Source: Octopus sinensis
Taxonomy: Eukaryota
Reading direction: 5' to 3'
Assembly: GCF_006345805.1 (NCBI RefSeq)
Contig: NC_043002.1
Coordinates: 31,682,001 to 31,746,000, forward strand
Length of the DNA stretch: 64,000 bases
Both the position numbers and the translations under genes were made by a program. Of this stretch, positions 1-64,000 are shown one piece after another. The notes beneath the pieces were generated by a model that did no database searches, was not told the DNA's origin, and was given only the letters and a program-made list of their open reading frames with translations. How positions within the stretch are numbered: the stretch's first letter is position 1; the number at the start of each line of letters is the position of its first letter.

Positions 1-402
1 AGACCATTTAAATCTTAAAGACAAATATTAACAACCCGAGATCGACAGTGTAACCTCCACTCAATAAATTGAAATCTTGAGACGAAAAATAAAAGCATAA
101 ATAAAAAAAATAGAATAAGTTACTATAAAAAATACCCATAAAATAGTGTTGGACGGTCCATGTATTGCAAGAGATAGAAAAGAGGTTGAGATTTTATCTT
201 TTTTTCAATAAAAGTTATGTAACAATGTCTGGAATATCAACATATGTAACGTCGAACAAAGACTTATTATAAATTGTACATGACAAATATAATGATATTA
301 TATATAACAGCAGATGTAAGGGTGGCATTACATACAACATGTCAGCGATACACACACACACGCACACACACACACATTTAAGATATTAAGGAAGTCTTTA
401 TA

Positions 403-858
403 GGCACGGGCGTGGCCGTGTGGTAACAATCTTGCTTCCTAGCCACATAGTACTGGGTTCATCCCACTGCGTGGCACCTTCGGCAAGAGTCTTCTACTAT
501 AGCCTCGGTTAACCAAAGCCTTGTGAGTAGAGTTGTAGATGGGAACTGAAAAAAAAACCGTCGTATATATGTATGTATATGTGAGTGTAAGTGTGTGTGT
601 ATATGTATATATCTATTATATTTATGTGTGTGTGTCTTTGTGTATCTTTTTGGGACACTCATCACCGCTTGATAACTGGGGTTTGTGGTTTTACGTCTCC
701 CTAGCAAAGCAGTTAGTCAAAACACCCCGATAGAATAATTACTGGGCTTAAAAAATAAGTCCTCGGTTCGATTTGTTTGACTAAAACCATTGAAGGCGGT
801 ACTCCAGCATGGCCGCAGTGAAATGACTGAAAAGGGAGAATAATAAAAGAATGAAAGA
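403..858 (+). mobile_element. tRNA-derived SINE, family A (full length, diverged; internal TA/TG microsatellite)
   Basis: Head ggcacgggcgtggccgtgtggtaa...gggttcatccca (A/B-box like); tail gaaggcggtactccagcatggccgcagtgaaatgactgaaa; homologous to copies at 26125, 26756, 49514, 57008. Confidence 0.85.
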
Positions 859-894
859 ACAATTATGCTAAGAATAGCACTGCAATATTTATTT

Positions 895-1640
895 CATATA
901 CGTATAGATGTAAGTATGTACATATACGTATGTATACATATATATATATTATTTATTCTAACTATATGATTGAACACCATGCATCCTCTTCCAAGTAAGT
1001 TTTATTTCAATAATTCTGACTGGCATTCTATACGATCTTTTTACTCTTTCATTTTTCTGTCTTTCTCTCTCTTATTCTTTTACCTCCTCTTCTCCCACTA
1101 TTCTATCCTATTACACTGTCACTCTCTCTCCTTCACCCCTAATCCCTTGCTCACGTGGCTCCCACGTGACCATCGGCCTTTTTTCTCTCCTAACTTGTGT
1201 TTCTTTCTCTCCGTTGTCACTGGAACAAGGAAGATGTGCCCTTGTCTGTCTCCTGTCCAATCTAGATTTACGCGTTCGCCACCATAACCTTGCTTAGGTT
1301 TAGCAGCCCTTCCCTTTTGTTTTCACTGTCCTGTTTGTGTTACCAATTTTGATCTTCAACAAAATTCCGACTTTCATTTAATTTGCTTTGCGGGAGCAAC
1401 TGTTTCATCGAAAGCGTATATTGTTGTTAAATGCTCGAAATACGTGAGTAGAAAAACAGTCAACGACTGATGAAGTGTCATTTTATATGTTGTTCTCTTG
1501 TTTTCCATTTGTGTCCTTCGTTCGTATTCTACGTACTCGTACTTCGTATTTTTTTGTACACGTTTCATGACGTCCTGTGCCCACATATGCATATATATAC
1601 ACGAATAGATGTATGTACATATACATATGTATACATGCAT
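895..1640 (+). repeat. Interspersed repeat with short terminal direct repeat (tagatgta..gtatgtacatata); possible Penelope pLTR-derived
   Basis: 1380-1640 aligns with 60186-60440 and loosely with the reverse complement of 2400-2830; all three keep cgaaa...ctgatgaag. Confidence 0.55.
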
Positions 1641-1669
1641 ATATATATTATCTATATATATATATATAT

Positions 1670-1739
<70 letters not shown>

Positions 1740-1796
1740 GAGAGAGGAGCAGATAGATAGATAGAGAGATAGATAGATATGCATATTCATATGTAT

Positions 1797-1871
<75 letters not shown>

Positions 1872-1909
1872 CGCACACATACATGTATTTATCTATGTGC
1901 GTCAATTTG

Positions 1910-2090
1910 TGTATATCTTTGAATATCGTTTGACAACCGGTGTCGATTTCGTTTACGTCCCGATAAACTGGCCGTTCCGCACAGTGACCGATGGCATAAG
2001 TACCAGGCTCAAGATGTAAAGTACTAAAGTACTAATCGACTAAAACCCTTTAAAGTGGTGCCTAGCATAATTGCACTCCAAATACTGAAT
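1910..2090 (+). mobile_element. SINE family A, diverged 3' half
   Basis: ttgacaaccggtgtc...tttacgtccc...gaccgat..ataagtaccaggct...cgactaaaaccc..aagtggtgcctagcat matches the family A tail. Confidence 0.6.
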
Positions 2091-2338
2091 CATGCACACA
2101 TTGAAAAATGTATATATGCACTCACAAACACGCACACACATACACATACGTATATGTATGTGTATGTGTGCGGTGTGTGTGTGTGTGTGTGTGTGAATGT
2201 ATACTTATATTCTGTTATTCTTTTATTCTCTTGTTTCAGCCATTTCAGTGAGGCCATACTGGTGCACCTCCTTAAAAGGTTTTAGTAGAACTATTTCACC
2301 ACAGAAACTCAAAAAACATAAAGACACACACATAATAT

Positions 2339-2383
<45 letters not shown>

Positions 2384-2399
2384 TAACAATTTAACAATG

Positions 2400-2830
2400 A
2401 AACATATGCATACATACATATATGTACATACCTACATCTATATGTATATATACATACATATATATATATGAGTACAGGACACCACAAATAAACGTAGAAC
2501 ACAACGAGAAACGAAAACATAAAACCAAACAAGGAAACGGACTTGTTCTAACAACGAAAAAACAGAGTACAAGACAAACAATACAAGGAATATTCCCCTT
2601 CATCAGCTGCCCCTGATTCGATTCAATGCGTGTTTCGAAGGTTAGGGCAGAACACGATCCGGCCGATGCGGTCTTCCTGCAAAATGAATTAAATAAAATT
2701 CTTTTGCAGTGGGGTAAAAAAAGAAGAAAATGTGACAAGAACAGGACGTAAAAGCAATACAAATAAAAATACAGTACACATAAAGAATAAAAACAGGACA
2801 AGGAAACCAATATTGAGGGCTTTTTTAAGC
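2400..2830 (-). repeat. Diverged relative of the 895-1640 repeat
   Basis: The reverse complement shares gtcctgt...ttatttaatt..ttttgc.gga...cgaaa...ctgatgaag...gtcctgt..catat...tagatgta.gtatgtacat. Confidence 0.5.
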
Positions 2831-2968
2831 CTAGACGGTGGAAAAATTCGTTGGAACGCAGTTCAGAAGATCGATTTGGGACTGAACCCGGAAGCTTCTT
2901 ACTACTCAGCCATGTATGTATATGTATATATACATATCTGTGCCTATATATGTAAATGTATATAGATA

Positions 2969-3033
<65 letters not shown>

Positions 3034-4512
3034 GCATATGAATATACATATATTTATATTAATGATTTTTGTTGCATATACATAGATACACATATACATG
3101 TAAAGTTATACATACATATATACATATATGTGTGTATATATATACAATATATATACATACACACACACTCACGCACATATACACACACACGCACGCACGC
3201 ACGCACACACACACATACACATATATATATATATACTCAGCGAGCAATTTGAATGGGAAGAAATCAATACCAACAACAGCCATCAGTAATAACAGAATAG
3301 ACAATATGGTCACAAAAATAAGAAAATAAATATATATTAAGCATTTCAAATATAATAGTAAACAAGCATATAACCATTAATCATTTGTAGTTTATCATCG
3401 ATCAATAAAGTATGTTGCTATTGATATATTACATCGTAATGTTAACATTTGTTGACTATCAGCTTTTGTCACGTCCGAAAATGATACTCAATTCCTGTTT
3501 TTCACTAAAATGGCTTCTGTTTGTTATTGAATTAATATTATTAATACCAAATCTGGTATTTTATTTTATTTTATTTTATTTTATTTTTAAAATACGTATT
3601 GCATTAAATTATGTTGCAAGACAAACGAATCGTTACAGATATCCTTAGATTTATCTCTGACCGCGTTTGTTGGACGAATTGCGCATTTAATTCGTTTGGT
3701 GAAGCTAAGGTTGAAAATTGAGTAAACTATTTAAACTAACAACAACAAAAGTAATGCAGTGAGACGAGCGAGCTATTCTATCGTTGATACTATGTATAAC
3801 GTACTGTTATATGATTTTTTTTAATATCATGTTTGTGAATATCTCTATGTGCGTGTATCCGTGATCATACAATTATTTATGTGTGTATATCAACGTCTTT
3901 ATTCATGGGTATATTTTCTGTAATCTGGAGAATGATGCTAGTATGAAAAGAAATATTGCCTGCGTTTACTCACCAAATTTCCCATGGCATCATTTCCAAA
4001 GCCAAGAACTCAAAAATTAATTGAAAAGAAAAAAAAATTACCAAAATAACTATCCCTTAATCTTAAAAGCTGTAGCCTCTTGAAGAAATTATGTATACGA
4101 TCATCTGCTTATAATTGCCATTAAAATACTAATTTCTATAAAAGTCTTTGAAACAACAATATAATATTTGAGCAAAATGAATCCCAATGAACCTTATTAA
4201 ATTAAATATGCGCTCGATATGTCAGCAAAACAAATCTGAGAACGATTTGGAAGAGAGCACAAAAAGTTATGGAATATTTTGTGTCATTCAGCTATCCAGC
4301 GGAATTAGTGATATTGTAAAAATGCAGTGAAACAAAATATTCCAGGACACGTTTCGAAATCAACAACGTCTTTAATAAGTTTACATTTGGAACTATATTT
4401 ATTGGGTGCTATTGATTAACTAATAGAAAAAATTACGTTATATATCTTGCAACGTAGAAAGTTTAAGGCAAAGAAAGAGAAAAGCTGGTAAATGAAGCTA
4501 TAATATTATATA

Positions 4513-4897
4513 CTTTTTATGAAAAGTCTGGCTGCATCCGAAAAAACATAATTATGAAACAAAAATACACACAAAATTTATTACACAAATCTGTTACCAC
4601 CACGACCGTCAACTATTTGACGCCGAACACGAGTTTGATGTTGAATACATCCACAAATTTTCCGCTCAGATAGCTCTTTCCAAGACTGCAAGACGGCTTC
4701 GTGCAATTCATGCTTCGTTATAGGGTTTTTGAGTTCAACTTTACCGGCCAAAACTTTGAAAATGCCTTCATCTAATGGATTCCACGTGCAAACATGTGTT
4801 GAATAGAACTCACTGAATAAATCTTAATTAACTGTGTTGTCAATTGTATGCGACTGACATATGCTAACGTGTATGCAGCCAGACTTTTCACACAGAG
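4513..4897 (-). mobile_element. Non-autonomous Tc1/mariner deletion derivative
   Basis: TIR core tgaaaagtctggctgcat / atgcagccagacttttca. Minus strand encodes a transposase C-terminus: NPLDEGIFKVLAGKVELKNPITKHELHEAVLQSWKELSERKICGCIQHQTRVRRQIVDGRGG. Confidence 0.8.
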
Positions 4898-5962
4898 GAT
4901 AGATTATAAATTCTAGTATGCAATGTTTAGCAGGAAATTTGGTCATGAAGCTAAGTCAGTATATTGACTCATATTTATATTAATAAGTATATTTCATACA
5001 TACGAACATTGTGAGAAAGAAAGAAATGCATGCAAAGAGAAATACCAAAGCACACATGGGATACAGGACATTCACATCCACAAATATACACGCGTGTGTA
5101 TATATATGTGTAATATATACACATATATTCATTTATATATAATATATATTTATATAATATTCCTATATGAATAGAGATACGCCAGCACATACACACATAA
5201 CATACATGCACACACATAGTTACATGTTTGTATAAGTATGTGTGTGTGTGGTGCGTGCGTAATACTGATGTATGTACAGGGATTCTTATTTCAGAAAATA
5301 CGCTGAAATTAATACTAATCGGCTTCTTTGAAATTTATCAACTTGAGTTCATCCACCTGGAATGTTTGCATGCGTCGATATATTTTCCAGGTTCGATATA
5401 GCTAATTTCGTATTTGTCCGGTAAGTTTAACTTATTAAACATAATGTTGCAAGGATTACAAACTGAATTAGTACCGCTTTCAATGTCAGATTCAAAACGA
5501 AATTTTAAACTGGCTTTAATTAATAGTTTTACGGTAGTTAAAAAAAATATAATAAATAATAACCTTAAACTTTCGTTCTCTAATTTCAACTCATTGACGC
5601 AGAAGAAAGAAACTGACAAAAAAAAAAATAAATGAGAGAAAATCCTGGCACGGTCATGTTGATTAATTGTTCGTTTCTTGATTGTTCTCTATTGAAATGA
5701 ATTTAACGAGATTTTAGAACCAAAGAAAAGTTTTGGTTAAATACTCTCACTTAATTAGTAGCTATCGTTATTTATAGATTAATTATCCAATTTTATAGTT
5801 TTATACTGATACGATGATATATATTGATTCAAGAATACAAACACAAGGCACGAGAATTCATATATAAATTTGTATACACATACATATATATATATATGTA
5901 CACATATATACATATACACACATATATGTATATATAATATATCTGTCTGTGTGATATATATA

Positions 5963-6009
<47 letters not shown>

Positions 6010-6120
6010 CAATGCTAGGTGTGGTTGCATGCGTATTTATACATGCATACGTAAATGCATTGGCACACACGAATATATGAGTGTCTGTGTGTGTGTGTGC
6101 CTGAGTGTGTATGTATCTGC

Positions 6121-6158
<38 letters not shown>

Positions 6159-6841
6159 TGTGTGATCGTGTAAACATATGAACACACGTTTGTATTTAGA
6201 TGTAGGCAGATTCGTAAATGTGTATCTATCTTTATTTGTTTGACTACAAATCAACCAAAGATATATGTGTGTCGGAAAGCAAATGTAATGGCGACATGAT
6301 GCACACTTATACAAAACTTATATCTATCATTTTCATATAATATAGGCATGTATTTATGTTGTGTAGAACATTTCTGAGTATAAATGAACAAAAATTATTC
6401 AACACCATAATTTAAGATTTTTTAAGTCACATTTCACGCTACCAATTTCCAAACTATTAAATAAACGAATCAACTGTCCACCTCGCTAATTGTTCGAGAA
6501 GATACGATACTTTGTCTTTAAACGAAGCCAGACACACTTCTACATCTTTTGGGAAAACTGAACAGAATCGATCACTGAATTCACCCTCAGTGATTTTCAA
6601 TGAGAATCATGAAATTCTGTAATATTGATTGAAAGTTTGTGAATAGGGGACATATAAAGCAACTTCATATCACGACTGAAGAAAAACATTTCATAGTTAT
6701 GTGATGGTTTTGTGTGATGAATCAGATTTCGAAATTTACAAATAAATTCATGCTCGACGAACATTTATCCTTATATATTGTTACGCTTATTGCCTTTAAA
6801 TATATTGGCAAATATTAGAAATAATAATCGACGGGCCTCTT

Positions 6842-6893
6842 CTACTACTACTACTACTACTACTACTAATAATAATAATAATAATAATACTAA

Positions 6894-6926
<33 letters not shown>

Positions 6927-6966
6927 CACCACTACAACTAGAAACACAATTACTACTACCGCCGCC
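6842..6966. repeat. Compound trinucleotide microsatellite (ACT/AAT/ACC)
   Basis: Directly visible. Confidence 0.9.
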
Positions 6967-8257
6967 ATTATGCTGAATTTGCTTGCCAAAGACATAATGT
7001 AAATTACATTCGTTACAGTACGAGAATATATGGGAAGTAAACCAACAAAAGATGTCTCTTTCTCCCAAATGGAAACAAAGTGTTATAAATGGCTAAAAGT
7101 GTTGCCAGGACAATCTACATGTGCTGTAGGAAATGGTGATGAAATACTGTGGAGTCAACGTGTAAATTCAGTTGAAATGTTTTTGAAACATATGTGGAGA
7201 GAGATGTAAAATCTACAAATAATTCGAAAGTATGACTGCTGCAGGAGACAAATGGGTAAAATCTTAGTCCAATTATTATGTTTTAAATTAAAACTGAGTT
7301 TTAGGTAGAAATATATAATATTAGCTGTGGAAATCTATCTGTAGATGTCTGTTACTTGATAATTTATTAGTAAAGTATGTACTAGTATCCTTCATGTTAT
7401 GAGCCAATGAATGTGAATGATTCCTTTATAGATGAAAAGTAATCGTCACTTCTATTATTTTAAAAATAATTTCGGTTTACAGCTTAGAGATCGTCTCAAA
7501 AGAAAAGTAGGAATATCTAACGCTTCAAGTTGTATTCAAAACATATCCTTCGATAATTCATGTATTTGTATGAGATTATTTTTCTCTAAGCAGATACCAA
7601 AATAGGACAGGTAGCGTGTAAAGTATTGTTAGTAGTCTTCTGGAGAGGTGAAAGTAAATGTTAGGTAGTCTCTAATACGAGGCATGGGCCGAATACTTGA
7701 AGTAGGACCGAATCCACTAAAGTAACCTAACAATTTGAATGTGGCATTAAATCAGTTTGACATTGTGTAACTTAAGCCACTTCAGACTCAGATGACATGA
7801 CGATGGAAACACATAATAGAATGTGATAGAATATATTTTGAGGAATAAACACTTCCCGAAAGTACTTTGTTTGAACTGTTAATTAAAGCTTGAAATTCAA
7901 AAACAATTTTGATTGTACCTGGCATGAAATAATTGAAGTAGCAAACCTTAATGATTTTATATGGGAGGCCACCGAGTTCGTGTAACGATCAAAAATTAAA
8001 TATATGAATTAAGGTAATAATCATTGATGTGAAAAATGCATATATATGTTCTAATATGTTAATACATACATATGTGTGGGTGGGTGCATGTGTTTATGTA
8101 AGCATGTTTGTGTATAAGTGTTCTTATTCGCATTTGCAAATATACCTGTATACAATCAGCCTAAGAACGAATATAGGTAAATGACTGAAACAATTAAAAG
8201 AGTAAAAGAGGGAAAGAATACCCACACGCACAAATAGACACACGAACGCCCCCCCCC

Positions 8258-8289
<32 letters not shown>

Positions 8290-8349
8290 ATAGAAATATT
8301 AAAATTACTAAGTCTCTATAAAAGAGATTACGACAGCGTTTACTGGAAG

Positions 8350-8588
8350 TTAATTGTTATCGCCATGTTAATATGGTATTCTTATAGATATAAGAATAAT
8401 CGCTGCCGCTGGTCAGCTCCATGAGGCCACCGCCTTAAGATAGCTATTGATACACGATCTGTATCCATAATGGATACAGATCGTGTATCAATAGCTATCT
8501 TAAGGCGGTGGCCTCATGGAGCTGACCAGCGGCAGCGATTATTCTTATATCTATAAGAATACCATATTAATATGGCGATAACAATTAA
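8350..8588. repeat. Near-perfect palindrome, 118-bp arms, 3-nt loop
   Basis: ttaattgttatcgcc...gtatcca|taa|tggatac...ggcgataacaattaa; one mismatch seen. Confidence 0.95.
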
Positions 8589-10395
8589 AATATATATATA
8601 TATATACACATCATATAACATAAGCCATGTGTATATAATTGAGATAGCAAAAATGTGCACGTGATTCGCTGACTGGAATCTGTGATCCATCAGTAAAAGA
8701 TATAAAGAAACCATCTCGCTTCTCAGGAGAATATTTTTTTAATGGATTATTGGATGCAGTTGTGATACACATAATTGTGACAAACAATCAGCGGACGTGG
8801 AAATAATCTTAAACTGGAACACATAAAAGACAGCCTAAGACCTTCGAGCGATGGGCTATACTGAGAGACACCCATCCCCGAGAGCAAAGGCAAGATAATA
8901 TATATACATGTATGTGTGTGTTTATGTGTATGCGTATGTATGTATGTGTGTATAAATGTATCACCATATGCAACAGAAACAGTATCAAATGAAAATACCT
9001 GCTTATGGTATTTGATGTAGATATATTGCGATATATCTATAAGGAGATACGGGGATTCTAATCACACACTCACACACACATGTACACATACACATGCATA
9101 CGTATGTATGTATCTATGTATGTATGTATGTATGTATGTATGTATGTATGTATGTATGTATCAAAAGTTAATCATACAGAAAACAAGGAGAAAAAGTTAG
9201 ATGAAAGCAGTGGAAACGGAAAATTAGAAGAAAACTTAACGGGCGGGACATTTAAGCAGAAACACGATACACGGAATATTCGTAGCTCATTTCTTCGTTA
9301 GTCAATATTGTAGTGGCTTCGCGCCATTTACCATTGAGACCACAAAATTTTGGAGGCACCAGAGCATTAACATTCTCGGAAAAACAGTAGCAAATGTATA
9401 TTAAGATAGAAAGAAACAAGACATTATATAAATACAACAGACAAAGAATTATGAATATATAACAATACGAAGTCTTACAGCTACATAAAACAGAAGAAAA
9501 AAGAAGATACATATAAGAGATACAACAGAAAGAGCTTTTTAGCTATCCAGTCGGGTGGCGGAAAAATCCTGAATGACCTGGCATGGATTCAATTCACACA
9601 CAACACTAGAAAACATCATATAGAATAAGAAACCGAAAAAAGTCTAGAAATCAGAGTACCATTACTCGCTAAAATCTTTGCTGAAAAACCATTGATTTCT
9701 TCAAGTTATACTTATGTATGTACTACAATATCATAAATATCATACAATATTATATATAATATACCTCAGAGATATATATTTACAAATTTTTATCTTCTTG
9801 AGCATAAAAAATGATATGCTCATATTAATAACCTCTGCCTAACGACTAGTAAGATTTAACTGATGGCACCACAGCGCCAAACCAGACTGTTGTTGTGAAA
9901 AGCTACAGCTAACTAAGCGGTACAGAATTCAATTCGTAATCTCATATTTAAATACATTTCTTATATTTTTCACTGAAAAAGACAAGAAAAAAATAACTTG
10001 GATCTCATTAAAATAGATTTATAGACCCAAACACATACACCGGAAGCATGCACACTCACATTTATATGTTAATATAATATGTTTCTATGAGTGAAAGAGG
10101 GTATAGTTACAGCTACATGAATATTTATATATCAAACAAGCACACCTCAAAATATGTACGTTAACGCACATGTATATGAATATGTGTGTGGGTATTCTAA
10201 AATTGTACTCAATGCAACAGAACATTGTACTCAATGCAACAGTACATTTACTTATTGTATACTCATACGCATATATACTCTCATATATACATACGTGCAT
10301 ATATGCTTATACATATATATGTATATACACATATATGTATACATATATATATATTTGCATATACATACAGATATATATGTATATACATATATACA

Positions 10396-10550
10396 TGGTT
10401 GTGTGGTAAGTAGCATGCTTACCGACCCCATGCTTATGGGTTCAGTCCCACTGCGTGACACCTTGCGCGAATGTCTTCTACTATAGCCTCGGGCAGACGA
10501 AAGCCTTGTGAGTGGATTCGGTAGGCGGAAACTGTGAGAAGCCTGTATAT
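10396..10550 (+). mobile_element. SINE family A, 5' half
   Basis: tggttgtgtggtaagtagc...gggttcagtcccactgcgtg...aaagccttgtgagtggatt. Confidence 0.8.
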
Positions 10551-10807
10551 ATATATATATATGTGTGAGTGTATGTTTGTGTGTGTATAAGTGTTTATGT
10601 ATATATATATATATATATATACATATATCTATCTATCTCCTTCTCTCTCTCTCTCTCTCTAAATATATATATATATTGATAAAAATGTAAAAATGGTACG
10701 GCAACAAAAGAATGAAAGAGACCCTGTTATTATGTAAATAGAGGAATTTATTTGTAGATGTAATATATGACCGTTTATATATCAGTAACCATGATAAAAC
10801 ATATTAC

Positions 10808-11035
10808 ATGTAAATGTAATATGTGACAATTATTCGGTAGCGATGGTGAAACTCCGAGTGTCAGATACCGAGGTGGAAATCCACGCCGCCATCTCTTCAG
10901 TTATCCGGCCATCGGAATAACATAGCATCTTTCCGATGGCCGGATGACTAAAGAGATGGCGGCATGGATTTCCACCTCGGTATCTGACGCTCGGTGTTTT
11001 ATCATGGCTACCGAATAATTGTCACATGTTACATT

Positions 11036-11040
<5 letters not shown>
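10808..11040. repeat. Imperfect palindrome (110-bp arms, 13-nt loop) of an HHR-bearing repeat family
   Basis: Arms pair symmetrically about 10924; the same unit occurs singly at 24958-25125. Confidence 0.9.
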
Positions 11041-11079
<39 letters not shown>

Positions 11080-11227
11080 CAGTGGGAAAGGTTGAGAGAG
11101 ACAGACAGACATACAAAGAGACAAATGCATATATTCACATACCCACCCACACAGATACAGATGGAAACGTATGAGCAGGTAAGGCTAAACACCATAGAAA
11201 GACAGAATGAACTAAACAGGGGATATG

Positions 11228-11380
11228 TGAGATGGAGAGCCACTGAAGAGGACGCAAGTTGGGTGACGAAAGATTTCAGACAAAGAACACTAAAATGAGA
11301 GCAATAATGAAGCCGAAGTGAAGAACGAGTGTTTATTTGGAAAAAAAGAAACACAATGACATCCCTAAGTATAACAATAT
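11228..11380 (+). repeat. Direct repeat copy 1 with degenerate hammerhead-like motif
   Basis: gatggag..cca CTGAAGA ...gtgac GAAA gatttcagacaaagaac; repeated at 11869-12032. Confidence 0.7.
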
Positions 11381-11727
11381 GTGTTTCAACACGCGATTTC
11401 TTATCAGGAATCTTACAAAACAAATACATTAACGTAATATCACATCACTTATGTATTAATTTGTTTTCTGTTTTTATTCATTCTTAAATCTCACCAATAT
11501 TCTTTTGATTTTCCTGTCTCAATAAGTTTATTTATGTTTCTTTCTCACATTTTTCTTGATTGATCTACAGGACATTCTCTCACGGTTGACATGAGTATGG
11601 TTAATGTGTTTGGTTTAAATTCTGCATAGCCTACTTATGTATATATACGTATATTGTTGTATATATATAATATTATCGGTGTTGTTTTTTCATGGTGTGT
11701 TTTTACCAAGTTTTTTTTTAATTAACA

Positions 11728-11788
<61 letters not shown>

Positions 11789-11868
11789 TATGTGTGTGTG
11801 TGTATGTGTGTGTGTGTGTATGTATGTATACATACATCATACATACATACACAACAAGAGGAGGCATT

Positions 11869-12032
11869 TGGGATGGAGTGTCATTGAAGAAGTCACAGGA
11901 TGTGTGACGAAAGATTTCAGACAAAGAACTCTAAACGAATAATAATAATAATGAAGCCGAAGGGAAGAATGAGTATATAGTGTGTGTGGTTAATTTGCGA
12001 AGATAAATTACCAATCCCAAATGTAACAATAT
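11869..12032 (+). repeat. Direct repeat copy 2 with hammerhead-like motif
   Basis: tgtca TTGAAGA a gtcac-loop-gtgac GAAA gatttc agaca (11879-11923). Confidence 0.7.
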
Positions 12033-12299
12033 ATCACGTGATCACTTGACCGATTAGATTATCGGATGTTACACATGTTGGTCACAATACGCTTTGCATC
12101 GTTTTAGCCATCGAAAAGCGCTCCACACCTCTGGCTAGATGAATGGAATAACATTTCACCCTGTTCAAAATAAGATAGGACCAACGTCAAATGAAGTGTT
12201 TATTTTTTCTCAAAAATATAACGCATCGCCCGGCCTGGGAATCGAACCTACGATCTAGCGATCACGAGTGCTACAGTCTGATCAATACGCCACACGCCT
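12033..12299 (-). mobile_element. tRNA-derived SINE (C-like head, tail type 2), diverged
   Basis: Head ggcgtgtggcgtattg...ggttcgattcccagg; tail ggctaaaacgatgcaaagcgtattgtgacca...gtgatcacgtgat shared with the 25197 copy. Confidence 0.7.
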
Positions 12300-12321
12300 A
12301 ACAATACACACACACACACAG

Positions 12322-12373
<52 letters not shown>

Positions 12374-13088
12374 CATACATGCATACGCACAACCATCCTT
12401 CTATCCATACGTACATTTATACATACATAGATATATGTGTACGTATGTATGTATGTATGTATGTATGTATGTATGTAGGTATGCATATCGCATACGTTTG
12501 TGTTATTCTGGTTGTCAGTATACAGGGGTTACGTTGTTCGATAATCTCCTGACCTTATGTACATTTTAACTTATAATCATATCGATTCTCTGATTTTATA
12601 TTTTTGACACTCATATGTGTTTTCTGTCTACCTTTCAATCTATCTATTCATTTATGTCACGTAACTGCTACAACCTTTTAAATTTATTCAAATTATTTAA
12701 CAATATTAATAATTGCTAATTATTAGTAAGCAAGTTATATTATAATCATTTTTGATTATTAATAATTATGTTATATAACTTGTTATTAATCACTAAGCGA
12801 TTGCATACATTGAAGTCAGTGAAACAACTGTAGAAAATTTAGATAAAGATTTCAAATAGTATTGACATTGTCATGTGTTCCTACTTTCTCAAATATGTGA
12901 CACTAAATATATGTTTTAGCTATTTATAAATTTAATGTCACTTCATATTTGCTTTTCTTATAGTTTCTGCATTGATTTAACGCAATTGTGATTTATCTGC
13001 GATCTGTAATCTGTGAATAATTCTTTTGTGCAGATACAAACTCCTTTCGTACAAACAAACACACACACACACACACTCACAATATTTG

Positions 13089-13166
<78 letters not shown>

Positions 13167-13249
13167 CTCTCTGCCTGTTTATCTATCTATCTCTATCTAT
13201 CGATCGATCTGTCTGATGGTCTATCTGTCCGTGTGTTTGTCTGACTCTC

Positions 13250-13296
<47 letters not shown>

Positions 13297-13308
13297 TATA
13301 TATATATA

Positions 13309-13346
<38 letters not shown>

Positions 13347-13588
13347 TATATATAGTTATATAGTTATATAGTAATATATATCTATATATATATAGTTATA
13401 TATCTATAAATATATATAGGTATATATACATGCATATAGTTAAATATATATAAAAATAAATAAATATAAGAGAGTGGTCACTATGTGGCTCACTCTAGCA
13501 CGGTGCTCACTCGGGGTACTGGGCCACTTGGTGTTGAATAGGTATACTATTAAATTAGTATCTAATTCTCTCACCCTTATTAATTAGT

Positions 13589-13654
<66 letters not shown>

Positions 13655-13674
13655 ATATATATATATTTATATCG

Positions 13675-14053
13675 TGGCACACCTTCGTTTACGACGGCGA
13701 GGGATCCAGGTGATCCGATCAACGGAACAGCCTACTCGTGAAATTAACGTACAAGTGGCTGAACACTCCACAGACACGTGTACCCTTAACGTAGTTCTCG
13801 GAGAGGTTTAGCGTGACACAGAGCGTGGCAAGGTTGGCCCTTTGAAATATAGGTACAACAGAAACAGTAAGAAAGAGTAGGAGAAAGTTGTGGTGAAAGA
13901 GTACAGCAGGGTTCACCACCACCCGCTGTCGGAGCCTCGTGAAGCTTTAGGTGTTTTCGCTCAATAAAGACTCAAAACACCCGGTCTCGAAATCGAAATC
14001 GCGATCCTACGACCGCGAGTCCGCTACTCTAACCACTGGGCCATTGTTCCTCC
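13675..14053 (-). mobile_element. tRNA-derived SINE family B (tail type 1)
   Basis: Head ggaggaacaatggcccagtggttagag; matches 36603-36958 along its length. Confidence 0.85.
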
Positions 14054-14078
14054 ACACACACACATATACATATGTCGC

Positions 14079-15730
14079 GAAATTCTGTAGAAATTATGAC
14101 TCCCCGAGGAGCTATACGACAAGTACAACGAGGATAAATCGTTAGTCTGCAATAGAAGTAACTCCAACCATTCAAAAGATAAGAACAAAACTCTTGACGA
14201 TTTCTGTGAATACATCATGAATTACCCATATCAAAATATACACAAGCAAAAAAAGAATGGCGTGAGCTGAACCAATTAAAAAGTGACAAAACAATAACAA
14301 TCAAAGAGGCTGATAAAAGGAGTGCAGTTGTCTTAATGAACACGGTATTCTATACAACTTTTGTACTATCTATATTAGAAGAGACAACATATTATGAAAA
14401 TCTCAAGCAATACATTCAACAGAAATTAATGAGGAACCTAAAATCCATATTAAACATATACAGAGAAGGGGCTCATCGACAAGGAATACGATTATATGAC
14501 CAATTTCAAATGTAAATCCAGTCAATTTTACGATATTCCCAAGATACACAAAAGTGAGAAAATACGTAACGCATGCAGGATAGCCACAGACATAATAATC
14601 AAAGCCCCTACTCCAAATGACTTCAAATTGAGACCTATAATAGCAGGTCTTACATATGAAACCCACTGCCTCAGAAACGTTTTAGATACCCTCTTAAATC
14701 ATTCCTCAAGCATCTCAAAATCTACATAAGGGATGACCTGGATATGCTCAATCACCTCCCTAAAACAATAAACAAAAAACACCCTACTAGTATCCTTCGA
14801 TGTAGTCAGCCTCTATTCTAACATCCCCACAGCCTAGGAATAGAGGCAATTCAATTCTGGCAAGAGAATCACGCCAACGAACTCTCACATCGCATCAAAA
14901 AATAATTCGTAATAGAAGGGCTAAAATTCATCTTGGGAATAAATACTTTGTCTTCAAATACAACTTCTATCGATAAAAATCGGGGACTGCGATGGGTACG
15001 AGAATGGCCCCCTCCTTTGCTAACCTAGTCATGGGATATCTAGAAATCAGTCTTTATCGTAAGGTACTAGAAAAATGCGGCAACCCTTTCTACCTCTACA
15101 TTGAAAATAACTGGAAGTGGTACCTGGATGACAGTTTCATTGTTTGGCATGGAAGTATAGAGAGACTTAAAGAAATTCAAGCACTTATAAATGGACTTGA
15201 CGTAAACATTCAATTCCCGATGGAATATAGCCATCAACAACTTGACACCCTCATTAAGAAATCCAACAACGAAATAAAAACAGATATATACTGTAAGGCC
15301 TCGAACTCCAAACAATATCTACCGTTCACCTCATGCCACCCCAGACACGCTAGAATGAATATCCCTTTCAACCCAGAAAAAGGATTTCTACTATAGTTTC
15401 TAATACAAGCACCAAGGACACACGACTACATGAACTGAAGGATACGCTCGTCACTAGGAACTACGCACCATCACAAATTGATATATGCTTTCAACGTACC
15501 CTACGCCTCAACATTCACGAACTCAAACATCCCAAATTAAAGAAGGATTTACAACCAAAAGCCCTACCATACAACCCTTTTAACAATGAAGCCTTCGAAA
15601 CCATCGTCCAAAACATTTCCCTGCTAAAAAGGGACCACAGAATGAATTTAATCCTCCAAACGCATACCATCATATAGAGCAAATGACAGTCCAAATCTAT
15701 GAAAAGTCTCCTAGTTTCGAATTTCAAGTA
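14079..15730 (+). pseudogene. Penelope-like element reverse transcriptase, frameshifted; no GIY-YIG endonuclease seen
   Basis: Motifs in order: IKEADKRSAVVLMN, FYDIPKIHK, LRPIIAG, LVSFDVVSLYSNIP, GTAMGTRMAPSFANLVMG, WYLDDSFIVW, TDIYCKASNSKQYLPFTSCHP. Multiple stops and frameshifts. Confidence 0.9.
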
Positions 15731-16282
15731 ACATATATAAAATCATACTAATCTACCTATACGTACATCTTATCCCAGATATTTTGCTTTCAAAACACTA
15801 TTTCTTTTTTAATATTCACCATTTTTTTATTATAAATAAATATGTTTTTCATTTTATACCACTCATAACTGTAAAATCACATATAAATTTAAATATAGCG
15901 ATGAATTCCCATTGGACACTTATTCTTTATATGTATACACATATGTATACGCGCATATGTATTGTGTATATTTGTTTTTTGTCTGTATATATGTTTACAT
16001 CTTATGCTTGTAAAATTTTCATATTTAAAAACATATACTTGCAATAGTGAGCTACAAATTTAATATGAAGAATCTTTGTTAGAAATCTAACTTTGGACCC
16101 ACCAAGATAAAAAGTTTCAAATGCAACTCAAACTTTCTCACATTTATATCATCAGTCGAAATTGCGAAGATGATCCGGTTCTTGACTGAAGATTGAAGGC
16201 TTCGAATGTCCCGTCCGTGTTTTTTGTATCGTCTTCTAAATGTTTCACGTTTTTGTCCTAGTTTGTATTTTTTTTTACATTT

Positions 16283-16318
<36 letters not shown>

Positions 16319-16824
16319 GGCTCTGTGTGTGTATATGTGTGCGAGTGTATGTGTGTATTGTTTGCTAAAAATGAATAGCCAGCTTATAACTATTATGCTC
16401 ATGTCAAATAACTGAAACAGCATGTCGTTACTGGATAGTTGACATAAAGCAGGACTAAAACCTATCAATTATTTTCAAACATCTAAACTAAATGTTATAT
16501 CGTATTTATGTGCGGTTTTAAAAATTGATCTTCATTATTTTAAAGAATGCAACAGAAGTTTTTGAAATACTGCACTTTTCAATTATTATAACTACAAAAT
16601 GGGAAGATTAAGAATAAAGCAATTTGTCAAAGCAACAGCTTGGATATATATTCTGATTATCAATATGTATATACATACAAACACATACACACTCACTTAC
16701 GCACATGCGCACACACGCGCACACACGCGCACACACATATACATATATAGATATATGCCAGTTTGCATATATACCTGTATATATGTATGCATGTATGTAT
16801 GCATATATGTATGCAAATACAGTT

Positions 16825-17126
16825 GCACTCCGTCCCAGCTGATGCGATCAGCGGAACAGCCTGCTCGTGAAATTAACGTGCAACTGACTGAGCAATCCAC
16901 AGACACGCGTACCCCTAACGTAGTTCTCATGGAGGTTCAGCGTGACACAAGGTGTGACAAGGCCGGCCCTTTGAAATACAGGTACAACTCATTTTTTGCC
17001 AGCTGAGTGGACTGGGGCAACGTGAAATAAAGTGTCTTGCTCAAGGACACAACGCGTCGCCGGGAATCGAACTCCCGACCTTACAATCGTGAGCCGAATG
17101 CCCTAACCACTAAGCCACGCTCCTTC
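16825..17126 (-). mobile_element. tRNA-derived SINE family C (CORE-like centre, tail type 1)
   Basis: gcgtggcttagtggttagggcattcggctcacg...gttcgattcccggcg...ttgtgtccttgagcaagacacttta; homologous to 25800-26097. Confidence 0.85.
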
Positions 17127-17894
17127 ATGCACATATATGCACCTATATGCACGTATAGTATGCACCTATATATACATATCATACTTAATGTATTGAAATA
17201 GCCTTTTAGAAAGACAAATAATCTAATGAATCCATTCTATAACTGATTTTAGTTACTTTGAAATGTAGTAACATTTGCCAAGGTAACTGCTATAAAGATA
17301 TATACGAAATATGTTACTTTTGAGTAAAAGCACTTTTCAAGTAAATATATAAATACATTTTTTCATAAAAAAAAGAATAGGTTGTAAAATTCGCTGTTTT
17401 CACAGAAACTATAACTGAAAGAAGCTGGTGTCTCTTGCATATGATTGCGTAAGATTTAGAAAAACTGAAAACTGTAATGATCACCGGAGGTACATAGTTG
17501 ATTATATTCATTTAAATTAGGAGAACAATAAGCCGTTAGGAATGCGAGATCGTGATTCAGTGATTAAGACATTTCGAGATTGCACTCGTGAACATTAGTG
17601 CATGTTGGTGTATAAATGCATTGGATTTTTAGAGTTGCTGGATCGAAGTTGAAATACATAAACGTAAGAACTTAAACCGTAGGTAATGCTACTGGCTGGT
17701 TGTGTATAAAATGCCGAAAGGGTAGGAGACATGAAAGATATTAGGACTAGAAAGAATTCGTTGCATGGTGTCTATTAAATACATTTTATTGAGATACAAT
17801 TGATCAATAACAAAAGAAGAATTGAAACACGAAAGAAATTAGTTGCACGAACAATTGATTGAATTTTAGCAAATAATTGAAATAGGGAGAGTAT

Positions 17895-18119
17895 ATTATT
17901 CACATTTAACGGATATTTGTCCTCATCATGTTTGTTGCTAGCACAATGTTTCGGCTGATATACCCTCCAGCCTTCAACAGATGTCGAGAGAAATTTCGAA
18001 CCTGCGTTCTCATTCCTAAGGTATTTTTCGATGTCATTATTATTCAGGTCACTGCCTGGAATTGAACTCGGAATTTGGGGGTTAATAGCCCGCACGCTTA
18101 ACATCTACGCCATATGCCC
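17895..18119 (-). mobile_element. tRNA-headed SINE carrying a hammerhead motif (family H)
   Basis: Head gggcatatggcgtag...ggctattaacccc...gagttcaattccaggcagtgacc, then gacat CTGTTGA a ggctg..cagcc GAAA cattgtgc; two more copies at 32091-32550. Confidence 0.85.
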
Positions 18120-19860
18120 ATAGGGAAAATAGTTTATGAAAAAATGATATGTTGCTATTTGTTAATTTTTGTCAAACTTTACACGTGCGTACATCATTTC
18201 TTTGAATACTTATTTGTAAACAAATGTAATTTACATAAATGTTCCGTGATGGTTTTTACGAAAGATGTTTCAAATTTGGGATAATAGGATTAATATTTGA
18301 AAATGCTAGTAATGTTTACTGTACAAAGTTGTGCACAACTTTGCAAGAATAATCGACGATATTAGGAGGGAATAAATGGAAAAAAGAATAAAATCATTGG
18401 ATTGACGTCAAGGCATCAAAAAAGTTGATTTCAAACCATTGCTTTTGTACTTAGGTCAATTGCGTGATTATATGAGGTGTAAAATTTAGGGATGTTATAA
18501 TTAAACATGGGAAAATAATATATTATAAAGATATTTTCTTAATATTCGGTACAATTCGAATACTTAGGTATTCGATTAATTTTGACTTCGAACAACTGTT
18601 TTCTAGACTAACTGGTTTTATTGAGAGCCTGCATATCAGACTTTGCATATTTTGCTTCGGGAAATAAGTTGTGAGAATATATTATTGAACATATGATGCT
18701 CATATTTATAGCCTTACGCACACATATATATGCATACATATACATATATATGTATATTATAGGCTTGCGTATGTCTGTGTACTGACGACGCCGGTTTAGC
18801 CTTGCATGAGGCATTTTGAGTCTCAGAGCAAAACTTTTGGGCATAACTATGTATTTTCTACACTGAGTATACGCAGCTCTCACATATAATCTGTGTGTGC
18901 GAATGTGCGCGTGTACTGTAACTCTAAATTCTTCGTCCAAGGTGAGGCAAGCGTCATAAAGAAAGGTTGTAGGAGAAATCTAAATTGAGCTGATATAGGG
19001 CTAGTAAGAGAGATAAAAACAGTTACGCTTGATATAAATATATTTATAGAGAGCCCCAAAATATGGAATGAATGTACAGATTAAGTTGAGATAATGCAAA
19101 ATTCATAAATTGAAGCCTTTTTCAAAAAGCTCGGAGTTATGTAGTTATAAAAACCAGGAATCACAGATGAAATGTGAAAAACTGGTAATCAGTCACATAA
19201 AGATATTACAATAAGTCCGGCTTCCCTCATCAAGACAAAATTGACATATGTGGCTCATATATTAGCACTAGCAAAAGTAAACGGTTAAAGGGTGGGGTAA
19301 CAGAACGGAGATCAGGTTTGAGGGGAAAATGAAGGACAAGTTCTAGATTATAAAGAAGCAAGGAAGAAGAATAGTAGAGAGAAGAAGAGAGAAAAAGAGA
19401 CAAGAAAGTTAAAATCAGCCAAGCATAAGGAAACGCCGCAGATGGTAAAGATAATGTTAAGCAGAGCATAAATCAGTTAAAAATGTCCACTGACCATACA
19501 ATGAAGCAAGAAGATAAAAACATTTTTGTAAAGGAGTAGGTATGTGGTAGCAGATGAGGTAAGTATGTTTAGAGAAAGGGAATAAGGAAAATTGATGGAA
19601 ACATATTTGGATGAAAAACAGAGATTCAACGGGAAATAGGAGAAATCATAAAGGCTTCACATAATAAGAAAGCGTGGAAAAAAACTTGTTTGCATGAGAA
19701 GATTACATCAGAAAAACTATTGAGTAAAGTATTGTTATAATAGCGTAGAATAGCAGCAACATAAATTACAAAGGAGATGATTAGCATTGTATGGGGTAAC
19801 CTTACGAACCATGGACTGGACAAAGTACAAAAAATGTCTATAGATATGAGATGGCATATA

Positions 19861-20077
19861 CGAGCGGTTGCTAAAAAGATTCTGACTGTTAGTAGAAGAA
19901 TATAGAGGAGAATCAGTTAATTATGATTTTACTCAACATATTCTCCGCTCAGATTCGCACATTTATTGCAGCGGTTCTTGAATTCCTTTCAGTCCTGTAA
20001 AAGAACTCAGAGGTTTAGGACTCCAGCCACGCTTTTCGCGATACCATGAAAGCCAGAGTCCTTGTAGCAACCCCTCG
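19861..20077 (-). mobile_element. Mariner-derived MITE
   Basis: TA-flanked TIRs cgagcggttgcta / tagcaacccctcg; remnant NKCANLSGEYVE* on the minus strand; second copy at 52775-52991. Confidence 0.8.
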
Positions 20078-20332
20078 TATATATAGCTGAGGAAGTAGAG
20101 AGTTCAGAGAAGATATCTGAAAACGAAATTAGCCCGGTAGCGAAACTAGAAAACAACAGTGTCCCCAATGTAGAACACAACCTGATGGCAATATGGGGAT
20201 TATGATCTGACATGATCAACACCGTATATAAACACTCTTACTTAGATGTTTATATATATGCATGTTTATCTCTCTCTCACTCTCTCTTGCGCTTTCTCTC
20301 ACTCAATCTCTCTGTCGATAGAGGTATACAGT

Positions 20333-20406
<74 letters not shown>

Positions 20407-20757
20407 GTGTGTGTGTGTGTGTGTGTGTGTGTCTGTGTGTGTGTACCCAATTCACTGTATAATGATATCGACCAGACTATTGGATGTTGTAAGGCTCCAC
20501 ACTTCACAATGCAGCTTGAATTGCTTTACATTCAGAACGATACCCATCTACATATTAGTGGACTGGAGCAATATTGAAAGAAATGTTTTGCACACGAAAA
20601 CAACGCACTGCCGGGCTGGATATCGAAATCACGATAACCACTAGGCTATGCGCTTTCTCTGACACGCGCAACCGTGCACTGTAACAGATGCATAGACGCG
20701 CATACTCACATATATAAACATAGAAATGCATATATATATATACATACATATAAGAGA

Positions 20758-20969
20758 GATGACCACCACTAAGTGGACATCCATTATGCTAGAAGTCGAT
20801 CCCTATGGTCTTACCACTAAAAAGGAACGTTCTAAAGAAAATTTAGCAAACGGCAGAACGTAAGCGTACGTTCTGGCCTTTGCTAAATTTTCTTGAGAAC
20901 ATTCCTTTCTTAGTGGTGAGACCATAGGGGTCGACTTCTAGCATAATGGATGTCCACTTAGTGATCATC
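20758..20969. repeat. Imperfect palindrome (~96-bp arms, 4-nt loop) within a repeat family
   Basis: cactaagtggacatcc...cagaacgta|agcg|tacgttctg...ggatgtccacttagtg; right arm plus flank resembles 59550-59735. Confidence 0.9.
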
Positions 20970-21100
20970 GACCTCATGTGTATATAATATAATTTTTCTG
21001 AATCTTCAGATTTTTCTATATGCTAGACCACTGATTTTAAGTTGATATTAAATTAATATTCAATTTTTCACCCTTATTATTCTAAATTTACATATATGCA

Positions 21101-21143
<43 letters not shown>

Positions 21144-21187
21144 TATATATATATACATACATATATATATATACATACATATATATA

Positions 21188-21230
<43 letters not shown>

Positions 21231-21842
21231 TATATATATACACACATGAACGCATACATATACACACTCACATACTCATACGTCTACACACAAGTATATG
21301 TACACGTATACGTATATATAAATGTATACGAACTCGTACATATCTAAATACTTCATTATGTGGGTCTCTGTGTGAAAGTATGTGCGTGCCCATATTTGCG
21401 CTTCTGTGCAAATGGGCCTATGTGCGTGCTCGCGTCTGTTTGTGTACGCTTGTGTTAGTGGGTATTTGTTGACATATTTGTCTATATTGAATGATAACAC
21501 AACAAAAGCTATATTTGACACGAAAAACTGCAAACTAAGTCCTTGTCAATACTGCACCATCTGGAATATTAAAATTACAATATTAGACACGCACACATAT
21601 AAGTACGCACGCGCGCACTCACATACAATCATACACTCTCTCACACACAAACACCTACATACGCCCAGCCCTTTCAGTAAATTCATATATAGCAAAACAT
21701 ATGACTATAATGTTTTCACACACACAAACACACACAGACAATTATATGTGCATATATGTATATATATGTATATGTGTATGTATATATATATATATAATAT
21801 ATATATATTATATATTATATATATATAGATAGATAGATAGAT

Positions 21843-21936
21843 AAAGTGAAAGGGAGGACAGTGAACTTGCTGTGGACAATCCAACGTTTCAGATTTAATC
21901 CTTCGTCAGGCAAGTTCAGTGTAACCCTTTCACTTT
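21843..21936 (-). ncRNA. Hammerhead-like motif closed by a long stem I
   Basis: tgaacttgc CTGACGA a gga-ttaaa-tct GAAA cgtt ggattgtccaca gcaagttca; flanks aaagtgaaaggg / ccctttcacttt pair. Confidence 0.55.
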
Positions 21937-21989
21937 TTTCTGTATTTTTGAAGTCTTTCTGACGCAGAGCTAATGGATTATTGCCTGAT

Positions 21990-22021
<32 letters not shown>

Positions 22022-22026
22022 ATAAT

Positions 22027-22056
<30 letters not shown>

Positions 22057-22057
<1 letters not shown>

Positions 22058-22752
22058 TGGATCATCCTGTAAATAATACAACCCTCGTTATACTTCTTTC
22101 ATTTTTCAATTATTTTAAATTTAACCTGTACTCTCCCTCGTTTTCTACAATGCTCTTCTATCTATTTAGGACTTTGCAAGGCTCCACTTCCAAAATTCAC
22201 TTTTTCCGTGACGAAAAATACTCCACGTCTGCTTAACTCATATTTTCTCCGTACAAATGATTTCGAAAACTGCCGAATAAATGATAATCAGATGGGGCAG
22301 AGTCCAGTGAATATGGTGGCAGGGGCATCGCTTCCCATTCAAACTGCTCCAGTCTTTGGAATGTAATACTCGCTGCATGTGGCCAAGCATTATCCTGATG
22401 GAAAACACGGTTCGTCTTGAAACTAGATGGTCGTTTTTCTTCTAGCCGCTCAAGCCTCTCGTAAGAAATCTTTGTTATCGTTTGGTTTAGGTTTAAATGT
22501 TCAAAGTTAACTAAACCTCTCATATCCCACTAAACAGAAAACAACAGCTTCTTTGGCCTCGGGTGCCGGTGTTACTCCTTTCCCTACTCACAGTCTTCGG
22601 TTCGAAACAGGATCATTCGTGAGACGTGATAGCAAGGAAGTGCACACAGTCACTCTCGAAATGTTTGTGAGTAACACATTGGCCCAATGTGCTCCCCTTT
22701 CCGATGGAACAGGTGTCAATGAAGAGTTGAATGACCAAATTCATGCTTCTCT
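22057..22752 (-). pseudogene. Mariner (DD34D) transposase fragment with one TIR
   Basis: WDMRG, FHQDNAWPH, PPYSLDSAPSDYHLF; TA + ttggatcatcc end. Confidence 0.9.
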
Positions 22753-22840
22753 TGACTCACAAGCTCTAATTGGACTCACTAGTTGGACTCACAACCTCTA
22801 ATTGTCTTGGAATATATGTATACACACACACACACACACA

Positions 22841-23075
22841 CACATGTAGGAAGTAAATAGACACCTTTGATATTCAAAATGTCTGCTCTAAGCCTATTAA
22901 TGTGTTTTCAGCGGTGTAGAATTTACTATGTAATTATTCTTTTTTATTCCAGGTGCCATTATATTAAATATTTGCAAAGAGTAACAATGTCACGCACAAA
23001 AAATTCACCAGAACTATCAGATTTTCAGAAGTCGTATTGTTGGGCAATCTGAGTCAACAGAAAGGAATACGAGAA
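22841..23075 (+). mobile_element. Tc1-like 5' end fragment
   Basis: cacatgtaggaagtaaatagacacc TIR-like start; MSRTKNSPELSDFQK/RIVG resembles a Tc1 N-terminus. Confidence 0.5.
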
Positions 23076-23150
23076 AAAAAACTTATGGATTTAGCGATCA
23101 AGCTAAATATGTATACATATACATATACATGCATACATACATACACACAC

Positions 23151-23235
<85 letters not shown>

Positions 23236-23289
23236 TTATATACAGAAAGAGAAAACATGGAGATACACACAAGATTTGTTTTACAAGAT

Positions 23290-23560
23290 TAAGCTGCATG
23301 CATATCTGCGATGCTTTTCTCAGTTTTGGTGTTTGCTGCTTTAACAGATCGTTCGTCAATATCGATATTTTTCGACCATCCTGGAAACGCCTGAACCAGT
23401 CGTATACTCGTGCGTCTCATATACTCATCTCCATACACTTTCTGCATCTTTATGAGGACCCCTACCAGCTGTCGCCATGAAAACTTTCTCTGGCATGGTC
23501 AATGCTACGATCACACGCTACACTCCTTCCTTCCATGCATAGCTGTGAACTACAGAAATG
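23290..23560 (-). pseudogene. Mariner transposase N-terminal (HTH) fragment
   Basis: KMQKVYGDEYMRRT/VYDWFRRFQDGRKNIDIDERS. Confidence 0.7.
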
Positions 23561-23819
23561 AGCTAGAACGTTAGAACTTAGTGTGCATGCACAGCAGGTT
23601 TCAGCGGCAAAATGTGCCAAGCGGCTTTACTCTTTGTGCGTCAGCGCTGTTACCAAGGCAACAGTCCGGATACTTATTGACCAGACGTAGTATATACACA
23701 ATATCAGAGAATATATAAATTTGCAAGGCTTTCTTGATAAACAAGACCAGATATTTTCCTTCACACTATTGCTACCAAGGAGGAAGTTTACTCTAAATTA
23801 AAAATAGTAAGAGAAGACC

Positions 23820-23949
23820 ATACATACATACATACATACATACATACATACATACATACATACATACACACATACATACATACATACATACATACATACA
23901 TACATACATACATACATACATACACACATACATACATACATACATACAT
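23820..23949. repeat. (CATA)n microsatellite
   Basis: Directly visible. Confidence 0.95.
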
Positions 23950-24567
23950 TCACACGTGTGCGTGTGTATTTCAAACCTGTATGAAGTATTGTGCAAGCTG
24001 GTGTAAAAATATTATTGATTTTTGTTTGGTCTCCCTATTCTTTCCTAATCCTATATAAGCTGTCAAGTTGTGTTTTCCTCTTTTTGCTGTGTCTCAATGT
24101 TGAAACACCTCTGTAAACAAACAACTTTTATAGGAATCTCAGTACTTTGGCTGACATTTAATCATTTCTTAAGATTTGCATTCTTTTCTTTTATTGAAAT
24201 TTAATTTCATGTACAAAAACATGTATTTAAACCGAGTAAATCTATCGATTAATGGTTGACTTTTTGCTTTAAAATCGTCTCCGGCTTTCAAAATATGAAA
24301 TAATTTATGTCCTTGTTAGAATTTTATGAAGAAAAATTTCCTGTCAGCTGTTGCTTTCGTCGTGTCTACCCTAAATATAACGATATATGTTGCTCATATT
24401 CTTTCCATTTTTCTTACTCAATTCAAACTCTTTATGCCGCATAATTATAAGAAAGCATATAGACTTTCTTGCGTTCACATTTAGATATAAGTTTTATACC
24501 CTCACTTGTAGAGACATAGAAAAATACACATTCACATACGCACATACATACCCACTTGTATATAGGT

Positions 24568-24607
<40 letters not shown>

Positions 24608-24992
24608 ATGCGCATTTGTGAGTTGCCTTGTACAAGATAGTGATTTGTATTTGGTGATTTACTCAGAAAAGGCAGCACCCATATCGTTTGCTATGTGTTG
24701 GAAGAGAAAGAAATAAGCATTCAAAAGCATCCAAGAGAGACATTATGAACTATTTTCAAGCTGTTGGCCGGGTACGAATGCTTACAACAGATTGGATTCA
24801 CTCAGGGTAGACGATCACGTATATTTATGAACGATGAATTTGTTATCAAAGGACAGTGGTAAATTTAATGCCGGACGAACAATGATTTTATATTATTGTA
24901 TGCAATCATTCATATAGTATATATATATATAATATATATATAATATATATATATATCTGTAATGAAATATGTAACAATTATTCGGTAGCCAT

Positions 24993-25053
24993 GATAAAAC
25001 ACCGAGTTTCGGATGCCGAGGTGGAAACCCACGCTGCCATCACTTCAGTTATC
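24993..25053 (-). ncRNA. Type I hammerhead-like motif (same family as the 10.8-kb palindrome)
   Basis: gataa CTGAAGT gatg...catc c GAAA ctcggtg TT ttatc; the 10.8-kb left arm supplies CTGAAGA. Confidence 0.55.
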
Positions 25054-25130
25054 CGGCCATCGGAAAAAATGCTATGAAAATTGACTGTTATACAAAGAGA
25101 AATGATCCTCTGATTCCCCGTAATATATAC

Positions 25131-25190
<60 letters not shown>

Positions 25191-25196
25191 GCGTGT

Positions 25197-25504
25197 GGAG
25201 GCGCAATGGCCCAGTGGTTAGGGCAGCGGACACGCGGTCGTAGGATCGCGGTTTCGATTCCCAGTCCGGGCGTTGAGTCTTTATTGAGCGAAAACACCTA
25301 AAAGCTCAACGAGGCTCCGGCAGAAGGTGGTGGTGATCCCTGCTGTACTCGTTCATCACTTTTTCTCTCACTGTTTCTTCCGTTGGCCTACTCGCTTAGC
25401 CAGCGGGGTGGCGTCATTCGAAGGCTAAAACAATGCGAAGCGCATTGTGACCACCGAGACCTCTTTTACTGAACTGATGGTCTGGTCGGTCACGTGATCA
25501 CGTG

Positions 25505-25507
<3 letters not shown>
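25197..25507 (+). mobile_element. SINE family B head with tail type 2
   Basis: ggaggcgcaatggcccagtggttagggc...gtttcgattccc; ends gtcggtcacgtgatcacgtgata. Confidence 0.85.
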
Positions 25508-25597
<90 letters not shown>

Positions 25598-25799
25598 CTT
25601 AATAAAGTGTGTCTTAAGGACTAAATGTATTGGTATCACTAGTTAAGGTCTCAACTTAAGGGATTGTCCCAAAGCTTAAAAGTAATATTAAGGATTTAAT
25701 AGAGCCAAGGGAAAGAGCACAGTTATTATAAGATATAAGAGACAACGGAAGGTTATATCTGAATATTAACAATAAAAGATATATTAATATATTTCTTGA

Positions 25800-26097
25800 C
25801 TCGCCCGGTTACGACGAAAGGTCCCAGCTGATACGATCAACGGAACAGTTGCTCGTGAAATTTGCAATGGCTGAGCATTTTCCACAGACACTGTACCCTT
25901 ACGTAGTTCTCGGGTAATCAGCGTGACACAGAGATTGACAAGGCTGACCCTTTGAAATACAAGTACAACTCATTTTGCCAGCTGAGACTGGAGCAACGTG
26001 AAATAAAGGGTGCTCAGGACACAACGCGTCGCCGGGAATCGAACTCACAACCTTACGATCATGACCGAATGCCCTAACCACTAAGCCACGCGCCCTC
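25800..26097 (-). mobile_element. SINE family C (tail type 1)
   Basis: Homologous to 16825-17126; possible TSD atattaatatat at 25781 and 26100. Confidence 0.85.
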
Positions 26098-26124
26098 ACA
26101 TATTAATATATAGATTTGTAATAT

Positions 26125-26335
26125 TACTCTTTTACTCTTTTACTCTTTTACTTGTTTCAGTCATTTCACTGCGGCCATGCTGGAGCACCGCCTTTAGTCG
26201 AGCAAATCGACCCCGGGACTTATTCTTTGTAAGCCCAGTACTTATTCTATCGGTCTCTTTTTTGCCGAACCGCTAAGTAACGGGGCGTAAACACACCAGC
26301 ATCGGTTGTCAAGCAATGCTAGGGGGACAAACACG

Positions 26336-26391
<56 letters not shown>

Positions 26392-26551
26392 TACGTCAGG
26401 CTTCTTTCAGTTTCCGTCTACCAAATCCACTCACAAGGCATTGGTGGGCTCGGGGTTATAGCAGAAGACACATGCCGAAGATGTCACGCAGTGGGACTGA
26501 ACCCGGAACCATGTGGTTGGTTAGCAAGCTACTTACCACACAGCCACTCCT
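26125..26551 (-). mobile_element. SINE family A, full length, (AGTAAAAG)n tail
   Basis: Head ggagtggctgtgtggtaagtagcttgc, internal (TA)n(TG)n, tandem-repeat tail. Confidence 0.9.
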
Positions 26552-26755
26552 TGATGATCAAATAATAATTTACAGTAGAGAACATAAAAATATTTAAAAT
26601 TCTTATGAGCGTTTCGTGGTTTATCATCAACATAATATTACAATTTTCTATATTCCCGATCTCAGTGTGTTCTCATACCGTGACGTTGTGAAGGTTTTAA
26701 CAGAAATGAAATTGTAATTAAGCGATTTTCAGATTTCATAACTTTTTTTTTTTTC

Positions 26756-26958
26756 CTTGTTTCAGTCATTTTGACTGCGGCCATGCTGGAGCACCGCCTT
26801 TAATCGAGCAACTCGACCCCGGGACTTATTCTTTTCTAAGCCTAGTACTTATTCTATCGGTCTCTTTTGCCGAACCGCTAAGTAACGGGGACGTAAACGC
26901 ACCAGCATCGGTTGTCAAACAATGCTAGGGGGACAAACACAGACACACAAACATACAC

Positions 26959-26995
<37 letters not shown>

Positions 26996-27089
26996 GACGG
27001 GCTTCTTTCCAAGGTGCCACGCAGTGAGACTGAACCCGGAACCATGTGCTTGGTAAGCAAGCTACTTACCACACAGCCACTCCTGCGCC
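26756..27089 (-). mobile_element. SINE family A, internally deleted
   Basis: Highly similar to 26125-26551. Confidence 0.9.
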
Positions 27090-27780
27090 TATATATAATT
27101 ATATATAAATTTTTGCTTTTCTGCTTCTAAGCCAAAAGGCTGTGGCCATGCTCCGGCCCCTCCATTGTAATCGGCTTTAAAATGGTAATTCATCTTTGAT
27201 TGGCATATGGTGAAAAGGATCTCTTACCGTGTCAGTATCTTGCTGAACAGAATGTCTAAGTATTCTTCAAAAATATCAGACACCGAAACATATTGATGGC
27301 TTAGGATCAAACATTTATACAAAATTTTGTGTCGAATGAATCAATCCCAGTATTTAGTTTTTTTTAGCCTGGCACTCATTTAATCGACCTCTTTTCCCGA
27401 ACTGCTAAGTCGAGTGTACGGAAATACACCAGCGCCGGAAGCCAAGCGGTGGTGATAGAAAGACACACGCACATACCCAAAACACAAACAGGCAACACAC
27501 ACATACACACATACACACACACATATATATATTATTTACACGCACACACATATGTATTATATATATATATGAACAATGCAGCACGGAATTTTGTCACTGA
27601 TCAGTTCGTGGTCTCAAGGCGAGGAAAATATTGTGGCAGATTAAATTTAAACGTTGAAGTGAAGCTAGCGGTTTTCGTGTGCATTTAAATGGCTTATAAA
27701 TACCTTCCACGCTGCAATTGTTTTTCTTTCAACACCACGATCTCAGATCAGGTCACGTGCTATGCAAATACATATCGTAT

Positions 27781-27852
<72 letters not shown>

Positions 27853-27862
27853 GCAAAAAAAA

Positions 27863-28086
27863 AAGTCAAAATAGAAAATGCTAAAATAATTTATAGAAAC
27901 ATTTCAGTACCGGTTTCAGTCATTGAGGCTTTTTCAACTGTAATTATGGAAAACAATAAATTTGGAAAGATTAATAGAAAATTTTTTTCAAAGAATATTT
28001 GTACAGTGTTCAAATATAAGTGGCATTTTCCTTGTTTCTGCCTGTCTCTGTCTCTCTTGTTTACTCTTGTGGGTTCGAGGTCGTTG
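27863..28086 (-). repeat. Interspersed repeat carrying a U3-A8 hammerhead variant (motif 27901-27944)
   Basis: Inverted homologue at 60587-60814; tacag TTGAAAA agcc-tcaat-gact GAAA ccgg TA ctg. Confidence 0.75.
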
Positions 28087-28090
28087 TATA

Positions 28091-28159
<69 letters not shown>

Positions 28160-29192
28160 ATATTACATATATGTGTATTGTGTGTATATATATATGTATG
28201 CATGTATGCATCTACGTGTGTGTGTGTATGCATATATATATATAGCGATACATAGATAGATAGATAGATAAAAGATAGAGAGATAAAGAGAGAGATGGAA
28301 TTAGGGAAAGAGAATGATAGATTTTGAAAGACAGAATTTATAGATGATGAAATATTTAGAAACACGTGTCGCATAGTTAGTCAAAGTAACACATACATGC
28401 ATACTCATACATTCATACATGCATACATACATACAAATATACATACATGCATACATACATACATACACATACATACATACATACATACATACATACATAC
28501 ATTCATACATACATACATACATACATAGACATGTATTTATTTATTACATACACTAAGGATAATGAAAATGCCAGAAAGAGACTTCATTATTAGTTAAATG
28601 TGGAATATTCCCCTCTTCAAAAACCAAGGAGAATTGGATTACATCTTTTAAAAAGTCAATAATTTACTAAGAAGTTAAAACGAGTTCTTCATTTATGACT
28701 TAAATTCTTTTAAGTAAGAAAGGGAGCGGCGTTTAAAAACATCCATACATACACAAAGATTTATATATATATATATTTATATACACAAATATTATATATA
28801 TATATATATATATATATTCATACATACATACATATCCATACATACATATACATACATACATATCCATACATACATATCCATAGATACATATGTATGTATA
28901 AATACGTATGTGTATTTGTGTGCATATATATACACACACACACATATCATTCATATAAGAGCGTACGTGTGCGTAATTATATGTATGTGCATGTATGTTC
29001 TTAATGTGTATAAGTAAATGTGTAGGGTATTAAGAATCAATTTGATGCATTCAACGGTGGAAACATCGTAGAATGGCAATTTCCTTTTTTTCTAGAATTT
29101 TCTGCAGATGTAATAAAAAAATATTATGTTACGACTATTGATGTCAACGCAACGTCTGAATAACGTTGATACAGACACAGATATAAACACAC

Positions 29193-29229
<37 letters not shown>

Positions 29230-29356
29230 TGCGCATACTGATACACACATGCACAAAGAGACACAGATACACAGGCACAAATACAAATAGAAACACACAC
29301 AAACACAGACATGCACGCATCTATATATACATATACATATGCACACACACACACAC

Positions 29357-29409
<53 letters not shown>

Positions 29410-29597
29410 ATACACATATATATAAATATGTATATACACACACGTGTATTGATAGTTATATATGACTATCTAACGCATATACAGGTGAAAATCTATCTGT
29501 AGTGATCTGTATATATCAATATATATGCACACATATACACTCCCCATCACAGTACCATGCGGGACTCTTTGTCTCTACCTCTCGTTCTCTCGGTCTC

Positions 29598-29628
<31 letters not shown>

Positions 29629-29818
29629 TTCCTTCTCTCTTACCCCCTCTCTCTCTCTCTCTCTTTCACACAGACACAAACACATACAGTGATACACACA
29701 CACAGATAAATTCATATGTGTGCGTGTGTATATATATATATATGTATAGGTACATAACTACACACGGGTTTGTTTGTGCGTGTCTTTGTACAGGCGCTCG
29801 TGTTTCTGTCTGTGTGTA

Positions 29819-29877
<59 letters not shown>

Positions 29878-30538
29878 GATATAATATTATATATATATAT
29901 ATGCATCATATATATAAATATCGGTACTGTATGTATGTATGTATGTATGTATTGTATCAATAATATATATATGCTATAATATATATATATGTGCATATAC
30001 ATATGTATATGCGTATGCATATGTACATATATATATGTATATGCATATACATATGCATATATATATATATATGTATTACTTACACAAACACCCACACGCA
30101 ACACATATATACTATACCCGCACGCATACATAAAAACCTTTATTTATCGCAAGGAATATGTCACAATCTTTTACCATATATAAATGTGTACGTGTGTTTC
30201 GATGTATGTTCGTGTGTGTGTATGTATGTGTGTGTGTGTGTGTGCGTATGTGCGGGTATAATTCTACATGCATTGTAGTAATGTAGTTCATATTCATATA
30301 CACCTGTAATGTTGCAAGCAAGCTACGACTGCACACGTATATATCTGTGTATTTTTTACCTTAAAACACACACACAGGCTTGCTAGCACACGAACATACA
30401 TACACAAATTCACACAATTATTTTTGAAAGTTTGTGTGTGTGTGTGTGCAAGTGTTTTTATATATATATGAATATATACATACGTATATGGATATGTATG
30501 TATATGTATATGCACACACATACACACAACACATATAT

Positions 30539-30572
<34 letters not shown>

Positions 30573-30732
30573 CAGACATACATAATAATATATATACATA
30601 TATGTGTGTGTTTATAGATATATTTTTAATTATATATATATGTACATATGTATATAGATATGTATGTACGTATATATATATATATATATGTGTGTGTGGT
30701 ATATATATAAGCATATGTGTAATATATAAACA

Positions 30733-30798
<66 letters not shown>

Positions 30799-30819
30799 CA
30801 TATATACATATAGATGGTT

Positions 30820-31030
30820 GTGTATAGTGTACCCATGACCTTTACCTGTCCCTCACAAGATCGATGCAGTCTATATTCGTCTGTAAGCTGATGTCTGCAT
30901 GTAAAAAATACATCGACGGGAAGTGATTCCAGAAGGTTAACGAACTGGGAAGAATCGACTGGGCGGAGTAATTACATTGGGACGGGGCTGGGGTTATTCA
31001 GTGGATTTACGGATAGGCTCGGATGTAAAA
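30820..31030 (-). mobile_element. Old CR1/L2-group LINE 3' remnant
   Basis: Degenerate AQSILP..TFWN.FP...IDCIDL C-terminal pattern. Confidence 0.35.
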
Positions 31031-31330
31031 TATTATTTTCTATTTAAAATAAATAAGAAAATAGAGACAGCGTGTCAACTTGATTCGTTGTAATGAGTTG
31101 GTGAGTGAGATTTTAACAATTAGTAAAATGGCTTTTTCATTTCATGTTGTCTAGAATACGTGCATATATTTAGAGAGAGAAATACATGCACGCACAGAGA
31201 GAGAGAAAGAAAGAGTGATAGAAACACGCACACATACTTTGCATATATAATGAGGAGTTTAGTATTCTCATACATACACACACATACAAATATGCATAGG
31301 TATGTATTTGTGCTCTCTCTATCTTTGTCT

Positions 31331-31389
<59 letters not shown>

Positions 31390-31491
31390 ATACATATATA
31401 CATACATATACATATATACATATACATATTTATACATATACATACACACACATACATATATATATATATATAATATATATATATATAATAT

Positions 31492-31559
<68 letters not shown>

Positions 31560-31649
31560 AGTATATATATGCGTCGCCGTGAGCGGTACATCATTTGTAC
31601 GATGTGGAAAATATACCGCCAACTTTGCCCAAACGACCTTAACATTAGC

Positions 31650-31991
31650 TTTCCCTGCCCAATTCAAGATCACAACATACATGTACACTGCAACATAATT
31701 TCTTTTCCTCAACAGGCACTGCTCTATTTAACATTGTCCCGTGGGAGATCAAAGAGGAAAAGGATCCCATCAACTTTAAACGGAGTCTGGATAGATTCTT
31801 TCAAAGAATACCAGATAAACCACCCATAATTGGATACAACTCACCCAACAAGAACTCACTACTTGAACAAAACTTGACTTAAACAAAACTTGACTTAAAA
31901 AGGATTCGAATAATCCTATCAGGTGGTACTATTAAGTTAGACATGGCCTGGACCAATCTTTGGTCGAAACATATCTAAGTTATCTAAGTTA
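31650..31991 (+). mobile_element. CR1-group LINE 3' end
   Basis: [45 protein letters not shown]; 3' stem-loop gacca-atctt-tggtc and (tatctaagt)2 tail. Confidence 0.75.
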
Positions 31992-32090
31992 TATATCAGA
32001 AAAAGAATGACACAGGGAAAATGGTGATGGCCATATTATGCACTTCATTAGCTTACCGGTGTTTCTGCTAAAGGGTATGTAGTGTACTAA

Positions 32091-32269
32091 TACAGTTCTA
32101 TATTTAAGAGATGAGGAATTATTTACATTATTTACATTATTTACATTTGACGGATATTTGTCCTCATCTTCTTTGTTGATAACACGTTTCGGCTAGTATA
32201 CCCTCAAGCCTTCATCAGATGTCTTAGGGAAATTCCGAACCTGTGTTCTCATTCCTACGGTATTTTTTA

Positions 32270-32304
<35 letters not shown>

Positions 32305-32550
32305 TCACTGCCTGGAATTGAACTCGGAATCTTGGGGTTAGTAGCCCATTCTCTTATCCACTACGCCATATGGCGTAGTGGTAATAATAACAACATCTAA
32401 AAACAAAATACCTTAGGAATGAGAACTCAGGTTCGAAATTTCCGCAAGACACCTGATGAAGGCTGAAGGGTATAACAGCCGAAATGGTGTGTTAACAACA
32501 AACAAGATGAGGACAAATATTCGTCAAATGTAAATAGTGTAAATAATGTA
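32091..32550. mobile_element. Head-to-head inverted pair of family H (tRNA + hammerhead) SINEs
   Basis: Minus copy 32091-32369 with tRNA head; 24-bp palindrome ccactacgccat|atggcgtagtgg; plus copy 32370-32550 lacks the tRNA body. Confidence 0.9.
32448..32493 (+). ncRNA. Minimal type I hammerhead motif of family H (stem III mutated in this copy)
   Basis: gacac CTGATGA a ggctg-aagggtataa-cagcc GAAA tggt gtgtt. Confidence 0.65.
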
Positions 32551-32944
32551 GAGTACTTATAGCTGAGTGCCTGAATAGCAACCTATAGATTTATTAGAAC
32601 CTCGAATATGTGACCCCGATACGCACACTGAGTTATTATTCTCACAATGCTTATGTGTGCGTGCGTGATTGCGTGCGTGTGTGTTTGGAGGTATATGTAA
32701 TTTCCTAATAAAAAACATGTAATCTTGCTAAAAACAGCTTCCCAGAGTTTCCTGGTCGAAATTATAATTAATCTTGTCAATTATTAAGCTGAGAACCCGA
32801 CAGTTGTCTTTTGATCAGATGACGTTTAAACAAGAGATATGTGGACAAAAAGAAGAAACAGACACGCACATAAATACACACACGCGCGCGCGTGCGCGCA
32901 CACAACACACACACACACACATACACACATATACATATATACAT

Positions 32945-33128
32945 GATAGATCGGTAGCCACTACACACATTTTTTCTCTCGTTTTTTTTTCTGCGTCCCC
33001 TTCTGTACAAGAGCGTAGACTCGAAACGTAAAAGACTTTTTCAATTCCTTAACGTTATACTAATACATCTGTTTGTTTTCTACACCACCTATCTTCGTCT
33101 TTTGTTGTTTTTTTTTCGTGAACTCTCC
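32945..33128 (+). repeat. Interspersed repeat with degenerate hammerhead-like motif
   Basis: Close homologue of 48453-48633; ctt CTGTACA a gag-cgtaga-ctc GAAA c GTA aaag. Confidence 0.75.
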
Positions 33129-33162
33129 ACCAGCCCCTAAATATTTATATATACATATATAT

Positions 33163-33617
33163 TTCTAATGCCAGATACGCCGAAACAAAAAAAAAATTGT
33201 CGATAACCATTAAATTTATGCGTCTCGAAATAAACCGATAGAAATCTCTAAAAAATTCGTTATTACGGTATTGGTCCAATTTCGGGGTTAATTCACAAGA
33301 AATTTTCCCCTCTTCAGCGGCACATACGCGAGATATAAATGAAATACTTATTCATACCCACGGAAGAAGCAAGCACCAAGTCCCGAGCAGACTTAAGTAC
33401 CCCAAATATATCCAAATAGAAAAATCTTCGGCGCACCTCTAGACACGTGTGATTCGAACTAGAAACTTTCACAGAGTGATAGAATCCGGAAGTGAAACAC
33501 TAATCTATTTATAATTGATATAGGATAAAATGTTTTTCGGGAAAAAAATTTTATCAATGGCCAGCATATGAAAAACTGCCTTTAAAGGTATTTGTTTCGG
33601 CGTATCTGGCATTAGAA
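33163..33617. mobile_element. 455-bp element bounded by perfect 27-bp inverted repeats
   Basis: ttctaatgccagatacgccgaaacaaa (33163-33189) / tttgtttcggcgtatctggcattagaa (33591-33617). Confidence 0.75.
33264..33322 (-). ncRNA. Type I hammerhead motif
   Basis: tgccg CTGAAGA gggg-loop-cccc GAAA ttgg-a-ccaa TA ccgta; one stem I mismatch. Confidence 0.7.
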
Positions 33618-33957
33618 TTTTTCTTCTGCCCTTATCTTGTAAATTATGTATAAATTTTACCTTTAAAGGCATTTTTTGATATCTATCTATCTATCTATCT
33701 ATTTATCTATCTATCTATATGTCTGTGTGTCTGTCTGACTGCCGTTAACAGCGTGTGTATCGTTCGCGATTTTCTTCCTCCGTCTTCCTTTCTTATGGAC
33801 TTTCCTCTCTTTCTGAAGAAGAGCAAGGCTGCAAAACGTTAAATCCTCTTTCATTCCTTAAATACTATTCTTCTACCATAAGATAGTTCCCAGACAGCAA
33901 TACTCTTAAATTACGTAGGTAAAGAGAAAAAATAACGAATCCACCCGGCCGTCTTTA

Positions 33958-34032
33958 ACTACATACGCGTTTCTGGATTAAAGAGATGTAAAATTTTAAT
34001 TTTTACTCGCTTATTTCCTTCTTCAGTGTAGT
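33958..34032 (-). ncRNA. Minimal type I hammerhead motif, core intact
   Basis: actaca CTGAAGA agga...tcca GAAA cgcg TA tgtagt; 6-bp stem I, palindromic ACGCGT stem III, GUA site. Confidence 0.75.
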
Positions 34033-34194
34033 ATTCTAATTGTAAATTTGAGAGTACTAATAATTAAATACACATTCGACCAAGCGACATCGACTAGCTA
34101 TATCCTCAACAGCACTTCCGTATACAGACGAGTGAGACTCTAATTCTTCCCCAGTCACCCACGTGTATGTATGCATGTATATGTATGTATATAT

Positions 34195-34243
<49 letters not shown>

Positions 34244-34263
34244 GAGAGAGAGAAAGAGAGAGG

Positions 34264-34560
34264 AGGACCACGTACTGCAATAGCTTGGGTTTCGAGAGCC
34301 CACATCTATTTATCGCCTTGCCAAAACATGTGAGGTATTTCTATCTATTCGGAGGTGTTCTGAAGAAACAACTTGATCTCTTGCTATCTAAGATCCCAGA
34401 TGAAGCAATATCCAGGGAGGAATCTTAAAAGAGGGCAGCAGTGTCGGAATACATCCTTCACCAAATCACATAAGATTTGCCATTTAAAAGGTGATAACAC
34501 AGGCGGTGCCCCAGTTTGGCTCCAGCTTTAGTGCTGAAACATAAAAAAAAACAAAAGAAT
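34264..34560 (+). mobile_element. CR1-group LINE 3' end whose tail matches SINE family A
   Basis: RTTYCNSLGFESPHLFIALPKHVR...LKKQLDLLLSKIPDE; 3' UTR ggcggtgccccagtttggctccagc..tgctgaaaca..aaaagaat. Confidence 0.75.
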
Positions 34561-34593
34561 ATATATATACATACATACATTTACATATGAATC

Positions 34594-34641
<48 letters not shown>

Positions 34642-35443
34642 TTATATATATATATATGTGTGTGTGCGTGTGTGTGTGTGCGCGTGTATGTGTGTGTGTG
34701 GTATTAAAGCCTGTATGTATATGTGTATATATACTGCAAAAATTGTGTATTTTGTGAATACACGTTCCAAAGTATTCGTTCGTTGATCTACTTCACGTAA
34801 TTACCATATTTGGAAATAAAAATTGTATTTCTATTCATAGAAGACCTTATCAATTCTCCTGTTCCATTTTATTTTGTTGTATAATATAATTTACATACTC
34901 ATTTAGTTCTTGTACTTCAATGCATTGTGTGGTGTTGTTTGCGAAGATGTTGATGCGAAGAAGTATTTTTATTGTATTTTCACTATGATGACTGTAAATA
35001 TGGACATTATGTAGTGTTATTTTTTTGTTGGTCATTTTATGTGTAGTGATGGTGTTACGATATGGTTTATTATTTAGGGATATCGGTTTTACTGTAGCTA
35101 ATGAAGGACTCCTAATGCAATCAAATGCTATTAATTTGTTGTGATTTCACATACATACTTAAACTTGTATACACATATAAACAAATATATATGTATATAT
35201 GTATACGTGTATCATATGCATGGATATATGGCATGTACACCACACACACATACATATGTATATATACATGCATGTATATATTGTAAGTATACATCTATGA
35301 ATGTGTGCATTCACGCGAGTTTCTTGAATTTGTTAGATTACAATAGATTATGCGAGACAGACACATATATATCTATAAACGTACTTTCTTGATATAAATA
35401 CGTGTCAGTGTATTATGTGGTTGATTCTGTGAGGGTGTATATA

Positions 35444-35590
35444 TGTCTGTCTGTCTTCTATGATCTCGGGCATCCTCCATCCGACTGCGCTCAAATTTGA
35501 TATGTAGATATCGATTTATCAGGGCGTGTATAAGTCTTGAAAAAAAATTGCAAGAATCAATTCCAGGTGAGAATGCGATCGATAAAGCCA
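35444..35590 (+). mobile_element. Helitron-like non-autonomous repeat fragment
   Basis: Matches the reverse complement of ~53765-53905. Confidence 0.55.
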
Positions 35591-36139
35591 TATCAATTAC
35601 TCATATTTTACCAGGTTGTTAAGAACTGATAAGGAAGCATTTTCGTGATTTCTCGACCTACTATAAATAACAGCCAATGGTTCAATCCCGGATGTTACAA
35701 TCTACTGTGAAAAGAAACAGGTCGCATAGCATTATGGTTTCGAGCAAAAACAAACTGATCAGGTATTTATAGGTAGAAGTTTTATAATTATGATCCTGAT
35801 CGTTCAAATTTGATTAATGGTTAACCAATCAAAAATAGTCCATTGTAAATCACGATCCATGCTAGAAGTTCGAACAACGTTCGCTTCTTTTAAGATCTCA
35901 CAACGCAGACCAGCCAACAGATTAAATATTAAAGAATTCTGAAAGGATGCTGCGTCACGTGGTTCGCATTTGTAGTCATAGAATGCAGTGCGTACATAAA
36001 AGAACTCATTCGTTTCATACACACATTTGAACGTCTAGGACTGGTTATGTGTGCATATATCTCTCTATATATATATATGTGTGTGTGTGATCTGTGTGTG
36101 TGTCAGTGTTTGTGGGATGTGTGGTTGTACATATATATT

Positions 36140-36173
<34 letters not shown>

Positions 36174-36602
36174 TATATATATGTATACATACAACTGTGT
36201 ATATGTGTATATACGCATATATTTATAGACATATATTAGTTATATATATGGGAAACAATTCTTTTCCCTATATTAAACAGAGGATAGAGGACATTTAACT
36301 ATAAACACGCACTCAAGAATATATTAAGATAAATTCAGATAGATTCATGCGTATTAAATTGCAAAACCATATATCTACACGTTCATACATACGTGCATAC
36401 GTGTATAAATGCACATACACACTGACACACATATATTTATATATGTATATACAAACACACATTTGTATATATACATATATATATATGTGTCTGTGTGTGT
36501 GTGTGTGTGTGTGAGTGAGTGTATGTGTGTGTGTGTGAGTGTGTGTGTGAGTGTGTGTGTGTGTTGTGTGTGTGTGTGTGTGTATGTATATATATATATT
36601 GT

Positions 36603-36958
36603 GGAGGTGCAATGGCTTAGCGCAATTCCCATGTTTATGCGATTTCTTCATTCATTTCGATTCCCAGACCGGGCGTTATGAGTGTTTATTGAACGAAAAC
36701 ACCTAAAGCTCCACGAGGCTCCGGTAGGGGGATAGTGGCGAACTCTGCTGTACTCTTTCATCACAACTTTCTCTCACTCTTTCTTCCTGTTTCTGTTATA
36801 TCTGTATTCCAAAGGGCCAGCTGAATCTCCCCAAGAACTAAGTTAAGGGTATACGTTTTTGCGGTGTGCTCAGCCACTTTGCACGTTAATTTCACGAGCA
36901 GGCTGTTCCGTTGATCGGATCATCTGGAACCCTCGTCGTCGTAACTGACGGAATGCCG
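36603..36958 (+). mobile_element. SINE family B (tail type 1)
   Basis: Homologous to 13675-14053. Confidence 0.85.
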
Positions 36959-37037
36959 CATACGAGTGTACGTGCGTGCATATATAACTTATATTTACAC
37001 AGGTATGTGCAGCGCTTATATAAATATATAAGTAATG

Positions 37038-37094
<57 letters not shown>

Positions 37095-37522
37095 GATATT
37101 ATGTGTGTGTGTTGTGTGTGTGTGTGTGTGTATGTGTGTATGTGTTGTGTGTATCCATATAGAAAGAGATTGATGCGCACATGCACGCACACACAAACGC
37201 GCGCACACACATGCACACACACATCCTCATTCGGAAGTGTAAACATATCACGCCTGTCCACTTAAGCGACGTGATTGTCATTGCAATTAGAATCGAGTTA
37301 GTTGAGTCCTAATATTTCTCACCTGGCCAACATCAGTTACCTGTATAGTGACATTTCTACCTTCCTACAGGTCGGACTGCCAATTATTCCCATGTTAATG
37401 CTATTTATTCATTCATTTATTTATTTGTATATTTATTTACCTACTGCAATCTGTAAGCCTGAAGCTTTATTTTCTTTATATAGCTGAAATAAATCGCATT
37501 TCGTATTTCACTTATCTAAGCA

Positions 37523-37869
37523 TGGCGAATTGGCGGAATCGTTAAAGTTTTGTATCGTGTATCTCAAGGTATTTGAGAGGAAATTTCAGCGCAGTGAGTT
37601 CAGATTTTGTACAGTGCAAATTTGCAATATTGTCCTTTCGGAGTCGAACAAAATGCATTAGTTTAGTACTTGGAATGGTTAAAGTTTTCGACGAGTTACA
37701 CTGGTGTATGTTTTCCAGTCTGAGTGTTACATGTTCAAATCCTACCAGGTTAGACACGAACCACATGGTTGTAAGTTCAGTCCCACTGCGTGACAACTTG
37801 TGCAAGTGTCTTCTGCCGATGCCTCGGGCCGAAGAAAGATTTGGTAGGCAGAAACTAGAAGTCCGTTGC

Positions 37870-37870
<1 letters not shown>
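37523..37870 (+). mobile_element. Diverged SINE D fragment followed by SINE A fragment
   Basis: tggcgaattggcggaatcgtta...tttcggagtcga..aaat; then accacatggtt...gttcagtcccactgcgtg. Confidence 0.55.
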
Positions 37871-37901
<31 letters not shown>

Positions 37902-37906
37902 ATACA

Positions 37907-39139
37907 CAGGTTGCGATGAGCAATTGTTTTAATTTCACGCATACGCATTGTTTATCTTTGATTTTGTCGACTACACATTATAGTAGGGTCAGTTGTGTAC
38001 CGTCGATGAGGAAAACAGCACCTTGGCAAAATTCACTCTGCAGAAATTTAGAATCGACATGCTGTACTGCTTGGCTTTCGCTCTGGAAGCTCCAATATGA
38101 ACATTTCAAACTGTTTGAGTGTCAATCTGAGGACGGTGCAGGACATTCGGAAAGAGTTGGATGAGTATAATTGTGATTGCGAAGATACGGCAGCTCGGAA
38201 AACTCAGTCTGATCGTTCTGATAAGAAAAGAACTCCCAAATTTGTTGGTGACAACGATCCCTCCAAGTCAATCTGGTCCATCGCCAGCGATATGGGAGTT
38301 TATGAGTTCCTTATCAGGCAGTAAGTGCATGAAGACATTCAGTATTCCTCATAAAATATGAGAAAGGGCCATTTTTTAATCCAGACCATCAAAGACTAGA
38401 GGTAAGATGTTGCTGCGAAGCTTTTGAATAAATTCAAGCATACCCTCCAACCGAACAAGCTTTGGATTTTTCTCAGACGAGAAAAATTTCTGCCACACTA
38501 AGTTGGTGAACACACAAAACCACCGTTGGCTCGCCGTGTCCCCAAAACTTGTACCGAGTGTGACAAAATCAAACATCCAGTCAATATCATGGTGTTTGGA
38601 GGGATCACTGGTGATGACGACGTTATGCTCCCATTCATTTTCCCACACAGCCCCAGTCTTAACATGGAAGCCTAAACCAAGTGCATGGAGGAGGTAGTGC
38701 TGTTCTAGGTCAAGTGGGTGGCTGATGGAAGACTCCTGTGTCTGGCAACATTCATGGCTGTCAGACAATTTCTGCGACCACATCACTCCTAACATCTGGC
38801 GCCTAACTCCCGAAACTGCAACCCCCTTAATTATTATGTGTGGGGTGCAATTGAGCGGGAGACGAACAAGACTCAATTTAACACCGAAGATGAACTGAAG
38901 GCAAGGTTTCTGGCAGCATTCACCTTGTTTAACAAGGGAACCGTCCTGAAGAGTGGCAGAAGATTTCGAAGTCGCCTTGAGTCTGTGGTTGAAACCAATG
39001 GCGATTTATTGAATAAATTTGCTCTTTAGTTTTTCAAGATATTTTTATGCAATTTTGCTAAATATATCTGATGAAATGAGATGTCAGTGTTATTTCCATT
39101 TTTGCGTAATTCAGACGACAATTTATTCAAAGCAGCCTG
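37907..39139 (+). mobile_element. Near full-length decayed Tc1/mariner element, maT (DD37D)-like
   Basis: TIRs caggttgcgatgagcaattgt / acaatttattcaaagcagcctg + TA; motifs WIFSDEKNF, NTQNHRWLA, NPLNYYVWGAIERETNK, FRSRLESVVETNG; many stops and frameshifts. Confidence 0.85.
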
Positions 39140-39261
39140 TATATCATCTTCCCAAACCGCCTCAGACTCAACACGGAGGCTTACATCAAGTGCCTGGAAG
39201 AGGAAGTACTGCCCTGGGTCAAAAGGGTGGCTGCTAGAAGACCTGTAATATATTAGTATAT

Positions 39262-39328
<67 letters not shown>

Positions 39329-39330
<2 letters not shown>

Positions 39331-39644
39331 ACCCCCCTTCGGTCATGAATGACCATGGGATTGCACCTAGAAAGTTACCCTCCTAGACACAAGTCCGGGC
39401 AAGTTTGTTTATGGAAGACCAGCAGTCGCCCATGCATACAGCCCCCTCTCTCCACGCCACCAGTGTACCAAGGGAAAGACAAGGTCGATACAGCTTGGCA
39501 CGAGTGACGTCGCAACTCATTTCTACAGCTGAGTGAACTGGAGCAACGTGAAAATAAAGTGCTTTGCTCAAGAACACAACACGCCGCCCGGTCCGGGATT
39601 CGAGCTCACAACCTCACGATCGTAAGCTCGACGCTCTAACCACT
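39329..39644 (-). mobile_element. SINE with C-type head/centre and tail type 3
   Basis: gtggttagagcgtcgagcttacgatcgtgagg...ttgtgttcttgagcaaagcacttta; tail aatcccatggtcattcatgaccgaagggggg. Confidence 0.8.
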
Positions 39645-39941
39645 GTGTGTGTGTGTGTGGTGTGTGTGTGTGTGTGTGCGTGTGTGTGTGTGTATGTGTG
39701 TGTATGTGTGTATGTGTCTGTGTGTCGGTGTGTCTGTGTATCTGTGTCTGTGTCTGTATTTGTCCCCTACCAGTTCTTGATGAAGATACTTCACGAAAGT
39801 CTCACTCCATTACCAATGTTGATCACATAATTACCATTGAAATAATAAAAATGGAGCTACTTGTCTTAGAGTCTTCCCTCTGTATGTGTAGCCTTCTGGG
39901 AAAGTATTGATTTCTGGACCTGAAACAGACCAAGAATAGAG

Positions 39942-39995
39942 AGGTTATGTCACTGATGAGGTCAAAAATGGCGACTAAAAGACTTTGACAAACCT
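39942..39995 (+). ncRNA. Degenerate type I hammerhead motif
   Basis: aggtta-tgtca CTGATGA ggtc-loop-gact AAAA gac TT tgaca-aacct (GAAA replaced by AAAA). Confidence 0.5.
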
Positions 39996-40846
39996 AGCCG
40001 ATTGATTGATTGACTGACCGAACAATCGATTAGTTAATAGGTCAAATGGTTTACTAATTGACTAGTGTGCATTAATTGACTTCGAAAGGTGAAAGGCAAA
40101 GTTTACCTTGGCAGGATTTTAACTCGTAATGCAAAAGCTTGAAAAATGACAGCAATCATTCAAATAATCCGACCAATCGACTGCCCTGGCCAGTTACATG
40201 ACACTGAGTTGGCTAAAAGAAGATAGTGAGGAACAAAAGCAACAAATGAGATGTAGTAAGAAGTATGTTTTAAAGCAAGTTAGAAACAAAGGCAAGTAAA
40301 CAGAATTAACGATAAGAAGAGAAATAACTGAAATACGTATATAGATAGACCAGTAAATAATGATTCAGTCCATCGAAAATGTGAGAACGGTAACTGTGTG
40401 AGTAGGAGAAACCACAGATATATGTAAGAAAAATAGAAGTAAACCAGTCTCTCTAGTACTTTCACTTTCTCAATCTCGTTATCTCAGCTGTCTATATTTG
40501 CATCGTATATGAGTGGGAGGTGAGGATGAAAAACAGGTGGAAAGAGGCGCGAGTAGCGATAGGCAGACAGAAGGAGAGAGGGATAGAAGTATGATAAAGA
40601 AGTGGAGGTACGAAGCGGTTTCAATGAAATATAGCCGCATAGAAAGATAGAGAAACTAAAGTGTACCAGAATCAGAGAAAGAGAGAGAAGGAGATATCAG
40701 AGTGATGAAGAATGAGATATTGTTGGGTGACACACAATCGACCTACAACCATCATCTCCTGACATGCCACATAGAAGCAAACCCGAGATTTACTGAGTTG
40801 AAGTAAAGACGTGATATATATATATAAATGTGTGTGTATGTGTGTA

Positions 40847-40878
<32 letters not shown>

Positions 40879-41292
40879 TGTGTGTGTGTGTGTATTGTGT
40901 GTGTTGAAGTTCAATGTGCATCGTGCACACAGATAAAATATGTTGAGGTACTTCATCATTTCATTGGCTAAGTAGTGTCTTAATTGACCAGTTAATGGAG
41001 ACAATACATCATTTACTCTCTCTCTCTCACACACACACAGAAACACACTCACTCACGCACGCACGCACGCAGGAAGAAGATACACCCTAGATCATAGACA
41101 AACAAACAAACACGTACCCACTCTCTCTCACTCACTCTTTCTCTTTCTCTCACACACCAACGCACAAACACAGGCACAAACACACGAAATAATCAATAGA
41201 ACACTGACGTCTCTTATGAGTTAGCCAATTATAAATGCTGTCGAATTATAAACCTTTATTATTATTTTTATTATTATTTTTATTATTATTAA

Positions 41293-41352
<60 letters not shown>

Positions 41353-41354
<2 letters not shown>

Positions 41355-41688
41355 GTTTTTTCCTTCTTCAAATTTTCTTCCGTTTCTCGCCGAGTGTTTT
41401 CTATATACCTAGGGCAGAGAAGCTCATTGTATGCATTCCCAGATTACACGCGCAAATTCAAAGATGAAATATATATTTAAAGATTAATAAATAAATAAAT
41501 TCATGGATGGCTGTTGTTTTCACAGCGATAATGCTCTTCTCAGTACATGAGCCGTCCAGTTAATACGATTTTTTGCACTTCCTGTGGGGATAGTAAGCCT
41601 GGAATCATTTTCAATAGTTTCAGTACCTTTTTTTATCATTCCTAGAGATCCTACAATCACTGTTACTGTAGTCGCCTTGAGATGCCAC
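41353..41688 (-). mobile_element. R4/Dong-type RLE retrotransposon 3' fragment (family 3), tail in (TAA)n 41276-41352
   Basis: WHLKATTVTVIVGSLGMIKKG...TAHVLRRALSL*. Confidence 0.75.
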
Positions 41689-41764
41689 CATTATATTTCA
41701 TATCATTATATTATCATTATTATTATCATATTATTATTATTATATTATTATTATTCGGTAGTAT

Positions 41765-42570
41765 AATATTTTAAAAGCGTGCTTTCACTTCAGTACCAAG
41801 CGCAGCTCTGTGTACCTTAGGTATGTGCTGTGATTTGTTGTGAAGCTCTGATGGTTATTGTATGGAAAGTGTTCTGCGTAGGATGTGTGCGGTGCCTAGT
41901 AGTGCAATTTTCTGTATGTTATGTGTGTTTGTAAGTCCTGGTGTTTTTTTTATGTATTTGTCTGAATATTTTTTTATCATGCCTAATGCACCTATTATGA
42001 TAGGAATTGTTTCTGTTTTAGATTCCACATTCTGGTTACCTCTATTTCCAGGTCTTTGTATTTTGAGAGTTTCTCCATTTCTTTTAGAGACACGTTGTCA
42101 TCCGCTGGTATTGATACATCAATTAGAAAACATTTTTTTTCTTCATGATCTCTGACAACTATATCTGGTCTGTTGGCCTTAATTTCTCTATCTGTGTGTA
42201 TTGGCATATCCCAGAGTATGGTTGCTTTCTCGTTTTCTGTGACCTTTTCTGGTGTGTGCCTATACCATCTTTTTTCTGTTGTTATTCCATAATGTTAGCA
42301 TAGTTTCCAGTGTATATAGGTCCCAACTCTGTCGTGTCTGTGAATATATTCCTTCTTAGCCAGGACTGGGCAGCTAGAGATAATATGATTCATTGTTTCT
42401 TGTCCATCTCCATATATTCTGCAGTTACTCGTTATATTTCTTTTCATTACATGTTTTTGGTAAATTCTGGTGGGGAAGCTTTGGTCTTGTGCTGCAATTA
42501 AAAATCCCTCTGTCTCTGCTATGAGTCCTGAGCTTCTCAACCATTGCTGGGATTTTTTTTTTTTTATTTC

Positions 42571-42572
<2 letters not shown>
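41765..42572 (-). pseudogene. R4/Dong-type RLE retrotransposon 3' fragment (family 2)
   Basis: ETEGFLIAAQDQ, CRIYG..ETMNHIISSC (decayed CCHC), RHD, ILWD, NRPDIVV..CFLIDVSIP..EKLSKY, ALLGTAHILRRTL*. Confidence 0.92.
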
Positions 42573-42641
<69 letters not shown>

Positions 42642-42722
42642 TATTATGATATTCTTATAGTATTATTATTATAATTATTATCATTATTATTATTATTATT
42701 ATTATCATCATCATTATTATAT

Positions 42723-43405
42723 GAAAACTCACAGTTTATTTTGCTGGGTATGATGGAAAGTGTTAGCTGTCTACAGCCAACAGACTGAAGAGACACTTGT
42801 TTACTGTTCATGCTTCAAAAACCCTGCGAAGAATTCTTGCAGTTCCAAGTAATGCTGATTTTTGTAGGTGTTCTACCTTCACACTTGCACCAATCTTTTT
42901 CACCCATGCTGGTAGTTGAGTGCTTATACTTACAAGTGCACCAATTACTATTGTTATCACGTCTACTCTCCTCATTGACCACAAACTTCGTATTTCCCAC
43001 TTTAAATTGTCATAGTTGTTTATTTTTTTTTATTTTTCTTTCACATTAAACCTGTTGTCACCGAGGCATACTATGTCGATTATCATACACGTTCTTTCGT
43101 TTTTATTCACCAAAAAAATGTCCGGTTTCCTGTGTCTGGTCAGGTGATTGCACTGGATCATTACATCCCACATGATTTTGTAGTTGTTATTTTCGGTGAC
43201 TCCTTCTGGGGTTTTCTCGTACCACGTCTTTGCTATTTGAAGGCCATGATTTCCACAGAGCATGCAATGGATCATTCTTCCCACATCGTCAGGGCTTGTT
43301 TTTATTCGCGTTGTGCCACTTTCGAGCATTCGCTAACGATGTGCCATACTGTTTAACCCCTCCCACCACACATTCTGCATTTTTCTCTATCGGTAGTGTT
43401 GTCAA
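42723..43405 (-). pseudogene. R4/Dong-type RLE retrotransposon 3' fragment (family 1), tail in (TAA)n 42573-42722
   Basis: CRMCG...HIVSEC, IMWD, RKPDIFLV..CMIIDI, QKSALLGTARILRRV. Confidence 0.88.
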
Positions 43406-43504
43406 ATCTGCACGCACATTAGATATAAATAGAATTTCTCTTTCGATACTGTTGCAATAGTGAAGATCTTTCCAGAATCCGGTGTACACGAACGACTTAA
43501 ATAT

Positions 43505-43646
43505 ACAACCCAAGTACCTAGCTGGTATTTAGTTTTTCGATCTCAAAAGGATGAAAAGTAAAGTCGACCTCGGATGAATTTGAACATAGAAGGTAATGAC
43601 GGGCATTTTACCTGACATGCGAACCATTTTGCCCATTCGCCGCCTT
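43505..43646 (-). mobile_element. SINE family D, diverged
   Basis: aaaggatgaaaagtaaagtcgacctcgg..gaatttgaac...ttcgccgcc. Confidence 0.65.
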
Positions 43647-43673
43647 ATCCATGTATATATATATATATATATA

Positions 43674-43705
<32 letters not shown>

Positions 43706-43761
43706 TATATATATATAATATACATATATTATAATATATATATATATATATATATAATATA

Positions 43762-43809
<48 letters not shown>

Positions 43810-43810
<1 letters not shown>

Positions 43811-44182
43811 TAGCTTGTTTCCTTCGACCATTTAAAATTGGAATTTTTGAAAAGCAAAAAGTTTGCATTATGTACCTTGTTATTCCCTTTAAGTGAACAT
43901 TTTTCTGGTTGAATTTCACCGAAAAATGGCTACACAGCAATAAAAAAAATCGTAAAAATATAGGGATTTTCATTGAAAAAAAGCACCTTTTTGATGTAAA
44001 TAATTTTTGGTATTAACATGGTCCGATTTGAAAATTTTTCTTTTACGGAAGGAAGAGCAAGTCTTCTAATATCATACTTTTAAGTTTGGTCAACTTGCGC
44101 CGCAGTGTCTCGGAGGAGATAGTGTTTGTTGAAGGCTACCAAACCTGCCATACACAGACAAATTCAGCTTTATATATATAGA
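43810..44182 (-). mobile_element. Non-autonomous Helitron
   Basis: 5' TCTATATATATAAAGCTGAATTTGTCTGTGT and 3' CTAG, inserted between A and T; subterminal hairpin weak. Confidence 0.65.
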
Positions 44183-44695
44183 TATATATTATATGATAGT
44201 TTGACTCACCTCTATCTGATTTAAAATTCCGTGGGCGCATAGGACGCGTCCATCTCATCAGAAATTCAGGAGGAGTGTGCATACATAACTGCAACCCCAA
44301 TAACTGACACAAGGAAAAGATAAAGTTAACATATATAGGCAGAGATATCAGACAGATATGCAGAAAGTCAAAAACTCTTTGATGTCCCTTACATGCCATC
44401 AATATTTGAAAATAAGTTTTATTTTCGTTGAGCGTTCAAAAATCTAGAAATATATTTTTACATGAACCACTTATAATCAATACACCTCTTATAATCTTTC
44501 AATTATAATTATACTGTCCTCTGGTCTGGAATTTCTCATAAAATATTGTTCACCTAAATTCTCACGATGCAGTATCAATTTCTCATCCTACCAAACACTT
44601 TTATTTCTCAATCAACATTAATTTATCTAGTATCACTTCAGATATTCTTTCTCGACCATTTTGTTCTTTATGCAATAACAGCATTTCAGTTTGAA

Positions 44696-45113
44696 TATTG
44701 GTTTCAGATATTGTTACCATGTCAGCAATTTCGGGATAGAGGTGGTGATTAGTCGATTACTTCCACCCCAGTGCTCAAATGCTACTTATTCTATTCACCC
44801 GAAAGACTGAAAAGGTAAAGTCGACCTTAACAGAATTTGAACTCAGAACGTTAAGACGGACGGAATGGCGCTTTTTATTAGAATAGGTATGCTAACGATT
44901 CTGCCAGATCGCCGCCTTGTTCACTCTGAATATTGGCTTCAAATTTTAACACAATGCCAGCAATTTCATGAGAGGGCGTAAGTCCATTGCAACGACCCCA
45001 GTCCTCAAATTGTACTTATTTTATCGACTCCGAAGGGATGAAAATCAAAGTCGTCTTCGTTAGAATTTGAACTCGAATGTAAATCGATAAGCTAACGATA
45101 CTGCTAGGTCACC
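44696..45113 (-). mobile_element. Two tandem diverged SINE D copies (alternative tail)
   Basis: 44696-44916 and 44931-45113, each with aaagtcgacc/gtcgtc..gaatttgaactc and a tattggtttca end. Confidence 0.7.
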
Positions 45114-45760
45114 CTCTTACCCAGTCAGAATATCAACAACATTAAGTCCCTCTCCTGGTTTATGCGTATAATCTAAATTAAGAGGAGTTAAGGAGGAGAA
45201 AAGGTACTCCATCAGCTTTTAAACTAACGAATAAAGGACATCACAATGCAATTACGAACGAAGGTCTTGACTGCAAACCTATTAAATAAAGACCTAAACC
45301 GGAATTCTCAGACATAGTAATTCATGGGAAAATGAACTAAAAATCTGATATATACATTGTTCCTGAGATATTTACATCAGCATTTCATTAACAAATTAGC
45401 TTTTTAAAAATACATCAGTGATACAAGTCGACAATCGCATCAAAATATGATAGCAAATGAGAAGACCGTTAAGTGAAAATCACCGGAAATATCGCAAGGT
45501 TGACAGGGGGGTGAGGCAGTTTCTTATAAAGTAATTGTTATAAGAAGAACAATCTAAGTCTCACGGCAAATAAAACATCAAAAATTACATTGAACATTTA
45601 GGATATCCCTCTGCTACAACAAAACCAACATATACGGGCGAGCGCACAAACACACACACACAATTCTGTTATTTCTCTTTACTCTCTCACTCTCTCACTC
45701 CCCCCACATTTTATCTTTCTCTCCGTATGCGTATGTGTATATATATAGATATATATATAG

Positions 45761-45792
<32 letters not shown>

Positions 45793-45829
45793 TACATATA
45801 TATATATGTCTATACCTATATAGGACACC

Positions 45830-45871
<42 letters not shown>

Positions 45872-45924
45872 TATACACATATATGTATATACATATATAT
45901 GTATATATATACATATGTGCATAT

Positions 45925-45963
<39 letters not shown>

Positions 45964-46225
45964 AATTTGTATGTGTGTGTGTATACATACATACATATAT
46001 GTGTATATAAATACAGACTTAAAAGTTTATCTAAATATCATCTACATTTATACATATATACAAATTATTTATGTATTTGCATACACGTACATATATACAT
46101 ATATACACACACACACATATATCTATACACATATCTACATAAATCTACGCAGTTAGACAGATGGACAGATAGACAGATGGACAGATAGACAGATGGACAG
46201 ACAGATGGGTCAATAGATCAATAGT

Positions 46226-46505
46226 TAGGTAGGTATGTAGGTAGATTGGTAGGTAGGTAGGTAGGTAGGTAGGTAGGTATTTATGTAGGTAGATAGATAG
46301 GTAGGTAGGTATGTAGGTAGGTTGGTAGGTAGGTATGTAGGTAGGTAGATAGGTAGGTTGGTAGGTAGGTAGGTAGGTAGGTAGGTAGATAGGTAGGTAG
46401 GTAGATAGGTAGGTAGGTAGGTAGGTAGGTAGGTAGGTAGGTAGGTAGGTAGCTAGGTAGCTAGGTAGGTAGCTAGGTAGCTAGGTTGTAGGTAGGTAGG
46501 TAGAT
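46226..46505. repeat. (TAGG)n microsatellite
   Basis: Directly visible. Confidence 0.95.
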
Positions 46506-46686
46506 AAATTTTACTTTCTGAATCAGAGGCACGTATCTTAGTGGTCTTAACATAGCAGGGAAATTAAATACATGTAGCGAAGAATGATTTCGTTCTAAAT
46601 TCGGTGCCAGAAACCGATTACAAAAATTATATCTGAATGTCCGTATGTGCGTGTACATGTACCTATGTAATAGCCTACGTGTGCGA

Positions 46687-46729
<43 letters not shown>

Positions 46730-47146
46730 GTGTGTGTGTGTATTTGCATGTTCTGTTTTAAAATCCTTTGTAAATAATGTCATGATATTAATAAGTCAGT
46801 GTGTCAATGAATCTGAAGTATACATAGAGTTGTCATTCAATGTTTACTAAAATTGGATTTTATAGTTGTCTCCCTTACCTTTCGAGAGCAGAATTAAAAA
46901 TTAAATCATTGATATTCTTCTTCTCTGCAGATTAATTGCATTCAGTTAAACATCTCGGCGCTTGAGTGACTATGTTGCTTCCACTAAATATTAATATAGA
47001 TAGATAAATAAATATATAGATAGACAGACAAGATGACAGACAGGTAGACAGACATACATATATAAAGACAGACAGGGAGATAAATTGACAGACAGACAAA
47101 TAGATAGACAGACAGACAGACAGACAGACGGACAGACAGACAGACG

Positions 47147-47250
<104 letters not shown>

Positions 47251-47430
47251 TGTTTCTTTATTAGCCACACAGGGCTGCACACAGACGGGACAGATTACAA
47301 AGTAGATCTTTTCGTTTTGGGAGAGAGAAAAAATAGTGGGGTAGCTCTTCGATCAAAAGGGATCGTAAAAGGGAAAGAAGAAAAAAAAGGAAAAGAAAAA
47401 AGAAAAAAACGATCAATAGGGATCGTGTAT
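47251..47430 (-). mobile_element. Retroelement 3' end embedded in a (GATA)n array
   Basis: Flanked on both sides by (GATA)n (47148-47250, 47431-47562); ends gccctgtgtggctaataaagaaac. Confidence 0.6.
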
Positions 47431-47563
<133 letters not shown>

Positions 47564-48452
47564 TTGTCAGACGTTTCTTTGAGCTTTACATTGGTTCTTA
47601 AGTTCAAACCGGAACAAAGCGACAAGACGTTTTGAGTTAAGAAAGTTCCCGGTATTTGCTAATGTGTGGTTGAGTTGGTGTGTTCGTTAAACTGTCGATG
47701 TATACGCCCAAGTGTGTGCATCTATTCACATAAGATTCTCACTTGGAGACTTTTTCAAATGTCGTACAAATCCCCACCGAACCACGAACAGGTTGCATTT
47801 GGGGAACCTAGGTCAGTCTTCCTTTATGCTCTTTGTCCGAAAAACCTAGTATATCTAGATTTTTGTGTAGATTTGAAGTTACATAGCCCAGTGCACCTAT
47901 GAAAATAGCTACAAATGAGTATTTATTGTCAGGGTACAAGAACTATAAGTTCCACATTGATTCACTATAAATATTCTCGTTTTCCTTGGTTTTGATGGTA
48001 TATTCACATCCGCTAGGTAGCTGATCTCTACAACAGTTCATGTCCTTTGTTCCCTGTTTCATAGAGTCTATTATGTTTGCACCAAACTACTGTTTTATAT
48101 TGGAGTGTTCCACCTGTATTCCTTCTTTTTGAAGGTGTGAATACCGGTTGGTTCTGACATACCTTTGATGTATACGTCAGGGTAAACCTTCTTCCGGACA
48201 GTATTGTTGTAAATAGTTATTGCAACTATATCATACCTCAGAGCAAGCATCATATGTCTATATATGCATATATGCATGCATGTATTATGTTTGTATGTAT
48301 GTATGCATGTATGTTTGTATGTACGTAGATATATATGTATGCATGTATGTATGTATGTATGTATGTATGTATTATATATGTATGTATGCATGTATGTTTG
48401 TATGTACGTATATATGTATGTATATACATATATAGATCGTGATGGATCGTTA

Positions 48453-48633
48453 GATAGATCGTTAGCTACTACGCACAATTTTTTCTCTCCTTGTTTTTTC
48501 TGTGACCCTTTCTGTAAAAGAGCGTAGACTCGAAACGTAAAAGACTTTTTCTATTCCTGAGCGTTATACTAATACATCTGTTTGTTTTGTACACCACCTG
48601 TCTTCGTCTTTTGTTTTTTTCATAAACTCTCCC
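48453..48633 (+). repeat. Second copy of the 32945-33128 repeat
   Basis: cttt CTGTAAA a gag-cgtaga-ctc GAAA c GTA aaag. Confidence 0.8.
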
Positions 48634-49513
48634 TTTATGCATGTATGTTTGTATGTACGTATATATGTATGTGTGTATATTTGTGTGTATGTATGTATTT
48701 TTTTATATGGAGATCCATATTTTCCGGTTGTTGATCCTATAGTTAGCTAATTTCGTTATAGTGCAAATTCACATTAGATGAGTTCATTTGAATGTCAACA
48801 AGGTCATCTTTCCTTATCATAATTGGAGTATCGATAAAAGAAGTATCAGGAAAGTGGTCAAATATTTCTCGCTCACACACACAAACACACATTCTCTCTC
48901 TCTCTCTCACACACACACACGCTCTCTCACTCCTTCGTCCTCTCCATCACCTGCAATTCCTCTGCCACAGCTCCTTTCCTCCCGAGATCGTCTGCGTGGT
49001 GCTGTAAGAACGACAGAAGACGTTACATACCTTATTTAATTCTTCAAAAAACAATAATTTTTAAGTGTATTACAGTGGAAAATAATAATCTACGAGATGC
49101 TAGCAAGATGTGGTATATGATGTTGACGATGATGACGATGATGATGACGACGACAAAGACGTCGGCGACGCTGAGCAGGAGGTGGGGGATGGGGAGGAGA
49201 ATGTGACGGGGAGAAGGTCGAAGACGACGACGTCGTAGATGAAGGCTATTAAAGGCGGCGTCAACGACGACGGTGATGGCTGCGAAGACAACCGCCATAA
49301 CAACGACGATAACGATTACGATAAGAACGATTAAGACGACGGTGGTGAACGATTGGGATAATAGTCACGGCTGTCGAGTAATTCGACTGAGACCTGCGCT
49401 GGTGCCCATCACATCGATTCGACATATGTATTCAAAACAGAAATGAAACTTATAAAATACTCCCCATCGAATCACGGCTGTCAGTCATTATATTCAACAG
49501 ATTATTGTTTATA

Positions 49514-49648
49514 GGCGCAGGAATGGCTGTGTGGTAGGTAGCTTGCTTACAAACGACATGGTTCCAGGTTCAGTCCCACTGCGTGGCACCTTGCACAAGT
49601 GTCTTACACTATAGCTTCGGGCCAACCAAAGCGTTGTGAGTGAATTGG

Positions 49649-49702
<54 letters not shown>

Positions 49703-49946
49703 CGTATGCGCGTGTGTGTGTGCGTGAACGCGCGCGCGTGTGTGTTTGTGAATGGGTGTGTGTGTGTCTGTGTTTGTCACTCCGATACCGCTTGACAACC
49801 GATGATGGTGTGTTTACGTCCCCGTCCCTCAACGCTTCGGCAAGAGACACTGATAGAATAAATAGTAGGCTTACAAAGAATAAGTCCTGGAGTGCTGCAG
49901 CGTGGCCGCTGTCAAATGACTGAAACAAATAAAAGAATAAAAGAGT
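49514..49946 (+). mobile_element. SINE family A, full length
   Basis: ggcgcaggaatggctgtgtggtag...gtcaaatgactgaaacaaataaaagaataaaagagt. Confidence 0.9.
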
Positions 49947-50485
49947 GGTTATAACATAAGGGCACATAAGTAAACACCTTCGAGCAATAAATACGCTAAT
50001 TATACGCAATGGTAATAAAATGTAGCGGTTATAACATGGTATATTAACAATAGTTACTACAAGGACAATATGTCAAAGCAATAATTAATTAGATATAGTG
50101 TACCCACGTCAGGTGTTCACCAAAAGCTGGTGTGCAAAGAATCTACACTGAATGTCCTTAAATGAAATACATGAGCTCATTTCTATTCCCTTTGTAGTGC
50201 TTCAGCCCAGGGGTATAGATTTCAAAGTTACCAGCTTGTGTACACCTCTAGTATTACATCCGTTTTACAAGAGCGCGCGGGGATAAGCAAACATACAAAG
50301 AAGCCAAAATAGACAAGCATACGCGCACACATGCATACACACATATGTCGCGCACGATGCCTAGGCAATAACGAAACACATCTACAACAGTTTAATTCGA
50401 GTTTTCACATGCATGAGAATAGTGTTGCACATACATATTCATGAGTTTATATGCTAGCACATTTCTATGTGTATATGTATATATG

Positions 50486-50557
<72 letters not shown>

Positions 50558-50622
50558 ATGTGTGTGTGTGTGTGTGTGTGTATTATATATATATATATAT
50601 AATATATATATATATATATGTT

Positions 50623-50681
<59 letters not shown>

Positions 50682-50863
50682 ATACATACATACATCCGTA
50701 CATATATATGCATGTATGTACGTATGTATGCATGCATCAATTTATGAATGTGAGAATGAGCGTGTGTATATATATATATAGAGAAATAGATAGAGAGAGT
50801 GGAAAACACACAAATAGATATATTACTATACACATATAAGCATATATGCACATATAAGAAGGT

Positions 50864-50915
<52 letters not shown>

Positions 50916-51254
50916 ATATACGTATACACACACACATATATTTGCATATATGTATGTATATATATATATATGCACACACACACGTATAGCTATAGCACAC
51001 AAATAAATATATTTATATGCATAAACAAGCGTATATGTACATATAAGTAGATAATAATATTCATATATATATATATATGAGCATATGTGAGAGAGTATGT
51101 ATGTGTCTATAAGGACAGGTGCAACATATATGTATGTGTGTGTGTGTGTATGTAAATATATATATATATATATACATACACACACACACACGCACACACA
51201 CTCACGCACGCACCCCCCCCCCCACACATATATATATATATATATACCCAACGT

Positions 51255-51403
51255 GCCTGTTTCATTTTCGGACCACGAAATCCACTCCCAAAACTTTTGT
51301 CAACACGTGGTTGCAGTAGAAGATACTTTTGCAAGGTGCCATGCAGTGAGACCGATCCTGAAACTGTGTTGCTGGGATGTAAACTCCTTATCACACACAG
51401 CCA
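51255..51403 (-). mobile_element. SINE family A 5' half, diverged
   Basis: aaatccactc..aa...gtagaagatactt..gcaaggtgccatgcagtgagac. Confidence 0.6.
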
Positions 51404-51420
51404 GGCCTACACGTATGTGA

Positions 51421-51451
<31 letters not shown>

Positions 51452-52464
51452 GTTGTAGGTGGGCTTTGGGTGTGTATTGTTGTCATTTGTATATGTGTAT
51501 GTACGCCATAAATCTAAGTCATACGCAGGATGAACACCGAGAATCAGGCTCCTGATTTCTCTGTTCATTTTTAATACGTTTAATATTTTTTCAGGTCGAT
51601 TCGCCAATCTCACTCAATTATTATTATTATTATTATCATTATTATTATTATTGTTGTTGTTATTGTTATTGTTATTGTTGTTGTTGCTGTTACTATTATT
51701 ATTATTATTGTTATTATTATTGTATAATGAGTTTAGTTTTTTTTGCTAAATAAATCATAAATATATTTGGAATGTGTAATATCAATTAGTTATGAGTATA
51801 AGCAAAACATCAAAGGAAAACATTTGTATGTACAATGTATAATCAGTATGTTTTAACATCCGCTGCCGAAACCTTCCTCTTAACTTCATAAATAATGCCT
51901 TAAATGTCGCAGGAGAATGACAACTGCGGCTTGACTCTCTGTAAGTTTTGTGCAGCCGGTACCCATACAAACATATCTGTTAGCATACAAGCATACACAA
52001 TAAAGGTTTATTGAAGTAGCATTGCATAGTCAAACAAGCACTCATATGCATAAACATGCCCATAGCTAACTAGGTAATATACACACACACACAAACACAC
52101 ATACACATGCACATACCCTCACATATACATAATTCACACACAATCACACACATACACACACAGATATGTTCTACTGTACAACTGTGAAATTCACGTGAAA
52201 TGATAAGATTGAGCTAGCATTTGTAATCATGTAGTCTACTGAAAAAAATAAAGAATTACCCATTCACTTATGAATATGTTTAGATTCTTTAAATTTCGAT
52301 AATCTGATCATGGGATTTGTGAGTGGTGACAAATCACTATGAGATTTTTACATAAGATTATCCATAAACAAATGTACAGGATGCAGTGGATGTATATGTA
52401 TTACATTCTTTGTCTAGATACAAATGCTTTCATAAATGCACACAAATAATCGCTTGCATATATA

Positions 52465-52697
52465 CCTATTTCTTTATTACCCACAAGGGGCTAAACATAG
52501 AGGGGACAAACAAGGACAGACATAGGTATTAAGTCGATTATATCGACCTCAGTTCGTAACTGGTACTTAATTTATCGACCCCGAAAGGATGAAAGGCAAA
52601 GTCGACCTCGGCGGAATTTGAACTCACAACGTAACGGCAGACGAAATACGGCTACGCATTTCGCCCGGCGTGCTAACGTTTCTGCCAGCTCGCCGCC
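52465..52697 (-). mobile_element. SINE family D, full length
   Basis: ggcggcgagctggcagaaacgttagcacg...gagttcaaattccgccgaggtcgactttgcctttcatcctttcggggtcgataaa...gccccttgtgggtaataaagaaatagg. Confidence 0.9.
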
Positions 52698-52774
52698 TTA
52701 TATACCTGTGTATTTTAGTCTGTAAAACCCAAGGCATATGGTCTACGGGTTACAGTATTTGGTTCACGGGAATA

Positions 52775-52991
52775 CGAGCGGATGCGTAAAGTTCCTAGCT
52801 TTGGGTAAAAGAAAATATATGAGGTTCTGTTAATTGTGATTTTATTCAACATATTTTCCCTCTTGAGATTCACACGCTTATTGCAGCAGCACTTAAGTCT
52901 TGATAAGCCCTGAAAAGAACTTGGAAGTTTGAGCATTCAGACAAGCATTTCGTGATACCTATAAAGCCAGGGACATTTCAGCACGCACTTG
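52775..52991 (-). mobile_element. Mariner MITE, same family as 19861-20077
   Basis: TA-flanked, same length and internal sequence. Confidence 0.75.
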
Positions 52992-53509
52992 TATTGTCGG
53001 AGGATCAGTTACTAGAAAGATCTCATAGTGGTTGTCGAAAATGTTCTACTCTTGCACCAGCCCTAATTTCTGGGCACCTTATACCCACAATTGCAAACCC
53101 ATGGATAACTTTGTTGTTGTTGTTGTTTATATGTTTGTCTCTTTATTCCTTTTCTGCAAACTGTCAAATTTAGACCGAACACTCTGAATATGTGTCGTTA
53201 TGCGTATGAGTGTTTATATGTGTGTATGTGAGCATGTAAGCATGTTTGTATATAGATCAATATTTAATATGTCCTTTTTCAACTTCAAACGTTAAAGTAT
53301 AATATGAAGGTCATTTGAGTGCAATAACTGGCAGATAGTTTCCCCCTTCTAGGTTGGACTAAAACTATGTTGCTGTTAGATATTCCTAGATCAATCGTAG
53401 ATAAAAAAAATTATGATGATAGACGTTACGCTTATGATATTACCGCCGCTGAATCATATCTGCTGAATAAAAAGCAATCAGTGTTATTTTTCATTAAAAA
53501 TAATTAAGC

Positions 53510-53935
53510 AAGCCTTTATTTCAATAAAACTTTTGGTTTTGTTAAACAAAGTTAAGGCAAAAAAAAAACTTCTTGAGAAACCAAATAGTCTTTCCTTCCT
53601 TCATGCCAAGTTTGAAGAAAATATCTCTTTTGCATCTTACTTTTATGGTCTCTTAAATATACTGCATTTTGTGGCATCATTTCAAGCCAGCGGGCTTTTT
53701 TCTCGCGTACGCGAAGTATCGGTCGCAACAGCTGATATGCTTGCGCGTACAAATGCACCTTCCCACGGCTTTATCGATCACATTCTCATCTGCATTCGAT
53801 TTTTGTAATTTTTTCAAGACTTATACACGCCCTGATACCGTCGGTATCTACCCATCAAATTTGAGCGCAATCGGATGGAGGATGCCCGAGATCCTAGAAG
53901 ACACACACACACACACACACACAGAACGGATTTTA

Positions 53936-53940
<5 letters not shown>
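53510..53940 (-). mobile_element. Helitron-like non-autonomous repeat
   Basis: Starts atatataaaatccgttc(tg)n...ctcaaatttg; homologue at 35444; 3' boundary uncertain. Confidence 0.5.
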
Positions 53941-53981
<41 letters not shown>

Positions 53982-54099
53982 TCACTTATAAAATACGCTT
54001 TAATTAAAATAATGTTTTCCTAAAATTATGCATATATAATATAATAAATGTGAATGTCAATGTGTCACACTTTTTGAAATTTAATAAATTCTATCTACT

Positions 54100-54489
54100 G
54101 GAAGCACAAGGCCTCAGATTTTGGGGAGCGGGATCTAATCGATTACATTGAACCCAGTACGTAACTAGTACTAATTTTATCGACACCGAAAAGATGAAAG
54201 GCAAAGTCGACCTCGGCGGAATTTGGACTTAGAACATAAAGACAGACGAAATACCTATTTCTTTACTACCCACAAGCGGCTAAACACAGAGAGGACAAAC
54301 AAGGACAGACGAACGGATTAAGTCGATTACATTGAGTACCCCAATCCGTAACTGGTACTTATTTAATCGACCCCAAAAGGATGAAAGGCAAAGTTGACCT
54401 CGGCGGAATTTGAACTCAGAAGGTAACGGCAGATGAAATACGGCTACGCATTTCGCCCGGCGTGATAACGTTTTGGCCAGCTCGCCGCC
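54100..54489 (-). mobile_element. Dimeric SINE D
   Basis: Full monomer 54254-54489 followed by a 5'-truncated second monomer. Confidence 0.85.
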
Positions 54490-54595
54490 TTCTGGTCGGC
54501 TAAATGACAACCTTTTACTGTTTGTTCCAAATTCTAACATATATAGATAATCCTCTATTTATGTAATATCGAGTTATCTTCCTTTTGTTGCTACT

Positions 54596-54596
<1 letters not shown>

Positions 54597-54649
<53 letters not shown>

Positions 54650-54678
54650 TAGTATTATTATTATTATTATTATTATTG

Positions 54679-54757
<79 letters not shown>

Positions 54758-54768
54758 TATTATTATAT
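54597..54768. repeat. Compound (TAA)n(TTA)n(TCA)n microsatellite
   Basis: Directly visible. Confidence 0.95.
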
Positions 54769-54806
54769 AACTATATATATGTGTGCATATATATGGATAT
54801 AGGTAA

Positions 54807-54852
<46 letters not shown>

Positions 54853-54972
54853 TTGAGGCATTTCCAGCATTATTTTTATATCTCAATTTTAATTTGGAAT
54901 TTAACTAAGGCAGCGTTTTTGCTGGACTTTTTTAATAAGGTGTATTATTTCATTATAGGTAAAACTTCACAA

Positions 54973-55356
54973 GGCAGTGAGCTGTCAGAAACTTTCGCTC
55001 GCCGGGCAAAATGCTTACGGTATTTCATCCACGGCTGCGTTCTGCGTTCAAATTCCGCCGAGGTCAAGTTTGCCTTTTATCCTATCGGGGTCGATAAATT
55101 AAGTACCAGTTACGCACTGGGGTCGATGTAATCGAATTAATCCGTTTGTTTGTCCTTGTTTGTCCCCTCTGTGTTTAGCCCCTTGCGGGTAGTAAAAAAA
55201 TAGGTGTTTCATCCGTCTTAACCTTCTGAGTTCAAATTCACCTTTGACCCCTTTGGAGTCGATAAAATAAGAACCAGTTAACTGCTGAGCAAGATGTTAT
55301 CTGCTATAACTCTATACCAAAGTTACTGTCCTTGTACCAAAATTTTAATCCAATAT
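54973..55356 (+). mobile_element. Dimeric SINE D
   Basis: Same monomer junction (aaataggt.tttc.tc.gtctt) as 54100-54489. Confidence 0.8.
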
Positions 55357-55584
55357 TAAGTGTTTCAGGTTTATTTTGCCGAAGAATATTTGAATATTAC
55401 AGCATTACAATTACGTTTTGTCTTTCGCCATGTGCTGATGTGTCTTGTATATTTTACAAGATACACATTAAACCATACTGTAATAAATTATATGAATGAC
55501 ATCTTATACTCAAACGATAGATATCTATGTAACGCATGAAATTATATATGAGATTACATGTATAGCAATGTATAACGATATGTA

Positions 55585-56135
55585 TTAGGTTGCCCGGAAA
55601 GTTCGTGCCGATTTATAGTAGCCTACCTTTCGACTTATTTTAGAACATGGTTGAGTCCATAAAATAGGATTTTACTACACCGCCATTTAGAGCACAGTTT
55701 AAGATGTCTTTTCGTGGAAGAAGGATTATGTTTCTATAATCTGTGTTAATTGTGTAACCCTTTAAATTGGAAGATAAGAAAGTTCATTTTCGGTACTTGA
55801 TACTTTGGGAACCAGACAAAAATTGCTGCAGCTCGCCTGCAATGTGTTACCCTACCCTCCATATTCACCAGATATTGCTCCTTCGGATTTCCACTTATTC
55901 TGGTCTCTACAGAATAGTCTTAATGGTAAAAATGTCCATACCTCGGATGACGTAAAAAGATACCTTGATGAATTCTTTGCCATGAAACCACCTCAATTCT
56001 TGGAAGAGGGTATTTTCAAGTTAAAGGGAAGATGGAGACGCATTGTGCAGCAAAATGGTTCAAAATGTAATGGCAAATATTTATTAACCTTTTTCCTTTC
56101 TTTAAAAATCGGCACGAACTTTCCGGACAACCCAA
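55585..56135 (+). mobile_element. Internally deleted mariner element
   Basis: TA TSD; TIRs ttaggttgcccggaaagttcgtgccgattt / aaatcggcacgaactttccggacaacccaa; EDKKVHFRYLILWE fused to YPPYSPDIAPSDFHLF...RWRRIVQQNG. Confidence 0.92.
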
Positions 56136-56376
56136 TACTTAATCAAATGTGTGTGTGTCTGTGTGAGCGTAAGTATGAAGACAAAGAGAGGAGAAAACAG
56201 AGAGAAGGAAAGGAGGAAAGTCTATGTGCATATATGTTTTAATTAGATCTATACCGAAATTGGTATTTGTACACTATTACAAAGCATTATTAGCTGCATA
56301 ATTTAATTATTTAACAATTGCATACATACATACATACATACATACATACATACATACATACATACATACATACATA

Positions 56377-56407
<31 letters not shown>

Positions 56408-56725
56408 CATACATTCATACATGTCTATGCGCACACACACTGACCCACACACACGCAAAAACAAACAAATGGAATGCAGCTCGGATAACGAACAGAGTCA
56501 ACAACTATTAAAAAGGTTGCAAGACGCAACTAAAATTTTAGGAAAAAGAAATAAGTAAATGGCTGGAAACTTTACTGGTGTATTAAATAATAAGGTACTA
56601 AAAGAGAATGACGTTCGCCAGACACAACAAAATATGCTTCAACACACGAACTCACATAAAGTATCTTGCAAACCAAATCCCAAAACGAAGTGTGTGTGTG
56701 TGTATTTACATGCATATATATATAC

Positions 56726-56812
<87 letters not shown>

Positions 56813-57007
56813 TGTGTGTGTGTGTATGTGTGTGTGTGTGTGTGTGCGCGTGTGTGTATGTATGTATGTTTACATTCTTTTTCGTTCAGGGTAAGGCTAT
56901 AAGAGAACTCCAGGTCAAGCTGTTATGGAGTTACTAAGGTAGTTAAACACAAATTAAGCTTGATATATATATATATTTATCTGGAGCACGTAAAATGTTG
57001 AGTAATT

Positions 57008-57352
57008 GTGGTTGTGTGGTATGAAACTTGCTTCCAAACCACAAGGTTCCAGGTTCAGTTCCACTGCATGGCAACTTGGCCAAGTGTATTCTGCTATAGC
57101 TTCGAGCCGACCAAGACCTTCTGAGTGGATATGGTAGATAGAAACCGGAAGAATCCTGTCATATATATATATATATATGGGGGGGGGGGATTTGTATAGG
57201 AATATATATTTGTGTATGTATGTTCGTCTCCCATCTCCATAACCTAGCAGTTTGTCACAAGAGAACGATAGGCTTTAGAAATAAATATGTATTAAGGGCC
57301 CATTCATTCAACTAAAAATCCTTCCTTCAAGGCGGTGCTCCAGTATAGTCAC
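57008..57352 (+). mobile_element. SINE family A, diverged
   Basis: gtggttgtgtggta...ggttcagttccactgcatggc...aaggcggtgctccagtat. Confidence 0.7.
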
Positions 57353-57582
57353 ATAAAATATGAATATATTAAATATGTTATCTCGACAGCTACTTCAGGA
57401 AGCAACGTTTTACTTCATATTCATAATTTGTGGATGAAGCAGGGACATGAAAATATTATCGTTCTTCTTTCAAAAAGGGACTAGTAAATGTATTACATAA
57501 CAAGTTTCACACAGCTATGGAAATATTAATATACTTGTGCATGAATTGATACCAAGCCATGGCCCTGAAGCCCTGCACTCAC

Positions 57583-57771
57583 AATCTCGGGCACTGGGTG
57601 GACGGATAATGAACCCGCGTGCGAGAAATTCAAAGAGGGAATGCGAATATGTAGGACAGGACGGAGAGGATCCTTATAAAATATATGGCCACAGCATGGT
57701 TGAGTTTGAGTCTCTCGATTCAATGAAAGAACATCAGTTACATAATCATTTCCTCCAGCATACAACTGTTT
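57583..57771 (-). other. Candidate 189-nt internal exon (phase 0-0, open frame)
   Basis: Acceptor ctttctattgcag|, donor |gtgagt; KQLYAGGNDYVTDVLSLNRETQTQPCCGHIFYKDPLRPVLHIRIPSLNFSHAGSLSVHPVPEI; no recognised homology. Confidence 0.3.
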
Positions 57772-58844
57772 CTGCAATAGAAAGTTTTTTTTCTCTAAAT
57801 GCCTTTGAAGAAGCTATAAGATATCGCACGGGCAATGCGTAATATTGAGCCAGCACTGAAAGTTACGCTGTTTCGTATACGAATGCTGCTATACAAACAG
57901 TGCGATAGAAGATAGAAAAATAGGCAATCGGTGTATATGCATATTTAGGAATTACGCAATTACTCACATTAATGTGTGTGTTCGTGTGTGTGTATGTGCG
58001 TGTGTGTACGCGCACACACATGTATTTACGTATTTTAGTCTATTCCTATAGCTAGCTTTTGTTTATGTTTCCGTGTTAGAAAGATTACTATATATAATTG
58101 ATGTTTTTCAAAAGCTTGCCTGTCAGTTTTATCAATATTTTACATATACTTCTGTCTTTGTTTACATTTTCTAAAGAAATAACCAGCTTCCCTTAATTAA
58201 TAGAGTTTTCCTTATTTTTATTTATTTTTTTATTGTGATAACCACATTTATTATCCCTTTTTATACTATTTACTAAAGTTATTCAATTCATTCCTTCTCT
58301 TCTTTTGTATGATATCTTTCCCCTTAATTCTTTAATCATCCCATTCAATATTTCCTTAACTTTACTTACTTTATAAACATTTTTAGCAAACTTTACTTTA
58401 AGATTCTATACCTTGAGCATTAGCAGTCCGTATGGAAAGCTTATATTTTCCTACTCAACTCTCATTTATTTCCTATTATCTTCCCTCCACTAAAATTCTT
58501 TCTAAAGTCTAAGATACTTTCCTAATACTTACGTTTTTCTTCTATAAATTTAAGCCGGTCATTAATTTTTTTTATGTAATTCTCTCTTCTTTGTTTCTTT
58601 AATCCGACGTAATTTCCCTTAAAAATTTGTCTTAGAAACAGCTAAATTTCATCCATTCTACCGTTTTATTTTCCTACTAACCAATTCTACCTTTTACTCA
58701 AATTTTTCAATCCCATTCTACGCATGTAATTCCAAAGGTTTCTACCCACCTTTTGTTTTTATTCATCAATATGTATTTCCATAAATATGAAATCAATATT
58801 TTTTACAAGCACCAAATCATTGAACATATACATATCTTTTCGAC

Positions 58845-59112
58845 CAGTGGTTGCCAAAACTTTTCAGGTTGCCGCCATGGCTACCGTTTTAGCTCCCCAT
58901 CCGCACTCACCATTACAAATATAGACCATTTTCTGCGGCAAATTCAGAGCAACTTTATTTCACAAATAAAACGTAACTTAAAGAACTCATTATTTTGGGC
59001 TTTTTTTTACATCAATGCACCCACCTTTTGGCCATCGCCTCAGTTATTCTCCGAACCCTTGATTTTTTCACTACCACCGAGGGAGCAGTAATACCCACTT
59101 TGGGAACCACTG
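58845..59112. mobile_element. hAT (Charlie/Buster-like) MITE
   Basis: TIRs cagtggttgccaaa / tttgggaaccactg; degenerate 8-bp TSD ttttcgac / ttttatac. Confidence 0.75.
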
Positions 59113-59950
59113 TTTTATACAACACCCGTCCATTAATTAATCTTCAGATTCTTTAAAATATGCTACGCCACTGGTTTTAATTGATTAATATCAATTTCTA
59201 CCCTTTATTCAATTTTAAATTTTAAAAATGTTCTCTAACGGGTAAATTGACTGCTGTAGTTTATTAACTGCAGAGTAGTTTCTAATCTCAGCGTGCCAAA
59301 GCAAAGGCATTTTGAAAGATACTCCTAAATATAAATTGTAGAACTTTATACATGCTGGATTTCGGTTGAGCGTTCTGTATCTAGTTTTGAAAATTGTGTT
59401 TTATAAACGACAGATTGTGCTGATATTCTTGCAGATGTTTGCGTGTCCACATACGTAAATATTAACAAGTGAAACCAATTGGTACATAGGTAATCGTTTT
59501 TTATTTCGTATATTTTCATGTGTCTTGCGTATTTTTACACTTTGGATTTTTGCTGAGATTTTTCTTGAGAACACATTCTTCGTGGTAAATGGCGATTTGA
59601 CGTCTATGTTTAGCATATAGGCTGTCCACTTTTAGTGGTCATTCCTCTAAATTTTATATGTCAAATAATTTTTAATCTTCGGATTAAAAATGCTAAGCCG
59701 CTGGTTTTAATTGATTAATATCAATTTCTACCTTTAATATATATATATATATATATATGTATGTATAAAATTACAAAGTGAGATAGGGGTTATGAGTGTA
59801 ACCCACAATGGGATATCATTTATCCAATATACTGCCAGTAAAGTACCCAGAGAGGCTAATGCATAAATGCTAAGAATTGCAATGCAATTAATTCATTTAT
59901 TGTATTATATGGGCGAAGGTAAAACGTTTTACCTCAAATTCATAATACAT

Positions 59951-60119
59951 AATAAGAAAATGGAGGAATAGATTTCTTTCAATTATTGATGTGTACTGTT
60001 TTATTCTGTATTATTCTGTTTGATCTGGATGTTCCTAAATAATTAGTTAATAAATTATATGAATTGGTATTATCTAGTAGTTGATGATTGAAAGAAATCT
60101 ATTCCTCCATTTTCTTATT
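59951..60119. repeat. Perfect 33-bp inverted repeat with 103-bp spacer
   Basis: aataagaaaatggaggaatagatttctttcaat / attgaaagaaatctattcctccattttcttatt. Confidence 0.85.
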
Positions 60120-60140
60120 TGTATATATATATATATATAT

Positions 60141-60183
<43 letters not shown>

Positions 60184-60185
60184 TA

Positions 60186-60440
60186 TTGCTTTGCGGGAGC
60201 AACTGCTGTATCGAAAGCGTATATTCTTTTTAAATGCTCGAAATAAGAGACTTGAAAACCAGCCAACAACTGATGAAGGCTCGTTTTTATGTTGTTTGTT
60301 TTGTCTTCCAGTTGTGTCTTTTGTTGTTCGAATGAATAGTTCATATACTTGTGCTTCGTATTTTTTTGTTGTACACGTTTTGTGACGTCCTGTGCCTACA
60401 TATGCATATATATGTGTATAGATGTATGTACATATACGTA
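60186..60440 (+). repeat. Copy of the 1380-1640 repeat
   Basis: ttgctttgcgggagcaactg...tcgaaagcgtatatt...aaatgctcgaaata...actgatgaag. Confidence 0.8.
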
Positions 60441-60586
60441 TGTATGCATATATGTATATATATATCATTTATATTATATATGTATATATATATGTATATA
60501 TGTGTGTGTGTAAATATATATGTATCTATGTGTATATATATATATATGTGTGTATATCCTTCTTCTTCTTCCCTACCAAGAATTCA

Positions 60587-60814
60587 CAACGACCTCGAAC
60601 CCACAAATGTGAACAAGAGAGACAGAGCAAGGCAGAAACAAGGAAAATGCCACTTATATTTGAATACTATACAAATATTCCTTTAAAAAAACATTTCTTT
60701 TAATTTTTCTAAATTTGATTATTTAATCGTTACAGTTGAAAAGGTCTCAAAATGACTGAAACTGGTACTGAAATGTTCTTTATAAAATAATTTTAGCATT
60801 TTCTATTTTGACTT
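60587..60814 (+). repeat. Second copy of the U3-A8 hammerhead repeat (motif 60728-60775)
   Basis: cgttacag TTGAAAA ggtc-tcaaaat-gact GAAA ctgg TA ctgaaatg. Confidence 0.75.
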
Positions 60815-61889
60815 ATGTTTTCACACATATATATATATATATATATAAAGACAGACTTCACTTTCCATATTCTAAAGGTGGTCGGGGCCTGGATATATAG
60901 TAGGAAAAACCCAAGTGCCGTGCGGTGGAGACAGGCTGGAATGCGCTTCGTTTCAAATCGAACTTCTTTATGATCTTCCTAAAATCTACCTAACCGTTCC
61001 TAGAATTTATCCGTGTTCTGTGTAGCATTAGCATAAAATTCTATTACTCATATAGTTTCCTCTTTGTCTTCCAAATTTAGGATTTCATATCCTAAACGTT
61101 GATTTCCAAAAGAATTAATTACCCACGTCTATAGTTATCCCGTTTATTTATAGGATCTGAAAACATTCCCCACGCAACATCTAACATATACGATTATTTT
61201 AGAGTTTCATTTGACTTGCCACCTGCTCAGTTGCAAGGTAGTAACGTAAAAGAGTTAGTTCTTTTTGTCATCTATCGTGGAATCGCTTATCCTTAAAATT
61301 TTACACAAACCTTGCAAATACTTATGTAGATCCAGGTAGCATGAGTCATTTGTGCTATATGACTTAAGGAAGCGTATTTGGACTCGTGAATAATGTATGT
61401 GTGTGTATGTGTGTGAGTGTGCTTACGCGAGTGTATATGAGATTATGTATGTGAATCTACACGTGATTTTCCTTTGAGATAAAACATGAATGGATGTAAA
61501 CTAAGGATAGAGAAAACATTGATGATGGTTTAAGTTTTCGGAAAAATTCAAGCTGTCTCTAACAAAGTGACAAGACGCTTTTCTTGACTTAAGTCAATAT
61601 CTGACATTTGCAAATACATTGAGTTAGTGCGTTGATATATACTGATGCAAACGCGGAATGAATATGAATGTACCTTTAGTACATGTGCGTTTCATTACTG
61701 TTTAAGTGTGTGTGTAGTATGTGTTATGTTATATACACTTGCGACTGTACGCATACTTTCATCTCAGAAAACTCTAATTAACAATCCTAGGGATTTTCAT
61801 AAGTCTTCTCTATAACATTAATGACGTGCATTTGGAGGATGCGAGTCAGTTTGGTTTTTCTGCCTTTTGTCATGGAGAGCGCTAACATT

Positions 61890-61968
<79 letters not shown>

Positions 61969-62415
61969 AATCTCTTGCTTTATATGTCCACTAATCCTAT
62001 GATATTTAACGTAAAGTAATATTATATAGCCAGCCCTTAATTTTTGTCCTGATATTCACATTTGCTAGGCAGTCGCCGTCTATAAAAGTACATGGAGACA
62101 TATTTCCTCTCCCATAGAACAATGTCAGACCTATTGAGTTTGCTCAGGATTGCTGTTTACACGAAAATGCTTCATTAGCATCATTTTTAAGCCGGAGTGC
62201 GTTTAATTGAGCATAAGGTCAATTCGTGTGACATATAGCACCGAAAATGGATAGGATGATATACAGTTGAAAGGAAAAGAAAAATAACAAAAACAAGATA
62301 AATAGATAATTAAAAGCCATCTGCGGGATCAGTTGTTTTGTTAGACGTAGCAACTAAATATCCCTCTAGTCCCATACTACAATCCTTTGAAAAATCGGCA
62401 GGATATATTAGATTA

Positions 62416-62580
62416 TATTGGTTTCAAATTTTGAAGCAAGGCCAGTAATATTGGCGATGAGGTGTAAGTCATTACATCAGGCCCAGTGCTCAGCTGGTAC
62501 TTATTTTATCGACTGCAAAAGAATGATAGGTAAAGTTGAACGCAGCGGAAGTCGAACTCAGAACGTGAAGACGGACGATA
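62416..62580 (-). mobile_element. SINE D second-monomer-type fragment
   Basis: tattggtttcaaatttt..caaggccag...ctggtacttattttatcgac...gaactcagaacgt. Confidence 0.65.
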
Positions 62581-63756
62581 TATTCGATTACATTGTCTTA
62601 TAATCATTATGTCTGAATACAGTAGGTTGTACACAGATTGTATTTATTCGTAATTCTGTGTGAGTAGACGCAATCTAAGAACAAGAACAAAAGTAACAGT
62701 GCAGGGTATCGTGTCTGAGTAATTTTCAGGCGCTCAGTGGGGAACACAATTCAATAGGCATTTCTCGAGAAGCAAAATCTTTGATATGCCGATGATAATT
62801 CCAGAGAGAGAAAAGAGAGGAGAGACGGATACGCAGTTAGACAGACAGGAAGACAGAGTGATACAGACAGGCAGACAGAGAAAGACAATCAATGTGACAG
62901 AATAGATAGACCGATAGACAGATAGTCATTGACTAGAGTGACAGACAGAAAGACAAAGAGGGAATATAGTGACGGACAATATTAGGCAGACAGGCAGAAA
63001 CAAAAAGATTTGTCACCCAGCTACTTAACACTGCAGAAACAATACATATGTGATGAGTTTAATGTTTTTACTCCTCTAACCACGACTTTACAGCTATAAG
63101 CTTAAATCTGAAATAAAAAATTCCCACATTCTGTGTCGGCAGTGTTTTACCCATTACTAAGTCCCTGTAGTATATTCCTTATATTTCCTATTCATTTGCA
63201 CGTCTCCTGTGCATTATTTGCCATACAGTCTTTGGCAGAATTTTGGCGGGCAAGAGAAAAACATTTCACGAAATAATTCGATTGTCCAGCTCTTCATTTA
63301 ACATTTGCTTCTGTAAGATGTAAACCTACATTGGTTTACCTTCAGAACGAAGCAGAAGAACTTAGAAATGGTGGAGACGATGGCAAGAGAAGAAGGAGGA
63401 AGAGGAGGAGAACGAGGCGAGGGCACATCCTGATAACATCATTTAGCAATAGCTTGCGTGATATGTTGTGTGGTTGAAGATTGATGGACGTCAACTAGGA
63501 GGAGGGCGAGGGTAAGAGGATGAGTGTTAAGGCTTTGGTGAGGTGTTTGGTCAGGGATTGGTTCGGACCATGATTTTAATAAAAGGGAGAATATTGGATT
63601 GGGAAATACAATTATAGTGCCACGTACTTGCAAACACGGCCGACATATTTCGTAGACAGCCTTGTGACTGCTTTTACATAAACAGATATATATAAATATA
63701 TAAGGGTATACATGCATACATGCATAAATACATATATGTGTATATTTATATATATA

Positions 63757-63907
<151 letters not shown>

Positions 63908-64000
63908 CGTGTGTGTATATATACGTTTGTGTTTGTGCGTGTGGGTGTATGCATATGTACGTATATATATGTGGGTATATATGTGTGTTTGCATATTTGT

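What the first reader, a model, noticed from the sequence alone, without database searches (positions are those of the whole stretch)
17895..18119. SINE with a tRNA (Pol III) head fused to a hammerhead ribozyme
Seen: three copies (17895-18119 minus; 32091-32369 minus; 32370-32550 plus). The unit has a tRNA-like head (TGGCGTAGTGG A-box, GTTCAATTCC B-box), an (AAT)n spacer, and consensus gacac-CTGATGA-a-GGCTG/CAGCC-GAAA-c-GTT-gtgtt, a minimal type I hammerhead with almost no stem III. Each copy carries a different single lesion. Established: such minimal hammerheads occur in the terminal repeats of Penelope-like elements (PLEs), and the schistosome Sm-alpha repeat combines Pol III boxes with a hammerhead. 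Inference: this is a SINE that parasitises PLE machinery rather than a LINE and uses self-cleavage, possibly as a dimer, to define its RNA ends.
Basis: partly seen in the sequence, partly recalled or inferred. Interest (0 to 1): 0.8.

Follow-up and report, generated by a model that had tools for sequence, protein, structure and literature searches.

The report
Penelope retrotransposon with built-in tRNA promoter
The repeat is not a free-standing SINE but the terminal repeat of a Penelope-like jumping gene that carries a tRNA-derived sequence just in front of its protein start; most copies begin at that sequence, which likely serves as the element's own RNA polymerase III promoter, an arrangement I did not find described for a protein-coding retrotransposon.

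Summary
The tRNA-like head, (AAT)n and minimal hammerhead are real (1,902 exact intact-hammerhead matches in the genome, control 0). But the unit is the pseudo-LTR of a decayed, protein-coding Penelope-like element (PLE). The head lies 33 nt behind the GIY-YIG stop codon; the 'body' is in frame the first ~56 codons of the RT-endonuclease ORF, hammerhead included. Insertions carry PLE marks: head-to-head arms, two 3' ends ~34 nt apart, and the tail on exactly one arm in 47 of 51 pairs. The ribozyme sets neither end. New: copy number drops about sixfold at tRNA position +1, 35 of 70 mapped 5' ends fall at -8..+8, two near-full copies start there, and the sense strand has no shared TTTT in 2,650 columns. 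The tRNA-derived A/B boxes therefore likely mark the RNA start (Pol III, inferred). Short and long copies share one sequence, so no separate SINE family is shown. Whether the coding mRNA itself is Pol III-made is open (~0.3). The scan earlier noted tRNA-bearing, non-coding PLE-type repeats in other genomes (unchecked notes).

The parts
17892..18119 (-). Short copy 1 of the PLE pseudo-LTR: starts at tRNA position +1, ends at the short 3' end (no tail)
18045..18119 (-). tRNA-derived head of copy 1; A box 18112-18102 (mutated), B box 18067-18058
   Evidence: family-level test
18011..18013 (-). ATG that opens the PLE ORF in pLTR-ORF junction copies
   Evidence: frame shown in L185, L208 and L288
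17940..17985 (-). Minimal type I hammerhead of copy 1 (core A6 and position 16.2 changed), inside ORF codons ~10-25
32092..32372 (-). Left arm of a head-to-head insertion: starts at tRNA +4, ends at the long 3' end (with tail)
32301..32372 (-). tRNA-derived head of the left arm; A box 32368-32358, B box 32323-32314
32271..32300 (-). (AAT)n spacer between head and ORF start
32250..32252 (-). ATG of the PLE ORF in the left arm
32181..32223 (-). Minimal hammerhead of the left arm; 3-nt deletion removes the cleavage triplet, one stem II pair broken
   Evidence: deletion variant 221 exact genome matches against 1,902 intact
32092..32125 (-). PLE 'tail' (~34 nt between the two 3' ends), present on this arm only
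32367..32550 (+). Right arm of the same insertion: 16 nt of head (32367-32382), deletion, (AAT/AAC)n, ATG 32419-32421, short 3' end
32448..32493 (+). Minimal hammerhead of the right arm (positions 15.2 and U16.1 changed); stems I and II fold, z -2.2

Best explanation
The unit is the pseudo-LTR of a protein-coding Penelope-like retrotransposon, and its tRNA-derived A/B boxes likely act as an internal RNA polymerase III promoter that sets the 5' end of the element's RNA. Shown: the order GIY-YIG stop - 33 nt - tRNA-derived head - (AAT)n - ATG and first ~56 codons with the hammerhead inside - two 3' ends ~34 nt apart; in a near-full copy the same head also opens the ~2.5-kb ORF. Shown: 5' ends pile up at head positions -8..+8. 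Inferred: RNA starts a few bases before the A box and, meeting no T4 run, can run on. Inferred from the Anolis Poseidon biochemistry: the PLE protein nicks AT-rich DNA and starts reverse transcription internally at one of the two tail sites, whatever lies 3'. Priming ~250-290 nt from the RNA start (5' repeat of a full transcript, or RNA from any 3' repeat or short copy) would give the abundant SINE-like copies; priming in the 3' repeat would give the long, randomly truncated ones. Use of both DNA strands with one tail site each would give the head-to-head pairs. The hammerhead is the ordinary PLE ribozyme and is not what defines the ends.
For: 26 of 30 loci found with an RT-thumb protein query hold head and/or body within 1.5 kb (one is the query locus). 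EN directly followed by head in 14 of 20 longer loci. Body reads in frame into the ORF in L185 and L208; an 847-aa relative shares this N-terminus, hammerhead peptide included (42% over 158 aa, E 1e-30). L288 is head-ORF-head and starts at -2; L208 starts at +4. Exact 20-mer counts: ORF start 8,813; head 4,938; spacer just upstream 858; EN end 708: 5.8-fold step at +1, 1.2-fold over the next 100 nt; about 7.5-fold and flat after rough correction for match rates. 35 of 70 5' ends at -8..+8, 2 of 70 in -100..-41; 19 of the 46 ends in -15..+30 had no inverted partner detected. 49 of 53 3' ends at the two tail sites; RNA-seq loose ends at two sites 34 nt apart. 47 of 51 head-to-head pairs have one tail (p 7e-11). 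No TTTT shared by half the copies in 2,650 columns against 14 T4 positions in 2,346 columns of a Neptune-type PLE of equal T content.
Against: No direct sign of Pol III transcription: RNA-seq of a related organism label shows equal strands, a 2.3-2.9-fold step at +1 that is no larger than in the contig sets (5.3- and 8.6-fold), and no pile-up of molecule ends. The T4 absence is only suggestive: P about 0.01-0.19 by null model, GGGG is also absent, and several LINE-like ORFs have 0-1.8 T4 per kb. Many 5' junctions are fold-backs at short palindromes around +1, which could create the hot spot without an RNA end. Only 2 of 4 viewed pLTR-ORF junction copies start at the head; L185 and L287 start after the (AAT)n, and L191 has EN sequence upstream of an ORF start with the head deleted, a classic partial tandem. 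A/B boxes are not more conserved than neighbouring head columns, as expected for dead copies of one master, so selection on them is not shown. The one tested PLE promoter (D. virilis) is LINE-like and lies over an intron-containing leader (PMC2377424, abstract and discussion).
Confidence: 0.65

Rival explanations
1. The head is a dead tRNA retrocopy that landed in the PLE's 3' UTR; the 5' hot spot comes from reverse transcriptase falling off or folding back at the short palindromes around +1, and the element is transcribed by Pol II from elsewhere in the pseudo-LTR.
For: Fold-back junctions at the palindromes are common (window 32367-32372); strand-switch joints also occur at another palindrome after the hammerhead; head plus (AAT)n looks like a retrocopy with a microsatellite tail; no RNA evidence for Pol III.
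Against: Solo copies and two near-full copies start there too; the palindrome after the hammerhead collects only 9 of 158 ends; structure would be expected to stall the enzyme at the 3' edge of the head, not the 5' edge (inference); the head does not fold stably.
Confidence: 0.2
2. One reading: an independent SINE family, tRNA head fused to a borrowed PLE end, with its own master copies, using hammerhead cleavage to set its RNA ends.
For: About 85% of head-bearing copies are short and start at +1; PLE-type integration; short copies were slightly less diverged (7.3-7.7% against 8.7-10.3%, but they were picked by exact motifs, which biases this).
Against: The fusion already exists inside the coding PLE; no column separates 90 short from 69 long copies; ends do not map to the cut site; about 10% of otherwise perfect hammerheads lack the cleavage triplet; in the Anolis element cleavage was not needed for insertion (PMC11167929, main text).
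Confidence: 0.1
3. The RNA does start at the head, but by Pol II or by processing of a longer transcript at the tRNA-like 5' end (RNase P-type cut), not by Pol III.
For: A protein-coding RNA normally needs a cap; the peak sits close to the mature tRNA +1 position.
Against: Acceptor and T stems no longer pair (column letters; fold z 0.50), so a processing substrate is unlikely; many ends reach -4..-8, upstream of +1; intact A/B boxes and no T4 run fit Pol III.
Confidence: 0.1

Closest known systems
Endonuclease-positive Penelope-like elements, Penelope/Poseidon type (Poseidon of Anolis, PMC11167929, main text read; structure in PMC8557442, passages)
   Same: One ORF with RT and C-terminal GIY-YIG, pseudo-LTR overlapping the ORF start, hammerhead within the first codons, two RT start sites giving a 30-40 nt tail, inverted 5'-truncated arm.
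   Different: tRNA-derived A/B boxes in the pseudo-LTR just before the ATG, a sharp 5' hot spot there, and no shared T4 run; D. virilis Penelope has a LINE-like promoter and variable truncation of the upstream copy (PMC2377424, abstract and discussion).
Minimal PLE hammerheads (Cervera and de la Pena 2014, PMC4209133, parts 1-2 of 4 read)
   Same: Extra nucleotide between 9 and 10.1, G10.1-C11.1, 5-bp stem I, palindromic 15.2-16.2, mostly dispersed truncated copies, some in opposite-strand pairs.
   Different: None in the ribozyme itself; that paper's text as read mentions no tRNA module.
TRIMp3 elements Cassandra, Helenus, Ajax (Kojima 2024, PMC10886601, passages)
   Same: Small-RNA-derived Pol III promoter inside a terminal repeat, thought to come from a SINE-like insertion.
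   Different: They are short, non-coding LTR elements; the paper states their autonomous partners must use Pol II. Here the boxes sit in a coding PLE.
tRNA-derived SINEs, and schistosome SMalpha (PMC8490949, passages call it SINE-like with a type I hammerhead; its Pol III boxes are recalled, Ferbeyre 1998 not read)
   Same: Short copies have a tRNA head and a 3' part recognised by a retrotransposase.
   Different: The 3' part is the coding element's own ORF start, joined to the head within that element; no separate family shown.
Animal non-LTR retrozymes (PMC7229834 passages; bioRxiv 10.64898/2026.07.22.740005 part 1 of 5)
   Same: Short hammerhead-bearing PLE-derived units.
   Different: Retrozymes are head-to-tail tandem arrays cut to unit length by the ribozyme; here copies are solo or head-to-head and ends ignore the cut site.

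Membership tests
EN+ Penelope-like element | Single ORF with PLE-type RT and C-terminal GIY-YIG | tested here: met
   RT and GIY-YIG motifs read in natural ORFs; 1,696 homologues at E<=1e-10, listed ones with PF00078/PF26215, a few with PF01541. The local Pfam scan of three decayed copies found nothing.
EN+ Penelope-like element | Pseudo-LTR flanking the ORF | tested here: met
   L288 head-body-ORF-head; L208, L185 body-ORF junctions
EN+ Penelope-like element | Inverted 5' arm and 30-40 nt tail on one end | tested here: met
   47 of 51 head-to-head pairs one-tailed; 49 of 53 3' ends at two sites
EN+ Penelope-like element | Hammerhead in the pseudo-LTR | tested here: met
   (stem I and II pair probabilities 0.76-1.0)
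Penelope/Poseidon clade | No Zn-finger-like linker between RT and EN; RT groups with named Poseidon references | tested here: inconclusive
   No such linker in L161, unlike the Neptune-type ORF; no tree with named references was built
tRNA-derived SINE | tRNA-derived head with A and B boxes | tested here: met
   source tRNA unresolved (Arg, Thr, Lys, Cys score alike among 9 anticodon types sampled)
tRNA-derived SINE | Non-autonomous family with its own masters, distinct from the partner element | tested here: not met
   No diagnostic column between 90 short and 69 long copies; head is part of the coding element
tRNA-derived SINE | Pol III transcription from the head | tested here: inconclusive
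   5' ends of DNA copies fit; RNA-seq neither shows nor can show it
Minimal type I hammerhead | Core, stems I and II, palindromic stem III remnant, UH cleavage site | tested here: met
   Family form intact in 1,902 copies; self-duplex of the palindrome -5.7 kcal/mol; none of the three window arms is intact
Minimal type I hammerhead | Self-cleavage as dimer or with protein | not testable with these tools
   needs a bench assay
Non-LTR retrozyme | Head-to-tail tandem units whose ends are set by the ribozyme | tested here: not met
   ends away from the cut site; pairs are head-to-head (51) rather than tail-to-tail (1); head-to-tail pairs were seen only occasionally (e.g. L107) and not counted

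The most novel reading that the evidence does not exclude
An autonomous, protein-coding retrotransposon transcribed over its whole 3 kb by RNA polymerase III from a captured tRNA promoter, purged of terminators, that regenerates its own promoter in one reverse-transcription step and sheds thousands of SINE-like copies of its own 5' end: a SINE and its partner in one element.
Probability: 0.3. Interest if true: 0.85.

Novelty: new variant of a known kind. Interest (0 to 1): 0.6.

Why it matters
How PLEs are transcribed and rebuild their pseudo-LTR is an open question (PMC2377424, discussion: no obvious mechanism beyond tandem formation). A promoter inside the repeat and inside the RNA would solve it for this family and is directly testable. 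It also shows a route by which SINE-like repeats arise from a PLE with no separate SINE, which matters for annotation of genomes rich in unclassified SINEs. The 47-of-51 one-tail rule is a clean constraint on the PLE insertion mechanism. If the coding mRNA is Pol III-made, it would break the rule that coding retrotransposons use Pol II (as stated in PMC10886601) and raise the question of how an uncapped RNA is translated.

Tried and rejected
Rfam on the whole window, on 32080-32570 and on an intact copy: no tRNA or hammerhead match in the rows shown ([150 of 523 rows shown], 9, 45). GIY-YIG family search found Neptune-type PLEs with no DNA similarity to the unit in 50 loci: rejected as partner. 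Pfam and PDB sequence searches on decayed ORFs: nothing significant. The 3-nt-deleted hammerhead looked dominant only because the query had it; it is about 10%. Cleavage-defined ends: rejected. SINE-specific subfamily: no diagnostic column. Stem covariation within the family was not tested, since copies descend from near-identical masters; only the relative's peptide hints at a different stem II (inferred from protein). A second hammerhead family was tried as a T-run control but had no ORF. The Anolis Poseidon sequence was not in the three supplement files held, so no same-clade T-run control exists. No holder of the stretch is on record as RNA. Random 200 kb held one insertion pair, too few for statistics. 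Literature searches (listings, plus the passages cited) showed no PLE with a tRNA promoter; Repbase, Dfam and SINEBase could not be searched, and Ohshima and Okada 1994 on tRNA-derived octopus SINEs was not read, so the short form may already carry a SINE name. bioRxiv supplements were not seen.

Full report
Observation. The three arms are in the window. The window lies in a 2.72-Gb animal genome, G000:C6:31682001-31746000; its repeats reminded me of a cephalopod, which is recalled and untested. Arm 1 (18119-17892, minus) is a solo copy. Arms 2 (32372-32092, minus) and 3 (32367-32550, plus) are one head-to-head insertion joined at a 6-nt palindrome; arm 3 keeps only 16 nt of the head. None of the three hammerheads is intact and each has more than one change. 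The family form is intact: 1,902 exact matches, reversed control 0, against 221 for the 3-nt deletion carried by arm 2. Stems I and II are well populated in an intact natural copy (pair probabilities 0.76-1.0) and the stem III remnant is a palindrome able to self-pair, as described for minimal PLE hammerheads (PMC4209133, parts 1-2 of 4). The head has A and B boxes at tRNA spacing and aligns to the genome's tRNA genes well above shuffles, but no longer folds or scores as a tRNA.

What it is part of. One of the first 30 loci held a PLE reverse-transcriptase fragment directly upstream of a head. Searching the genome with it gave 7,511 first-look candidates; 26 of the 30 fetched loci hold head or body within 1.5 kb. 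Longer stretches show RT, thumb, GIY-YIG, stop codon, a 33-nt spacer, then head, (AAT)n and body; EN is directly followed by the head in 14 of 20 (four of these 20 overlap earlier loci). A second protein search reached the N-terminus. In L185 and L208 the body reads in frame from its ATG through the hammerhead and tail into the ORF, and an 847-aa relative has a homologous N-terminus. L288 is a near-full natural copy, head-ORF-head. So the 'SINE' is the pseudo-LTR of a coding PLE of about 3 kb, with the layout of the Anolis Poseidon, whose ORF also overlaps the ribozyme (PMC11167929, main text). Copies differ by about 7-10% from the column majority, and all ORFs seen are broken.

Insertion marks. 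3' ends are bimodal: 112 short, 88 tailed, 6 partial and 4 running on into the ORF among 210 copies; 49 of 53 head-anchored copies end at the two sites; RNA reads break off at two places 34 nt apart. Of 51 head-to-head pairs, 47 have the tail on one arm, 4 on neither, none on both. This is the PLE tail, which in the Anolis element lies between two internal RT start sites.

The hammerhead does not set the ends. One of 53 3' ends and 3 of 158 5' ends lie near the cut site, level with neighbouring bins; RNA-seq shows no pile-up there. In the Anolis element, ribozyme mutants inserted normally in vitro (PMC11167929).

The unusual part. Exact 20-mer counts along the element are 8,813 at the ORF start, 4,938 in the head, 858 just upstream of it and 708 a further 100 nt up. 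With rough match-rate correction from biased samples this is about 21,000, 15,000, 2,000 and 2,100 copies. In 70 head-anchored loci, 35 5' ends fall at -8..+8 of tRNA +1, 11 more in -15..-9 or +9..+30, 6 at -16..-22 (mostly fold-backs) and 18 run further up (four loci are one duplicated segment, two are arms of one insertion). L288 starts at -2 and L208 at +4. Short (90) and long (69) copies share the commonest letter at every column, so I find no separate SINE lineage. The sense strand has no TTTT shared by half the copies in 2,650 columns, whereas a Neptune-type PLE of the same T content has 14 such positions in 2,346; copy-level rates are 0.4-0.7 against 3.5-4.0 per kb. This meets a condition for Pol III read-through but is not strong alone: P 0.01-0.19 by null, GGGG is absent too, single-copy codon shuffles were not significant, and LINE-like ORFs are also T4-poor.

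Mechanism. Most likely the tRNA-derived boxes are the element's internal promoter and the RNA starts just before them (inferred, 0.65). Because PLE reverse transcription starts internally, any RNA beginning at the head yields a 250-290-nt copy, and a full transcript with the repeat at both ends can yield a copy that keeps its promoter. Against this: fold-back at palindromes around +1 could make the hot spot; two of four viewed junction copies start after the head and L191 shows a classic partial tandem; RNA-seq from a related organism label looks like passive transcription of embedded copies, with equal strands and a step at +1 no larger than in the contig sets. That the coding mRNA itself is Pol III-made I put at about 0.3.

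Comparison and novelty. It is a member of the EN+ PLEs by every feature tested; clade assignment to Penelope/Poseidon rests on domain layout, not on a tree. The closest parallel for the promoter is the TRIMp3 group of non-coding LTR elements (PMC10886601, passages). Eight literature searches listed no PLE with a tRNA-derived promoter; repeat databases could not be searched and the short form may be catalogued as a SINE. Earlier notes of this scan describe tRNA-bearing, non-coding PLE-type repeats in other animal genomes; they are unchecked and are not counted as support. Verdict: real, reinterpreted; new variant of a known kind; interest 0.6.

Noticed in passing
L301-L330; G000-wide pattern: A second, ~200-bp non-coding family with a minimal hammerhead (different stem II), 3,760 pattern matches, uniform ends in the 12 copies viewed, set in TA/CA microsatellites; no PLE ORF upstream in 30 loci. 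Candidate non-autonomous PLE derivative.
   Followed up: partly
window 14118-15674 (+): Broken fragment of a Neptune-type PLE (RT to thumb), 40-63% identical to an intact 781-aa ORF elsewhere in the genome.
   Followed up: no
L035, L038, L047, L050-L060, L066: Neptune-type PLEs with the U3-A8 hammerhead core variant downstream of the ORF; several 781-aa open ORFs with identical scores point to a young family.
   Followed up: partly
L237, L250, L253, L254; L004, L126, L024, L117: The (AAT)n spacer is often interrupted by a LINE-like element joined at different points; fits a microsatellite-targeting LINE such as Dong/R4 (recalled, not tested) and separates head from body in some copies.
   Followed up: partly
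window 33317 (-): Another hammerhead-like core with a 4-bp G/C stem II; stem I and cleavage site not examined.
   Followed up: no
L288:1225-1292: The tail end and first bases beyond it are repeated three times at the pLTR-ORF junction of the near-full copy, suggesting repeated priming or slippage at the RT start site.
   Followed up: no
runs X1-X20: The stretch is held by runs of five organism labels, and reads of label B show the same spacer-head junction, so the arrangement predates their split.
   Followed up: partly
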